A DNA stretch of 64,000 nt from Lachnospiraceae bacterium (GCA_017395635.1 JAFQOE010000058.1:92202-156201), one strand, 5' to 3'. Positions 1-64,000 are shown, counted from the first letter of the stretch. Made by a program: numbers and translations. Notes: generated by a model not told the origin, from the letters alone.

Positions 1-2
1 TG

Positions 3-131
3 GAAGAACGGAAAAACTTGGCAAAGAGATATGGAGAGGAAGCGGGAACTAAGTTGTTAGGTCCTATGATTTTGTTGTTGTTAGTGGTAATGCTTATGAT
101 TATGGTTCCGGCATTATGGAGCTTTGCATAA
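3..131 (+). CDS. 3' end of a membrane-protein gene cut by the window edge. Context suggests a Tad/type II secretion platform protein (TadC/GspF-like).
   Basis: Frame 3 is open from the window edge to TAA at 129-131. The tail ...GPMILLLLVVMLMIMVPALWSFA is a terminal TM helix. It lies directly upstream of an Flp-type pilin gene. Confidence 0.4.
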   Translation, partial: EERKNLAKRYGEEAGTKLLGPMILLLLVVMLMIMVPALWSFA

Positions 132-189
132 CATGTCCTTGGAGAGGGACGTTAAAAACTACTACATATCTTGTTTGGAGGTGAGGAGT

Positions 190-372
190 ATGAGTGTATT
201 AAAGAAAGCTTGGTTAGGGTTTTTGAAAGAGGAATCCGGAATGGGAGTTGTAGAAATCATATTGATTATTGTGGTTTTGATTGCGATTGTAATTATTTTC
301 GAAGAACAAATCACGACGCTAGTGAATAACATTTGGAAATCCATTAACCAAAGTGCAAAAAAAATATATTAG
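190..372 (+). CDS. Flp-family type IVb prepilin (60 aa)
   Basis: ATG at 190 is preceded by GGAGGTGAGGAG. MSVLKKAWLGFLKEESGMGVVEIILIIVVLIAIVIIF gives a short leader, a G/xxVE-type processing motif and a hydrophobic helix. The 124 start in the ORF track lacks an RBS. Confidence 0.7.
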   Translation: MSVLKKAWLGFLKEESGMGVVEIILIIVVLIAIVIIFEEQITTLVNNIWKSINQSAKKIY

Positions 373-375
373 TAA

Positions 376-402
376 GTAACTGTGAAAATAAGGAACAGTT
401 AC
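376..402 (+). repeat. GTAACTGT-N11-ACAGTTAC hairpin, member of a recurring small intergenic motif
   Basis: Perfect 8-bp stem. Related copies at 8916-8939, 39640-39666, 4860-4878, 34278-34323 and 35721-35772. Confidence 0.6.
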
Positions 403-474
403 AAAGGTATTGTTATATCAGAAGTAAGATAGGTCAGGCTGCAACCTGATACCAGCAATAAGATGAGGTGTACT

Positions 475-1974
475 ATGAACAACAAAGGGCAAACTACAAT
501 TTTATTCTCGCTTATAACAGGCATACTTCTCCTATTCACTCTAACTGCACTAGAGGTGGGAAGGATTCATTTGAGTACAGTGAAGATAAAGCCCTGTGTT
601 CATAGTATGCGTTCCAGTATTATGGCAGATTATAATGCAGAATTATTTGAAAGATATCATTTACTCTTTCTGGATCCAACTTATGGAACCGGTAGTGTGG
701 CGGTTTTAGAAGAAAAAATTGTGGATTATTTGGAGACGTCTTTGAATGGAGAAGAAGGAAACAGTCTATATCAGTTTCAGGTAGAGGAAGTGGCACTTTC
801 GGAGATGAAAACCATTATGTCTGAAAATATGAAACTGTTAAAGCAACAGATTAAAGACTATGAAAGTACAGCGGGTGTTGCCAATAAGATAAAGGATTTG
901 TTAACGGATTTTGGAAAAAGTAATACAGATTTGGAGGATGCAGCGAAGGAAACAGAAATCAACGGAAAAGAGCTGCCTGTTTCGGCTGAGAAGAATGATA
1001 ATGCGGAAAGTTCGGATGCCGAAAAGGAGGAAAAAGAAACGGCAGTAAAGGAAGAGGATTATAAAGATCCAAGAGAGACGTTGAAGGAATCACTTAAATT
1101 TGGAATTTTGTCATTTGTGGCACCGGGTAAGGATTTTTCAAAGGAATCCTATAAGCTCAAAAATGTTCCATCTGAGAAATATGAAGAAGTACAAAAAGAA
1201 GAAAGAAGTAGAAAATTTGATGATATTGATTATATCAATTCGTTTTTAAAAGAGGCTACACAGGAAAGTGCATTGGATCAATTCGTAGAAAATGTGTCAT
1301 TTGCCAGTTATGTGACAACACATTTTTCAAATGCCATGAATCCGAAAGGGGATTCGGGGATGCAATGTGAAACAGAATACATATTGAAAGGGAAAGATAA
1401 TGATTATGATAACTTGGAAGCAGTGATAGAGGAGATGACATGGTTACGAATGCCGGTTAATTATGCATATTTACTGACGGATGTTGAAAAGAAAAGTCAG
1501 GCATTAACACTTGCAACGGCCATTAGTATAGTAACAGGTACGGAACCATTTGTTGAAGTGATTAAGTATTTGTTGTTAGCTTGCTGGGCATACGGAGAAA
1601 GCCTGTATGAGATGCATATACTCCTATCAGGAGAAAACATTGCATATATCAAAACAAGAGCAACATGGTATACCGATTTGGAAACATTAACTTCGGTTAA
1701 TAATGTTACAAAGCAGGCGCAGGGATTGTCCTATGAAGATTTTTTGGCGATTTTGCTGGTTAAGAAAACAGGAGATTCGTTAGATAAGGGATATGCGAGA
1801 ATTTTGGATGTGATTCAACTTAATTTGATGAAGGATTATCCTACGTTTCGAATTACGGATTGTGTTGGTGCTATGACAATACAGGGAAAGGTATCGATGA
1901 ATCCTCTTTTTCAGAAAAGTGAGGAGGAAGGAGTTTATGATTATTATTTTGAAGAATATTTTTTGTATGAATAA
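475..1974 (+). CDS. Tad-locus membrane-anchored protein of unknown function (TadG/DUF5702-like guess)
   Basis: ATG at 475 lies 5 nt after GAGGTG. N-terminus NNKGQTTILFSLITGILLLFTLTALEVGR is a TadE/G-like pseudopilin-type hydrophobic segment. Long acidic linker. Position in the tad cluster. Confidence 0.5.
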   Translation: MNNKGQTTILFSLITGILLLFTLTALEVGRIHLSTVKIKPCVHSMRSSIMADYNAELFERYHLLFLDPTYGTGSVAVLEEKIVDYLETSLNGEEGNSLYQFQVEEVALSEMKTIMSENMKLLKQQIKDYESTAGVANKIKDLLTDFGKSNTDLEDAAKETEINGKELPVSAEKNDNAESSDAEKEEKETAVKEEDYKDPRETLKESLKFGILSFVAPGKDFSKESYKLKNVPSEKYEEVQKEERSRKFDDIDYINSFLKEATQESALDQFVENVSFASYVTTHFSNAMNPKGDSGMQCETEYILKGKDNDYDNLEAVIEEMTWLRMPVNYAYLLTDVEKKSQALTLATAISIVTGTEPFVEVIKYLLLACWAYGESLYEMHILLSGENIAYIKTRATWYTDLETLTSVNNVTKQAQGLSYEDFLAILLVKKTGDSLDKGYARILDVIQLNLMKDYPTFRITDCVGAMTIQGKVSMNPLFQKSEEEGVYDYYFEEYFLYE

Positions 1975-2129
1975 TGTGACTTTTAATAATCCATATTTGT
2001 GGGAATTAGTTGATGATTAAATAGGACGTATTTTCTTATAAGCTCTTATATGAAATCCCATTACGTATATCCTCTCTGAGTATGAACAAGGTTTTGTATA
2101 AGGGTTTTTAAGAGCATATGTCTTAAATT

Positions 2130-2336
2130 TAGGTGTTTGCGAAACTCAAGTTTGGATTGTAATGATTGTGCAAATTTAACACACCAACGCAGGACGTTTG
2201 CACTTGCCACAATGCGTAACGGTACTAAGTTCGACAATGTCTCACTAAGTACCGACGGATTGTGAAGCACCTGCTTATGGTACTTGTTAAACTTGCACAA
2301 ACAGATAAAAGTTTTTGTGAGTTTCGCAATTACCTA
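2130..2336. mobile_element. Foldback MITE copy 1 (207 bp), with terminal inverted repeats and a 10-bp target-site duplication
   Basis: Left end TAGGTGTTTGCGAAACTC, right end GAGTTTCGCAATTACCTA. Flanked by GTCTTAAATT at 2120-2129 and 2337-2346. Homologous copies at 17722-17929 and 59680-59885. Confidence 0.85.
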
Positions 2337-2364
2337 GTCTTAAATTATGTAGAAGGAGGACATT

Positions 2365-3150
2365 ATGAAAAGGAATAGAGGTTATATTACAGTGGAAGCC
2401 AGTTTGGTTGTTCCTTTGTTTTTGTTCTTTATGCTCGCAATGTCAGGGATTTTTATGGTTCTAATGGCAGAATCGCATGTTCATCAATCTTTGGCGGCAG
2501 CAACGGATTATGTGGCGGAATATTGTTATTTAGAACAAAAATTGCTTGCAAAAGATGAGAAAAAGCCTAATTCAGTGGATACAGTTTCGATTGACGTGGA
2601 AAGTTTGATAGATGCTGTAATCGTAAAGCAGCAATTTAGTAAATACATAGGAAATGATTTTTATGTGAAGAAAGTTGTTTCCGGTGGAAAATCGGGCGTG
2701 TTTGTTCGCATTGAGAAGGATAAACAGAATTCAAAAATAATGATAGTAACTGCAAGTTATAAAGCAAAGATAAATCTTCCTCTTCTAGGAACCTATTCTA
2801 TTAACTTATCAAATCAGATAAAACAAAAGGCATTCGTAGGGTTTACGGAAGAGGAATATAATAATAGTGATTACTTTGTTTATGTGACACCTAATCGCGA
2901 AGCATATCATATGCGAAGAGATTGTACACATCTGACCTTGGATATTGATACTGTAAGCAGTAACCGAAAGGGAAATTATGCTCCTTGTTTTTATTGTGGA
3001 ATTAAAAAGGGTGGAACAAAGATATACATAGCAAAACATGGTGAGGTGTATCACAATAGCAGAGGTTGTGTAGGATTAAAACGCACAGTAAGAAGGGTGA
3101 AAGTTTCTAGCGTAGAAGGAATTGGAGCCTGTACAAGGTGTGGTGGATAA
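2365..3150 (+). CDS. TadE/TadG-like pseudopilin with a C-terminal duplicated Cys-rich (zinc-ribbon-like) module
   Basis: RBS GAAGGAGG. N-terminus GYITVEASLVVPLFLFFMLAM is a TadE-like motif. The C-terminus carries two copies of the pattern (A/V)YH-x3-C...C-x2-CG. Confidence 0.7.
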   Translation: MKRNRGYITVEASLVVPLFLFFMLAMSGIFMVLMAESHVHQSLAAATDYVAEYCYLEQKLLAKDEKKPNSVDTVSIDVESLIDAVIVKQQFSKYIGNDFYVKKVVSGGKSGVFVRIEKDKQNSKIMIVTASYKAKINLPLLGTYSINLSNQIKQKAFVGFTEEEYNNSDYFVYVTPNREAYHMRRDCTHLTLDIDTVSSNRKGNYAPCFYCGIKKGGTKIYIAKHGEVYHNSRGCVGLKRTVRRVKVSSVEGIGACTRCGG

Positions 3151-3205
3151 AGGTATGGTGCGAAAAAGAGAATTGAAAAGTATACTTCAGAAGGGGGAGT
3201 TTTAA

Positions 3206-3586
3206 TTGAAAAAGCAGTCTGTGAATTGCGGAAGTGCAATTATTGAAATGACATTTCTGATTCCTATTTTACTGGGAATCATTTATTTATATATTACGTT
3301 TTTTCTGTTTTTGATTGAGAGTTCCCAATATAAGGAATGGATAGTGGAATCTTTATATTGTTCACAAGAAACACGAGGAGATACGTCGGAACAAGCTGGT
3401 GTGAAAAACATGGACGGAATTATAAAAATGAGTAAACAGGGGACACAGATAAGTGTGTTTGTAAATCAAAAAGCAGAACTGTTTGATATTGAATTGGAAA
3501 TGCACCGAAAGGAAGATTCGGCAGTGAAAAACATAAGGAGGTGGCAGCTTGCATCAGATATGCTTCGAACGGGAGAAGATGAATAG
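3206..3586 (+). CDS. Small TadE-like pseudopilin
   Basis: TTG start 6 nt after GAAGGGGGAG. CGSAIIEMTFLIPILLGIIYLYITFF is a TadE-type N-terminal segment. Confidence 0.6.
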   Translation: MKKQSVNCGSAIIEMTFLIPILLGIIYLYITFFLFLIESSQYKEWIVESLYCSQETRGDTSEQAGVKNMDGIIKMSKQGTQISVFVNQKAELFDIELEMHRKEDSAVKNIRRWQLASDMLRTGEDE

Positions 3587-4835
3587 TTATATGGTAATAT
3601 CGTGTGATGAGAAGCTGGACCGAAATGTTTATAGTGAAGCGATTCTGGAATACGCAAAAATTCCGGGATTAATGAATTATGAAATTAGAGATGTGGATGG
3701 AGAACAAACTTTATATTACAGGTTGCAATATAGGACTTCTTTAAAACAGGTATTGGGTGATTTGAAATTAACTTTTGAACTGATGGAAACAATGATAAGT
3801 AGCATGGTGGATGTGGTAAAACAAACAGAAGAGTATTTATTAGATTGCAATGCAATTCTTTGGAAAAGTGAGTATATTTTTATTGAAATACATTCAGGAA
3901 AGCTTTCCTTTACTTATTATCCTAAAATGCAAGAGGAGAACAACTCCATAAAGAATCTTCTTGTGGAGTTGTTTCAATATGTGGAGAAAAACAACCAACA
4001 AGTATATCAATATTTGATGGATTTCTATAATCTGGTGACAAATCCTGATTGCACGTTAAAACAAATGGAACAATACATAATTAGCAAAAATTTTGGCTCA
4101 AAAGAATTTGCTTCGGAAATATATGAGGAAGAACCTTTTGTAATATCAGCTGAGCAAGGTGGCAGTGTTTTTACTTCTGAGAAAAAAACGAATGAAATCG
4201 CTTCTAAGAAAAGTTGGTTGATAATTATAATATTAATCGTGGTTAATTTGATTGTCGCATGTCTCTTGTTACTGGATATATGGACTTATCAGTACATATG
4301 GGTTTTGATTGGAACTTTATTCTTATTGTTTGTTTCTTTTCTATCTTTTCACCCTGAAAAGGAAGCAGAGAGTCCGGATAAAATCATGGAAGAATATTTG
4401 AGAGAGCATAGTAAAGAACCTTCTTCAGATTATTATCAACAAAGTAATGTGAGAAGAGAAATGAACAATATAGAAACTACCGTGCTCTATACAGAACATC
4501 AAGAGATTGTAATTGAGGACACACCAAAAGAATTATGTTTGAAATCCATGAATCCTAAAAAATACAATGATTTATTCATAGATAGCAACAGTATTGTGTT
4601 AGGGAGTATGATGGGAAGTTGTGGTTATCTGGTAAAAGAAAATGGAATCAGTCGAATGCATGCAAAATTGATAAAAAAAGAAGATGGACTATTTCTGATC
4701 GATCTTAATTCGACAAATGGAACTTATCTGAATGATGAACCGATTGTGGGAGGAAAAGAGCATCTTTTAGAAGAAGGGGATGTGATTTCTTTAGCTAAAA
4801 TTGTGACGTTTGTAGTGACTGTGAGAGGTGGTTGA
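3579..4835 (+). CDS. FHA-domain membrane protein, terminal gene of the tad cluster
   Basis: ATG at 3579 after GGGAGAAG, overlapping the previous stop by 8 nt. Central TM segments (WLIIIILIVVNLIVACLLLL...). C-terminal FHA signature GISRMHAKLIKKEDGLFLIDLNSTNGTYLND. Confidence 0.75.
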   Translation: MNSYMVISCDEKLDRNVYSEAILEYAKIPGLMNYEIRDVDGEQTLYYRLQYRTSLKQVLGDLKLTFELMETMISSMVDVVKQTEEYLLDCNAILWKSEYIFIEIHSGKLSFTYYPKMQEENNSIKNLLVELFQYVEKNNQQVYQYLMDFYNLVTNPDCTLKQMEQYIISKNFGSKEFASEIYEEEPFVISAEQGGSVFTSEKKTNEIASKKSWLIIIILIVVNLIVACLLLLDIWTYQYIWVLIGTLFLLFVSFLSFHPEKEAESPDKIMEEYLREHSKEPSSDYYQQSNVRREMNNIETTVLYTEHQEIVIEDTPKELCLKSMNPKKYNDLFIDSNSIVLGSMMGSCGYLVKENGISRMHAKLIKKEDGLFLIDLNSTNGTYLNDEPIVGGKEHLLEEGDVISLAKIVTFVVTVRGG

Positions 4836-4888
4836 CAAGTGGAAAAAAGGAGGTATAATGTAACTATATGATAGTTACAAATATTGAT

Positions 4889-5140
4889 ATGAGTACATTA
4901 GAGAAAAAGATTAACAGATTAGTATCAATACCGAGTGATTATACTTATGATGAAGCAAAAGCATTGTTATGTGCATGTGGGTTTGATGAGGATAACAAAG
5001 GAAGAACTTCAGGTAGCAGAGTAAGATTTTATCGCAAAGAAGACAACAAGAAGGTTATATTACATAAACCACATCCTGAAAAAACAATGTATAAAGTAGT
5101 AGTAAAACAATTAGCAGAATTTATGGAAAGTATAGTATGA
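4889..5140 (+). CDS. hicA: HicA-family type II toxin (mRNA interferase)
   Basis: ...GRTSGSRVRFYRKEDNKKVILHKPHPEKTMYKVVVKQL matches the HicA core (GSH/R...lHkPHp). Start is uncertain: ATG 4889 fits homolog N-termini (MSxLEK...), and the alternative ATG 4868 lies in the loop of a palindrome. Confidence 0.75.
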   Translation: MSTLEKKINRLVSIPSDYTYDEAKALLCACGFDEDNKGRTSGSRVRFYRKEDNKKVILHKPHPEKTMYKVVVKQLAEFMESIV

Positions 5141-5152
5141 GGGAGTGGTTTT

Positions 5153-5485
5153 ATGACAGAGAGATTGTATTATAAAGATTATTTTACAGATGTTCGTTTT
5201 GATGCAGAAAGTAAGACGCTCTACGGGAAAATCGAAGGAATTGCAGATTTAGTGAATTTTTACACCACAGATGCAACAAAGGTAGAAGAAGAGTTTCGTT
5301 TGGCAGTTGATGACTACCTAGCATATTGTGAGGAAAAGGGTGTAGCGCCGGAAAAATCATATTCTGGAGTATTCAATGTGCGAGTAAGTCCGGAGTTACA
5401 TCGCAATTTGGCATTGATAGCGTTGAGGGAAAATCGTTCTCTTAATGCGGTTGTAAAGTCTACATTAGAACAAGGATTGATGTAG
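5153..5485 (+). CDS. hicB: HicB-family antitoxin
   Basis: Immediately downstream of hicA. The N-terminal part is a HicB fold (YYKDYFTDVRFDAESKTLYGKIEG). The C-terminus is RHH-like (FNVRVSPELHRNLALIALRENRSLNAVV). Confidence 0.8.
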   Translation: MTERLYYKDYFTDVRFDAESKTLYGKIEGIADLVNFYTTDATKVEEEFRLAVDDYLAYCEEKGVAPEKSYSGVFNVRVSPELHRNLALIALRENRSLNAVVKSTLEQGLM

Positions 5486-5561
5486 AGAAGTGAACTGAGA
5501 TGATTTGTTAACTATAGGACTAATGCAATATATATCCCGTTTTGCCCATTTAAACAAAGAA

Positions 5562-5591
5562 TTGTATCTTTTTAGAGAGCTATGATATAAT
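5562..5591 (+). promoter_or_regulatory. Sigma-70-type promoter with extended -10
   Basis: TTGTAT (5562-5567), 18-nt spacer containing TG, then TATAAT (5586-5591), giving TGATATAAT. Confidence 0.5.
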
Positions 5592-5744
5592 ATAAATGTA
5601 AAAAAATAATTTAATTTGGGTAACCTTAAAATGGTTACAGAACAGGATTGTTATAGGTGTATCCTTGTAAAAGGAATAATAGCGGGGATACAGATCTTTC
5701 TGTTTCTCGCTTTTATTAATATAAGAGAAACAGGAGGAGGTAGT

Positions 5745-6230
5745 ATGAGTAAAATAAAAAAGACTCGTAGAACAGACGAAGAAAAACAGCAACTAATTTT
5801 AGATTTAGTAATGATGGATGACATTATGTTTGAATCTGTGTATCATGTTCAAAATACAATTCAAGAGATAGGAACAGCAATTGATAATGGATTAAAGGAA
5901 GTTTATATCAACGCTGAAATAAAGGATGGCAGTAAAATATCTAAATTAATGACTGCATTCCAAAGTAAGAATTTGGATGAAAGTGTTCGAATGATGTTTC
6001 CAAACACTTATAGGAAATTTCAAAGTCTGAAATACGATGAAAAGGAGGTCGAAAACATGTGTAATAAAGTTGAAATTTATGCAGAAAAGAAATCTATTTA
6101 TTCTGCCATTGAAAGTTATGATGAATGCGGACTGGATAAAGCTACAATTGTAGAAAAAATAGTAAAAAGATTTGACCTAACACTAGAAGAAGCTGAACAA
6201 TACTATGAAGATGTACTTGTAACAGCGTAG
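5745..6230 (+). CDS. Short protein resembling an internally deleted PD-(D/E)XK 'putative transposase' (TIGR01784-like): N- and C-terminal parts present, nuclease core absent
   Basis: ATG at 5745 after AGGAGGAGG. LILDLVMMDDIMFESVY resembles the family N-terminus and ...YDEKEVENMCNKVEIYAEKK... its C-terminal region. No RLDVY/EMQ-type nuclease core. The upstream part of the ORF-track ORF (5616) is leader. Confidence 0.4.
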   Translation: MSKIKKTRRTDEEKQQLILDLVMMDDIMFESVYHVQNTIQEIGTAIDNGLKEVYINAEIKDGSKISKLMTAFQSKNLDESVRMMFPNTYRKFQSLKYDEKEVENMCNKVEIYAEKKSIYSAIESYDECGLDKATIVEKIVKRFDLTLEEAEQYYEDVLVTA

Positions 6231-6250
6231 TTTTCTCAAACTTGACATTA

Positions 6251-6289
6251 AATAAAGCTATCGTATTTTTTTGATATGATAGCTTTATT
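6251..6289. terminator. Hairpin terminator between convergent genes
   Basis: 12-bp stem AATAAAGCTATC / GATAGCTTTATT followed by a T-run. Confidence 0.65.
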
Positions 6290-6360
6290 TTTGAAATCAT
6301 CTATTAAAAATAGTAGAAGCAGAAATGTGTTATGATCAGGTTCATATGTTGGTGGTGCTG

Positions 6361-7575
6361 TTATTTCGCTTTCCCACTGTTCTCAAAGGAAGTATTCATT
6401 CCCTTGCTTAAAGTGTTAATCTTCTTAATCAATCGCTTCTTCTCACTTCCGGTCAGTATTTTTGGCTGGTAATTATTCGTATAGCTGACAGAAGAGATGG
6501 AGCAAGGAACAATCTTTGCATCATTCTTTTTCTGGAGTTTACCGTTCTTCACGTAGAAGGTTTGCTGGAAAATTAAAGCATCCTTGTCGTCCGGATTGGT
6601 GTGTCCACCGAAACTGAAGTTTCCAAGACTATATACGATGTAACGCCCTTTATATTTTTCGATACCCTGTACTCTGTGTGGATGGTGTCCAAGCACCAAA
6701 GATGCGCCACTGCTGATGGCACATCGTCCTAAAGTCTTTTGTCTTGCGTTTGGATAGTATTCTTTTTCAATTCCCCAATGAAAGCTGGCAATAATAATTT
6801 TTGCTTTTTTCTTTTTTGCTGTTTGAATTGTATTTTTTACCTGTTGTTCGCTGACTCCATTCAAGGCATTGAAACCAACGAATGCAATTTTCACACCTTT
6901 GACTGTTTTATATGCAATTGTACTGCCTTCACAATAGCTGATTTTGTTTTTCTTAAGAGTTTCTTTGGTATCCTTAAATCCCTGACTACCAAAATCCATA
7001 GTATGATTATTGGCAAGCGTAACGACCTCGACAGAACCCTTTTTGAGAATCTTGACGTATTTGGCAGGAGCTTTGAAAGTAAAGGTTTTGTTCGCACGGG
7101 CAGTGGAATTGGTCAGAGTCCCCTCAAAATTAACTATGGTTAAATCGTCTTTGCTAAATACAGATTTTACTTTCTTAAAAAAGTAAGCATCTCCATATTT
7201 GTTATAATAGTTGTTAAAAGTGTTATTGTAGCGGGAATCCACGCCTAATGTACAGTCTCCCGCTGCACTGATGGTGATTTTCACAGTCTTGCTTTTCTTA
7301 GATGTCTTACCTGTTGTTTTCGTGTTAGTAGAGGTATCCGATTTTGCATTATCTGTTTCGGTACCGGATGATGTGTCTGAATTGGTATCATTTGTTGCTG
7401 TTTCTGTTTGCGTATTTGACGAGCTGTTTTCTTCCGTAGCGGAAGTTGCCGATACTGCTATACCGGAACAAAACACCAGACAAATAATCAATGCAATCGA
7501 AAAAAGAATGAGTTTTCTATATCTGGTGTTTATAAAGAATTTGTTGAAAAAATAGTTTTTGTAAGTACTTCTCAT
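6361..7575 (-). CDS. CapA-family (PGA_cap) metallophosphatase-like surface protein
   Basis: ISAAGDCTLG, VNFEG, LANNHTMDFG, HWGIE, LGHHPHRVQG and YSLGNF motifs. N-terminal TM segment and Ser/Thr-rich linker. ATG at 7575 has a GAGGAA RBS; ATG 7605 has none. Confidence 0.8.
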   Translation of the reverse strand: MRSTYKNYFFNKFFINTRYRKLILFSIALIICLVFCSGIAVSATSATEENSSSNTQTETATNDTNSDTSSGTETDNAKSDTSTNTKTTGKTSKKSKTVKITISAAGDCTLGVDSRYNNTFNNYYNKYGDAYFFKKVKSVFSKDDLTIVNFEGTLTNSTARANKTFTFKAPAKYVKILKKGSVEVVTLANNHTMDFGSQGFKDTKETLKKNKISYCEGSTIAYKTVKGVKIAFVGFNALNGVSEQQVKNTIQTAKKKKAKIIIASFHWGIEKEYYPNARQKTLGRCAISSGASLVLGHHPHRVQGIEKYKGRYIVYSLGNFSFGGHTNPDDKDALIFQQTFYVKNGKLQKKNDAKIVPCSISSVSYTNNYQPKILTGSEKKRLIKKINTLSKGMNTSFENSGKAK

Positions 7576-7807
7576 AAAATATTCCTCGTCTTTCTGGATG
7601 TTCATTTTGATAAATATCTTCTTAATGATTCAGCTCTTTGCTTGAAAATGCCTCGCATTTATCTCATATGGGAACATACCAAATAGTTATAAAAATTAAA
7701 TATATCATAGCAGAAAAAACCTGTTAGGGAAACACCCTATTTTCTCTAAATTAAGTTGTAAAATATAGCATTTTCAGCTATACTTAAGGGTACGAGTTCG
7801 AAAAGAG

Positions 7808-8896
7808 GTGAGTCCTACGAAGATTAATATTTACTACGGTGGAAGAGGGGTTATGGAAGACCCTACAATTTATGTACTGAATAAGATGACAGAGGTGTTG
7901 AGAGAGTTACGTGTAGATGTGGCTCGTTATAACATTTTTGAAGATAAGAATGCGATTGCTACATTGCCGGCAACCCTGAAGGAAGCGGATGGTGTGATTC
8001 TTGCCACTACAGTAGAGTGGTTTGGAATCGGCGGATATATGCAGCAGTTTTTAGATATGTGCTGGTTGTATGCTGATAAGCAGCAGTTGAGTAAGCAGTA
8101 TATGTTACCGGTTGTTATGGCTACAACCTATGGAGAAAGAGATGCTGAGCTAAGCCTTGTGAAAGCTTGGGAAACATTAGGCGGAATTCCTATCACGGGT
8201 TTGGTTGCCTATGTGGATAATTTGGATGAGTTTGAGCAAAATGAGAGTTATCGAAAAATTATAGAGAAAAGAGTAGAGGCATTATATCGATCCATTAATC
8301 AAAAGGCAGAGAGTTTGCCGACAAGTAATCTTGCGGTCAAAACCAGCTTGTTGAAGACACGAACGATTGATTTGACACCACAGGAAAGTGAACAGCTTTC
8401 CAAGTTTGTTAGTGATGAAACCTATGTAAAGCAACAGAAGGAAGATATTGAAGAGTTATCTGCTATGTTTAAACAGATGTTACGGGATACAGGAAGTGAC
8501 GAGAAAGAAACCATCGACTTAAAACAGGATGAAGTCTTAGAGGTTGAGGCGCAGGAAATCACAGGACAGGATTCTCGCTACGAGCAGGAAGTGGATACAA
8601 TGATTAATTCATTTGTTGCAGCATTTCGACCGGAACCGGAATTTACAGCTTCCTATGCTCTTATTATTTCAGATCAGGAAAAGATACTTCATGTTCAGGT
8701 GACGCCGGAACACATCAAATGTTTCTATGCAGCGACGGACGAAGCAGATGTGATTTTGCGAACAACGACGAAGGTATTAGAGACCATTATGAGTGGAAGA
8801 AGTTCTTTCCAAAAGGGATTTATGGCAGGAGAAATCTCTGCAAAAGGTAATTTCAAAACACTTCGTATGTTGGATACCATTTTCGACTTTTCATAA
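7808..8896 (+). CDS. Flavodoxin-fold (NAD(P)H-dependent oxidoreductase-like) protein with a C-terminal SCP2 sterol-carrier-like domain
   Basis: N-terminus KINIYYGGRG...ADGVILATTVEWFGIGGYMQQF. C-terminus ...SGRSSFQKGFMAGEISAKGNFKTLRMLDTIF is typical of SCP2. The GTG start is weakly supported. Confidence 0.55.
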   Translation: MSPTKINIYYGGRGVMEDPTIYVLNKMTEVLRELRVDVARYNIFEDKNAIATLPATLKEADGVILATTVEWFGIGGYMQQFLDMCWLYADKQQLSKQYMLPVVMATTYGERDAELSLVKAWETLGGIPITGLVAYVDNLDEFEQNESYRKIIEKRVEALYRSINQKAESLPTSNLAVKTSLLKTRTIDLTPQESEQLSKFVSDETYVKQQKEDIEELSAMFKQMLRDTGSDEKETIDLKQDEVLEVEAQEITGQDSRYEQEVDTMINSFVAAFRPEPEFTASYALIISDQEKILHVQVTPEHIKCFYAATDEADVILRTTTKVLETIMSGRSSFQKGFMAGEISAKGNFKTLRMLDTIFDFS

Positions 8897-8915
8897 TAGG
8901 TAAATATAGTAAAAT

Positions 8916-8939
8916 CGTAACTAAGAAGGTACAGTTACG
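8916..8939 (+). repeat. CGTAACT-N10-AGTTACG hairpin (GTAACTGT motif family)
   Basis: 7-bp stem, 22 nt upstream of the dnaX ATG. Loop AAGAAGGTAC resembles the copy at 39640. Confidence 0.5.
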
Positions 8940-8961
8940 AAAATGTTAGGATGTGAATAAT

Positions 8962-10623
8962 ATGTCTTATATGGCTCTATATCGCAAATGGAGACCAGAT
9001 GAGTTTGAGGAAGTAAAAGGACAGGAGCATGTTGTTACCACGTTGAAAAATCAGATTATTCATGACCGTATTGGTCATGCGTATCTGTTTTGTGGAACGA
9101 GGGGTACCGGTAAGACCACAGTTGCAAAGTTGTTTGCCAAGGCAGTTAACTGTGAGCATCCGTTGGAGGATGGAAGTCCTTGTAATGAGTGTGCGACGTG
9201 CCAATCAATTGGTTCCGGAAGTTCCCTTGATGTAGTAGAGATGGATGCGGCATCGAATAACGGTGTAGATAATATTCGTGATATTCGTGAGAATGTGCAA
9301 TATTCGCCGACTGCAGGTAAGTTCAAGGTATATATCATTGACGAGGCACATATGCTATCTGGTGGTGCATTTAATGCTTTGTTGAAGACGTTGGAGGAAC
9401 CACCGTCTTATGTAATTTTTATATTAGCAACAACGGAGTCGCATAAGATTCCGATTACCATTCGTTCCCGTTGTCAGAAGTACGACTTTAGACGAATCGG
9501 CTTAGAAGTAATATATAGCAGGTTAATGGAGTTGTTGCAACGAGAGGGAATTGAAGCAGAAGAGAAAGCAATTCGGTATGTTGCCAAAGTTGCGGATGGT
9601 TCTATGCGTGATGCGCTAAGTCTGTTAGATCAATGTATTTCTTATTATTTAGGACAGACTCTGACCTATGAGAAGGTGCTGGAAGTATTAGGCGCTGTGG
9701 ATGTAGAGATTTTCAATGAGCTGATGCGCTATGTAACAACAAATGATACCATGCAGGCGCTTCGGATTGTGGATGAGATTATATGGCAGGGAAGAGAGTT
9801 GTCGCAGTTTGTAGCAGACTTTACCTGGTATATGCGAAATTTGTTACTTATCCAATCTTCTGATGCAGTATCTGACCAATTGGATATTTCAGCGGATAAT
9901 CTGGACAGCATGAAACAGATTGCAGATATGCTAGAAATGAGTGCATTGGTGCGTTACATTCGTGTGTTTTCGGAAATGTCGAATCAGATACGATATTCTA
10001 CCCAAAAGCGAGTTACCTTGGAGTTGGCAATTATCAAGTTGACAACTCCGCAGATGGAGATAGATACAGACTCTATATTAGAGCGCTTAAGAGTATTGGA
10101 GAACAAAGTAGAAGAAGGATCATTTTCGTTAAGTGAAGAGCAGTTAGCAGCTCTGTCTGCCAGGCAAGGTGGAATGAATTTGGATGTAGGTTCCTCTGAA
10201 CAGAAGGAGACTATTGACAGGGAAGCAATTCTCAAAAGAGAGCTTACTCCGGCTGAATATGAGGATATGGAAGTTATCATAGCAAGTATCCGGCAGATTA
10301 AGAAGGATTCCGAATTGCGAGGACGTATCGGTAAGATGACAATGAGTATGTTGGACCGCGCAAGTATCAATGTAGGATATGATAAAAAGTCAATTATGTT
10401 GTCTTTTGCAAATGACTTGGAATCATCCATGGCATATGATCGTTTTCAACAGGAGGAAACGCGCACAGCACTACAATCATTGATTGGAGAATTGACAGGA
10501 AAGCAGGTTGATATTACCTGTCAGATGAAAGATTCTTTGGAAGAAAAGGATTTTACAAGTGTGAATCTGAATCATATGAAATTCTTAAAGAATATGGATT
10601 TCGATGTGAAGATAGAAGATTAA
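8962..10623 (+). CDS. dnaX: DNA polymerase III subunit gamma/tau
   Basis: MSYMALYRKWRP..., Walker A GTRGTGKTT, zinc module CNECATC, DEAHML. Confidence 0.95.
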   Translation: MSYMALYRKWRPDEFEEVKGQEHVVTTLKNQIIHDRIGHAYLFCGTRGTGKTTVAKLFAKAVNCEHPLEDGSPCNECATCQSIGSGSSLDVVEMDAASNNGVDNIRDIRENVQYSPTAGKFKVYIIDEAHMLSGGAFNALLKTLEEPPSYVIFILATTESHKIPITIRSRCQKYDFRRIGLEVIYSRLMELLQREGIEAEEKAIRYVAKVADGSMRDALSLLDQCISYYLGQTLTYEKVLEVLGAVDVEIFNELMRYVTTNDTMQALRIVDEIIWQGRELSQFVADFTWYMRNLLLIQSSDAVSDQLDISADNLDSMKQIADMLEMSALVRYIRVFSEMSNQIRYSTQKRVTLELAIIKLTTPQMEIDTDSILERLRVLENKVEEGSFSLSEEQLAALSARQGGMNLDVGSSEQKETIDREAILKRELTPAEYEDMEVIIASIRQIKKDSELRGRIGKMTMSMLDRASINVGYDKKSIMLSFANDLESSMAYDRFQQEETRTALQSLIGELTGKQVDITCQMKDSLEEKDFTSVNLNHMKFLKNMDFDVKIED

Positions 10624-10709
10624 CAGGTGATTGTGAAACGTGAATAACACAATGTATGAATTCGCAGTTACCTGATAGAAGATTAGGAAAAACAGGAGGA
10701 CATTTAATC

Positions 10710-11063
10710 ATGGCAAAACGTGGAGGTGGATTCCCAGGTGGTATGCCTGGTAATATGAATAATCTGATGAAGCAGGCTCAGAGAATGCAAAAGCAGATGG
10801 AAGAGCAGGCAAAGGCACTGGAAGAAAAAACGTATGAGGCAACTGCAGGTGGTGGAGTTGTAAAGGTTGTTATTTCCGGTAAGAAGGAGATTCAGGAAGT
10901 TCATTTAGAACCAGAGGTAGTAGATCCGGATGATATTGAAATGTTAGAGGATTTAATCATGGCAGCAACGAATGAAGCTCTTCGTATGCAGGAAGAAGAT
11001 CAGAATTCCCAGTTGTCTAAGATTACAGGCGGTATGGGTGGAATGGGAGGATTTCCATTCTAA
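10710..11063 (+). CDS. ybaB: YbaB/EbfC-family nucleoid-associated protein
   Basis: [18 protein letters not shown]...[15 protein letters not shown]. Conserved dnaX-ybaB-recR order. ATG at 10710. Confidence 0.9.
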
Positions 11064-11659
11064 TGGACTTATACAGTGAACAGGTAAATCATTTGGTAGA
11101 GGAATTGGGAAGACTGCCGGGAATCGGTACGAAATCGGCACAGCGTCTGGCGTATCACATTATCAATATGCCACATGATCAGGTAAAGTCTTTGTCAGAT
11201 TCCATTATTACTGCCAAGGAAAATGTTAGATATTGCAAAGAATGTTATACCTTAACAGACAAAGAGGTTTGCCCGATTTGTACATCGACAAAACGTGATA
11301 AGAAAATCATTATGGTAGTAGAAACACCAAGGGACTTGGCGGCATATGAAAGAACCGGAAAGTATACAGGGGTGTATCATGTTTTGCACGGTGCAATTTC
11401 ACCAAAGCTGGGGATTGGTCAGGATGACATCAAACTCAAGGAATTAATTATTCGTTTAAGAGAAGACGTAGAGGAGTTGATTGTAGCCACTAATTCCGGA
11501 GTAGAAGGTGAGATTACAGCAATGTACATTAGCAAGCTGGTGAAACCAACAGGAATTAAGGTATCACGAATTGCTTCCGGTATACCAGTCGGGGGCGATT
11601 TGGAGTGTATTGACGAGGTTACACTTCTTCGAGCATTGGAGGGGCGTGTAGACTTGTAA
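11063..11659 (+). CDS. recR: Recombination protein RecR
   Basis: [15 protein letters not shown] (HhH), Cys4 finger [16 protein letters not shown], Toprim domain. The start overlaps the ybaB stop (TAATG). Confidence 0.95.
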
Positions 11660-11689
11660 GAACCAGGAGAAGAAAGGTAGGTAGGGCTT

Positions 11690-12766
11690 ATGAAGAGAAT
11701 CGGAATGTTGACAAGTGGTGGCGATTGCCAGGCACTGAACGCTACAATGAGAGGTGTTGTAAAAGGACTTTGCAACATGTACAAGGATGTAGAGATTTAC
11801 GGATTTTTAGAGGGTTACAAGGGATTAATCCGTAACAACTATAAGCTTTTGAAAGCGGAAGATTTTTCGGGAATTTTGACAAGGGGTGGTACCATTTTAG
11901 GAAGCTCGCGTACACCATTTAAGTTGATGGACCAGCCAACAGAGGACGGCATTGACAAGGTGAAAGCAATGAAGGAAACATACAAGAAGTTGAAACTTGA
12001 CTGTCTTGTTGTGTTAGGTGGTAATGGCTCCCAGAAAACAGCGAATCTTTTGAGTGGTGAAGGATTAAATGTAATAGGTTTGCCAAAGACAATCGACAAT
12101 GACCTTTGGGGTACCGATATGACTTTTGGTTTCCAGTCAGCGGTTGACATTGCAACAAATGCAATTGATTGCATTCATACAACAGCAGCTTCTCATAATC
12201 GAGTATTTGTAGTAGAGATTATGGGACACAAGGTTGGACATATTACATTACATGCAGGTATTGCCGGTGGTGCAGATATTATCTTATTGCCGGAGATTCC
12301 ATATGATATCAAGAGTGTGTGTAAAGCATTAGATAAAAGAAGTAAAGCAGGTAAAGGATTTTCAATTATTGCGGTAGCAGAAGGTGCTATCTCGAAAGAG
12401 GATGCGGCACTTCCAAAGAAGAAGAGAAAAGAAAAGATTGCGAATCGCCCATATCCATCTGTAGCATATGAGATTGCAGATCAGATTAAGGATACATGCG
12501 GATGTGAAGTAAGAATTGCTGTTCCTGGACATACACAAAGAGGTGGAAGTCCAAATGCATTTGACCGTGTGCTTTCTTCAAGGTTCGGTGCATATGCAGC
12601 ACAGTTGATTAAGGAAGAGAAATATGGACGTCTTGTGGTGTTGAAGGATAACGAGGTGACAGACATTGCACTATCAGAATCTGCCGGAAAGTTAAAATAT
12701 GTATCACCGGAAGATAGTATTGTGCAGAATGCACGTGCACTTGGTATCTCTTTCGGAGATGAGTAG
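11690..12766 (+). CDS. pfkA: 6-phosphofructokinase
   Basis: GMLTSGGDCQALNA, VLGGNGS, GLPKTIDNDL, PGHTQRGG. Confidence 0.9.
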   Translation: MKRIGMLTSGGDCQALNATMRGVVKGLCNMYKDVEIYGFLEGYKGLIRNNYKLLKAEDFSGILTRGGTILGSSRTPFKLMDQPTEDGIDKVKAMKETYKKLKLDCLVVLGGNGSQKTANLLSGEGLNVIGLPKTIDNDLWGTDMTFGFQSAVDIATNAIDCIHTTAASHNRVFVVEIMGHKVGHITLHAGIAGGADIILLPEIPYDIKSVCKALDKRSKAGKGFSIIAVAEGAISKEDAALPKKKRKEKIANRPYPSVAYEIADQIKDTCGCEVRIAVPGHTQRGGSPNAFDRVLSSRFGAYAAQLIKEEKYGRLVVLKDNEVTDIALSESAGKLKYVSPEDSIVQNARALGISFGDE

Positions 12767-12907
12767 TTCTTTTAGTGTTATTTAAGTGGACGCAGGACGG
12801 TTTTGAATAATCGTCCTGCTGTCTGTGTCTACTTGGCAATTGTAGGCACATATTATTTTTGAGGGCATATCATAATGGTATGGAATATGTCTCGGAGGAA
12901 ATAATAT

Positions 12908-13291
12908 ATGAATATGCAGGGTTTGCATTATGATTTGAATTCTCTTTTTCCGAAAGAAGTAGATTTCTTAGAGGAAGAAGAAATTTGTTTGAAAGATTAC
13001 GAGTATTTGAAAAGATTGTATCCGAAAGAAGTACGATTAATGACTTCCGTAATGGAAGAATATTTGGATAGATATGAATATGAGGGAAGTCCGATGTATG
13101 CACAGTATCCGGATGCGGTTACCATTTATCGGATTGCCAATGAGATATATAAAATGCTTTCCTATAAGGGAAGTGATAAGGAAATGGCGCAACTTAAGAA
13201 TATGTTACAGGTAATGGTGTGCCATGAGATGTATGTAAGACGAAGAAGACATGATAAGTTTTGTAGGAAATTCTATAATCAAATGAGATAA
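12908..13291 (+). CDS. Hypothetical protein (127 aa)
   Basis: ORF with upstream GGAGGAAATAAT. No recognised domain. Confidence 0.5.
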   Translation: MNMQGLHYDLNSLFPKEVDFLEEEEICLKDYEYLKRLYPKEVRLMTSVMEEYLDRYEYEGSPMYAQYPDAVTIYRIANEIYKMLSYKGSDKEMAQLKNMLQVMVCHEMYVRRRRHDKFCRKFYNQMR

Positions 13292-13376
13292 AGGAATAGT
13301 ATTTCCGATATAGATTGGATGTAGAAATCATTCTGCGCTTGTCATATAAGATAGATAATAGTAGGAGAGATTATAA

Positions 13377-15923
13377 ATGGACGGAAGAGTAGTTGCAAAA
13401 ATACTGATATTGTTATGCATCTTCTTTGGTACCATTTTTTTTGTGAATGGAATTCACAATCATGGTGTGGAAGATGTTTCGGTGGAGATGGAACAGGCGA
13501 CTTTGCCGATTGTATATGTACGTTACAGTGATCGATTTATTAATACATTGCATGGGTATACCGGTAAGGTGGATACCACGTACTTTAGAGATACCATTAC
13601 ACCTATGGATTACAGTCAGACAATAGAGTTATGGACGGATCAAGGTAGCGAAGAATATGGAACTTATGAATACGAATTGCGAAGTCTTTATCAGGGAGAT
13701 TTGATTGAAAATGGTTCAGTGACGGAGTTAAATCACGCAGATGGATATGACAAAATTCGTATCGTTTTTCGTACAAAATTGGAAGAATTACAAGAATATG
13801 TGCTTGTGCTGAAGGCTATGTCCGGTGAAGATGTAGCTGCGAGATACTACACTCGTGTAGTGGTTGAAAATGATTTTCATGCATCTTACTTGCTGGATTT
13901 TGTGGAGGACTTTAATGATGCCATTTTTGACAAGGAAAAGGCGGAAGAGATAATTACTAAAAGTATTGAACCGAATGAAGATGGTAACAATGAGTATTTG
14001 TCTGAGGTTAATATTCATTCTAACTTTGAAACCCTTACTTTTGCAAATCTTGAGCCGGATCGTTTGACGAAACCGGTTGCAAGTATCAAGGAAATAGATG
14101 ACAGTTATGCAATTATTCAGTTAAAATATATGATATCTGCAACAGAGAACAAGGTGATTCAAAATTACTATATAACAGAAGATTATCGTGTTCGTTTTGC
14201 TGGTGAAGATAAGATATATTTGTTGGATTATAATCGTCAGCAGGAAGCTTTGTTTACGATTGATAATATTGATATTACATCCAATATGTTTAAAATTGGT
14301 ATTGTGGATGAAGAAAAATATCAGTATGTTGTCGGTGATAAACAAAAAAAGGTTGCATTTACACAGGCCAGACAGCTTTGGTATTATGATTATGACAATG
14401 GAACCATAACGAACGTATATGGTTTTTGTCAGGATGATAATTATACGGATGCCCGTGTTACCTACGATGAGAATAATATCAAAATCTTGAATATGGATAA
14501 TAAAGGAAATATTGTCTTTGTGGTTTACGGATATATGAATCGTGGTGAACACGAAGGTAAGGTAGGTATTTCTGTATTTAAATTTACTGCCGAAAAAGAT
14601 AAGATTGACGAAGTGTTGTTTATTGAGAATGATAAACCATTTAACATTCTAAAGGAAGATATGGAAACCTTGTTGTATCTGAATGAAGCCGGCGAATTTT
14701 ATTATTTTGATAATGACTGTATTGTGAAAGTGGATACCAATACATTAAAGTCGGAGATTTTTATCGAGGATGTGTTAAATGAGAATCTTGCGGTGTCAGA
14801 TGACCATCATTTGATTGGTTATCCTAACGAATTACTTACGGAGAATACGACACAAGTAACTGTATTGGATTTGGAATCCGGTGAAAAACAGGTGTATGAG
14901 GCAGGTTCCGGAGAACGCTTAGAAGCCATTGGTTTTGTCGGCGAGGATATTGTGTTAGGAAAGATTCGTGAAGGCGATATTGAGGTTGCTTTAGATAGAA
15001 CCGTCACTTGTCCGATATCTAGCATTGATATTATTGACAAGGACAAAAATGTGGTTAAAAAGTATGGTTCTACCGGTGTCTATGTAATTGATGCAACTGC
15101 TAAGAATGGTGTCGTATATTTGGAGAGAGTTCGTAAGATTAACGGTGTGTTTGAAGCGACGACACAGGACTTTATTACTTATAAAGAAGAAGAAAATACA
15201 GACCAGATATATACTGCTTATAAGATGACGGATAAGGCGTACAATCAGATGTATCTGATATTTCCTAATTATATCTATGTAACAACGCGTCCGAAACTTA
15301 TGATTACTCGTAAGGAAGTAAATGAAGAAGATACAACGGTCAAGATTGCATTTGATCACATTAACAATAAGTTCTATGCGTATGGTCAGGGCAAATATAT
15401 GACGGACTATCTAAGTTTGAATGGGGCAGTTCGTGTTGCTTATGAAAATGCCGGAGTAGTATTAGATGCAAACGGTGTAATCGTATGGCGTAAGATTGCG
15501 GTGAAGGATTATCATACAGTTGCGAACAAGATTAAGATATATAATGTAACGGATGTCAAGGAAACTTTGGCTGCTTGCATTTATATGATGGGTATTTATG
15601 AAGGAAAGAATCCGGAGTATGCTGCGATGATGGAGGATATTGCGAACGAAAAACCAATCGAAGATATCTTGTTGGAATATGTCGGAAGACAAGGAACGGA
15701 TATTACCGGTTGTGATTTTGAAAATGGATTATATTACCTTTGTAAGGATGCACCGGTTATTACAAGATTTGCGGATGGAACCTACGTGTTAGTAACCAGT
15801 TATAATGGACAAAGGGTAAGATATATTAATCCTCTTGAAAAGAAGGATATTGTTGAAGAAAGAAAAGAGTTTGAAGAGAAGGTGCATGATAGTGGGAATG
15901 TATTTATAAGCTATGTGCGATAA
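13377..15923 (+). CDS. Large N-terminally anchored extracytoplasmic protein of unknown function (848 aa)
   Basis: RBS AGGAGAG. Single N-terminal TM segment (KILILLCIFFGTIFFV). No motif recognised. The C-terminal ~130 aa vaguely resemble a papain/C39-like fold (TLAACIYMMGIYEG...GTYVLVTSYNGQRVRYINP). Confidence 0.6.
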   Translation: MDGRVVAKILILLCIFFGTIFFVNGIHNHGVEDVSVEMEQATLPIVYVRYSDRFINTLHGYTGKVDTTYFRDTITPMDYSQTIELWTDQGSEEYGTYEYELRSLYQGDLIENGSVTELNHADGYDKIRIVFRTKLEELQEYVLVLKAMSGEDVAARYYTRVVVENDFHASYLLDFVEDFNDAIFDKEKAEEIITKSIEPNEDGNNEYLSEVNIHSNFETLTFANLEPDRLTKPVASIKEIDDSYAIIQLKYMISATENKVIQNYYITEDYRVRFAGEDKIYLLDYNRQQEALFTIDNIDITSNMFKIGIVDEEKYQYVVGDKQKKVAFTQARQLWYYDYDNGTITNVYGFCQDDNYTDARVTYDENNIKILNMDNKGNIVFVVYGYMNRGEHEGKVGISVFKFTAEKDKIDEVLFIENDKPFNILKEDMETLLYLNEAGEFYYFDNDCIVKVDTNTLKSEIFIEDVLNENLAVSDDHHLIGYPNELLTENTTQVTVLDLESGEKQVYEAGSGERLEAIGFVGEDIVLGKIREGDIEVALDRTVTCPISSIDIIDKDKNVVKKYGSTGVYVIDATAKNGVVYLERVRKINGVFEATTQDFITYKEEENTDQIYTAYKMTDKAYNQMYLIFPNYIYVTTRPKLMITRKEVNEEDTTVKIAFDHINNKFYAYGQGKYMTDYLSLNGAVRVAYENAGVVLDANGVIVWRKIAVKDYHTVANKIKIYNVTDVKETLAACIYMMGIYEGKNPEYAAMMEDIANEKPIEDILLEYVGRQGTDITGCDFENGLYYLCKDAPVITRFADGTYVLVTSYNGQRVRYINPLEKKDIVEERKEFEEKVHDSGNVFISYVR

Positions 15924-15937
15924 ATGAGATATTCCCC

Positions 15938-16250
15938 GATATTCAGAAGACGAAAAATCCTACTATATGTGTGGACACTTATAAAAATATATTATGAAAT
16001 TTGTTGAGCTCTGCGGATATAAGATTTTCTAAACAATTCAGTTAGGTGATGATACCGTTCGGGTCGGCTGAGATACGCCGTCCTGGCTGTCTCAGCCTTA
16101 TGCCAACATCCATGTTGGCATATCCCTGTTGTGTTTTTGAATTGTCAAGAAAATCTAATATCCTACGAGAAAACAAATTATCATAATAATTTTTATTTCG
16201 TGTCTAGTTACATATTATAGTAGGATTTTTTGTTCTTCTGAATATCTCGC
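15938..16250. repeat. Long imperfect palindrome: arms of ~105-115 nt around a ~95-nt centre that contains two GC-rich hairpins
   Basis: Left arm GATATTCAGAAGACGAAAAATCCTACTATA... is the reverse complement of ...TATAGTAGGATTTTTTGTTCTTCTGAATATC. Arms align along their whole length with scattered mismatches and indels. Confidence 0.8.
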
Positions 16251-16432
16251 CAAACCCGAAGCCATGCTCTATTTTATAATATAGGAAATTCTTCTGTGAG
16301 GAATCTTCTGTATTATAAAAATGCTTGTGAACAATTTTATTGTTTACGAAAATGGACTGTCGGTATGACCTTTTCTATATGTATATATGAATTTTAGTAA
16401 TTGTTCAGTACAGCACTTGCTGTTTTGTGTAA

Positions 16433-16564
16433 AATCGAGTAGGCTGTCTCCTACTCGATGTAGTTAACACCACACATCGCATGCAAAGCATGCTCAGTGA
16501 TGGACATTCGCCAAATGGATTTTCATGCAAGCATGAATCCACTTGGCTCATTGTTAACACAAAA
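16433..16564 (+). repeat. Mosaic hairpin (REP/BIME-like) repeat, family R1, copy A
   Basis: Near-identical inverted copy at 59537-59668. Partial relative at 55185-55266. Consists of 3 consecutive stem-loops. Confidence 0.8.
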
Positions 16565-16592
16565 AGAACTTCCACATTTCTGCGGAAGTTCT
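16565..16592 (-). terminator. Intrinsic terminator of the ferredoxin gene
   Basis: Stem AGAACTTCC/GGAAGTTCT. On the minus strand it is followed by TTTTT. Confidence 0.75.
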
Positions 16593-16616
16593 TTGTACGT
16601 TATATTGTGTGCAATC

Positions 16617-16787
16617 TTACTCTTCTGTAATTGCTCCTGTAGGGCATGTTCCAGCACATGAACCACAAGAAATGCAAGCAGCAGCATCGATTTCGAACTT
16701 GCCGTCGCCTTCAGCAATTGCTCCAACTGGACAAGAACCAGCACAAGCACCACAAGATACACAGCTATCACCAATAACAAATGCCAT
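16617..16787 (-). CDS. Clostridial-type 2x[4Fe-4S] ferredoxin (56 aa). Absent from the ORF track, evidently because it falls below the track's size cutoff.
   Basis: Hand translation gives MAFVIGDSCVSCGACAGSCPVGAIAEGDGKFEIDAAACISCGSCAGTCPTGAITEE, with two CxxCxxCxxxCP motifs. RBS GGAGGA lies 8 nt upstream. Confidence 0.9.
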   Translation of the reverse strand: MAFVIGDSCVSCGACAGSCPVGAIAEGDGKFEIDAAACISCGSCAGTCPTGAITEE

Positions 16788-16928
16788 GATTAAATCCTCC
16801 TTTGTGTAATATCATTATGACTTATTAATACTAAACCATTAATAAATATATTTTAAATCAACTTGCTTAAGATAGCAAGGATTTTTTAAGGGTTAGAAAT
16901 GTCTAATCTTTGTTAGTATAGCATCGAT

Positions 16929-17690
16929 TTATGCGTTGGCCGCATCTTCTTTTCTACGACGTCTTGCGCCATCCAAGATAACTTCTCTTGCATGGATTGC
17001 GTCTTCTTTGTTAAGAGGTTCCATTCCCTTTAGTGGATATTCGATTCCGAGATTTTCGTATTTTACCTCGCCCATATTGTGATATGGGAGTACGTCTAAT
17101 GCTTTGAGATTCTTTAAGCCACCAATGAAGTAGCCAAGCTCATCTAAATAGTGATCGATAAGCGTAATGTCTTTTACAATTACGTGGCGAATCCAAATCG
17201 GAACTCCCTGTTCATCAATATACTTTGCAAAATCTAAAATGTTATCGTTAGGCTGTTTGCAAAGCTTTTCGTGCTCGTCCGGATTAATATGTTTAATGTC
17301 TAACATAACCAAATCGGTAGCGTTCATCAAGCGGTTGAACTTGGCTAATAATTCCGGATTGTCTCGGTGGAATATAACACCGGATGTATCCAGACAAGTG
17401 TGGATTCCTTTTTCTTTTGCCTTTTCAAAGAGTTCTGTTAAAAAGTCAATCTGCATTAATGGTTCTCCACCGGTAGCAGTAATGCCACCATTCTTGTAAA
17501 AATGATGAAGAGACTCATATTGAGCGAGCAAGTCTTCAACGGTATGTTCTTCGCCACCACGCATATCCCAAGTGTCAGGGTTATGGCAATAAGCACAACG
17601 CATTGGGCAACCTTTGAAGAATATAACAAAACGCATTCCCGGACCGTCAACCGTTCCGCAAGTTTCTATTGAATGAATATGTCCAATCAT
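16929..17690 (-). CDS. pflA: Pyruvate formate-lyase activating enzyme (radical SAM)
   Basis: GHIHSIETCGTVDGPGMRF, CPMRCAYCHN (CxxxCxxC), GGITATGGEP. ATG 17690 has an AAAGGAA RBS. The upstream in-frame ATG 17711 has none. Confidence 0.9.
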   Translation of the reverse strand: MIGHIHSIETCGTVDGPGMRFVIFFKGCPMRCAYCHNPDTWDMRGGEEHTVEDLLAQYESLHHFYKNGGITATGGEPLMQIDFLTELFEKAKEKGIHTCLDTSGVIFHRDNPELLAKFNRLMNATDLVMLDIKHINPDEHEKLCKQPNDNILDFAKYIDEQGVPIWIRHVIVKDITLIDHYLDELGYFIGGLKNLKALDVLPYHNMGEVKYENLGIEYPLKGMEPLNKEDAIHAREVILDGARRRRKEDAANA

Positions 17691-17721
17691 AGTAAAGTTC
17701 CTTTCTTTCATATATCATTTA

Positions 17722-17929
17722 TAGGCGTTTGTGAAACTCGAATATACGTTATGAAGCTTGTGCAAGTATAACAGCACCAACGCAGGACGTTTGCACTTGC
17801 CACAATGCGTAACGGTACTAAGCTCGACTTCGTCTTGCTAAGTACCGACGGATTGTGAAGCACCTGCTTATGGTACTTGTTAAACTTACACAAAGCAATG
17901 ACAGTTTTTGAGAGTTTCGTAATTACCTA
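17722..17929. mobile_element. Foldback MITE copy 2 (208 bp) with a 12-bp target-site duplication
   Basis: TAGGCGTTTGTGAAACTC ... GAGTTTCGTAATTACCTA, flanked by ATATATCATTTA at 17710-17721 and 17930-17941. Confidence 0.85.
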
Positions 17930-18008
17930 ATATATCATTTATACAAGGTATTATATATAAGAGTTTGAGGATAATACATTCTATAAAAGACATATATGGT
18001 TTGTTAAA

Positions 18009-18040
18009 AATAGAGACAAGAGAAAACTCTTGTCTCTATT
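18009..18040 (-). terminator. Intrinsic terminator downstream of the glycyl-radical cistron
   Basis: 12-bp stem AATAGAGACAAG/CTTGTCTCTATT. T-rich on the minus strand. Confidence 0.6.
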
Positions 18041-18056
18041 AAAGATTGTTATTATT

Positions 18057-18193
18057 CTGCTAAGCCACTAGCTCCATTACGCTACGCTTCATGTCGCTGA
18101 GCGCTGCGCGCTATATGCATATTTTGTGAGAAGTCGCTCGTTGTGAGCAAGCTCCCAGAGCAACTTTTACAAAATAAGCGCATGGCTTAGCAG
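18057..18193. repeat. GC-rich compound hairpin (REP-like) closed by an 11-bp stem
   Basis: CTGCTAAGCCA (18057-18067) pairs with TGGCTTAGCAG (18183-18193). Internal sub-hairpins. Confidence 0.65.
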
Positions 18194-18197
18194 GTAA

Positions 18198-18440
18198 TCA
18201 CATTGCCTGATGGAATGTTCTTGAGATAACGTCTGCCTGCTGTTCTGGAGTTAACTTAACGAAGTTAACAGCATATCCAGAAACACGGATTGTTAACTGT
18301 GGATAGTTCTCTGGATGAGCCTGAGCATCTAATAATGTATCACGATTTAATACGTTAACGTTAAGGTGGTAACCACCATCAGCTACATAACCATCTAACA
18401 TGTTAACTAAGTTATCAATCTGCTGTGTATTGTTTTCCAT
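18198..18440 (-). CDS. Stand-alone glycyl-radical domain protein (GrcA/YfiD-like, 80 aa)
   Basis: [59 protein letters not shown] corresponds to the PflB C-terminal radical domain with the RVSGYAV motif. Own RBS AAGGAGGA. Confidence 0.9.
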
Positions 18441-18453
18441 TGTAAAATCCTCC

Positions 18454-18669
18454 TTAATTATTCTTCAATTCTTCATCCATACCTTCCATCAAAGTGGGAA
18501 CGCTACAAGCCAAATCCCCTTTGGCACAGTCGGTACAGCCTAATGTTGCAGTGGTTTTTTCACCATCTGCAATGGCGTCGTCTATGGATACATTCACATG
18601 TCCCTGTCCGTCGCCCATCATCTGATCTAACATTGCAACAATGTCGTCTATTTGATTCTTGTCTGCCAT
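18454..18669 (-). CDS. 71-aa paralog of the N-terminal part of the glycyl-radical module, with a Cys-containing acidic tail and no radical motif
   Basis: RBS GGAGG 6 nt before ATG 18669. [29 protein letters not shown] parallels [28 protein letters not shown] of the next cistron, then continues ...[29 protein letters not shown]. Confidence 0.7.
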
Positions 18670-18766
18670 AATAACCTCCAAGCCTTTCAATTAACATTGT
18701 CCTTCGTTAAGGATGCCGGTGGTTGTTGCCAACCACCAAGCATCTCATTCGTTCATAAATGAAATC

Positions 18767-20806
18767 TTACTTGTTTAAGTCGATTTCGATATCTCCTGCA
18801 AATACCTGATCTTCTTTACCAAGAGCACCTGGGATGATAGTAAATGTATTAGAAATACCATCCTGAGCATCCTTAAATGGAATCTTAGCAACTGAAGCAA
18901 GTGAAGCTACAGCACCGTGAGTATCTCTCTTGTGAAGTGGGTTAGCACCTGGAGCGAATGGTTCACCTTTCTTTCTTCCACATGGTGTATCACCAGTAGC
19001 CTTACCATATGTTACGTTAGAAGTAATTGTAAGGATAGAAGTTGTAGGAAGACCATTTCTGTATACATGGTGTGTACGAATCATGTTCATGAATGTTGTT
19101 ACTAAGTTAGTAGCTAACTCATCAACACGGTCATCGTTGTTACCATATTTAGGGAAATCACCCTCTACTTCGTAGCTTACTACGATACCAGCTTCGTTAC
19201 GAACTGGCTTAACCTTAGCATACTTGATAGCTGATAATGAGTCAGCTACTACTGAAAGACCAGCGATACCTGTTGCAAAGTATCTCTTAACGTCTCTATC
19301 ATGTAATGCCATCTGAATTCTCTCGTAAGCATACTTGTCATGCATATAGTGGATGATGTTCAATGAGCTTACATAAACTCTTGCTAACCAATCCATCATA
19401 TCAACGTACTTAGCCCAAACATCATCGAAGTCAAGGTACTCACCCTCAACCGGACGGTACTTAGGACCAACCTGTACGCCTGAAACCTCATCAACACCAC
19501 CGTTGATAGCGTAAAGTAAACATTTAGCAAGGTTAGCACGTGCTCCGAAGAACTGCATTTCCTTACCGATAACCATTGAAGATACGCAACATGCGATACC
19601 GTAGTCATCACCATGGTCATTTCTCATTAAGTCGTCGTTCTCGTACTGAATTGAAGAAGACTTGATAGACATCTTAGCACAGAACTTCTTGAATCCTTCT
19701 GGAAGTCTTGTTGACCACAATACTGTCATGTTTGGTTCTGGTGCAGTACCTAAGTTGTTCAATGTGTTCAAGAAACGGAATGTCATCTTAGAAACTAATG
19801 TACGTCCGTCTGTACCCATACCACCTAATGACTCTGTAATCCATACTGGGTCACCAGCGAAAATCTGGTTGTACTCTGGTGTACGAGCGAACTTAACACA
19901 TCTTAACTTCATAACGAAGTGATCGATGAACTCCTGAATCTGCTCTTCTGTGTACTTGCCAGCAGCTAAGTCTCTCTGAGCGTATACATCTAAGAAAGTA
20001 GATGTACGTCCAAGTGACATAGCAGCACCATTCTGCTCCTTAACAGCTCCAAGGTATGCGAAGTATGTCCACTGAATAGCTTCCTTAACGTCTGAAGCTG
20101 GCTGAGAAATATCAAAGCCGTAAGCTGCAGCCATCTTTGTTAACTCTTTAAGAGCCTTGATCTGCTCAGAAATCTCTTCCTTACCACGGATAACATCATC
20201 TGTGTAAACGTTACCGAAAGATTCCTTCTGCTGTAACTTATCCTTAATTAAGAAATCTGTACCATAAAGAGCAACTCTTCTGTAGTCACCGATGATACGT
20301 CCACGACCGTAAGCATCTGGAAGACCTGTAATGATGTGGTTAGAACGACAAACTCTGATCTCCTCATCATATACATCGAATACACCTTCGTTGTGTGTTT
20401 TTCTGTGCTTAGCGAAGAAGTCAACAACTTCCTCATCTACTGTATATCCATTATCTTCACAAGCTTTCATAGCCATACGAAGACCACCATATACGTTCAT
20501 ACCTCTCTTGAAAGGCTTATCTGTCTGGAAACCAACGATAGTCTCTTTGTCTTTGTCAAGGTATCCCGGACCGTGTGATGTTAAAGAAGAAACAATCTTA
20601 GTATCCATATCAAGAACACCGCCTGCTTCTCTTTCCTTCTTAGTTAATTCCATAACCTGTGCCCAAAGGTCTGTTGTGTTCTGAGTAGGTCCAGCTAAGA
20701 AAGAATCATCACCTTCATATGGTGTGTAGTTCTTCTGAATAAAGTTACGAACATCTACGAACTTCTCCCAATTGCCACCCTTGAAACCATTCCATTCTGA
20801 TCTCAT
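18767..20806 (-). CDS. pflB: Pyruvate formate-lyase catalytic barrel lacking the C-terminal glycyl-radical domain (679 aa)
   Basis: MRSEWNGFKGGNWE..., active-site GIACCVSS. Ends ...IIPGALGKEDQVFAGDIEIDLNK, where full-length PflB continues into the radical domain. RBS GGAGGAA before ATG 20806. Confidence 0.9.
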   Translation of the reverse strand: MRSEWNGFKGGNWEKFVDVRNFIQKNYTPYEGDDSFLAGPTQNTTDLWAQVMELTKKEREAGGVLDMDTKIVSSLTSHGPGYLDKDKETIVGFQTDKPFKRGMNVYGGLRMAMKACEDNGYTVDEEVVDFFAKHRKTHNEGVFDVYDEEIRVCRSNHIITGLPDAYGRGRIIGDYRRVALYGTDFLIKDKLQQKESFGNVYTDDVIRGKEEISEQIKALKELTKMAAAYGFDISQPASDVKEAIQWTYFAYLGAVKEQNGAAMSLGRTSTFLDVYAQRDLAAGKYTEEQIQEFIDHFVMKLRCVKFARTPEYNQIFAGDPVWITESLGGMGTDGRTLVSKMTFRFLNTLNNLGTAPEPNMTVLWSTRLPEGFKKFCAKMSIKSSSIQYENDDLMRNDHGDDYGIACCVSSMVIGKEMQFFGARANLAKCLLYAINGGVDEVSGVQVGPKYRPVEGEYLDFDDVWAKYVDMMDWLARVYVSSLNIIHYMHDKYAYERIQMALHDRDVKRYFATGIAGLSVVADSLSAIKYAKVKPVRNEAGIVVSYEVEGDFPKYGNNDDRVDELATNLVTTFMNMIRTHHVYRNGLPTTSILTITSNVTYGKATGDTPCGRKKGEPFAPGANPLHKRDTHGAVASLASVAKIPFKDAQDGISNTFTIIPGALGKEDQVFAGDIEIDLNK

Positions 20807-21113
20807 TATAAAATTCCTCCTTGTAAAAATAAATTTTAGGATGTGCATTATAACAGTTCAGAGCCGGATTCTGAAATGCAAGCATTTCGCTGTCTTTGTA
20901 TTGAAATTGCTTGACTCTGCACTATTACAAATCCTCATGACTTAATTATAGTTTTATATTGTATACACGTCAACGGAAAAGTGGTTCGAAAAGTGTACTT
21001 TTTTGAATACACAAATCGAATTTTGGAAAAAGAGGAAATGAAACAAAGCAAGTAAATATCAGTATTTGGAGGTGGGGGCAAATTGTATACACAAGATGTA
21101 GGTGGAGGTAAGA

Positions 21114-21218
21114 ATGTCATGGTTTGAAATGAAGATTAAGATCAAATTTTTGTTAATTGCATTATTTTCTATTGAAAAAGAAGTGAATACTCTTGTGAAT
21201 AGATACAAAATAGAATAA
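21114..21218 (+). CDS. Candidate small ORF / leader peptide (34 aa) upstream of the MFS transporter
   Basis: ATG 6 nt after GGTGGAGGTAAG. MSWFEMKIKIKFLLIALFSIEKEVNTLVNRYKIE. No other support. Confidence 0.25.
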   Translation: MSWFEMKIKIKFLLIALFSIEKEVNTLVNRYKIE

Positions 21219-21304
21219 AGTAAAAGTATGGTCAGATTTAATTGACGGACAAGAGAATAATTATGGTAAATTATTCATTTCAGAAAAGGTTATAGGATAG
21301 AAAA

Positions 21305-22570
21305 ATGACAAAACAGATAAAAGAATGCAGAAATAGATATGGAGTATATCTGATTATCACGCTGATAAGCATACAGTTTTATGATGCGTATAGTAGCGAG
21401 TTATATAGTCGCATACAATCCTTATATATCAAAGAATTTCTTCTGGATGGGAAAGGAATGTCAGCAGATAAGGCAATCGCTTATTTGAGCAATTTGATGA
21501 TTCCTTGCTATCTTTTTATTATGCTTGCTCCTGCCTGTAGAAGTTTGGCAGATAAATTCGGAAGAAAAAGAATGTTGATGATTAGTGTTTTGGGTATATT
21601 GATGGGCAGTGGGATATGTGCATTTTCTACATCGATTTACATATTTTTGATTGGCAATATGATTTTGAATTTCTCGAATAGTCTTGATATTCACAATTTC
21701 TACATTATAGAAGAAATTCCAAAGAACCAACAGGGAAAAATGAGAGGAATCACAGGTGGGATTGCAGCACTTGCTGCAATTAGTATTCCTGTACTGCGCA
21801 GTATGTTTGTAAATGCCGGTAGCCAAGGGTGGCGTAAACTATATGGTGCTGTAATTGTAGTGGGAATAGTGTTAATCGTAATGGCTTGCTTCTTGCTTGA
21901 AACAAAAGAATATGAATTAAAAAAGGAGGAGCAGACATATATAAAAAAAGGATTTCCAAGAGACATAAAAATGCAGACGAAACAGTTGATAAATAATCAT
22001 AAGCAGATGTGGAAAGGCAGAAAAATACATTTGCTATTGCTTTTTTTATATGGTATAGCTACAGCGGGAGTTACATTTTATAACGAGCCATTGCTGTCAT
22101 TTTCAGGATTACCGGAAAACATATTAGAGAAGATTTTGTTGGTGCAACCTGGTGTGTGTTGTATTGTTTTAATGCTTGGAGGTCGTATGGCAGACCGCTA
22201 TGGATGGAAAAAGGTTATAACTGGAATGGTTGTGTTATCTATGATAGGATGCTTAGGCTTTGTGGGTTTGAAAGATAACATGAACTGGTGGATTGTGATA
22301 GGTGTATGTTATGGAGTTATGCTCGGTGGGTATTGGAGTGCATATCATTTACTGGAATTCTTGTTCATAAGAGAGGCTACAATCCATCGGAGAGGGGAAT
22401 ATTCCGCAGTCATCACCTACATCAATGGAATCGGTAATGCCATCGGTATTGGTTTGTTTACGGTGCTACTACAGTTATTACCTCTACAAGCAATTAAATT
22501 GATAATAGTGATTCCGGTTTTATTGATAGTAGTGTATTTGTTAAGCAAAATTAAGCTTGTAGAGAGTTAA
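21305..22570 (+). CDS. MFS transporter
   Basis: About 12 hydrophobic segments. Loop motif LADKFGRKRML (MFS motif A-like) and its repeat GGRMADRYGWKK in the second half. Confidence 0.8.
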   Translation: MTKQIKECRNRYGVYLIITLISIQFYDAYSSELYSRIQSLYIKEFLLDGKGMSADKAIAYLSNLMIPCYLFIMLAPACRSLADKFGRKRMLMISVLGILMGSGICAFSTSIYIFLIGNMILNFSNSLDIHNFYIIEEIPKNQQGKMRGITGGIAALAAISIPVLRSMFVNAGSQGWRKLYGAVIVVGIVLIVMACFLLETKEYELKKEEQTYIKKGFPRDIKMQTKQLINNHKQMWKGRKIHLLLLFLYGIATAGVTFYNEPLLSFSGLPENILEKILLVQPGVCCIVLMLGGRMADRYGWKKVITGMVVLSMIGCLGFVGLKDNMNWWIVIGVCYGVMLGGYWSAYHLLEFLFIREATIHRRGEYSAVITYINGIGNAIGIGLFTVLLQLLPLQAIKLIIVIPVLLIVVYLLSKIKLVES

Positions 22571-24480
22571 GGAAGTTCCTTAATTGCACGAATGAACCGT
22601 TCCCTGTGCAAGTTACGTAACACAAAATGTTCGATGACAAAGTTGGATACAATTGTGATAACCAATGAGGGAATTGCTAACACATATATCTGACAGTGCC
22701 ATACAACAATAAAGAAAAAAATACCGAATAATAACCAGGACAAAGAAATTAACCAAGGGCGCAGAGTAGGAACTCTGTGAACGTATAACATCCGGTCAGA
22801 TTCTGGCCATATTGTTTCTAAAGGTAAACCTTTATCAATATATTCCATGCTATGGGAAAAGATTCCTCTTGCAACGTCAACCTCCTTGATTTTTCCTTGA
22901 GATTGTAAATGGAGAAATACCCGTTCTGTGTAGGTTATGTCCTGGTCTGCATAGGAACTGGCAAATGCAAGTTGTGCAAGGGACATATAATTCGAATTGG
23001 TTCCGAGCAATGTAATAATGTTGATAATAGAAAGGGCAATCAAAAAAAGAACGATAAAAGTTGCAAAAAATGTATCAGATGGTACGCGAAGATAGATGTA
23101 CATAGTTGGTATCAACTGATAGAGGATTGCAATACACAAAATCATGATATTAAACCCCATAAGTACAGTAGTGGTAACTAGGATGAAATTGTAGATTCGA
23201 CCATATGTCATAGAAAAAATGTGTTGAAAGCAAGTGGTGGAGTGTACATGTGCAGTGGTGTAGTAATATTCGTGCTCTGGATTGAATTGTGTGATTTCAT
23301 ATTCTCGGCGATATATCTTTGCCATTCCACGCAAAGAATCTGGTTTTTCACCAGTGGACAAGGTTAGGGAATCATAGTAGCAACTATAGTTCTTCTGGTT
23401 ATAATATCGATCTAGGTACATTGCCAGGGCACAAACCAAACAGGTTCCGGCAAGCAAAAATGGAAAACTTTGTGCAAGGATAGATAGAATTAAGCAAATA
23501 ACAAGGATAATGCCGGTAGCTAAGCGAATTACCTGGCGAAATTGTTCGCGTTGTGTGTGTGGATGACTTGTGATTTTGTAAGGTTTGATTTGAAGTTTAC
23601 CATAATCCTGTGTGTTTTTTAATAGTTCGGAAATTTCAGGATTTAAATCAAAATTATCGTAATAGGTTTGAAGAATACTATATTTCTTTGCCATATTCAT
23701 ATGATTGAGACGGGCTGCAAGCAATATAGTGGAAAGCATTAAGAGAAAGGCGCAGGAAGGAACAGAAGACATAGGCGATTCAATTGTATTTTCTGGTAAA
23801 ATAAATGGCAACACAAAATATACCAATTGTAAGGAATTGGCAACAATGAGACTGATGGTGAAAAAACTTAGGTGGTGGCGTTTCTTTTGTAAATAGCTAC
23901 TAATCGTATGTCTGGTAGCAGTATCTGAAAGATGAAAACTGGAGTATTCAGAAGCATTAATTTTTAGATAGGCCTCATATTTTCCATAAGCAAGTTGTGA
24001 GTTGAACATGGAAAATATAATAATCCATGTTATATATTGCCATGGCTCATGACAAAATAATTGTAATTTCGTTTTCAGTTCTTCTTCGGCAGACAGAGTA
24101 TCCTCTATGAAATTTCTGATATCTTCCGCTTTTTTAGCATCCATGTCACAGGCAGTCTGAACGAGCTGCTGATAATAATCATACATTTTTTCAACATCAA
24201 TACTGTCACAAAAGCAAGCGGTAGGATAACGGTTGCTTTTTTCTTTCGGGCGCATTAATTCTGTAAAAGCGTTTCGGATGTTAGCTTCTCCCTGATAAGA
24301 GTATTCCATATTAGCTAGAAAATAGCCAATTTCATTATCCTGAAAATCCTGTTCCGTATAAAGAGAAGGGTATACTAATTCTTTGATGATTGTATTTACC
24401 CGATAGGTTCCGTTTGCATTTTTCTCATAATGTAAATCAAATAATGTTTCTAGTGTTAAGAAAATATCTCTAAGAATCAT
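22567..24480 (-). CDS. Orphan polytopic membrane protein (637 aa) with a ~170-aa soluble N-terminal domain
   Basis: ATG 24480 lies 7 nt after AAGGGGG. Multiple TM segments. No recognisable motif. Its stop shares the tetranucleotide TTAA (22567-22570) with the convergent MFS gene. Confidence 0.65.
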   Translation of the reverse strand: MILRDIFLTLETLFDLHYEKNANGTYRVNTIIKELVYPSLYTEQDFQDNEIGYFLANMEYSYQGEANIRNAFTELMRPKEKSNRYPTACFCDSIDVEKMYDYYQQLVQTACDMDAKKAEDIRNFIEDTLSAEEELKTKLQLFCHEPWQYITWIIIFSMFNSQLAYGKYEAYLKINASEYSSFHLSDTATRHTISSYLQKKRHHLSFFTISLIVANSLQLVYFVLPFILPENTIESPMSSVPSCAFLLMLSTILLAARLNHMNMAKKYSILQTYYDNFDLNPEISELLKNTQDYGKLQIKPYKITSHPHTQREQFRQVIRLATGIILVICLILSILAQSFPFLLAGTCLVCALAMYLDRYYNQKNYSCYYDSLTLSTGEKPDSLRGMAKIYRREYEITQFNPEHEYYYTTAHVHSTTCFQHIFSMTYGRIYNFILVTTTVLMGFNIMILCIAILYQLIPTMYIYLRVPSDTFFATFIVLFLIALSIINIITLLGTNSNYMSLAQLAFASSYADQDITYTERVFLHLQSQGKIKEVDVARGIFSHSMEYIDKGLPLETIWPESDRMLYVHRVPTLRPWLISLSWLLFGIFFFIVVWHCQIYVLAIPSLVITIVSNFVIEHFVLRNLHRERFIRAIKELP

Positions 24481-24808
24481 AGTCATCCCCCTTAGTATAT
24501 ACAATCTTTTAAGAGTATAGCATAAAGTCATATTTTATGAAAGAATGCTATATTGGTTTTGGAAATGTGACAAAACACTGCACTTTTCATGCTAGTGCGG
24601 TGAAAATATTGTCATTTTCTGTCTTTTTTTCTATGGTGAAATTAAGGAATTCGAATTTCATATTTTGCAAAATGTGTTTTCTATTTTAAACAGAATTTAA
24701 ATTAAAAAGTTATAACAATATTTTCAAAGTGACAGATTGTGTCTATGGCTATTTGTTATACTAAACACACGTTTAAAGGAAAAATTAAATGTAAAGGTGC
24801 AGAAGATA

Positions 24809-25564
24809 ATGGACAAGAAGGTAGAAAGAATTATTAATCTATATAGTAGCTTTTTGGAGGGAAAAGTTGTTAATAAGAAAGAGGAAGCAGAACGATTTGA
24901 AGTGAATCAAAGAACAATACAAAGAGACATTGATGACATTCGAATGTGTTTTGCAAATGATATGAAGGTAAACTGGCAAGTTGTATACGATCGCAATAAG
25001 AATGGATATGTGCTTGTTCGAGAGGGTGATACTCGATTGAATAGTCAAGAAATTTTTATGTTATGCGAAGTGTTTTTAAAAAGTAGAATTCTAGCTAAGG
25101 AAGAGATGATTTCTGTGGTTGACAAGCTTGTACAAACTTGTGTGTCACGGGAGGAAAAGCAGAAAGTTATATCGTTACTAGCAAAAGAGAAAATGCAATA
25201 TGAAGGATTGGAACAAGAGACGATATCGCAACAGTTGATTAAAAATTTTAATGATGCAGTCTATACACAGCGTGTGGTTCGGATACAGCATCTGGCTGAT
25301 GTGGGAAAAGAGCCTGTATGGCAGAGTGTTCAACCAATAGGGATAGTTTTTTCGGGAAAACATTTTTATCTTACAGCATATGTGCATACAAAGGAAGAAG
25401 AGAAAAAATATGTTAAAGATAAACAGTCAGTAGTCTATCGATTAGATAAGATAATGGATTATCGTGTTTTACAAGAACATTTTCATGTTCCCTACAAGAA
25501 TCAGTATGAAGAAACAGATTTTTACAAATTAATAGAGAGTGAAATTTCGGCGACAGGAGAATGA
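24809..25564 (+). CDS. HTH + WYL-domain transcriptional regulator
   Basis: ATG 24809. ERFEVNQRTIQRDIDDI (DeoR-type HTH) and ...IGIVFSGKHFYLTAYV...VVYRLDKIMDYRVL (WYL signature). Confidence 0.8.
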   Translation: MDKKVERIINLYSSFLEGKVVNKKEEAERFEVNQRTIQRDIDDIRMCFANDMKVNWQVVYDRNKNGYVLVREGDTRLNSQEIFMLCEVFLKSRILAKEEMISVVDKLVQTCVSREEKQKVISLLAKEKMQYEGLEQETISQQLIKNFNDAVYTQRVVRIQHLADVGKEPVWQSVQPIGIVFSGKHFYLTAYVHTKEEEKKYVKDKQSVVYRLDKIMDYRVLQEHFHVPYKNQYEETDFYKLIESEISATGE

Positions 25565-25592
25565 TAGTGGTTTAGTGGAAGGAGAAGAAGGT

Positions 25593-28500
25593 ATGAAGAG
25601 ACAAATGATTTTAATGTTGTTGGGATTAATATGTATTATGAATTGTAGTATGGTAGTAATTGCATCTTCTTCGGATGTTTTAACACAGGTCACGCAAAGT
25701 GAATTGTCACGGTCTACAGATTTTGTTGTAGATGGAATTACATTGGAAAACTATACTGGTTCAGATGCAATTGTGCAAATTCCACAGGGGATTACCGTTA
25801 TTGGTGAAAGTGCATTTAAGAATAATGAGTTCGTAGAACAAGTGATTTTGCCAGAAAAACTTGATAGAATTGAAAGTAGTGCTTTTGAAGGATGTTGTAA
25901 TTTAAAAGAAATAAATCTGGAAAATGTGGATTCAATGGGTGATGCTGTGTTTAGAGATTGTGTAACATTGAAAGAGGTAAATATTACCGGAATATCATCA
26001 ATGGGACGTTATATGTTTGAAAATTGTAAGGCTCTAACAACAGTTGATTTGGCCGATGAATATCCTTGTATTCAAGAGAGTATGTTTCGTAATTGTACTA
26101 GTTTAAAGGAAATTTCCTTTTCGAAGGGATTAAAGAAAATCGCAAGATATGCATTTTACGGTTGTTCTTCTTTGGAATCGATTTATTGGAATGACAATGT
26201 GACATTAATTCAATATGAAGCATTTAAGGATTGCACGTCGTTAAAGGAGGTTGTATTGCCTGAGTCCCTTGCAGAAGTAGAAAGTAATATTTTTGAAGGA
26301 TGTACTGGTATAGAGACTGTAACTGTATCGAGCGATTTTGCCGCATATGGAACTGGATTTGGAAAATATTATTTGTTCAAAGGTTGCTCTTCCTTGACAG
26401 AAGTAATCTTGAAGGAACAAGTCACTGCCATTCCGATTGGAATGTTTATGGATTGTACTAGTTTGTCAGAATTTGTAATTCCTTCCCATGTTACAGATGT
26501 TGGAAGAGAAGCGTTTCATAATACAGCATTACAAAGTATTACTGTTAAAAATGATGATATATATATTGCAGAGGAAGCGTTTTGGAAAAAAACAGAAATT
26601 AATCATGAGTTTCTTATTAGAGCTAATGAAGGGTCAAATGCACAAGCATTTGCATATATGCAAATGATACAGTTTGAAACAATAGATGGTAGCAAACAAT
26701 GGGATTATAATGATTCTGAAAAGGGAAGTTATGAGGCAACATCTTCTGCACATGAAACAGCCCTTGCGTTGTTAGATGAAATCTATATTGAAAAACATCC
26801 TGCTATGGCATTGGAATATGAATATGGTACACCGGAGGATAGAGGGTTTTTTGTTGAATTGTCAAAATCTATTATTGATGAAAATCCGGAAAAATCGGAA
26901 TTACAAGCAATCTACGATTGGGTAAATGATAATATTGGAAGGGCTGGTTATCGTACATATTTTTATCCGATGGATGTATATAGAACAAAATGTGCAGATT
27001 GTAATGGAAATGCAGAGCTTTTGTGTGAATTGTATCGTTGTGCAGGGATTCCGGCAGTTATAGCGGTGGGATTTGCAGGCGATATGAATAATGTGATAAC
27101 TACAAATGATTTAATATTAGGACTCGATGAAGGGCATGCGTGGGTGTATGTATACTGGAATAATCAGTGGTGTGTTGCAGATACAGGATTAAATAATTTA
27201 TACACAGATAAAGAAGATATATGTTCACAGTATTATGTTATATGCCTTGATAGAAATTTTCTTTATCATCCTTATATGTCGATGGGAAGATGGGATGGTG
27301 CTGGTGCATGTTATAGAAATGGAGAGATTATACAATATTCAGATGGTGATTTGAATTGTCCTATTGGAAGCCAAATTGTGACCGCAGAAGACTGGGGTTC
27401 TTTTTGGTATAGAGAGGATTTGAAGTCTCTGGACACCAATGAAATAATATCAAATAGATATGGTAATGAAGGGTGGGGTACAGGAGGATTATATAGCTTT
27501 CGATATTTGAAGGGAAATTCATGGGTGCGTAATGCTGCTGTTTTAGAGATAGAAGGGAAAAGGTATTATTTTGAACGACAGCATGGGGTACCGTTTGAAA
27601 TACTGGATGATGAAGAATGGGGATTGTTTGGTGGTTTGCCGCATATCAAGGTAGGGCAGACAATAAAGTTAGAGCCGGTTATATTGTCGAGTGATGGAGA
27701 ATATAGTATTAAATTCGTTTGCGATGAAACGGATACAGATAATACTAATGCATTTACAATTAATGAGGATAACAGTTTGACTTGTAACGAGGCAGGAGTA
27801 TATACCATTGACGTGGTACTTAAGGAGACGAATGGTAATGAATATCCTTTGAGTTCTCTTGCGTTGTATGGATATGAACCAATGGAAGAATTACGGGTAA
27901 GTAATGATGCGTTGACAGTGGATGTTAATTCGGAAATAATTCTGGATGTAGTAGCAACGCCTGCTAATTATTACGATATGCCATACATATTGAAATCATC
28001 AGATGAATCTATAGCACAGGTATATTACACAGAGCGTGGCATTACTGTAGTAGGAAGAGCGGATGGAAAAACAACAACTATTACGATAACTGCAACAGAC
28101 GGAAGTGGAACTAGTACAACCTGTGAAGTTACTGTTGGTAATCAGGAATGTAATCATGTAGAAGTGATTGATGAAGCGGTTCTGGTGACCTGTACAGAGA
28201 ATGGATTGACAGAAGGAATACATTGCTCAGTATGTAACGAAGTTCTTCAAGAACAAGAGGTTATATTATCACAGGGACATCAATTTTCTGAAGAATGGAT
28301 GGTGGATAAGGAAGCAAGTTGCACGATTGAAGGAAGCAAGTCACATCATTGTACAAGAGAAAACTGTATGGAGAAGATAGAAATAACAGTGATACCGATT
28401 GTAGAGCATGCATGGAATGACGGAGAAGTAACAACAAAGGCAACATGTACAGAAAAAGGAGAAACAACGTATACATGTACTAACTGTCCTGCAACTAAGA

Positions 28501-29213
28501 CCGAGGAAATAGCGGCGTTAGAACATGAATTCTCCGAAGAATGGACAGTGGACAAAGAAGCAAGCTGTACGATAGAAGGAAGCAAGTCACATCATTGTAC
28601 AAGAGAAAACTGTATGGAAAAGACAGATGTTACAGAGATTTCAGCAACTGGTCAGCATACTTACGATAGTGGTGTAGTTACGAAGGGAGCAACATGTACT
28701 GAGAAAGGTCAGAAAGTATACACATGTACCTCATGTGGAATTATGGTAAATGAGACAATACCGGCAACGGGCTTTGTAAAGGGTGGAATGTTTAATGAGG
28801 GTAACAACACTTATACAATTAAGGCTGTGAAAGGTAAAAAAGGAACTGTCGTATACGAGGGTTCGGTTAAAAACAACCAAAAAACAGTAAAGATTCCAAA
28901 AACAGTAAAGATTAAAGGAAAGACTTATACTATTACAGAGGTTGGTGATAAAGCATTCAAAGGAAAGACTAAGCTTAAGAGTGTAAGCATTCCTGAAGGT
29001 GTTACCAAGATTGGCGAGGAAGCATTTAGTGGATGTAAAAATCTAAAAACGATTACCATTAAGTCTACAAAATTGAAATCTGTTGGAAAGAATGCAATCA
29101 AGAACATTGACAAGAACGCAACCATTAAGGTTCCAAAGAAACAGTACAGCAAGTATAAAAAATTGTTTAAGAGTAGTACAGGGTATAAGAAGACCATGAA
29201 GATTAAAAAATAA
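25593..29213 (+). CDS. Secreted multidomain surface protein: BspA-type LRRs, transglutaminase-like cysteine protease core, Big_2 domain, Cys-rich repeats and C-terminal LRRs
   Basis: Signal peptide MKRQMILMLLGLICIMNCSMVVIASS. Repeated ...AF.gC.sL..i.lp... units. CNGNAELLCELYRCAGIPAVIAVGF...GHAWVYVYW...VADTG (Cys-His-Asp). ITITATDGSGTSTTCEVTV. Six Cys-rich H..W...CT..G...H.C..C-like units (two shorter), four of them forming two ~80-aa super-repeats. Confidence 0.8.
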   Translation: MKRQMILMLLGLICIMNCSMVVIASSSDVLTQVTQSELSRSTDFVVDGITLENYTGSDAIVQIPQGITVIGESAFKNNEFVEQVILPEKLDRIESSAFEGCCNLKEINLENVDSMGDAVFRDCVTLKEVNITGISSMGRYMFENCKALTTVDLADEYPCIQESMFRNCTSLKEISFSKGLKKIARYAFYGCSSLESIYWNDNVTLIQYEAFKDCTSLKEVVLPESLAEVESNIFEGCTGIETVTVSSDFAAYGTGFGKYYLFKGCSSLTEVILKEQVTAIPIGMFMDCTSLSEFVIPSHVTDVGREAFHNTALQSITVKNDDIYIAEEAFWKKTEINHEFLIRANEGSNAQAFAYMQMIQFETIDGSKQWDYNDSEKGSYEATSSAHETALALLDEIYIEKHPAMALEYEYGTPEDRGFFVELSKSIIDENPEKSELQAIYDWVNDNIGRAGYRTYFYPMDVYRTKCADCNGNAELLCELYRCAGIPAVIAVGFAGDMNNVITTNDLILGLDEGHAWVYVYWNNQWCVADTGLNNLYTDKEDICSQYYVICLDRNFLYHPYMSMGRWDGAGACYRNGEIIQYSDGDLNCPIGSQIVTAEDWGSFWYREDLKSLDTNEIISNRYGNEGWGTGGLYSFRYLKGNSWVRNAAVLEIEGKRYYFERQHGVPFEILDDEEWGLFGGLPHIKVGQTIKLEPVILSSDGEYSIKFVCDETDTDNTNAFTINEDNSLTCNEAGVYTIDVVLKETNGNEYPLSSLALYGYEPMEELRVSNDALTVDVNSEIILDVVATPANYYDMPYILKSSDESIAQVYYTERGITVVGRADGKTTTITITATDGSGTSTTCEVTVGNQECNHVEVIDEAVLVTCTENGLTEGIHCSVCNEVLQEQEVILSQGHQFSEEWMVDKEASCTIEGSKSHHCTRENCMEKIEITVIPIVEHAWNDGEVTTKATCTEKGETTYTCTNCPATKTEEIAALEHEFSEEWTVDKEASCTIEGSKSHHCTRENCMEKTDVTEISATGQHTYDSGVVTKGATCTEKGQKVYTCTSCGIMVNETIPATGFVKGGMFNEGNNTYTIKAVKGKKGTVVYEGSVKNNQKTVKIPKTVKIKGKTYTITEVGDKAFKGKTKLKSVSIPEGVTKIGEEAFSGCKNLKTITIKSTKLKSVGKNAIKNIDKNATIKVPKKQYSKYKKLFKSSTGYKKTMKIKK

Positions 29214-29225
29214 TGACCAAATAGT

Positions 29226-29260
29226 AGGGCTGGGAGTTGTGATTATTCAATCCCAGCCCT
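29226..29260. terminator. 10-bp GC-rich hairpin between convergent genes
   Basis: AGGGCTGGGA / TCCCAGCCCT. No clear T-run. Confidence 0.45.
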
Positions 29261-29327
29261 AACATTATATTCTTAGAAATTTTGTAGATAAGAAAATTTT
29301 GTTTAAAATGTTGCGACAGAAGTCACC

Positions 29328-30332
29328 TTACAGCTTAGCTTTCGCCTGGAATTCTTCAATGCTGTTAGATTTGGCTGCCAGCTTGAATAATGCGTTTAGA
29401 TTATCAAGATTTGTTTCAGATTGTATCTGGTTTTTGAGATTAATAGGTACAGTGCCAATATCATTTAATAAGTCAAGAATACATTCAATTTTACCTTCGG
29501 CTTTGCTGACTCTTCTCGTTTCCTGGACATCATAAGCTTCAAAACTGTCAAATAACATATCGAAATCCCTCCCTTTAATCTGGTCAGTAAAAGCTTCTAC
29601 TTCCTTTCTTGGCACATTTAACCGATAAAGGAAAACGGCGACAATTTTACTAATCAGCGTTAATAAATATTCTGGTGTCTTTTGTTCTAAATTCTCAAAG
29701 TAATCTTGAGGTATGTCTTTAAGATTCTTAAATTCTTCAGAATTTTGCAGTTTGTTGATTAGAAGAATCAAAGATAGCTCGTCTTTCTTTTCAATCAAGT
29801 CCTGTTGGGAATAATCTCTCAAAGGGACTAACACATATTCGAAACTTGGTATGTATTTCCCAAGAATATCCTGCAAATATACGCGGTTATTGAAATTGCG
29901 GACAGCAGTCCACTCGCCTTTGCCCTCATAGTATACGACAGGAAGAATAGGCGGATACTTAAAATCTCTGGTTTTTGTAATGCCTGGGTGGAGTTGTTCC
30001 TGTTCTGCCTCGTAGTCTGTCCACACCATCACGATATAACGCAATATCTTAAATGCCATATCATAGTACACATCAGACTGGTGTTCCACAATGGCGATTA
30101 AGAATAGTGAAACATCCTTAAGGTGTACTTTTTTCACAGAATCGGAATCTCTGCCTTCCTGCCACATCGGAAGGAAACGCTCTGAAATGTCTTCGATATC
30201 TTCCGGCTGCACATCTTTTAACAATTCAATATTCGTGTAACCACGAAGAAACTGCGCGCACAAAATAGGATCGCCAAATATAAGCTTGGCCCCATTGTCG
30301 TGTGTCTTACTGTTTTTAATTGTATGGTTCAT
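29328..30332 (-). CDS. Rpn-family (YhgA-like, PD-(D/E)XK) recombination-promoting nuclease / putative transposase
   Basis: HDNGAKLIFGDPILCAQFLRGY..., LIAIVEHQSDVYYDMAFKILRYIV (EHQS...M.fR.l.Y core). Confidence 0.75.
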   Translation of the reverse strand: MNHTIKNSKTHDNGAKLIFGDPILCAQFLRGYTNIELLKDVQPEDIEDISERFLPMWQEGRDSDSVKKVHLKDVSLFLIAIVEHQSDVYYDMAFKILRYIVMVWTDYEAEQEQLHPGITKTRDFKYPPILPVVYYEGKGEWTAVRNFNNRVYLQDILGKYIPSFEYVLVPLRDYSQQDLIEKKDELSLILLINKLQNSEEFKNLKDIPQDYFENLEQKTPEYLLTLISKIVAVFLYRLNVPRKEVEAFTDQIKGRDFDMLFDSFEAYDVQETRRVSKAEGKIECILDLLNDIGTVPINLKNQIQSETNLDNLNALFKLAAKSNSIEEFQAKAKL

Positions 30333-30604
30333 ATTTACTTCTCCTTTGCAAATTCATAGATTGTAATCCATTAATAAGTAAATATGAAATTAGAAAAATA
30401 TAAGGAACAAAATATACCGAAACACTTCCGTAGAAATGTATTGATAAAATTATATGGTATGAGAAGTAGATTTGCAATGTGAAAATGTCTATTTTTAGAA
30501 GAAAAAATAGTACAGTTTCAATACTGATTATATTTGTATTTTATCCGAAAATTCGTTATACTAGTTGCGACATAGAGAAATATAATAATGTGAGGGAGAG
30601 TATT

Positions 30605-32254
30605 ATGTTTAAGAACAAAAGAAGAATTAAAGACATGGTAATTGCCATTGTTCTGACAGTTATTATGTGTCCGATGACAGCGGTGGCAGCGGGAGAGGCA
30701 GACAAGTATGTACCTAAGATGTTTTCTACATTTTGGGCGTTGGTTCCACCGCTTGTAGCGATTACCTTGGCGTTAATTACGAAAGAGGTTTATAGCTCTT
30801 TGTTTGTGGGAATTTTAGTAGGCGGATTGTTCTATTCAGGATTTCAGTTTGAAGGCACAGTGCTACATATCTATAATGATGGATTTATTGGCGTTTTGAC
30901 AGATAGCTATAACATGGGAATTCTTATTTTCCTTGTATTATTGGGTGCTATGGTTGCATTGATGAATAAGGCAGGCGGTTCTGCAGCATTTGGTGCATGG
31001 GCAGGCGAACATATTAAGACAAAAGTAGGTGCCCAGTTAGCAGCAATTGCACTTGGTATGTTGATATTTATTGATGATTATTTTAACTGTTTGACAGTGG
31101 GTAGTGTAATGAAGCCGGTTACGGATAAACACAAGGTTTCAAGAGCGAAATTTGCCTATTTGATTGATGCAACAGCTGCACCGGTTTGTATTATTGCTCC
31201 GATTTCCTCTTGGGCAGCAGCGGTGAGCGGTTTTGTGGAGGGAGAAGATGGATTTTCATTGTTCCTTCGTGCTATTCCGTTTAATTACTATGCGCTGTTA
31301 ACACTTTTTATGATGATTGCCATGGTTTTGTTAAAAATTGAATTTGGTCCAATGGCAAAGCATGAAAGAAATGCAATAAAAGGAGACCTGTTTACTACAG
31401 CAGCAAGACCTTATGCCAATGTAACAGAAGAAACAGGTAGCGCAAAGGGTAAGGTAGTAGATCTTGTAATTCCGATTGCTGGTTTGATTATCTGCTGTGT
31501 AATCGGAATGCTTTATACAGGCGGGTTCTTTAGTGGAAAAAATTTTGTAACAGCATTTTCAAATAGCGATGCATCCGTCGGACTTGCACTTGGAAGCTTC
31601 TTTGGTGTGATTATAACGATTGCATTGTATGTAATTAGAAGGGTAATTTCATTTAAGGATTGTATGGCTTGTCTGGCAGAAGGTTTCAAGGCCATGGTTC
31701 CTGCAATCTTGATTTTAACATTTGCGTGGACTTTAAAGAGTATGACAGATAGTCTTGGCGCAGCTGAGTATGTTGCAGGTGTTATGGGTAATGCGGCATC
31801 AGGATTTGTGATTTTCTTACCTGCAATTATCTTTGTGGTTGGATGTCTTTTGGCATTTGCCACGGGAACCTCATGGGGAACATTTGGTATCTTGATTCCG
31901 ATTGTAGTTGCAGTGTTCCAGGAGACAAATCCGGAGCTTATGATTATTTCTATCTCTGCATGTATGGCAGGTGCGGTGTGCGGTGACCACTGTTCGCCGA
32001 TTTCAGATACAACTATTATGGCTTCTGCAGGAGCACAATGTGACCATGTAAGCCATGTATCCACACAGCTTCCGTATGCAATTATGGTGGCAGCAATTTC
32101 ATTTATTGCATACATAATTGCTGGTGTAGTACAGAAATTTGTGGGTGGATATGTTCAAACAGCAATTATTTCGCTTGTGATTGCATTGATTATGTGTGCA
32201 ATCATTTTGGTGGCTTTGAAGTCAGGAATGAGAAGTGACGAAGAAGTAGAGTAA
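30605..32254 (+). CDS. nhaC: NhaC-family Na+/H+ antiporter
   Basis: ATG 30605 after GAGGGAGAG. Polytopic protein. FIDDYFNCLTVG and GDHCSPISDTTI motifs are typical of the family. Confidence 0.75.
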   Translation: MFKNKRRIKDMVIAIVLTVIMCPMTAVAAGEADKYVPKMFSTFWALVPPLVAITLALITKEVYSSLFVGILVGGLFYSGFQFEGTVLHIYNDGFIGVLTDSYNMGILIFLVLLGAMVALMNKAGGSAAFGAWAGEHIKTKVGAQLAAIALGMLIFIDDYFNCLTVGSVMKPVTDKHKVSRAKFAYLIDATAAPVCIIAPISSWAAAVSGFVEGEDGFSLFLRAIPFNYYALLTLFMMIAMVLLKIEFGPMAKHERNAIKGDLFTTAARPYANVTEETGSAKGKVVDLVIPIAGLIICCVIGMLYTGGFFSGKNFVTAFSNSDASVGLALGSFFGVIITIALYVIRRVISFKDCMACLAEGFKAMVPAILILTFAWTLKSMTDSLGAAEYVAGVMGNAASGFVIFLPAIIFVVGCLLAFATGTSWGTFGILIPIVVAVFQETNPELMIISISACMAGAVCGDHCSPISDTTIMASAGAQCDHVSHVSTQLPYAIMVAAISFIAYIIAGVVQKFVGGYVQTAIISLVIALIMCAIILVALKSGMRSDEEVE

Positions 32255-32353
32255 GAAACATATCCGTTGCATTTTTACAGTAAACTGTTTATAATAGTCG
32301 TTGTTTGGCAATAATATAGCCGAACCCTACAGAAAGATTAGGAGGATTGAATT

Positions 32354-32566
32354 ATGGCAAAGACAGTGAATAAAGATATGTTAATCGGCGAAATTATCGC
32401 TTTAGACCCAGGTAACGCAGCAATTCTTATGGCGAACGGTATGCATTGTCCGGGTTGTCCATCCGCTCAGGGTGAGACATTAGAGGAGGCTGCACAGGTA
32501 CATGCAATGGATGTGAATGTATTGATTGATTCCATTAATGAGTACTTGGCAAAGAAAGAAGCGTAA
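32354..32566 (+). CDS. DUF1858 / hybrid-cluster-protein-associated redox disulfide protein (70 aa)
   Basis: GMHCPGCPSAQGETLEEAAQVHAMDV. RBS AGGAGGA. Confidence 0.7.
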   Translation: MAKTVNKDMLIGEIIALDPGNAAILMANGMHCPGCPSAQGETLEEAAQVHAMDVNVLIDSINEYLAKKEA

Positions 32567-32600
32567 TTGCTATAATTGATTTTGTTTAATAAGAAAAAAA

Positions 32601-32638
32601 GAATCCGATATGCTAGATGGTTCTAGTATATCGGATTT
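32601..32638. terminator. Bidirectional intrinsic terminator
   Basis: GAATCCGATAT / ATATCGGATTT stem with an A-run upstream and a T-run downstream. Confidence 0.75.
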
Positions 32639-32665
32639 TCTTTTGATTTCGGGTCATAAACTCTT

Positions 32666-33508
32666 TTAGATGCTGGACAAAGTCTGTAGTGCATCATTTT
32701 TAATAATTAATTTAAAGTGTTCTGCAAAGTAATAAGGCATTGCGTAATTAGCCTTCACCTTGGTTCCATACTCGCTAAGCAAATTACACACGCGTTGATA
32801 ATTCTCCGAGTCTTGTGAATGATTGTTGACAATTAGGTAATACAAATTGTCATTCGGACTCTTATACAGAGAATTGTTATCGGTGTAAATAGGAGCAACC
32901 ATAGCTGCAGCCTTACTAATGTCGTTAATGTTCTGGAATGAAAAAATGCGGTAAGTAACGGTAGGTTCCGCTTTCTTTTTGGAATCCTTATTCTTCTCTG
33001 CCTTCTTCTTGGCAGCGTTCTCGCGAAGAGCTGCTGAAAGAGGGATAAAGTTGGCATTCGCGCCGGACTCACTTTGTTTCTTCACCTGTTCGATATTTTC
33101 CACAATATCAGAAATGGTACTTAACAAGGAAGATGCGTCGTTGAATAATGATAAACTATCTTCGTCAGAATCTTCTGTGTCTTCTAAGTCCTCCGTGTCA
33201 CCATCTATTTCTATATTCGCATATTTGGAAAGTCGTGAAAAACGAGTATCTAATTCTTCGGGATCCTCCACCTTAGTAATTATAAGGATGAGACAATCCG
33301 GATTCACTGGAATCGCTTCAATCATAAGCGGAATATCGTTAACTTCAAAACCTAGTTCGTCGGCAGCTTGCTCCATCATATCGCGAAATAGCTCTTTTGC
33401 CTTATCGGTTCCATAAGCTAATTCGTTGAGTAATAAATCCCTGTCTGCCAAATCGGCCTTATTCAGTGTACAGCGAATCTGATTCTCGCTTAGTCTTTCT
33501 AACTTCAT
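32666..33508 (-). CDS. mecA: Adaptor protein MecA
   Basis: MKLERLSENQIRCTLNKADLADRDL...FEVNDIPLMIEAIP. ATG 33508 after GGAGATGA. Confidence 0.85.
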   Translation of the reverse strand: MKLERLSENQIRCTLNKADLADRDLLLNELAYGTDKAKELFRDMMEQAADELGFEVNDIPLMIEAIPVNPDCLILIITKVEDPEELDTRFSRLSKYANIEIDGDTEDLEDTEDSDEDSLSLFNDASSLLSTISDIVENIEQVKKQSESGANANFIPLSAALRENAAKKKAEKNKDSKKKAEPTVTYRIFSFQNINDISKAAAMVAPIYTDNNSLYKSPNDNLYYLIVNNHSQDSENYQRVCNLLSEYGTKVKANYAMPYYFAEHFKLIIKNDALQTLSSI

Positions 33509-34398
33509 AGAATCATCTCCTTCTATAAATATCAAGAATCGTTATCGAGACTTGATGTTACTTGAGTTAATATTATGTATATCAGAATTATTGAAATGTG
33601 ACATACACAATAGCACATTTTGTGTTGAAATGCAATGAAAATAACGGTTGTTATTAGTATATCGTTTTCTAACTAAAAAATGATTAGATATAAATGGGTA
33701 TTCGAGAATGTTCTTGAATTACCTTTTTATAGTGTAGCATAAAATGATAATATGTGGAAGAACTTCGTAAAAAATACATGTCGATAAAGATGTCATAAGG
33801 TTTTGGTAATATAAATATATAATGAAACAATCCAGAAATTCAAAATTGTGAACATTTGTTATAGAAGTTTGAATGAAAATTCAAAAATCAGCATAAAAAG
33901 ATAAGAGAAGTTTCATAGTATGTTAATTGCATTTCATATGCATATTTCGTATAGTATGGATAGAGTTTTACAGTAGAGTTGCTTAAGCACAAATCCGGAT
34001 GACTCCACTGGCTCAGGTCTATATTCTAGTATTTTGTCATTTGGCGGAATACGAAGAATTTCTTTTCTATATGGTAGTTGTTTAGAGCCAAGCATTTTTG
34101 AATGAGGTTCTGAATAATTACGCTAATGTAATCAATATTATTTCCCCAAGGTTATACACCATCTATGCACACAGGGGCGAAGCGGAAGGAGGAGTTGGAA
34201 AGGGAAAAACAAATTTGAAATGAAAATGAAAGAAAGCTTATTATAAAAATTATTATATGCACAGTAACATAATTTTGTAACTGTTCGGGAGTGTGTTTGA
34301 AAATATTTTGTTCTGAACAGTTATTTGTAAGTAGCTTGTTCCTTTAACGGTAGAATGAAATTTAGAGCAATACTATGACAGGGACAATATATACCGTG

Positions 34399-34440
34399 CC
34401 GTCTAATGTTCAGCAAGAGCAGATCATTAGACGGTTTTTT
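34399..34440 (+). terminator. Orphan plus-strand intrinsic terminator in a gene-free gap
   Basis: CCGTCTAATG / CATTAGACGG followed by TTTTTT. No annotated plus-strand gene upstream. Confidence 0.65.
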
Positions 34441-34754
34441 CTATATTATTGACTGAAAAAGTTGTATATATTGTATATTTTTGTTTGTAATATGAAAAGA
34501 ATGGTAGTATAATTATACAATAACTATTTTGATTAATGTAATTATTCAGAACCTTGTTGAAACTGCCTGGTGCTGGAGAGTTTGGAGAACAAGCAGGAAA
34601 TATCAATGAGACTATGCAAAGCATTAACTCCGGTATTGAGAATGTATAAGAAGTTGTACCGTTTGTAGCAAAGAAATGACAGTTCTTTGTTATAGATTGG
34701 AGTAACCTATTTGAAAGGTGCTTTGTCAAGAGTGGGGGTAAAACCCATTAATAG

Positions 34755-34785
34755 CAGGTGTGGAGAAAAATCCACACCTGTTTTT
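34755..34785 (+). terminator. Second orphan plus-strand intrinsic terminator
   Basis: CAGGTGTGGA-GAAAAA-TCCACACCTG followed by TTTTT. The T-run is present only on the plus strand. Confidence 0.65.
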
Positions 34786-34820
34786 AACTTTATAGAGGAA
34801 ATTCCTGTGTGAGGAACATT

Positions 34821-35504
34821 CTAATTAGCTGTATTATCATATTCACATATACCAAGGCTTATTGCATAGGCTAGTTTTTTTTGGTAATTAGGGTCTGTAA
34901 GCCTAGCGGTTTCTTCGGAATTTGATAGAAATCCGCATTCTACAATGACAGCAGGCATAGAAGAATTTTTAAGGATATAATAACTGTCTGATGATTTTGC
35001 TGTTCGGGTGTTGGTGTTGTCAATGTTTAATAAGGAGGATTGAATGGTTTCTGCCAACTGTTTGCTAGGCGTGCTAGAGGAATAATAGAAAGTCTGCGCC
35101 CCATGTTGGAGAGAGTCTGAGTAACTGTTTTGGTGAATGCTGACCACCAGGGAGGCATTTTTGTCCTGAAAGAATTGGATGCGATTGCGTAGGTCGGAGG
35201 TTTTCTTGTTGGATGCATTTTCATCGTGAAGTCCACAATCTGTATTACGGGTCAGATAAACGGTATAGTCTTGAGCAATCAGGTAATCTTTGAGATAGCT
35301 GGCAATTTGCAAGTTTACATCTTTTTCCTTTGTTCCATCGGTGCTTACTTTTCCGGGGTCGCTTCCTCCGTGTCCAACATCAATGACAATTACTTCTTTC
35401 TCTTTTTTGTTGGAGAATACCGGAAAACCATATTGTTGAACATAAGAAGAACATGCAATAAAACATAATATAGTAAATAGGATAGGGAGAAAACATTTTT
35501 TCAT
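34821..35504 (-). CDS. N-acetylmuramoyl-L-alanine amidase (Amidase_3, CwlD-like) lipoprotein
   Basis: Lipobox LCFIAC. VIVIDVGHGGSDPG, SIHQNS, VIVECGFLSN. Confidence 0.85.
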   Translation of the reverse strand: MKKCFLPILFTILCFIACSSYVQQYGFPVFSNKKEKEVIVIDVGHGGSDPGKVSTDGTKEKDVNLQIASYLKDYLIAQDYTVYLTRNTDCGLHDENASNKKTSDLRNRIQFFQDKNASLVVSIHQNSYSDSLQHGAQTFYYSSSTPSKQLAETIQSSLLNIDNTNTRTAKSSDSYYILKNSSMPAVIVECGFLSNSEETARLTDPNYQKKLAYAISLGICEYDNTAN

Positions 35505-35802
35505 AACAGATTCTCTTTACAGAATTTGTATTAATCTATGTGGAAAAGGAAAAACTTATGTATAATATTGTATTACTTTAAGGACTTGGTCAAAAATAGT
35601 TTTCATTTATATTCTGTTGGCAAATATGTCATGGGTTTATTGATATACTTGGAAATGAAATCTTGCAGGCAAATAAAAAGTAGGCTATACTAGGGTGAAA
35701 GTAATACATAAAGAAATTTGGTAACTGTTCGGGGCCAAGAATTTTTGAATGAGGATTGGAAGGAATAGTTACGGCAATTTGTATAAGGAAAGGAAGAGAA
35801 AC

Positions 35803-37848
35803 GTGCAAAGGTTTAGGAAAGCGATAGTATTTATGGCGATTGCAGTAAGTGCAATTAGCAATGTGTCGATTCAGGCACAGGCAAAGCAGGTAGGAACCGT
35901 ATTTGGATATCCGATTTTTGATAACAAATTTGGTGAAATGGAGATTACAGATGGTGGAAGTAATACAGATATTATCAATAGAAAAGCAAGTTTTCAGTCG
36001 AAGTATGATCCACGTGAGCTAGGGTTGGTTACTGCGGTAGAAGCTCAGGGAGAAACCAACACCTGTTGGGCATTTGCAACAAATGCAGCAATAGAAGCCA
36101 ACTTATTAAAAAAAGGATATGAGAATAGTAGTGTGAATTTGTCGGAGAATCATTTGGCATATTTCTACTATAACAGAGAGACGGATCCGTTGGGTTATAC
36201 AAAAGGAGATCAGAATCTGATTCCTTCATTTACAAAATGGTCAATGAATGGTGGAACATTATATGGTACTGCGTTGGCGCTTTCCACCTGGGCAGGTGTT
36301 GTGAAGGATACTGTTCCGACATCAGAAGATGATGCGAAAGGTCAATATGTTCCATTTGATATTGTTGATAAGAGTACTTGTTATAAGAGTGATTATGTAG
36401 TGAAGAATGTATATATGTATGATTATAGTGTGAGTACGGTCAAGCAGGCGATTATGGATTATGGTGCTGTGGCTTGTGGAATCTACATAGATGAAAATAA
36501 TGCTTATTTTTCCTCTGATGAAAAGTCTTATTATTATCCAAAAGAAGGGGGAAACCATGCAGTAACTATTGTGGGATGGGATGATACTTATTCTCGTGAT
36601 AACTTTGATGGAGCTGCAAAACCAAGAGTAAACGGTGCATGGATTGTGAAAAATAGCTGGGGATCTAATGTTCATGATGGTGGGTATATGTATGTTTCTT
36701 ATGAAGATAAGAGTCTTTGTGAAATTGTTGCCTATGATATGATGTCGGCAAGCGAGCGTGATGACAATAATTATCAGCATGACGGAACAGCGAATCCGGC
36801 ATACTCTTATCCAGTAGAAAGGGGTTCTGTTATTGCTGCTAATGTCTTTAAGGCAAAAGGATCTTCGACCGGTTATAATGAGATTTTAGAGGCAGTTAGT
36901 GTATGTACATATACAACGAATGTCAATTACAGTTTGCAGATATATACAGGAGTGACAAGCTCTACCAACCCAACGAAGGGTAAGGCGATGTTTTCGAATC
37001 CGAAGAAGGGTATGTTGACTCATGCCGGTTACAATCGTATTGAGTTGAATACACCGGTGACATTGACGGCAGGTGAAAAATATGCAGTGGTGATTACGCT
37101 ATCTGCAGCCAATGGTGGAGAGGTAAGGTTAGGTTTTGAGGCAGATTATAGAAATTCCGCTTTTTCATTTTTGACAGGTGTAGGGGAAAGTGAGGGGTTC
37201 TTAAAAAGTGGAAATGATTGGCTTGATTGTAGTAAGGATTTATATGTGAGAGGAGATGATAATAGGGTGTCTCGACTTTCATGTAACCTTCGAATCAAGG
37301 CATACACAAGCAATACGGACCAGAAGACAAGTTACCAATTAAGCAGTAAGAATATGGGTATTTCAAAAGGAAGCTCTGCAAAGCTGTCTTTGAAAACTAC
37401 CCCATCCTCTGTAAAACGTAAAGTGACATGGTCTAGTTCGAATAAAAAGGTTGCTAAAGTTTCTTCCAGTGGTAAGGTGACCGGAAAAGGATATGGTAAA
37501 GCTACTATTAAAGCGAAATTTGTAGCAGGTGGCAGCACAAAGACTTTGAAGTGTACGGTGACGGTAGGACCATCTAAGATTAAGGATTTTAAGGCTCAGG
37601 GAGCAAAGAAAAAGATTAAGGTAACATGGAAGAAAAATGATGAAGCTTCCGGATATGAGGTTAGCTATTCAGAGAAAAAGGACGGCGAATATAAGAAACT
37701 TGCAACTATTAAGTCAGGGAGTACAACTAAGTGTTCAAAGAGTCTTAAAAAGGGTACATACTATATAAAGATGCGTCCATATATGACAAAGGACGGAAAG
37801 AAGTTGTATGGAAGTTATACTTCTCCAAAGAAAGTAACAGTGAAATAA
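35803..37848 (+). CDS. Secreted C1-family (papain-like) cysteine peptidase with C-terminal Big_2 and Fn3-like domains
   Basis: GTG 35803 after AAGGAAAGGAAGAG. Signal peptide. QGETNTCWAFAT (Cys), GGNHAVTIVGWDD (His), NGAWIVKNSWGS (Asn). KVTWSSSNKKVAKVSSSGKVTGKGYGKATI (Big_2). Confidence 0.85.
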   Translation: MQRFRKAIVFMAIAVSAISNVSIQAQAKQVGTVFGYPIFDNKFGEMEITDGGSNTDIINRKASFQSKYDPRELGLVTAVEAQGETNTCWAFATNAAIEANLLKKGYENSSVNLSENHLAYFYYNRETDPLGYTKGDQNLIPSFTKWSMNGGTLYGTALALSTWAGVVKDTVPTSEDDAKGQYVPFDIVDKSTCYKSDYVVKNVYMYDYSVSTVKQAIMDYGAVACGIYIDENNAYFSSDEKSYYYPKEGGNHAVTIVGWDDTYSRDNFDGAAKPRVNGAWIVKNSWGSNVHDGGYMYVSYEDKSLCEIVAYDMMSASERDDNNYQHDGTANPAYSYPVERGSVIAANVFKAKGSSTGYNEILEAVSVCTYTTNVNYSLQIYTGVTSSTNPTKGKAMFSNPKKGMLTHAGYNRIELNTPVTLTAGEKYAVVITLSAANGGEVRLGFEADYRNSAFSFLTGVGESEGFLKSGNDWLDCSKDLYVRGDDNRVSRLSCNLRIKAYTSNTDQKTSYQLSSKNMGISKGSSAKLSLKTTPSSVKRKVTWSSSNKKVAKVSSSGKVTGKGYGKATIKAKFVAGGSTKTLKCTVTVGPSKIKDFKAQGAKKKIKVTWKKNDEASGYEVSYSEKKDGEYKKLATIKSGSTTKCSKSLKKGTYYIKMRPYMTKDGKKLYGSYTSPKKVTVK

Positions 37849-37877
37849 ATGGAACAATGAATGATGAGGAATAGACG

Positions 37878-39029
37878 GTGAAACAATACAGTGAAAAAAA
37901 GATGAATAAAACTGTATATTGGGCAGAAAAGCCGGGTGACCAAGATACAAAGGTGATTCGCGTTGTAAAAGAACAGGAATCGGATAGTGAGATGCTATCC
38001 GTTTGCTTGCGTGAAGCGGCGAGATGTCTGAAACAGGGAGGACTTGTAGCATTTCCTACAGAAACCGTATACGGATTGGGAGCGGATGCATTAAATGAAA
38101 CCGCAGCTAAAAGAATATACGAGGCGAAGGGAAGACCGTCGGATAATCCATTAATTGTACACATTTCAGCGATAGAAGATATGGATAAGCTTGCCTATGT
38201 CAATGATATGGCAAAAGCATTAGCACAAGCTTTTTGGCCCGGACCACTTACTATTATTCTTCCAAAGAAAGAATGTGTTCCGGACGGAACAACAGGAGGT
38301 CTGGGTACAGTAGCAATACGCATGCCATCCCATCCTGCGGCATTGGAATTGATTCGACAATCCGGAGTGTATGTAGCGGCACCAAGTGCCAATACATCGG
38401 GCAGACCGTCTCCAACTAAGGCTTCTCATGTTGTGGAGGACATGAGAGGAAAGATAGAATATATTGTAGATGGCGGAGCAGTTGGGATTGGTATTGAATC
38501 TACCATTGTTGACGTGAGTGGTGAAAAGCCGATGATATTGCGTCCCGGATTTATCAGTAAACATATGCTGGAACAGATTATAGGGGATGTGGAGATAGAC
38601 CCGGCTTTATCAAAGCCGGTTGACGGAATGCGCCCGAAGGCACCGGGAATGAAGTATACGCACTATGCACCAAAGGGAGAAATGACCCTGGTGGAGGGTG
38701 ATGAGGGTGTTCGTGGCCAGGTGATTCAACAAATCAAAGAACTTGCCGCAGAAAAGCAACAGGAAGGTTTTCGGGTGGGAATTATGGCACCGAAAGAGAC
38801 GATTTCTTTTTACTATGGATGTGCGGATGCTGTGATTTGCGTAGGAGACCGTAATGGACAACAGACGGTGGCGGCAGGACTTTATGCGGCACTGAGGGAG
38901 TTTGATAATGCGGAAGTAGATTACATTTATGCGGAAAGTTTTCGTGGAGAAGAGTTGTCGGATGCGATTATGAATCGCTTGTTGAAGGCAGCGGGACACA
39001 GAGTCATTTGTGTAGAGAGAGGAGAATAA
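37878..39029 (+). CDS. tsaC: L-threonylcarbamoyladenylate synthase (Sua5/YwlC type)
   Basis: GGLVAFPTETVYGLGADA, KGRPSDNPLIVH, APSANTSGRPSPT, plus a C-terminal Sua5 domain. The start (GTG 37878 or ATG 37902) is uncertain. Confidence 0.85.
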   Translation: MKQYSEKKMNKTVYWAEKPGDQDTKVIRVVKEQESDSEMLSVCLREAARCLKQGGLVAFPTETVYGLGADALNETAAKRIYEAKGRPSDNPLIVHISAIEDMDKLAYVNDMAKALAQAFWPGPLTIILPKKECVPDGTTGGLGTVAIRMPSHPAALELIRQSGVYVAAPSANTSGRPSPTKASHVVEDMRGKIEYIVDGGAVGIGIESTIVDVSGEKPMILRPGFISKHMLEQIIGDVEIDPALSKPVDGMRPKAPGMKYTHYAPKGEMTLVEGDEGVRGQVIQQIKELAAEKQQEGFRVGIMAPKETISFYYGCADAVICVGDRNGQQTVAAGLYAALREFDNAEVDYIYAESFRGEELSDAIMNRLLKAAGHRVICVERGE

Positions 39030-39030
39030 T

Positions 39031-39459
39031 ATGATAGCATTAGGATGTGACCATGGCGGATATGCCATGATGCAGGAAGTAAAGAAACATTTGGAAGAGC
39101 GAGGGATGGAATACAAAGATTTTGGATGTTATTCGGAAGAATCAGTTGACTATCCTGTGTATGCAAAAAAGGCGGCAGAGGCAGTCGCAGGTGGAGAGTG
39201 TGAGTTGGGAATTCTAATTTGTGGAACCGGAATTGGAATTTCAATTGCGGCGAACAAGGTAAAGGGAATTCGTGCAGCACTTTGTCATGACTGTTTTAGT
39301 GCGGCGGCAACGAAAGAGCATAATAATGCTAACATGTTGGCTATGGGAGCACGAGTGATTGGACCGGGATTGGCACTTCAAATTGTAGATACGTTTTTGG
39401 ATACTCCGTTTTCGAATGATGAGCGACATATCAGACGTATTAATATGATTGAGGCTTAG
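39031..39459 (+). CDS. rpiB: Ribose-5-phosphate isomerase B
   Basis: MIALGCDHGGY..., ICGTGIGISIAANK, NMLAMGARV. Confidence 0.9.
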   Translation: MIALGCDHGGYAMMQEVKKHLEERGMEYKDFGCYSEESVDYPVYAKKAAEAVAGGECELGILICGTGIGISIAANKVKGIRAALCHDCFSAAATKEHNNANMLAMGARVIGPGLALQIVDTFLDTPFSNDERHIRRINMIEA

Positions 39460-39571
39460 TAAATAGGGCTGTCAGTTTCTGGCAGCTTTTTATTGCTTAT
39501 AGGAAATTTCATTGAAATTGTCCTATAAAGCAATAATGCTCCGCAAGGATGCGCAGCTCGCGGAAAAGAAA

Positions 39572-39621
39572 TATGTCCTTAGGACACCGCTCGCGCGCGA
39601 AGAGTTTGCAAGCAAACTCTT
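39572..39621 (+). repeat. Hairpin repeat family R2, copy A
   Basis: TATGTCCTTAGGACACCGCTCGCGCGCGAAGAGTTTGCAAGCAAACTCT. Inverted relative at 54139-54188. Confidence 0.7.
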
Positions 39622-39639
39622 TTTTATGGGGAAAGGATG

Positions 39640-39666
39640 GTAACTGTGAAGGTACAGAACGGTTAC
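39640..39666 (+). repeat. GTAACTGTGAAGGTACAG..GTTAC hairpin (GTAACTGT motif family)
   Basis: Shares GTAACTGTGAA...GG(T/A)ACAG...TTACAAA(A)GGT with the copy at 376-402. Ends 13 nt before the atpZ ATG. Confidence 0.55.
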
Positions 39667-39679
39667 AAAAGGTGTTATT

Positions 39680-39916
39680 ATGAAAATGTTGGCATTAGTG
39701 AGTCAGCTTGCAATTTCCATGCTGACAGCGATTTTGATATGTGGAGGAATTGGTTATGCAATTGATGCGTATTTTCATACCAATTCATTCATTTTCTTTC
39801 TGATACTGGGTGTCGCCGGAGGGTATAAGACTTGTTACAATGTGATTTGCAAGTTCCTTGGGAAGAAGAGTCTTTTTGATAATGGTAATGATGAACAGAA
39901 AGAGAAAGACAAATAA
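39680..39916 (+). CDS. atpZ: AtpZ/AtpI-family small membrane protein
   Basis: Two TM helices (LAISMLTAILICGGIGYAID, FIFFLILGVAGGY). First gene of the atp operon. Confidence 0.7.
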   Translation: MKMLALVSQLAISMLTAILICGGIGYAIDAYFHTNSFIFFLILGVAGGYKTCYNVICKFLGKKSLFDNGNDEQKEKDK

Positions 39917-40209
39917 ACAATTCATTATGTTGTTTGCATAAAAAATAGTCTGTTTTCATGGACTTTTTAGGGAAAACTTAGTATAATTAGTATACTGTGT
40001 TTTCCTGTTTTGCTTTATGAAGGAATTTCAATGGAATGATTATCTTAATATTTTGTAATTGTGAATATGGTAGTCATGAAATTCTTTTGAAAAATAGGAG
40101 TATAATATAACGAGGATGGAGAATATATTGTAAGAACGTAACTATGAAGGTGTTGAATAGTTATGAAAGAACTTCGTTTGAGTATATTCATTGACAGAGG
40201 TGCAAGAAT

Positions 40210-40659
40210 ATGAATCAAGTAAAAGAAACCATGATTGGTTTCTATATAAGTATTGGAATTTATGCAGTGATAATTGAAGTAATAGGGATTTTCTTTTCTG
40301 AGGATATTCTATCTTATACGTTAGGTTTACTCTTTGGCGTAATCATTGCCGTTTTTCTCTTTGGTCATATGGCAAAGACGTTAGATCATGCTCTGGATTT
40401 GCAGGAAAATGATGCAACCAAGTATGTGAGATTGCGAAGTTTTTTGCGATTGGTTGTTATGATGGCAGCGTTAGCCATTGGACTGATGACAGAGAGATTA
40501 TTGTTTATAACAGTTCTGCTTGGCTTACTTGGTTTGAAGATAGGAGCACTTTTTACACCATTTATATTGAGACGTTTATATCCGGATAGTTATATTACGA
40601 AGGAAGAAGATTTGACAGAAGATAGTTTGGAAGAGAATGTCGAATTGGATGCTGTTTAA
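40210..40659 (+). CDS. atpI: ATP synthase protein I
   Basis: Four hydrophobic helices. Position upstream of atpB. Confidence 0.65.
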   Translation: MNQVKETMIGFYISIGIYAVIIEVIGIFFSEDILSYTLGLLFGVIIAVFLFGHMAKTLDHALDLQENDATKYVRLRSFLRLVVMMAALAIGLMTERLLFITVLLGLLGLKIGALFTPFILRRLYPDSYITKEEDLTEDSLEENVELDAV

Positions 40660-40780
40660 TAAGCAATTTGGTTACAAAAGAAACTTTATTTATCAACAGA
40701 GAATCAAGTGGCTGATTTTCGGACATTTGATTCCCTGTTGATGAATTTAGATATAAAATTACAGAAAGGAAGGTGAAGGA

Positions 40781-41509
40781 ATGGGTTATGGAATGATGCC
40801 GATGCTTTTGGCCGCGGAAGAAGAAGTCGATTTTTCGATTCATCATCTGATAGGATACGAGTTTATGGGTACTACCGTATATCTTACGACATCCCATGTG
40901 TGTATGCTGATTATCTTTGCAACGATTATGATATTTGCACTAGTTGCCAGAAAGAAGATCAATCAGGCAGAGGAAGTGCCAAGTGGGCTTCAGAATGTTG
41001 TGGAGTTCGTAGTGGAAGTTCTTGAGAGCTTTGTGAATTCCGCTATGGGTGCTCATGGTAGGAAGTATATGTATTATGTTGGTACGCTATTTATATTTGT
41101 ACTCTTTTCAAATATTTCCGGTTTGTTTGGGTTGCGACCGCCAACTGCCGATTTTGGAACCACTTTTTGCCTGGCACTGATTACATGGTTTATGATTCAG
41201 TATAACAATCTAAAGTATAACAAATTAGGTGCCATAACAGGGTTGTTCCAACCATTACCGTTTTTGTTTCCAATTAACTTAATCGGTGAGTTTGCAACAC
41301 CAATTTCCATGTCATTGCGTTTGTTTGGTAATGTTATGGCAGGAACGGTTATGTTGTCACTATTTTACGGATTGATGCCGATGTTAGCAAAGATTGGTAT
41401 TCCGGCATTTTTGCATGCATATCTGGACTTGTTTTCAGGAGCAATTCAGGCATACGTTTTTGCTATGTTAACGATGACATTTATCAAGGACAAGATAGGC
41501 GACAATTAA
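40781..41509 (+). CDS. atpB: F0F1 ATP synthase subunit a
   Basis: PISMSLRLFGNVMAG (conserved Arg motif). Polytopic. Confidence 0.95.
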   Translation: MGYGMMPMLLAAEEEVDFSIHHLIGYEFMGTTVYLTTSHVCMLIIFATIMIFALVARKKINQAEEVPSGLQNVVEFVVEVLESFVNSAMGAHGRKYMYYVGTLFIFVLFSNISGLFGLRPPTADFGTTFCLALITWFMIQYNNLKYNKLGAITGLFQPLPFLFPINLIGEFATPISMSLRLFGNVMAGTVMLSLFYGLMPMLAKIGIPAFLHAYLDLFSGAIQAYVFAMLTMTFIKDKIGDN

Positions 41510-41593
41510 AGATTTGTCAAAGGTATGACAGTAATAGAAAGCAGAAAGCTTTCTTTATCAATAGAAACAGAAGTTTCTTAAAGGAAAATATAA

Positions 41594-41893
<300 letters not shown>

Positions 41894-41919
41894 TTTAACG
41901 AAAGGAGGATTACCTCTTG

Positions 41920-42486
41920 ATGAATATAGTATCAGGACTTGGGATTTCGCAGACCATGTTGCTGACGGAAGGACATATTTTTGATTTGACTCCACAGTTA
42001 GTGAGTGATCTGATTATTCAGGGAATCGCAATATTTATCCTCTTCTTCTTCCTATCCAGTGTGTTGTTTGAACCGGTACAAAAGGTTCTTAATAATCGTA
42101 GAGAGAAAATCAAACAGGACATTGAATCTGCGACAAAGGACAAAGAGGACGCAGCAACACTGAAGGCTGAATACGATGAGAAGCTTAAGTCCATTGACAA
42201 AGAAAGAGAAGAGATTTTGGCTAAGGCTCGTAAGACAGCACAAAAGAAAGAAGCTGAAATTATAGAAGAGGCTCAGGCAGAAGCAACCAGAATTATGAAT
42301 CGCGCAAAGCAGGAAATCGAATTAGAAAAAGCTAAGGTTTCCGATGATATGCGCAAAGAAATCGTTCGTGTGGCAACTGCAATGGCTGCAAAGATTATTG
42401 AGCAGCAGATTGATGAAAGCAAGCAGGATGCTTTAATAGAGGACACTTTGAAAGAAATGGGTGGTAGTACATGGCTAAGCAAGTAA
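41920..42486 (+). CDS. atpF: F0F1 ATP synthase subunit b
   Basis: N-terminal TM segment followed by a long charged helix. ATG 41920 after AAAGGAGGA. Confidence 0.9.
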   Translation: MNIVSGLGISQTMLLTEGHIFDLTPQLVSDLIIQGIAIFILFFFLSSVLFEPVQKVLNNRREKIKQDIESATKDKEDAATLKAEYDEKLKSIDKEREEILAKARKTAQKKEAEIIEEAQAEATRIMNRAKQEIELEKAKVSDDMRKEIVRVATAMAAKIIEQQIDESKQDALIEDTLKEMGGSTWLSK

Positions 42487-43004
42487 GTAAAACTTACGGA
42501 AGTGCACTTTTTGAAGTGGCTATGGAAAGTAATGCACTAGACACCACATTAGAAGAGGTACTTTTGGTAAAGCAGACGTTTCTTGAAAACGAAGATTTAA
42601 CCAAGCTTTTGCTTCATCCGAATATCGAGAAGGAAGAGAAGATTAAAGTTCTCGAGAACATATACAAAGGGAAGATTTCTGATGAGCTTACCGGTTTGAT
42701 GGTTATGTTGATTACAAAGGGTCATCAGAAAGAGTTTTTATCGGTTTTTGATTATGTGATTTCTGCAATCAAGGAAGAAAAAGGTATCGGTGTTGCATAC
42801 ATTTCTTCTGCAGTTGAGCTTTCAAAGGAACAGAAAAATCGAATTGAGCAGAAGCTTTTAGAGACAACAAAGTATCAGACAATCGAAGGTGTATATCAGG
42901 TAGATAAAGATTTGATTGGCGGATTGGTGATTCGCATTTCGGATACGGTTGTAGACAGCAGTTTGAAAACGCAGATTGCGAATTTGTCAAAATCCTTGTT
43001 ATAG
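42471..43004 (+). CDS. atpH: F0F1 ATP synthase subunit delta
   Basis: YGSALFEVA..., ...GGLVIRISDTVVDSSLK. Overlaps the atpF end. Confidence 0.9.
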   Translation: MAKQVSKTYGSALFEVAMESNALDTTLEEVLLVKQTFLENEDLTKLLLHPNIEKEEKIKVLENIYKGKISDELTGLMVMLITKGHQKEFLSVFDYVISAIKEEKGIGVAYISSAVELSKEQKNRIEQKLLETTKYQTIEGVYQVDKDLIGGLVIRISDTVVDSSLKTQIANLSKSLL

Positions 43005-43066
43005 GCAAGGTCAACTTTGTGGAAATGAAGTTGTAACATTTATTAGAGAGAAGGTGCTAATTTTCT

Positions 43067-44581
43067 ATGAATTTAAGACCAGAAGAGATTAGTTCGGTTA
43101 TTAAAGAGCAGATTAAGAATTATTCTAAGGAATTAGAGACCTCTGAAGTTGGTACAGTTATTCAGGTGGCAGACGGTATTGCCCGTGTTCACGGATTGGA
43201 AAAGGCAATGCAGGGAGAGCTTCTTGAGTTTCCGGGCGATGTGTACGGAATGGTAATGAACCTGGAAGAAGATAACGTTGGTGCCGTTTTGTTAAGCGGT
43301 AACAAGAATATCAACGAAGGAGATACCGTTAAGACCACAGGTCGTGTGGTTGAGGTTCCGGTTGGCGACGGAATGTTAGGTCGTGTTGTGAATGCATTAG
43401 GTCAGCCAATTGATGGAAAGGGACCAATTCAGTCGAATAAGACAAGACCAATTGAGAGAGTTGCTTCCGGTGTTATTTCCCGTAAGTCGGTAGATACACC
43501 ATTGCAGACAGGTATCAAAGCGATTGATGCCATGGTTCCAATTGGTAGAGGACAAAGAGAGTTGATTATCGGTGACCGTCAGACAGGTAAGACAGCCATC
43601 GCAATCGATACAATTATTAATCAGAAGGGACAGGATGTGTATTGTATCTATGTTGCAATCGGACAGAAAGCTTCTACTGTTGCTAACATTGTGAAGTCTT
43701 TGACCGAATACGGTGCAATGGATTATACAACCGTTGTTGCATCCACTGCTTCTGAGATGGCTCCACTTCAGTATATTGCACCATATGCAGGTTGTGCGAT
43801 TGGTGAGGAATGGATGGAAAATGGAAAGGACGTATTGGTTATCTACGATGACTTAAGTAAGCATGCGACTGCTTATCGTACACTTTCCTTATTGCTTCGT
43901 AGACCACCTGGACGTGAGGCATATCCTGGAGATGTATTCTACTTACATTCCAGATTGTTAGAGCGTGCAGCTAAGTTAAATGATGAATTAGGCGGAGGTT
44001 CTTTAACAGCACTTCCAATTATTGAGACACAGGCAGGTGACGTATCTGCTTACATTCCAACCAATGTTATTTCCATTACAGATGGACAGATTTACTTAGA
44101 GACAGAGATGTTCAATGCAGGTTTCCGTCCTGCGGTTAATGCAGGTCTTTCTGTATCCCGAGTTGGTGGTGCGGCACAGATTGGTGCTATGAAGAAGATT
44201 GCGTCTCCGATTCGTACAGAGCTTGCACAGTATCGTGAGCTTGCAGCGTTCTCTCAGTTTGGTTCTGAGTTAGATGCAGATACAAAAGAGCGTTTGGCAC
44301 AGGGTGAGAGAATTAAGGAAATGTTAAAACAGCCTCAGTATAAGCCGATGCCGGTTGAGAAACAGGTTGTTATCATTTATGCGGCAACGAAGCGTTATTT
44401 ATTGGATATTCCGGTGAATGAGATTCTTGATTTTGAAGCAGGTTTATTTGAGTTCGTGGATACACAATATCCGGAAATCTTTAGCCAGATTCGTGAGAAT
44501 AAGAAATTGACAGAGGACGTTGAGAAGTTGTTAAACGAGGCAATCACCGCTTACAAGAGTCAGCGTGAGGTAGAGAAATAA
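43067..44581 (+). CDS. atpA: F0F1 ATP synthase subunit alpha
   Basis: GDRQTGKT Walker [31 protein letters not shown]. Confidence 0.98.
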
Positions 44582-44617
44582 GAGTTTACGCGAAATAAAA
44601 GAAAGAGGTGAAATGTC

Positions 44618-45475
44618 TTGGCATCAATGAGAGATATAAAGAGGAGAAAAGAGAGTGTCGCAAGTACCGGTCAGATAACCAAAGCGATGAAGCTCGTTTC
44701 TACCGTTAAGCTTCAGAAAGCGAAAGCCAGGGCAGAGGGTAATAAGCCATATTTCACAATGTTGTATGATACCATTTGTTCTATCTTAGGAAGAACAGGA
44801 ACGATTGATCACAGATATCTGAAGGAGAATGATTCTTCCAAGAAAGCAATTATTGCAATTACTTCTAACAGAGGTCTTGCAGGTGGTTATAACAACAATA
44901 TTGTAAAAGAAATTGTGGCTGCATTTACTCCGGACGAAGCAGACATCTATGCGGTGGGTAAGAAAGGTATGGAAGGATTGCTTCGAAAAGGATTCAATAT
45001 CGTTGAGGACTATTCCGAGGTAATGAATGACCCGTTGTACGCAGATGCAATTCACATTGGTAAGAATGTTCTTGCTTCCTATGAGAATGGAGAAGTGGGA
45101 GAGATTTACCTTGCATATACAAGTTTTAAGAACACAGTGGTTCAGGAACCTAAGCTTATCAAGCTTTTGCCACTCAATGTAGACGAGATTATGCAGGATA
45201 TGGAAATCGATGTCTTGACACCAATGAATTATGAGCCGGAAGCAGAAGAAGCTTTGGATATGATTATTCCAAAATATATGAACAATATTATATTCGGTGC
45301 ATTTGTGGAAGCTGTTGCCAGTGAAAATGGTGCCCGTATGCAAGCAATGGATTCGGCAACTAAGAATGCAGAAGATATGATTGCAGATTTGTCTTTGAAA
45401 TATAACCGTGCCCGTCAGGGAGCTATTACACAGGAGCTTACTGAGATTATTGCAGGTGCGGATGCTATTTCGTAG
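44618..45475 (+). CDS. atpG: F0F1 ATP synthase subunit gamma
   Basis: MASMRDIKRR...TGQITKAMKLVS...ITQELTEIIAGA. TTG start. Confidence 0.95.
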   Translation: MASMRDIKRRKESVASTGQITKAMKLVSTVKLQKAKARAEGNKPYFTMLYDTICSILGRTGTIDHRYLKENDSSKKAIIAITSNRGLAGGYNNNIVKEIVAAFTPDEADIYAVGKKGMEGLLRKGFNIVEDYSEVMNDPLYADAIHIGKNVLASYENGEVGEIYLAYTSFKNTVVQEPKLIKLLPLNVDEIMQDMEIDVLTPMNYEPEAEEALDMIIPKYMNNIIFGAFVEAVASENGARMQAMDSATKNAEDMIADLSLKYNRARQGAITQELTEIIAGADAIS

Positions 45476-45598
45476 GTTTCGTAGTAAGTGTGAAACGTGG
45501 AGGTTGTGGAGATTTCACGCCATGGTTTGGAAGAACGCAATGCACATCAGCATGCAATCAGACACAACACAAAGATATGGAACAAAAAAGAAAAGTAA

Positions 45599-47008
<1,410 letters not shown>

Positions 47009-47023
47009 TGAAGGGGAATACGT

Positions 47024-47419
47024 ATGGCAGATAATATGAAATTAAAAGTCGTAGCTCCGGAGCGTATATTTTATGAAGGAGAAGCCTCATTTTTGGAATT
47101 CACTACAACGGAGGGAGATATGGGAATCTATCCGAATCACATTCCGTTGACAGCAATTATTGCACCTGGTGTTCTTCGAATTCATGAGAATGGACAGGTA
47201 AAGGAAGCAGCATTGCTTTCGGGATTTATCCAGATTTTACAAGAAGAAGTTACCATTTTAGCGGAGAGTGTGGAATGGCCGGATGAAATTGATGCCAACC
47301 GTGCAAAAGAAGCTGAAATTCGTGCAAAAAGAAGAATAGAGGAAGGCTCCGGTGTGGATATGAACCGTGCGGAGTTAGCACTGAAACGAGCTTTGATTCG
47401 TCAAAGTTTGACAAGATAG
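47024..47419 (+). CDS. atpC: F0F1 ATP synthase subunit epsilon
   Basis: LKVVAPERIFYEGEA...GDMGIYPNHIPL. Confidence 0.95.
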   Translation: MADNMKLKVVAPERIFYEGEASFLEFTTTEGDMGIYPNHIPLTAIIAPGVLRIHENGQVKEAALLSGFIQILQEEVTILAESVEWPDEIDANRAKEAEIRAKRRIEEGSGVDMNRAELALKRALIRQSLTR

Positions 47420-47468
47420 AATTGAAGAGTTGCATTGCAACGAAGAGATTCGTGATATTATAATAGAT

Positions 47469-47510
47469 AACAAGCTCCTAGTTTGGATGTTTTCAAACTG
47501 GGAGCTTGTT
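47469..47510 (+). terminator. atp operon terminator hairpin
   Basis: AACAAGCTCCTAGTTTG ... CAAACTGGGAGCTTGTT long stem. Confidence 0.7.
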
Positions 47511-47528
47511 TCCGTATAAAGATTTGCA

Positions 47529-47589
47529 AGATGGTAGTCAGTCTAGAAGAATAAATATACAAAGAAGTGGTTTTGGGATATAATAATGG
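47529..47589 (+). repeat. ~60-nt promoter-like module, copy A (direct repeat)
   Basis: AGATGGTAGTCAGTCTAGAAGAATAAATATACAAAGAAGTGGTTTTGGGATATAATAATGG contains TATACA-N17-TATAAT. Copy B lies at 48912-48972. Confidence 0.75.
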
Positions 47590-47804
47590 TTTTTATAATG
47601 TAACAACTGAAAATAGATTATTTTGTACGGAAATTATCCTGCCGGATGTAATATCTAATGAGTAGAAATTTGACGAACGGTAGTAAATTCGTGACGAGTG
47701 GTATTGCGATATTTTTGATGAAAATGATAGTATCACCATAGCTAGCTAATTAGAAAGTTAAGGAGGATAAAGTAATATTTTTGAAAATATCGGGAGGATG
47801 AGTA

Positions 47805-48254
47805 GTGTATAATTTTAAGAAATTGTATAGATGTTTGAGTATTGCGTTAGTTTTTAGCTTGATTTTATCAAATTGTTTACAGGTATCGGCGGCGCAAATG
47901 ATAAAGAGAGAGAAGTTAAAGAAAAGTGTGTTGATAGAGAATAATAATAGTGATAAAGTAATAAATGACAGTATTGTTATAGAAAATAATAGCACACTAA
48001 CAAGAAGAGGAAATGCGGTAGCATTGTATTTTGTACCGGGGCTTGGACAGGTATTGATTACAGCAACAGGGGTAGTCATAGTGGCTGGAATTGTGGTTGA
48101 AGTTGGTAGTTGGGCATATAAACAAGCAATTAAATATTATAGTGAACATACTAAAAATAAAAGAAAAAGCACACATGATAAACATACAAAACCAAGACCA
48201 GGACGAGATAGTGAAAAAAAGAAAAATAAAAATGGATGGCAAAAAAGAAAGTAG
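47805..48254 (+). CDS. Small secreted/membrane protein with a Lys/His-rich basic tail (149 aa); possible toxin-like effector
   Basis: GTG start after GGGAGGATGAG. Signal peptide ...LQVSAA. Hydrophobic segment ALYFVPGLGQVLITATGVVIVAGIVVEVG. Tail EHTKNKRKSTHDKHTKPRPGRDSEKKKNKNGWQKRK. Confidence 0.55.
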   Translation: MYNFKKLYRCLSIALVFSLILSNCLQVSAAQMIKREKLKKSVLIENNNSDKVINDSIVIENNSTLTRRGNAVALYFVPGLGQVLITATGVVIVAGIVVEVGSWAYKQAIKYYSEHTKNKRKSTHDKHTKPRPGRDSEKKKNKNGWQKRK

Positions 48255-48262
48255 GTGCATAT

Positions 48263-48802
48263 ATGACAATAGAGAAAGATTGTTTGGTTGAAATATATAC
48301 AAAAAATGAAGATAGTTTTAGTGTTGGAAAAGTTTTTTGCCAAAATAGCGATAGTGTAGTTTTTTTTAATGTTGATGAGCAAGGTAAAATATCAGGCTAT
48401 TATGCTGTGAAAAAGAATAGCATAACAAATATATTGACTGATACAGAATATTTGTGGAAATTAGAACAGTACATGCAATATGGAATTGAAAATACATATA
48501 AATCATGGTTTGATTTGAAGGAAATTAATTTAGATGTAGAGCAGTCTTTGTTTGTTCAAGTGCTAAAGCATGCAAAGTCTAGCGGAATTATAGTGTCGTT
48601 AGGAATGATTTATGAAGAAACAATTGAAACTGGATATGTCACGGAATTGGCACAAGATAGTATCGTATTAGAGTGTGTTGATATAGAAAATGCAGATGTA
48701 TTGGAAAAGAAACTAATTAAAACTGATGAAATATTTTTTGTTGAGTTTGAGAGTATAGACAACATTTTGTTGCAGTATGCAAATAGAAAAAGAAATAATT
48801 AG
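48263..48802 (+). CDS. Cytoplasmic protein (179 aa) with two similar ~80-aa halves; possible cognate immunity/partner protein
   Basis: ATG 48263 lies just downstream of the preceding stop (the ORF-track ORF from 48236 overlaps the upstream gene end). No signal peptide. No recognised motif. Confidence 0.5.
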   Translation: MTIEKDCLVEIYTKNEDSFSVGKVFCQNSDSVVFFNVDEQGKISGYYAVKKNSITNILTDTEYLWKLEQYMQYGIENTYKSWFDLKEINLDVEQSLFVQVLKHAKSSGIIVSLGMIYEETIETGYVTELAQDSIVLECVDIENADVLEKKLIKTDEIFFVEFESIDNILLQYANRKRNN

Positions 48803-48911
48803 TATTTTTTGAATTATTTTGTGGCAAATTGCTCCGAAAGAATCGCACTGCGGCGAAGTTGTAGATGTTGTTAAAGCAACCCGCCGCAGGTGGAGAATGT
48901 CGCAAGCATTC

Positions 48912-48972
48912 AGATGGTAGTCAGTCTGGAAGAATAAATATACAAACAAGAGTTTTTGGGATATAATAAAGG
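48912..48972 (+). repeat. ~60-nt promoter-like module, copy B
   Basis: AGATGGTAGTCAGTCTGGAAGAATAAATATACAAACAAGAGTTTTTGGGATATAATAAAGG. It differs from copy A at only a few positions. Confidence 0.75.
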
Positions 48973-49002
48973 AAGTGAATTAATATATGGAAAGGAAGTA
49001 TT

Positions 49003-49332
49003 ATGGAGAACTTCACAGTATATTGGAAAGATGAAAAAACTGCATATGTGGATCTGACCGGTCCCACTGTTAAAATTACCCGATACATCAAACACCCTGT
49101 AAAACAGATTTTTGCAAAAGATGAAATGAGTCGTTATGACTTTGGAGAAATTTTGAAATCTCGCTGTTGGGATGAACACAGGGATAACATTGATAAATAT
49201 TTGGAAAAAATGGAATTAGACGAATATAATCCGTACGAAATTGTCAAACATACCCATGGTGTAATGTTTGGAAGTTTTATCTGGTTTCGATTCGATGGTG
49301 AAACAATAACTGCAAAGGATGTGTTACTATGA
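49003..49332 (+). CDS. HipA N-terminal-domain-like protein (HipS-like, 109 aa)
   Basis: RBS GGAAAGGAAG. FTVYWKDEKTAYVDLTG..VKITRY and ...THGVMFGSFIWFRFDGE resemble the HipA N-subdomain pattern. 4-nt ATGA overlap with the kinase gene. Confidence 0.5.
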   Translation: MENFTVYWKDEKTAYVDLTGPTVKITRYIKHPVKQIFAKDEMSRYDFGEILKSRCWDEHRDNIDKYLEKMELDEYNPYEIVKHTHGVMFGSFIWFRFDGETITAKDVLL

Positions 49333-50084
49333 GACAGATTCATATTGGGCAAGAGTATGCTGTCAATATAGATGGAACAAGCGACGGTACACAGGATAAA
49401 TATTATAAGGATGGTATATGGTACAAAACAGATCGTTTCGGAGGAGAAGGCTTTAATGAATATGTTGCATCGCGAATTCTGGAATGTACTTCTATCCAGA
49501 ATTTTGTAAAGTATGAAGAAGTGGAAATTAATGGAATAGCAGGATGTCAAAGTGCTAATTTCTTAGCAGATGATGAAGAATATATTTCTATATATCGTTT
49601 ACATCAGAATCTGATTGGAACGAATATTGCCAATTTGTTGTATAAGATGGATTTTGATGACCAGTATGATTATTTGTCTCGTTTTGTGAAAGAGGAAACG
49701 AACCTAGAGTTATCCCATGTAGTAGGAGAAATATTTTTTGTTGATAACTTGATTTTAAATGAAGATCGGCATTTGAATAATATTGGATTTATATATGATG
49801 GTAACAAGTTCAGACCAGCTCCTATTTTTGATAATGGAAAGTCCTTCTTTTGTGGGAATAAACGTTATGATGCCAGCAAAACACTTAAAGAGAATATGGC
49901 ACAGACTAAAATCCAACCATTTAAATTACCAAGACGATTACTGCTAAAAAAGTTTCCGGTTGAAGTGTCATGGGACTGGGATAAGGTACAAAGCCTATTA
50001 GATGAGTTAGAATATCGTCCGTTACATCAAGAGGTGTTACTGACGCAGATACAGCCATACATGGATAAGTGTGGAATCAAGTAA
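49329..50084 (+). CDS. HipA_C-type Ser/Thr kinase core (HipT-like, 251 aa)
   Basis: GTQDKYYK (Gly-rich loop, G-x-Q-x-K), LILNEDRHLNNIGFI (D-x-H-x-x-N catalytic loop), APIFDNG (metal-binding Asp). Confidence 0.7.
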   Translation: MRQIHIGQEYAVNIDGTSDGTQDKYYKDGIWYKTDRFGGEGFNEYVASRILECTSIQNFVKYEEVEINGIAGCQSANFLADDEEYISIYRLHQNLIGTNIANLLYKMDFDDQYDYLSRFVKEETNLELSHVVGEIFFVDNLILNEDRHLNNIGFIYDGNKFRPAPIFDNGKSFFCGNKRYDASKTLKENMAQTKIQPFKLPRRLLLKKFPVEVSWDWDKVQSLLDELEYRPLHQEVLLTQIQPYMDKCGIK

Positions 50085-50209
50085 CTATGAACGTACGGAA
50101 TAGCTACGTATAGTTATAAAGGAATGATGATAAGGATATAAAATATCAATAAGAAAGACTCCTATTCGTTACATATAAAGTTAGCGGATGGGAGTTGTTT
50201 ATATTATAG

Positions 50210-50238
50210 GAAATTCTTCTGCGTATTGTAAGAATTTC
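50210..50238 (+). terminator. Hairpin terminator after the kinase gene
   Basis: GAAATTCTT / AAGAATTTC stem followed by TTAATTTTT. Confidence 0.5.
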
Positions 50239-50493
50239 TTAATTTTTCTTTTGACAATTTCGTAACTATTCTCTTGTAATATACCATTTAGTACATAGGA
50301 TGCAAAGTAGCTTGTTATAAAAATAACTATAATGTACTAGAAGCAAACGGTCATAAAGAGGGTAAATGAGGAGCTCAAGGATAAAGTATGCAAAAGATGA
50401 GTCGACTATTCTTGGAAAAATATGCAAGAAAAAGTGCTATTCCTTGCGAAATTTTCAAGGTTGCCGTATAGTAGGGAATGAGGTGATAAAAAT

Positions 50494-51183
50494 ATGACAA
50501 TATTAGTTTGCGATGATGACAAAGAAATAGTGGAGGCGATTTCCATTTACTTAAAGCAGGAAGGATACGATGTAGTACCTGCTTATAACGGAAAGGAAGC
50601 CTTACAGTTGATGAAGGAGAAAGAGATTCATCTGGTGATTTTAGACATTATGATGCCAGAATTAGACGGAATTCATGCGTTGCTGAAGCTTCGTGAGAAT
50701 AGTTCCATTCCGGTCATTCTGCTCTCTGCGAAGTCAGAGGATGTGGACAAGATTCTCGGTTTAAATGTGGGCGCGGACGACTACATGACGAAACCATTTA
50801 ATCCGTTGGAATTGGTTGCCAGAGTGAAATCCCAGTTGCGCCGTTACACCCAGCTTGGTGGTATGGAGCAAGGAAATGAATCTGTTTTAGTAAATGGTGC
50901 CATTACCATGGATACCGACCAAAAGACTGTATCGGTAGATGGTGAGTTAAGGAAATTGACACCAACGGAATTCAAGATTTTGCAGTTGCTAATGGAAAAT
51001 GTAGGAACGGTATTTTCTTCTGCACAGATATATGAGCGTATCTGGGAAGAGGATGCTTTTGCGACCGATAATATTGTTTCGGTACATATTCGAAGAATCA
51101 GGGAAAAGATAGAGATTGATCCAAAGAACCCGGATTATATTAAGGTTATGTGGGGCGTTGGATACCGTATGGAGAAGAAGTGA
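50494..51183 (+). CDS. OmpR/PhoB-family response regulator
   Basis: ILVCDDD...LDIMMPELDG receiver domain. C-terminal winged helix ...VHIRRIREKIE...IKVMWGVGYR. Confidence 0.9.
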   Translation: MTILVCDDDKEIVEAISIYLKQEGYDVVPAYNGKEALQLMKEKEIHLVILDIMMPELDGIHALLKLRENSSIPVILLSAKSEDVDKILGLNVGADDYMTKPFNPLELVARVKSQLRRYTQLGGMEQGNESVLVNGAITMDTDQKTVSVDGELRKLTPTEFKILQLLMENVGTVFSSAQIYERIWEEDAFATDNIVSVHIRRIREKIEIDPKNPDYIKVMWGVGYRMEKK

Positions 51184-51199
51184 TTAGAAAGGAGTCATT

Positions 51200-54094
51200 A
51201 TGAAAGAGAAAAAGCAAACGAATCGATTGTCATATTCTGATTTTGGGAAATTTTTTCGTGGATTGTTATGTATGGTAACATTTGGTGTATTCTGTGCCAG
51301 TTCAATGTTGACAATATATGCACTGGAAAATTACGGAGATAGGATTATTACTAATCCGGCTGATCATTATACGGATACCAGTCGGTATGAGGTAGATGTA
51401 ATAGATGAAATCAATCACATACTGTACAATATTAATCAGATAGAAGAGAGTAATGTGTCGGAAGGTAATGTTTCTGTATTGAATATGTCAGAAGAATCAG
51501 TCCATTATTATGATATAGAAGCACTTTACAATGATGAATTTTACCCGGACAATATAGAAAATTTGTCGGCGTATGAAAAAAGTGAACCGTTGTCATTGGA
51601 AGGCAAAGATTTAATGAGTTATGATCAGATGAAGGAGTATCTGATGGCTGATGATTTATCATTTGAATATATATATTTTGATGAATCATCATTTATAGAA
51701 TTATTTAAAAGAGATGGTTTGCAAAACACGGATTGTCGGTTTTCAGAAGAGTTTTCAGAAGATGCATATTTCATTTTTGAGAATTATGAAGTAACGAAAA
51801 AACAGAAGGTTCTTGATACAGAGGAAGTAACAGAGTCTACAGAACAAAATGTCGAGAGTACAACTGAGGAGATATCGTCTGAAACGAATGCAGAAGTAAC
51901 AAAAGAGAGCGCAAAAACGGAAGAGACTACGGAATATGAATTAGAAATTAGCGTAGGAAGTGATGGAAAAGTAGTAAAAGAGACAATAGTAGAAACGGAA
52001 GAAGTGATTATAACGCCATATAATTTTACTTCCTATGCGGTGTATGAACCGGAGGACAAACTATTTTATTCAACCTGGGATAACTATTTTAGAGATATTG
52101 CCTCCTATATCTACCGGGCACAAGAGCTTCGTTTGTTTATAGAAACTGCAGAAAAAGAAGGCATTTATTATAACAGCATCATAATGCCATTGTTGAAAAG
52201 TTATAATATGCAAATAAATGAAGTTATGAATGAAGAATATGTTCCTTATTCTAACATGGGCGGAGCAAAAGGAGAGTTGCAATTTTGTGAGGATGCAGGG
52301 ATCTATTATTGTGTAAAATTGGATGAGTCCATAACTTACAGTAATGTAAAAAGCGAGCACGATATTGAGAAAATGAAGCGGTTTTACCGTATAGAAAAGA
52401 TAGAGGATGATGAATTTAAACAGACGCACAGTAATAATTTAAAGGACTTGGATGATTTGAATCTTCTGTTAGATGCAATGTCTACTTATCCGGTTGGAAC
52501 TGTATTGTGGCTAGGTATTGAGTCGACAAATGATAATATAACCAGTCTCGCCCAACGTGTGGAGGGATATTACTGGTTTGCCAATAACAGTCTTATATTA
52601 GTAATCGTAGTAGCGGTTAGTTTTATATTGTTAATGATGCAGGCAGTATGGCTTATTTGTACGACAGGACGTAAGTATAAAGGTGATACAGAGGTAGAGT
52701 TAAGTTTCTTTGATCGCTGGTACACCGATATTTGGGCAGTGGTTACTGTAGCAATTTTGTTGGTATGTATCGCTGGTGGATTGTTAATACTTGAGTCGGT
52801 CATTTATGAATGTACAAAAGAAATGATGTGCTTTTATTCTATTGTTGGAATGCTACCATTTGGTTTCTGTTTCATGATATTGACCTTAAGCTTTGCAAGA
52901 CGTATTAAGGCACATAATATATGGAATCGTTTGTTGATTGTGGAGTTTGTGAAATATATTGATAAAACGATTCAGAACGGAAAGGAAGATAAAAAGGATA
53001 ACGAACAAGAGGGAAGAACGAATAAAAAATCTTCTGTTATAGTCGAAAAACTTTCGCAAGCATGGAGACGTTGCAAGGAAGCCTATTACAATATTAAGGG
53101 AACCAGAAAACTCTTGATTATATTTGTAATCTACATCATTTTAGAGCTTATCATAGTGGTTGTAATGATGGATCATGTATATGCAAGAGGGCAGTGTATG
53201 TTGGCATTTTGTGCATTACAGATTATAGCGCTTTTCTTGGTTGTATGGGTGGTAAAGGATATTGATAAGCTGACGGATGGTGTAAAGGAAATCACCCGGG
53301 GCAACTTAGACAGTAAGGTTGAGATTAATGAAAAACTTAGTGTGTTTGATGATTTGGCTAACGGAATCAATCATATCGGTGATGGTTTGAAAAATGCGGT
53401 GGAAACCTCTTTGAAGGATGAACGTATGAAAACAGAGCTGATTACCAATGTGTCCCATGATTTGAAAACACCGCTTACTTCCATTATTAATTATGTGAGC
53501 CTGTTGAAAAAGCAGGATATGCCAAATGAAGATGCTAAGCACTACGTTGAAGTGTTAGATGGTAAAGCACAGCGATTAAAACAGCTTACAGAAGACTTGG
53601 TAGAAGCTGCAAAGGCGACTTCAGGAAATATTGAATTAGAAATGATGCCTCTTACTTTTGATGAACTTATGAAACAGGCATTAGGCGAGTTTGAGGATAA
53701 GTTTGAGAAGCGAAATCTCACGATTATTGCCAACTATCTTGAAAAGCCGGCTGTGGTAATGGCAGATGGAAGACGATTATTCCGTATCATTGAGAATGTA
53801 TTACAGAACATCTACAAATACGCAATGGAAGGAACCAGGGTTTATGCAGACTTGACAAGAGAAGGCGATAAGATCGTATTTACTCTGAAAAATGTGTCAG
53901 CAGCACCACTCAACATTAGCCCGGATGAATTGATGGAACGATTCACCAGAGGGGATTCTTCCAGAACCACAGAAGGTAGCGGTTTGGGATTATCCATTGC
54001 AAAGGATTTGACCAGATTGCAGAATGGTGAATTCGAGATACAGTTAGATGGAGATTTGTTCAAGGTGATTATCCGGTTTCCGGAGCATAAATAA
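51200..54094 (+). CDS. Sensor histidine kinase with a very large (~430 aa) acidic extracytoplasmic domain
   Basis: HAMP segment, H-box LITNVSHDLKTPLTSI, N-box and G-box (GSGLGLSIAKD). Confidence 0.9.
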   Translation: MKEKKQTNRLSYSDFGKFFRGLLCMVTFGVFCASSMLTIYALENYGDRIITNPADHYTDTSRYEVDVIDEINHILYNINQIEESNVSEGNVSVLNMSEESVHYYDIEALYNDEFYPDNIENLSAYEKSEPLSLEGKDLMSYDQMKEYLMADDLSFEYIYFDESSFIELFKRDGLQNTDCRFSEEFSEDAYFIFENYEVTKKQKVLDTEEVTESTEQNVESTTEEISSETNAEVTKESAKTEETTEYELEISVGSDGKVVKETIVETEEVIITPYNFTSYAVYEPEDKLFYSTWDNYFRDIASYIYRAQELRLFIETAEKEGIYYNSIIMPLLKSYNMQINEVMNEEYVPYSNMGGAKGELQFCEDAGIYYCVKLDESITYSNVKSEHDIEKMKRFYRIEKIEDDEFKQTHSNNLKDLDDLNLLLDAMSTYPVGTVLWLGIESTNDNITSLAQRVEGYYWFANNSLILVIVVAVSFILLMMQAVWLICTTGRKYKGDTEVELSFFDRWYTDIWAVVTVAILLVCIAGGLLILESVIYECTKEMMCFYSIVGMLPFGFCFMILTLSFARRIKAHNIWNRLLIVEFVKYIDKTIQNGKEDKKDNEQEGRTNKKSSVIVEKLSQAWRRCKEAYYNIKGTRKLLIIFVIYIILELIIVVVMMDHVYARGQCMLAFCALQIIALFLVVWVVKDIDKLTDGVKEITRGNLDSKVEINEKLSVFDDLANGINHIGDGLKNAVETSLKDERMKTELITNVSHDLKTPLTSIINYVSLLKKQDMPNEDAKHYVEVLDGKAQRLKQLTEDLVEAAKATSGNIELEMMPLTFDELMKQALGEFEDKFEKRNLTIIANYLEKPAVVMADGRRLFRIIENVLQNIYKYAMEGTRVYADLTREGDKIVFTLKNVSAAPLNISPDELMERFTRGDSSRTTEGSGLGLSIAKDLTRLQNGEFEIQLDGDLFKVIIRFPEHK

Positions 54095-54138
54095 CAAATA
54101 GAGTATACCATCCTGACGTTGTCAAATGTTGAAAACAT

Positions 54139-54188
54139 AGAGTTTGTTTGCAAACTCTTCGCGTACGAGCGGTGTCCGAAGGACATAA
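54139..54188 (-). repeat. Hairpin repeat family R2, copy B (inverted)
   Basis: AGAGTTTGTTTGCAAACTCTTCGCGTACGAGCGGTGTCCGAAGGACAT is the reverse complement of a relative of 39572-39621. Confidence 0.7.
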
Positions 54189-54380
54189 AAAGAGGACTCT
54201 GACGATATTCGCGAAAACACTCAGAGTCCCCAAAACACAAGTACCTAGGATAAGCACCCAAGACAAGTGTATCACTTTTTCAGATAAATGTAAATTATTT
54301 TATTGATTTTTTTGTATAATAGGAATAAAATACCAATACGCAAATGATGCTGAATACACATAATAGGGAGGAAACTAATT

Positions 54381-55121
54381 ATGAAAAAAGTGAAGCGTTT
54401 TGGTGTAATGCTACTTACACTATCAATGGTAACTATGAGTTTCACAGCTTGTGGGAAAGCGACAGAAACAAGTACAGAGCCACAAACAGAAAGTCAGGTT
54501 GTAGCGGATGACACAACGGAAGCAGCAGAAACAACAGAGACGAGCGATGTGGAAACTGCAGAAACAACAAAGACGAGCGATGTGGAAACTGCAGAAACAA
54601 TAACAGCAGAGGAAGCTATCGAACTGGTTAAGGCAGAATTGGGAGACGAGTTTGGTTATGTGGCTGCCGATGAGCTTGAAGAAAAAGATGGCAGTCAGTA
54701 TTATGCAATTTATGTTCAGACACTTTTGGATGAAGGAAATGTAACAACACTTACTACATATTTGGTGAAAACAGATGGTTCAGAGTTGTTTGATAAATAT
54801 GTTGAAACCCTTTATGTTGGAGAATATGTTCATACAGGTGAAACAGGAGAAACGATATTCAAGGTTTTTGAAGATAACACCTTTGAGATGGTTACAACCG
54901 GTGTTGTAAATCAGGTGGTTAGTGGAACTTATGAATTTGGAGTTACAGATAGTGCAACTGTTTTTGTGTTGAATTTATATCCTCAAAAAATTGTTACAAA
55001 ATCGGATGATACAGCGACAGAAGAGGAAGTAACAGATGTACAGGGTACTGCAGTTATTGAAGATGGAACGCTTACATTAAGTATGGAAAGCGAAGAAACT
55101 ATTTTTACAAAAACAAATTAA
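54381..55121 (+). CDS. Lipoprotein with an acidic Thr/Glu-rich tandem-repeat linker
   Basis: Lipobox MSFTAC. A 33-bp unit is repeated at 54525-54557 and 54558-54590, with a partial third copy. Confidence 0.7.
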   Translation: MKKVKRFGVMLLTLSMVTMSFTACGKATETSTEPQTESQVVADDTTEAAETTETSDVETAETTKTSDVETAETITAEEAIELVKAELGDEFGYVAADELEEKDGSQYYAIYVQTLLDEGNVTTLTTYLVKTDGSELFDKYVETLYVGEYVHTGETGETIFKVFEDNTFEMVTTGVVNQVVSGTYEFGVTDSATVFVLNLYPQKIVTKSDDTATEEEVTDVQGTAVIEDGTLTLSMESEETIFTKTN

Positions 55122-55142
55122 TGGATTTATATGAATGAAAAG

Positions 55143-55182
55143 AAGCCTGTAATCACTGGGGATTTGGTGATTACAGGCTTTT
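55143..55182 (+). terminator. Intrinsic terminator of the lipoprotein gene
   Basis: 14-bp stem AAGCCTGTAATCAC / GTGATTACAGGCTT followed by TTTT. Confidence 0.8.
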
Positions 55183-55184
55183 GT

Positions 55185-55266
55185 GTATACAATGAGCCAA
55201 GCAGACAAGCATGCTTGCATCCAGTTGTCTGTTTGGCGAATGTACATCATCGAGCTGATAAGCGAG
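55185..55266. repeat. R1-related mosaic repeat: conserved linkers with different hairpins
   Basis: Shares ACAATGAGCCAAG and TTTGGCGAATGTACATCA with 59537-59668, but the intervening stem-loops differ. Confidence 0.6.
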
Positions 55267-55310
55267 ATAGTGTACGAAGTATAAAATGGCTTAGTCAATT
55301 ATACAACACA

Positions 55311-55973
55311 TTATGCCAGATAATTGTACACCATCACAAAATGACATACACTACCAAGCATTACAAAACAGTGAAACAACTCGTGGTTTCCAAAATTCTT
55401 CCAGTTAACCTTTTTAAAGATAGGTAGCTTCAACGCATAGATGACACCGCCGATGGTATATATAATTCCACCTACCAGTAACCAAACAAATGCGGAGAAT
55501 GGTAAATTCTTGATAATAGAAGAAATTGCCACAACCGATAACCATCCCATTCCGATATACATTGCGGAAGATACCCAGCGCGGACAGGTAATCCAGAAGA
55601 TTTTGAACAAGGTTCCTATAATGGTAATAGTCCATACTGTAATTAAAAGAGGAATTCCTATATTCTTCGGTAATGCTATGAGACAAACCGGTGTATAAGA
55701 ACCGGAAATCATAACAAAAATCATTGCATGGTCAATTTTGCGGAGTAAAGTGTTTACCTTTTCAGAGATGTTAAATGTATGATAAATCGTGCTTGCAGCA
55801 TACAAAGCAACCATGCTTAGAATAAATATGGCAAACGAGCCGAGATGACCACGGTTATCTCCATGAGCGGCTTTAATCAGTAAGGGGGCAATGGCCAGGA
55901 TGGCGATTACCATACCGATAAAATGAGTGATAGCACTGCCGGGGTCTTTGAGTTTTGATATCAATGTATTCAT
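55311..55973 (-). CDS. Hemolysin III / PAQR-family membrane protein
   Basis: Seven TM segments. AITHFIG..., ASTIYH, DHAMIF, NHELFHCFVMLGSVCHF. Confidence 0.85.
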   Translation of the reverse strand: MNTLISKLKDPGSAITHFIGMVIAILAIAPLLIKAAHGDNRGHLGSFAIFILSMVALYAASTIYHTFNISEKVNTLLRKIDHAMIFVMISGSYTPVCLIALPKNIGIPLLITVWTITIIGTLFKIFWITCPRWVSSAMYIGMGWLSVVAISSIIKNLPFSAFVWLLVGGIIYTIGGVIYALKLPIFKKVNWKNFGNHELFHCFVMLGSVCHFVMVYNYLA

Positions 55974-56196
55974 AATGTCACAACCTTTCTTTTATTATCA
56001 GTATAAATAAAAAAACATATCTTTCTGTGGTGGTTTTTAACAAAACACAACGTAGTATTGAATACCACATGAGCTGTTTTTAATAATACTATTAATCTTT
56101 ATAATATGCAAGTGTTTTCTCAAATTATTCGGAAATAAGACATTTTTTTGCAGATAAATTTAATTAAATGGAAGATGGAAAGTATGGATGCTTTCA

Positions 56197-56225
56197 TTGA
56201 CAAAAATATTGCAATAAATTAATAT
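56197..56225 (+). promoter_or_regulatory. Sigma-70-type promoter
   Basis: TTGACA (56197-56202), 17-nt spacer, TAATAT (56220-56225), 32 nt upstream of the flavin reductase ATG. Confidence 0.55.
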
Positions 56226-56257
56226 GTAGATATCTGTGACAATAAAGGAGATAGATT

Positions 56258-56821
56258 ATGGGAAAGCAGTCTTGGAAACCAGGAAATATGTTATATCCGG
56301 TACCAGCGGTATTGGTAAGTTGTAGAGATAAAGCAGGTAATGACAATGTGTTAACTGTAGCATGGGCCGGAACTATTTGTTCTGATCCGGCAATGTTGTC
56401 CATTTCTGTTCGTAAGGAGAGATATTCGCATCCGATGATTATGGAAACAGGCGAGTTTGTTGTGAATCTGACAACAAAGGACTTGTTGCAGGCAACGGAT
56501 TATTGTGGAGTAAAGAGTGGTCGCGATGAGGACAAGTTTGCAGCGATGGGATTGACAAAAGGTGAGGCAGAAAAGGTAAATGTGCCAATTATTATGGAGA
56601 GTCCTGTGAATATTGAATGTAAAGTCAAACAGGTGTTAGAGCTTGGAAGTCATGATATGTTTATTGCTGAGGTTGTTAATGTTCAGATTTCAGATGAGTA
56701 TATGGACGAGAAGGGCGCATTTCATTTGAATGATGCAGAATTATTAGCCTATTCCCATGGTCAGTATTATGAATTAGGCAATAAACTCGGAACTTTTGGA
56801 TATTCTGTGAGAAAAAAGTAA
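56258..56821 (+). CDS. Flavin reductase-like FMN-binding domain protein
   Basis: PVPAVLVSC...NVLTVAWAGTICSDP...VNL pattern of the flavin reductase family. Confidence 0.7.
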   Translation: MGKQSWKPGNMLYPVPAVLVSCRDKAGNDNVLTVAWAGTICSDPAMLSISVRKERYSHPMIMETGEFVVNLTTKDLLQATDYCGVKSGRDEDKFAAMGLTKGEAEKVNVPIIMESPVNIECKVKQVLELGSHDMFIAEVVNVQISDEYMDEKGAFHLNDAELLAYSHGQYYELGNKLGTFGYSVRKK

Positions 56822-56905
56822 TTGGAAATAGTTTCTGCTAGGAAACAGGATGGGTAGGAAACGATAGAACTGAGATTAAGAAGTTTCCCGGAAGAGAGGA
56901 CAATT

Positions 56906-58600
56906 GTGAAAAAAATAGATCTAAAGGTGAAATTACAGTGGAATTGGTATAAAGCAGCTCTAATAGGAACGGCTATTGCTGTATTGTTGGCGCCGACTAC
57001 CGGAGCATTGGTGGAAGTGAATCAGCAGGATTTGGAAGAGAACCCGATTATTTCAGCCATTACGAATATTTCATTTGGACCGAAGACGAAAGTTATGCTA
57101 AATGGTGATGTGGTGGCTTTGGCAAAAAGCGAAGAGGCAGCTAAAGAGGCTTACAAAGAGGCTCGTTTAGCTTATAACGCAGATGGCGTGAAGCTTCTTG
57201 ATGTGGATGTTGACTACGAAGTGGTGGATAAGGAAAAAGATAAAGAAGCCGTTAAGGGTATGAAGCTACTTCGCAATGAGAAACTTACAACAGCCATTTT
57301 GGAGAGCTTTGACAAATATGGAGAGAAAGATAAATCCATTGCATATACTATGCGAATTGATGATTATACGGTGACAGTTAGCAATATGTCGGATGTTGTT
57401 TCCATGCTAGAGGAAGCACAGGGGAAGTATGATGAAAAGGATAGATTTGAGGTATCGCTAGACCTTCCTAAGAACCGTAATGTTATGATGTATGAAGTAC
57501 AGGTTGGGGAGAAAGCTACGAAAGAAGAGTCGGATGCACAGGTTTCGACAGAGGCAGAGAATACTGGTGAAGGCTCTGTCGAAGAATCAGAAAGCCAGAA
57601 TGACCAAGCTGTTGGAGAGGAAACAACTTCACAAGACCAGCCAGAATCTGCAACGGAACAGGTTGACGCTGATGTAGCCGCTCAGGGTGTAAATGATGGT
57701 GTCAAATATGTTGGATTCTCAGAAAAAATTCAGGTTATGGAAACTTATGTAGATAAAGATAAGATTTCAGATAGAGCTACTGCTTATAGTGAGCTTACGG
57801 TTGAGAATCAAGAACCAACGATTTATGTGGTACAGCCAGGAGATAGTCTTTCCGGAATTGCGGCGAAATATGATATGTCTGTGGAAGATGTGAAAGCATT
57901 GAATCCGGGAATTGAATCGGATGATAACATTTATTATGATGATCGTCTGACCGTTTCTGTTCCATCTGCTGCAGTGCAGATTATGGTGCAAAAGCAGGTT
58001 ACTTATAAGGAAGATTATTATGCAGACGTTGTCTATGAAGATGACGGGGAGATGTATATTGGTGAGTCGGAAGTGATTCAAGACGGACAAGCGGGAACCC
58101 ATACGGTTACAGATTTGGTTACTTACATGGGGGATACGGAATATGAAAGAGAGCAGTTGGAAGAAACGGTTCAGGTTGCAGCAGTTGCCCAGATTGTAAA
58201 ACGTGGAACCAAATCAAAGCCAACTTATATGTATCCATGTACTAACTGGAACATTACTTCGCGTTATGGATATCGTTGGGGACGTTTACATGCCGGTACA
58301 GATGTCGGTGTGCCGATTGGAACAACGGTAAGAGCTTCTCGTGGTGGACAGGTTACGGTTTCCGGCTGGGTAGGTGGTTATGGTAACTGTGTTATGATTG
58401 ACCATGGTGATGGTGTGGTTACGGTATATGGTCACTTGAATGAATGTCTGGTAAGTGTCGGACAGTATGTAAATCAGGGAGAGACCATTGCACTTTCGGG
58501 TAACACAGGACGTAGTACAGGACCACATTTACATTTTGAGATTCGTATTGGTGGTGTGGCGGTAGACCCGGAACCATACCTTGCAGGAACGGCACAATAA
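56906..58600 (+). CDS. Cell-wall hydrolase: LysM + G5 + M23 metallopeptidase
   Basis: YVVQPGDSLSGIAAKYDMSVEDVKALNP (LysM), G5-like segment, HAGTDVGVP...GNTGRSTGPHLHFEIR (M23). Confidence 0.9.
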   Translation: MKKIDLKVKLQWNWYKAALIGTAIAVLLAPTTGALVEVNQQDLEENPIISAITNISFGPKTKVMLNGDVVALAKSEEAAKEAYKEARLAYNADGVKLLDVDVDYEVVDKEKDKEAVKGMKLLRNEKLTTAILESFDKYGEKDKSIAYTMRIDDYTVTVSNMSDVVSMLEEAQGKYDEKDRFEVSLDLPKNRNVMMYEVQVGEKATKEESDAQVSTEAENTGEGSVEESESQNDQAVGEETTSQDQPESATEQVDADVAAQGVNDGVKYVGFSEKIQVMETYVDKDKISDRATAYSELTVENQEPTIYVVQPGDSLSGIAAKYDMSVEDVKALNPGIESDDNIYYDDRLTVSVPSAAVQIMVQKQVTYKEDYYADVVYEDDGEMYIGESEVIQDGQAGTHTVTDLVTYMGDTEYEREQLEETVQVAAVAQIVKRGTKSKPTYMYPCTNWNITSRYGYRWGRLHAGTDVGVPIGTTVRASRGGQVTVSGWVGGYGNCVMIDHGDGVVTVYGHLNECLVSVGQYVNQGETIALSGNTGRSTGPHLHFEIRIGGVAVDPEPYLAGTAQ

Positions 58601-58678
58601 ATTAAATATATGATAGGATATAATGAAAGGGCTTGTGGATAATTCGTTGTTCAACAGGCATTTTAAAAGGTAGTTAAG

Positions 58679-59161
58679 ATGTATTTTCAAAAAGCAACAA
58701 TAGAAGAAGTCAATGAAATATCTATGTTATATCATGCAGCCATCGGAACCGATGGCTGTACTTGGTCGTTGGATTATCCCAATGCGGAAATTACCCGTGG
58801 AGATTTAGAACGTGGAGACTTGTTTTGTATGAAGACAGAAAGCGGTGAAATTGTGGGAGCGATTTCTGTAGATGATGACAAAGAAGTGGAAGCGTTGCCA
58901 TGTTGGTCAGTGCATTGGAAGCCGGTAGCCGAATTGTCCCGTCTGGTAGTAAAGGAAAATTATCGAAATCAGAGTGTGGCAAGAAAGTTATTATCTTGTG
59001 CAATGGAAGAATTAAGAAAACGAGGTTACAAGGGAGTTCATTTCCTTGTGAGTCCGGGAAATGAAAGAGCACTTCGCTCCTATGCAAAGTTGGAATTTAC
59101 CAATTGCGGAGAGTGTGATTTGTATGACCATCATTGGTTTTGTTATGAGAAGCAATTATAG
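58679..59161 (+). CDS. GNAT-family N-acetyltransferase
   Basis: LVVKENYRNQSVARKLLSCAMEELRKRGYKGVHFLVSPGNERALRSYAKLEF. Confidence 0.8.
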   Translation: MYFQKATIEEVNEISMLYHAAIGTDGCTWSLDYPNAEITRGDLERGDLFCMKTESGEIVGAISVDDDKEVEALPCWSVHWKPVAELSRLVVKENYRNQSVARKLLSCAMEELRKRGYKGVHFLVSPGNERALRSYAKLEFTNCGECDLYDHHWFCYEKQL

Positions 59162-59210
59162 TATACAATCAAGGTACTGAAGAGATACGTCGGAACACTA
59201 TAAATGCAAC

Positions 59211-59281
59211 AAAAAAAGACATGTCATATGGTCAATGTCATTCAGTTAAGAAGATATTGATTATATGGTATGTCCTTTTTT
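59211..59281 (+). terminator. Long A-run/T-run hairpin between convergent genes, stable only as plus-strand RNA
   Basis: 18-bp stem GACATGTCATATGGTCAA / TTGATTATATGGTATGTC with four G-U pairs. These would be C-A mismatches on the minus strand. Confidence 0.6.
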
Positions 59282-59295
59282 GTGTTTTAGATTCA

Positions 59296-59523
59296 TTAAT
59301 CCTCAGAATTGTCTTTTTTCTTTTTCTTCTTTTTAGAAGAAGTGTGGTTGTGGGTATAACTTAATCCGGTGCCAGGAATGCCGATGGTTGTGGTTCTCTT
59401 ACCTGTGGTACTGATAGTATGACGAGCCCCTCTTTTACCAATCGATATGCTGGCACTTTTCTTGCCTAGATTAACTTTGACACCCGGTAGGATTGTGAAA
59501 CTTTTTCTGAAATTAAGCCCCAT
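59296..59523 (-). CDS. DUF4236-like small basic protein (75 aa)
   Basis: ATG 59523 after AAAGGAGG. MGLNFRKSFTILPGVKVNLGKKSASISIGKRGARHTISTTGKRTTTIGIPGTGLSYT. The upstream part of the ORF-track ORF is repeat sequence. Confidence 0.7.
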   Translation of the reverse strand: MGLNFRKSFTILPGVKVNLGKKSASISIGKRGARHTISTTGKRTTTIGIPGTGLSYTHNHTSSKKKKKKKDNSED

Positions 59524-59536
59524 AATATGCGCCTCC

Positions 59537-59668
59537 TTTTGTGTTGACAATGAGCCAAGTGGATTCATGCTTGTATGAAAATCCATTTGGCGAATGTACA
59601 TCACTGAGCATGCTTTGCATGCGATGTGTGGTGTTAACTAAATCGAGTAGGAGTCAGCCTACTCGATT
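59537..59668 (-). repeat. Mosaic hairpin repeat family R1, copy B (inverted relative to 16433-16564)
   Basis: The reverse complement aligns to copy A over the whole length with a few substitutions. It abuts the RBS of the DUF4236 gene. Confidence 0.8.
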
Positions 59669-59679
59669 ATAGATTGTAG

Positions 59680-59885
59680 TAGGTAATTGCGAAACTCAAG
59701 TTGGTGTTGTAATGCTTGTGCAAATTTAACATACCAACGCAGGACGTTTGCACTTGCCACAATGCGTAACGGTACTAAGTTCGACAAAGTCTCACTAAGT
59801 ACCGACGGATTGTGAAGCACCTGCTTATGGTATTGTTAAACTTGCACAAGGCAATGACAGTTTTTGTGAGTTTCGCCATTATTGA
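59680..59885. mobile_element. Foldback MITE copy 3 (degenerate right end, no recognisable TSD)
   Basis: TAGGTAATTGCGAAACTC ... GAGTTTCGCCATTATTGA. Same conserved core as copies 1 and 2, with a 1-nt deletion (GGTA-TTGTTAAAC). Confidence 0.75.
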
Positions 59886-60054
59886 CAATATCGGACATTA
59901 TTTGGTTGATTGTGGGTAGCTTCAAATTACCTTATGACAAGAATATCATATCAAGAAGAATAATAAAAGGAAAAAAATAGATATATCCATTTAAGGATTA
60001 TTTAATAATTTCCGCTGTATGATAGCAACAGGAAATGAGAGAAGGGAGTTTATT

Positions 60055-62442
60055 ATGAATCTAAAAATATTAAAAAAAGACTTAAAACGCAAGAAATCCA
60101 TGAATTTCATTCTGTTGTTATTTGTTATACTTGCGACCACATTTATTGCGGCCAGTGTGAACAATATGAAGATTATCACAACGGGGCTTGACAACTATTT
60201 TGAAATGTCGGGTGTATGTGATTATCTAATTAATACAATGAGTGGAATGAATGGTGAACCTACGGACAATGACTTAAGAATTGAAGAGTTCTTAGAAGAT
60301 AGTGAATTGGTCAGTCATTATGAGGTAGATGATGGGTTGATGATTTTTGAGAATCAGCTGGAAGATATGGGTGATTCCCAATTGAAGATTGATAGTACTT
60401 TTGCGGTGTTCAGTATTGAGAGTAATCAGCAAAACTATTTTGATGAGAATAATCAAATCCTGACAGAAATTCAGGCAGGGGAGATGTATATTCCAAAGAA
60501 ATTGTTAAGTGATACCTTTCAGGTTGGAGATAGCATTTATATCAAATCCGGAGATTATAAGAAGAAGTTCACAATAAAGGGAACGGTTAAGGACATCATT
60601 CTGGGTGGAGAACTGATGGGAATGAATCGAGTTTTAGTTGGCCAGAAGGATTTTGATGAGTTGGTGAAACATGGTGAGTTTGTATCTCAAAAAATGTATG
60701 GTGTCTATACAGAGGATGTGGATGCGTTTTATCAAGAATATGTGGATAAAGGCTTCTATATCCTGTTTAACGGAGATATGGATTTAATTCGTACTACTTA
60801 TTTTGTGGATATGATGGTTGCAGCCATTTTGTTGGCAGTAAGTATTTGTCTCATTCTGATTTCAGCCGTTATGCTTCGCTTTACTATTCTCTTTACTGTT
60901 AATGAGGACTACAAAGAAATTGGAATTATGAAGGCAATTGGTATACCGGAGAAAGCTATTCGCTCTTTGTACGTGGTAAAGTATCTGGTGATTTCTGTTG
61001 TTGGTGCGATAATTGGATTTTTTGTCAGCATTCCTTTTACGGATTTGCTTGTTTCCAATGTGGTTAAAAATATTGTGGTAGAGATGGGAAATAATAATTA
61101 CATAACAGCGGGAATAACTAGTATGGCAGTCGTTTTGGTTATTGTGTGGTTTGCTTATCTTAGTACAGGACGAATTAAGAAAGCCACGCCTATGGATGCA
61201 ATTCGCAGTGGTAATAATGGGGAACGTTTTGCGAAAAAGAGTGTTTTTAGTATGAGCAAGACTGGAATGCGCCCTACTACATTTATGGCGATTAATGATG
61301 TTTTATGCGAGTTAAAAAAATATATTGTACTGGTACTTACGGGAATGATTGGTGTATGGCTTGTGGTAATGCTAGTTAATACCATCAATACATTGCAGTC
61401 AGAAAAGATAGCTGCTTGGTTTGCATTAGCACCATGTGATTTCTTTATTTTGGAACAAAGTCGTGTAGAAGAAAATGTGGCACTAGCGAATAGACAGGTT
61501 TATGAAGACTATCTAGAGGAATTGAAAGGACGATTAGAGGATATTGATGTAGATGTGGATCATACGTTTACAGAGGTAGTGTTAAAATATAAAATCAGCA
61601 AAGGTGATTTGTCCTATAATTCAATGGCATTGATGGGTCTTGGAGCAGACACAGAAGTGTATATGTATGATGAGGGCGTGGCACCGAAGGAAAAGAATGA
61701 GGTTGCGATTACCCATATGGTAGCAGAAAAGATAGATGCGCAAATCGGGGATACTGTTTACGTTAATATGTATGGTGAAGAGAGACCATTTATTGTGACA
61801 GCTGTATACCAAAGTATGAACAATATGGGTGAAGGGATTCGCTTTGCGGAAACTGCGGATGTGGATTTTGCAGCTATCTCTGGAGCATTTGGTGTACAAG
61901 TGGTGTTGGATGGTGATATGTCGAAGGAAGAAGTTTTAGATACCATAGACAAAGTGTCGAAAGAAATGCCAGAGGCAGAAATTGAGACAACACAGGAATT
62001 CCTTGATGATATGATAGGTGGAATTTCTGATATGTTAAAATCCGTAAAAACATTGATTATGACTATTGTCATTATTATCAATATTCTTGCCATGGTACTG
62101 ATGCAGAAAATGTTCCTGATTCGCGAGCAGGGTGAAATAGGAATGCTAAAGGCAATAGGATTTTCTAATGCTTCGCTTATAAGTTGGCAGACAAAAAGAA
62201 TGGCGTTGGTGTTGCTTGTTGGAGTATTGCTTGGCGTGGTAACAGGAACTCCGGTTACACAACTCACCTCTGGTCAGGTGTTTAAATATATGGGTGCTTC
62301 TAAGATAGAATTTGTAATTAATCCGTTGGAGATTTATGTGTTATATCCGGTAGCGATTTGGGTGGTAACAGTAGTAGCATGCATGATTACTATGCTACAA
62401 GTAAGAAAAGTGGATGTGGATAGCATTAAAGAAATAGAGTAA
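60055..62442 (+). CDS. FtsX-domain ABC transporter permease (two FtsX modules, large extracytoplasmic loops)
   Basis: ATG 60055 after GAGAAGGGAG. MNLKILKKDLKRKKSMNFILLLFVILATTF, repeated 4-TM FtsX-like blocks, EIGIMKAIG / EIGMLKAIG motifs. Confidence 0.85.
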   Translation: MNLKILKKDLKRKKSMNFILLLFVILATTFIAASVNNMKIITTGLDNYFEMSGVCDYLINTMSGMNGEPTDNDLRIEEFLEDSELVSHYEVDDGLMIFENQLEDMGDSQLKIDSTFAVFSIESNQQNYFDENNQILTEIQAGEMYIPKKLLSDTFQVGDSIYIKSGDYKKKFTIKGTVKDIILGGELMGMNRVLVGQKDFDELVKHGEFVSQKMYGVYTEDVDAFYQEYVDKGFYILFNGDMDLIRTTYFVDMMVAAILLAVSICLILISAVMLRFTILFTVNEDYKEIGIMKAIGIPEKAIRSLYVVKYLVISVVGAIIGFFVSIPFTDLLVSNVVKNIVVEMGNNNYITAGITSMAVVLVIVWFAYLSTGRIKKATPMDAIRSGNNGERFAKKSVFSMSKTGMRPTTFMAINDVLCELKKYIVLVLTGMIGVWLVVMLVNTINTLQSEKIAAWFALAPCDFFILEQSRVEENVALANRQVYEDYLEELKGRLEDIDVDVDHTFTEVVLKYKISKGDLSYNSMALMGLGADTEVYMYDEGVAPKEKNEVAITHMVAEKIDAQIGDTVYVNMYGEERPFIVTAVYQSMNNMGEGIRFAETADVDFAAISGAFGVQVVLDGDMSKEEVLDTIDKVSKEMPEAEIETTQEFLDDMIGGISDMLKSVKTLIMTIVIIINILAMVLMQKMFLIREQGEIGMLKAIGFSNASLISWQTKRMALVLLVGVLLGVVTGTPVTQLTSGQVFKYMGASKIEFVINPLEIYVLYPVAIWVVTVVACMITMLQVRKVDVDSIKEIE

Positions 62443-62522
62443 TTCTTTAGTATAGGACGTAGATGTTTTGTACGTCACTTGTGATGGTAGAAATGGAAAG
62501 AGTTTGAAGGAGGAAAAGAATC

Positions 62523-63299
62523 ATGGCAAATGCTTTAGTAGTGAAAGATTTATGTAAAACATATATTACGAACAAAAGACAGAACAACGTATTAAAAAAC
62601 GTGAATTTCAATATAGAAGAAGGAGAAATGGTAGCAATTATGGGACCTTCTGGTTCTGGTAAATCTACGTTATTGTATAGTGTATCCGGAATGGATAGAC
62701 CAACTGCGGGAGAGGTGTTGTTGAGCAATAAGAAGATTACGGATTTGAATGAAACTGAGCTTGCAAAGGTGCGTTTGAATGAAATGGGCTTTATTTTTCA
62801 GCAAATGCATATGTTGAAAAATCTGTCGGTAATGGATAATATTTTGCTCCCGGCATATCAATCCAAGGAGGGAAAGCGTAGTAGGGAAGAAATCAATGAG
62901 TATTGTAAAGAATTGATGCGAAAGTTGGAAATTAGTGATGTTGCGGATAATGATATCACAGAGGTTTCCGGCGGACAGTTGCAAAGAGCCTGCATTTGTA
63001 GAAGTTTAATGAACAAGCCGAAGATTCTGTTTGCAGATGAGCCTACGGGAGCGTTGAATCGCAGTTCTTCCGATGAGGTTATGGAAATGCTTAACCGAAT
63101 TAATGAAGAAGGAACAACCATAATGTTAGTTACTCATGATATGAAGGTTGCAGCTAATTGTAGTAGAATTTTGTATATCGAAGATGGTAATATAAAAGGA
63201 GAGTTGAAATTAGAAAAAGATGCGACAAATTCTTCTGAAGGTGGTAAGAAAGACAGGGAGCGTAAAGTAAATAATTGGCTTATCGAGATGGGATGGTAG
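62523..63299 (+). CDS. ABC transporter ATP-binding protein (MacB/LolD-like)
   Basis: GPSGSGKST, VSGGQLQR, ILFADEPT, VTHD. Confidence 0.95.
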   Translation: MANALVVKDLCKTYITNKRQNNVLKNVNFNIEEGEMVAIMGPSGSGKSTLLYSVSGMDRPTAGEVLLSNKKITDLNETELAKVRLNEMGFIFQQMHMLKNLSVMDNILLPAYQSKEGKRSREEINEYCKELMRKLEISDVADNDITEVSGGQLQRACICRSLMNKPKILFADEPTGALNRSSSDEVMEMLNRINEEGTTIMLVTHDMKVAANCSRILYIEDGNIKGELKLEKDATNSSEGGKKDRERKVNNWLIEMGW

Positions 63300-63562
63300 A
63301 TTGATGCGAACCATTTTCAAATGAGCGCGGAATTGTTACAACATTATTATATTGATTGGAGTTAATCTGATAGTAATAATATACTTGAGATAATTTGCTG
63401 ACTGTGTTATGTTGAATATGTGCATAGGTGATGAATTGTTGCAAGTCAATATTACGGAAGAATTGAATATGATTACAATGAAGGTGTTATATCGTATGAC
63501 TATTTTACGTATGGTTATTAATCCGCTATAATACCATTAATTGGTGGAAAGGCGGTGGAAGG

Positions 63563-63754
63563 ATGAACGATATGTCAGATAAAGAATTGTTACAGAAGAA
63601 TATTGAAGAATTTTCAAGACTTCAAAGTTATATGGTTTTAGTTGATAAGGATTCTGATGCATATAAAGCAATCAAAGTGAGATATATTGAATTAAAAGTT
63701 ATTCTTACTGCTTCGGGTGTGAATTTAACAGATCTTGATATTATTAAAGAGTAA
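63563..63754 (+). CDS. Small hypothetical protein (60-63 aa)
   Basis: ORF with GGTGGAAGG upstream (start at 63563 or 63572) and followed by a terminator. No motif recognised. Confidence 0.45.
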   Translation: MNDMSDKELLQKNIEEFSRLQSYMVLVDKDSDAYKAIKVRYIELKVILTASGVNLTDLDIIKE

Positions 63755-63763
63755 GACATAAGA

Positions 63764-63791
63764 GGGTAGAATGATGAAATTCTACCCTTTT
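63764..63791 (+). terminator. Intrinsic terminator
   Basis: GGGTAGAAT-GATGAA-ATTCTACCC followed by TTTT. Confidence 0.8.
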
Positions 63792-63812
63792 GCTATATAG
63801 GAGAGGAATAGG

Positions 63813-64000
63813 ATGGATATATTAATTGTAGAAGATAATCAAGAAATTGGTGGTTTACTTTCTGATTTTTTAGAAGCGGAAGGTTATGATGTCTACCTTG
63901 CCTTAAGTGGTGAGGAAGCATTAGAAGTCTATGCGCAGGAAGGTGCGAAATTGGTAGTGCTGGATATTATGCTGCCGGGAATGGATGGGTTTGCTGTTTG
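63813..64000 (+). CDS. Response regulator receiver domain, 5' part (runs off the window)
   Basis: MDILIVEDNQEIGGLLSDFLEAEGYDV...LDIMLPGMDGF. RBS GGAGAGGAA. Confidence 0.85.
   Translation, partial: MDILIVEDNQEIGGLLSDFLEAEGYDVYLALSGEEALEVYAQEGAKLVVLDIMLPGMDGFAV

Follow-up and report, generated by a model that had tools for sequence, protein, structure and literature searches.

What does a small gene do in the middle of a split enzyme? Pyruvate formate-lyase (PFL) is the founding member of the glycyl radical enzymes and the most widespread among them. In a 64,000-nucleotide stretch of DNA from a Lachnospiraceae bacterium (GCA_017395635.1, JAFQOE010000058.1:92202-156201; hereafter the window, meaning the whole stretch analyzed), the enzyme is divided over two genes, and an open reading frame (ORF) of 71 codons lies between them. 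A first-pass annotation had read the product as a cysteine-containing mimic of the N-terminus of the radical domain, and had suggested a radical-less placeholder, a redox- or metal-sensing regulator or a decoy protecting the active site as possible roles. Is this ORF a real gene, where does its product come from, and what might it do for the enzyme?

A PFL encoded in two pieces

The minus strand of the window carries a five-gene PFL cluster (20806..16617), in the order core, 71-aa ORF, grcA3, pflA and ferredoxin gene; all features of the cluster given below lie on this strand. The PFL core (18767..20806, 679 aa) matches TIGR01255 (1-665/744, 1075.8 bits) and PF02901, lacks the glycyl-radical loop and aligns to residues 9-681 of Escherichia coli PFL. 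The 80-aa GrcA3-type glycyl-radical subunit (18198..18440; NF038360, 157.4 bits; PF01228) aligns to residues 683-759 of the same protein and to residues 67-126 of YfiD, with the RVSGYAV motif included in the match. PFL is therefore encoded here in two pieces, and the small ORF does lie between the halves as had been claimed, with a core devoid of a radical domain on one side and a GrcA3-type module on the other. The cut falls in the loop between ...IIPGALGK and the helix preceding barrel strand β10. The core stops just before β10; the GrcA3 subunit contributes the helix, β10, the glycine loop and the C-terminal helix.

The longest ORF for the core (20848..18767) would encode 693 aa, starting 14 codons before the position used in nearly all homologues (MRSEWNGF...). 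A start at 20806 gives 679 aa, which is the length in most relatives and in the NCBI annotation of the identical protein. On this comparison, the core most likely starts at 20806 and not at 20848. At its other end, the core finishes in ...IIPGALGK followed by the tail EDQVFAGDIEIDLNK, which is common to relatives. Across split cores, the tail after ALGK is 15 to 20 aa long and follows the pattern E-D-Q-V-F-A-G-D-[IL]-[DE]-[IV]-D-L (18767-18811 in the window). The tail has no counterpart by alignment in E. coli PFL, whose match to the core stops at residue 681, and it might form part of the docking site for the small subunits. Two very recent PDB sequences labeled "formate acetyltransferase", 38lb_A (739 aa) and 38la_A (687 aa), are ~70% identical to the window core and have a split-type tail (ALGKSGNVMFGECD...); they are not in the Foldseek PDB set ending 2026-04-08. 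Neither a radical domain, nor a β10 module, nor similarity to the small protein was detectable in these two sequences.

Searching the 64-kb stretch with tblastn returned no further PFL-like genes. Because the window is without another PFL gene, GrcA3 in these genomes is probably an obligate subunit and not a spare part. Downstream, pflA (16929..17711; TIGR02493, 281 bits) encodes the PFL-activating radical SAM enzyme. The last gene (16617..16787) encodes a 56-aa, 2x[4Fe-4S] ferredoxin (PF00037 and related families), which is likely the PflA reductant; the gene is kept after pflA in most loci.

The surroundings vary. Upstream of the window operon lies a gene for a 421-aa predicted membrane protein (21305-22570). 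In many relatives, a small DUF1858 (PF08984) gene either adjoins the split-PFL operon or shares an operon with pflA (for example L001:3271-3477; L088-L093; L098-L101), and none lies beside the window operon. In one distant locus, a gene for a FocA-type formate channel immediately precedes the split core (L094:1593-2195), which fits the cluster being a working, formate-producing PFL.

The small ORF is a conserved gene

The small ORF (18454..18669) opens with ATG, runs for 71 codons and ends in TAA, and its translation reproduces the peptide quoted in the first-pass annotation. The product is an exact match to MBQ4059698.1, a "hypothetical protein". The signals for translation had also been read correctly. 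A good ribosome-binding site, GGAGG (18675..18679), sits 5 nt ahead of the ATG, and the stop reads TAAGGAGG, running into the ribosome-binding site of the gene that starts at 18440, so that this stop and the AAGGAGG of grcA3 overlap.

A word-indexed search found 133 close homologues of ~67 to 78 aa. Those with names are all "hypothetical protein", bar one odd JGI label. An HMM scan of 1.84 billion cluster representatives extended the family to 236 clusters with E of 1e-3 or lower, almost all of which are 45 to 130 aa long. When one genome per species was scanned, ~195 species genomes encoded a relative, most of them metagenome-assembled genomes of Lachnospiraceae. Cultured carriers are Eubacterium ruminantium ATCC 17233, Lachnospiraceae C6A11 and YSB2008, and Clostridium sp. 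CAG:590. A metagenome scan with an alignment of the distant clade added just one locus. Seven candidates (P0127, P0168, P0171, P0199, P0217, P0223 and P0268) were rejected as spurious, being coiled-coil or tandem-repeat proteins whose scores were summed over 5 to 21 repeats. Five others (P0187, P0207, P0222, P0238 and P0245; 86 to 140 aa, with the C-terminal motif only) were also set aside, as they look like mis-called or chimeric ORFs. No family in Pfam, NCBIfam or the PDB covers the small protein, and sequence searches of the PDB gave no match with the protein, nor with its family profile at E up to 10.

Among genomes that share the split, the ORF was intact in all 88 loci tested, most of which have a GGAGG-like site upstream of it; in many, neighboring genes are coupled or overlapping. 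Nei-Gojobori dN/dS, taken over pairs with unsaturated dS, was 0.12 to 0.135 for the small ORF, compared with 0.11 to 0.12 for GrcA3 and ~0.09 for the ferredoxin. Constraint is modular, with two constrained modules and a free linker: pN/pS was 0.27 for residues 1-30, 0.62 for the linker (residues 31-41), 0.16 for residues 42-66, which are the most constrained, and 0.58 for the tail. The 71-codon ORF is thus a genuine and strongly conserved small-protein gene. The checks of conservation and purifying selection that the first-pass annotation had proposed both came out in its favor.

The family accompanies split PFL

In each of the 85 loci fetched via the ORF, tblastn placed the core, the ORF and GrcA3 in that order. 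The genes for PflA and ferredoxin usually lie downstream of this trio and are displaced in a number of loci. Even very distant members (E ~1e-7) are found within the trio. A distant clade, represented by three loci (L095:2616-5985, L096 and L106), has the alternate order core–GrcA (77 aa)–small ORF (63 aa)–pflA, which argues that the link is not an accident of position.

Sampling from the GrcA3 side gave the same picture. All four clusters looked up had an ORF of 67 to 70 aa, with no Pfam match, between the core and GrcA3, and by translation these ORFs are family members. No split PFL without the small ORF was found in a sampling biased toward Lachnospiraceae, and the claim of a universal pairing is limited by that bias. 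A synteny search had been suggested earlier; a family member adjoins a split PFL in every context examined.

A front end like the radical module, joined to a cysteine loop

The first-pass annotation had pointed to a likeness between the start of the small protein and that of the radical module. In the stretch that it quoted, 12 of 24 residues are identical, more than chance would give, and within the window the N-terminus finds the radical module with tblastn at E = 5e-4. Profile comparison strengthens the case. The family (35 sequences) aligns to GrcA3 (26 sequences) in hhalign with 96.7% probability and E 3.6e-10, over residues 1-32 versus 1-33 only. A match to the N-terminus of the GrcA3 model was obtained with 30 of the 35 members (best E 9.2e-7), and the small protein itself scores 15.9 bits against the NCBIfam GrcA3 model over residues 4-29, where the cut-off is 158.

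The N-terminal module (residues 1-30; 18580..18669) consists of a helix (IDDIVAMLD) and a G-H-x-N-V strand. D15, G23, H24 and N26 are nearly invariant in the family and parallel the invariant D15, G22, H24 and N26 of GrcA3, so that the module mirrors the invariant GrcA3 pattern (L-D, G-G-x-H-x-N-V). On these profile alignments, the module is homologous to the helix and barrel strand β10 of GrcA3 and PFL; the β10 assignment rests on the alignment of GrcA3 to E. coli PFL 683-759 and on the published topology (PMC8683613).

The rest of the protein is different, again as had been noted. Homology to GrcA3 ends after residues 1-32, and profile comparison found no alignment of the C-terminal half to GrcA3. 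When a global profile alignment was forced, the cysteine loop fell opposite the glycine loop, with zero confidence in that region. After a variable linker, the family carries the signature K-x-V-x-T...D-C-x(4-8)-A-C-x-x-P-T-[L/E]..G-x-D (the C-terminal cysteine-loop motif, residues 42-66; 18472..18546), followed by an acidic end; the RVSGY glycine loop is absent. Across an alignment of 35 members, extending down to ~35% identity, C48, C55 and P58 never vary, and A54 and T59 hardly do. Three cysteines had been counted in the window protein, and the family-wide view divides them: C48 and C55 are universal, whereas C45 occurs only in the closer (Lachnospiraceae) clade and is lost in distant members. 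The RVxG[FWY] fingerprint is missing from all 35 aligned members, and PF01228 gave no match. With neither an RVSGY loop nor a C-terminal TPEQQ helix, the small protein cannot carry a glycyl radical. We infer from the alignments that it is an ancient, diverged copy of the GrcA3 front end.

RNA structures around the small gene

An 8-bp hairpin lies in the 97-nt spacer between the core and the small ORF (18670-18766). It had been described as GGTGGTTG-TTGC-CAACCACC and sits exactly where it had been placed (18718..18737), with a GCAA loop on the mRNA. The spacer fold (121 nt) has an energy of -33.8 kcal/mol and z = -4.06, and 0 of 200 shuffles were as good. Since no U-tract follows, the hairpin is not an intrinsic terminator; a consensus terminator scan called none there, and Rfam, run on the operon, returned nothing meaningful at the hairpin. 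Spacers of at least 60 nt nearly always contain a strong stem-loop of 8 to 17 bp (L006, L007, L010, L025, L030, L038, L040, L061 and L083, besides the window), whereas short spacers (10 to 50 nt) have none. The stem-loop is thus a recurrent feature of the spacer, but its sequence is not conserved among relatives and differs between lineages, which suggests selection for structure. Such structure could serve mRNA processing, mRNA stability or a difference in expression between the core and the small subunits. We read the hairpin as a recurrent mRNA-level feature, for example an intercistronic stabilizer or processing site, that lies outside the mechanism of the protein.

A structured 3' UTR follows grcA3 (17998..18194; 216-nt fold, z = -6.98). 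It comprises an element of ~150 nt with a 12-bp long-range closing stem, and then a 14-bp hairpin with a U-run, where the core–ORF–grcA3 transcript probably ends. Conservation of the element, with partial duplication, is limited to the four closest loci (L006, L007, L008 and L015), and the element may be a lineage-specific repeat or a small RNA. Transcription of pflA probably starts from a promoter of its own (TTAACA-18-TAGAAT, 18007-17978), and a terminator-like site follows the ferredoxin gene (16594-16563). Just downstream of the ferredoxin gene and this terminator-like hairpin, we observed a TwoAYGGAY RNA (Rfam RF01731; 16008-16170, minus strand). This orphan motif, a structured RNA of gut Clostridia, scores 109 bits, where the gathering score is 43.

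A candidate radical-less cap

Experiments on the E. coli enzyme provide the frame for what the small protein might do. PFL cut at residue 695 lacks β10 and is fully active once a YfiD radical module has been installed, but its binding to YfiD is below what can be measured and its activation is 32-fold poorer (PMC8683613). In oxygen-cleaved PFL, the β10-containing remnant 696-733 serves as a recognition element for YfiD (PMC8683613). The window core and GrcA3 are natural counterparts of these truncated parts (PFL 1-695 and truncated YfiD). Given how poorly a PFL without β10 binds and is activated by YfiD, a natural enzyme of this form plausibly needs a partner for its open slot.

Our preferred reading, to which we give a probability of about 0.4, is that the small protein acts as a radical-less cap in the empty β10 slot of the core, a placeholder or protective piece that exchanges with GrcA3. 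The protein would be largely unfolded alone and would fold upon binding. Its helix and strand would then fill the empty slot of a core protomer without GrcA3, completing and stabilizing the 10-stranded barrel, and its cysteine loop would lie in the position of the glycine loop, near the catalytic Cys-Cys pair. An occupant of the β10 slot that puts a cysteine loop there would be a radical-less cap. It would hold or protect the core until displaced by GrcA3, which would give the active enzyme, and the two thiols could render the exchange oxidation-sensitive. The cap might sit on core that has just been synthesized, on whichever protomer of the dimer does not carry the radical, or on core that has been rid of a damaged GrcA3. 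PFL has been proposed to show half-site reactivity (PMC12338860), and in such a dimer the protomer without the radical could accommodate a cap.

Several observations support the cap: the strict linkage with the split, purifying selection, homology limited to the helix and β10, the missing glycine fingerprint and the coupled or overlapping genes of many loci. The G-H-x-N-V signature of a barrel strand would most readily be retained by a strand that does sit in a barrel, and conservation of the helix together with the β10 signature implies that the protein must at some stage occupy a β10-type environment. Against the cap, it would seem a waste to produce a competitor for the GrcA3 site from one and the same transcript, behind a ribosome-binding site just as good, unless that competitor binds less tightly or only under certain conditions. 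Furthermore, constraint is strongest on the cysteine loop and not on the docking module, which points to a specific function of the loop that the placeholder idea leaves unexplained.

Structure prediction adds little to this. An AlphaFold2 model of the monomer (33-sequence alignment) has a pLDDT of 55.8 and only a helix at residues 4-19; a mostly unstructured predicted monomer is compatible with folding on a partner. A fused chain of core, ORF and GrcA3, modeled from an alignment in which only the window concatenation spanned all three parts and 27 cores of at least 89% identity made up the rest, gave a mean pLDDT of 41.4 with the barrel not folded, and the Foldseek matches of this model to PFL (TM ~0.2) are driven by sequence.

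A bolder form of the cap gives the thiols the leading part, and we think it unlikely. PFL would be a three-part machine here, in which the cysteine-loop protein and GrcA3 alternate on one barrel slot with the thiols as a redox gate. On exposure to oxygen or an oxidant, GrcA3 would be released or sacrificed and the cysteine cap would park on the core and shield it, perhaps paired with its catalytic Cys-Cys; once anoxia is restored, freshly activated GrcA3 would take the slot back. If true, such a machine would be a built-in, subunit-exchange answer to the oxygen sensitivity of glycyl radical enzymes.

Other roles considered

The same E. coli experiments can be read differently. The small protein could be an adaptor for loading or activation that helps GrcA3, either as the third member of a complex with the core and GrcA3 or as a chaperone that binds free GrcA3 by helix and strand pairing. 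By analogy, it would act in trans as PFL 696-733 and the N-terminal region of YfiD do, in recruitment and in radical installation by PflA. The duplicate β10 that segment 696-733 provides is needed for YfiD binding and for the 32-fold better activation, and truncated PFL and truncated YfiD bind each other too weakly to measure (PMC8683613); the window core and GrcA3 correspond to exactly those parts. A shared locus with strong ribosome-binding sites fits equimolar partners, and either gene order is found. This reading suffers from the sequence comparison, in which only the helix and β10 align, and neither the YfiD N-terminus nor PFL 710-733 resembles the small protein. Each protomer also has a single β10 slot, so that a second β10-like strand is without an obvious site, and the fused model gave no signal (mean pLDDT 41.4). 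We regard the adaptor as the main rival of the cap, though as less likely than the cap and rather improbable on its own.

Could the conserved cysteines instead bind a metal? Here, the cysteines, together with His24, with a second copy of the protein or with cysteines of the core, would hold Zn, Fe or a cluster that senses redox state or stabilizes the complex, by analogy with the accessory subunits of benzylsuccinate synthase (BSS; β/γ), 4-hydroxyphenylacetate decarboxylase (HPAD; γ) or methylalkylsuccinate synthase (MASS; δ). In the family, C48 and C55 never vary and H24 hardly does, the Lachnospiraceae clade has three cysteines, the cysteine loop is the most constrained region, and the ferredoxin gene is conserved in the operon. 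Moreover, three glycyl radical enzymes are known to have small, cysteine-rich accessory subunits in contact with the radical domain (PMC13450708). The family has only two universal cysteines, however, with a spacing that varies from 4 to 8 residues, and a four-ligand motif is absent. Its profile matches no PDB chain at E up to 10, although the known accessory subunits are in the PDB, and no iron-sulfur or zinc-ribbon family in Pfam or NCBIfam was matched. A metal- or cluster-bearing subunit is accordingly improbable in our estimation.

We give very little credence to the idea that the small protein is itself a substrate of radical chemistry, as a non-glycyl radical carrier activated by PflA or as a peptide whose cysteine loop is modified by a radical SAM enzyme. 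It draws on the nearby radical SAM activase, on the analogy with known Ala, Ser and Thr radical enzymes (PMC11528403) and on one of the 35 members, which weakly matches a model of radical-SAM-modified peptides (E 0.036). The RVX[AST][FWY] fingerprint of aminoacyl radical enzymes (PMC11528403) is absent, however, as is any conserved neighboring SPASM maturase, protease, exporter or transporter; that weak match, to lachnocin, is at chance level, and pflA is displaced in many loci where the trio is intact. As for a RiPP precursor, the cysteine loop is the most conserved part and not a variable core, and the sole radical SAM enzyme nearby is of the PflA type.

Finally, the N-terminus does look like a duplicated fragment of the neighboring gene, but a dead remnant of a partial duplication of the pflB 3' end, or a chance ORF, is effectively refuted by an ORF intact in 88 of 88 loci at dN/dS 0.12 to 0.135, by a motif invariant across clades >60% different in sequence, by conserved ribosome-binding sites and by retention of the ORF after a change of gene order.

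Split PFL among known systems

These genes touch three questions about PFL: how the radical domain exits for activation, how spare parts find damaged enzyme, and how the enzyme survives oxygen. If the small protein is a cap or a loader, it would give a direct experimental handle on radical-domain exchange and could ease the assembly or the oxygen tolerance of engineered glycyl radical enzymes. Either way, a "hypothetical protein" of ~195 sequenced gut and rumen species gains a context linked to function.

The literature has little to set beside the locus. A 2026 review knows spare-part proteins only for formate lyases (YfiD/GrcA) and accessory small subunits only for HPAD, BSS and MASS, and it makes no mention of a PFL that is split in nature or of a PFL partner with cysteines (PMC13450708). 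Our literature search found no paper on GrcA3, on GrcA in Lachnospiraceae or on split PFL. The first-pass annotation had known of no PFL accessory protein of this type, and none appeared in the curated families or papers that we searched.

Cysteines are also found in the radical-domain region of class III ribonucleotide reductase. That enzyme has a Zn(Cys)4 ribbon in its C-terminal glycyl radical domain, built from two CxxC pairs on the glycine's own chain. It is non-homologous to the small protein, judging by the absence of PDB sequence matches.

Further parallels come from the accessory subunits of other glycyl radical enzymes, BSS β/γ, HPAD γ and MASS β/γ/δ, some of which contact the radical domain and modulate installation of the radical (PMC13450708). 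Like the small protein, they are ~60 to 90 aa long, bear cysteines and are co-encoded with the catalytic subunit, an arrangement that held in every locus of our family. They differ in resembling HiPIP or rubredoxin, with four ligands to the metal, and in having no relation to the radical domain, whereas the small protein derives from that domain and has two universal cysteines. A HiPIP- or rubredoxin-like fold with four Cys, or with three Cys and a His, was not recognized in the small protein, whose monomer model is of low confidence.

Oxygen-cleaved PFL offers another parallel. Its ~683-733 region is likewise β10-containing and radical-less and works alongside a separate radical module (PMC8683613). 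That remnant, however, is a product of damage, whereas the small protein is a dedicated gene product with its own cysteine motif, and after β10 it has no sequence relation to PFL ~683-733.

The nearest relatives are the GrcA/YfiD-type cofactors (GrcA, GrcA2, GrcA3 and phage T4 Y06I). They too are small, encoded with PFL and equipped with the helix and the β10 strand G-H-x-N-V, and the small protein probably contacts the same partner as they do. The difference lies in what follows, an RVSGY loop and a C-terminal TPEQQ helix in the GrcA type and a two-cysteine loop in the small protein, which always co-occurs with GrcA3 and never substitutes for it. Taken together, these comparisons lead us to infer a radical-less accessory protein of a glycyl radical enzyme that is derived from the radical domain itself. 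Nature's cut in PFL falls where workers on the E. coli enzyme cut it artificially, with a third, conserved small protein added.
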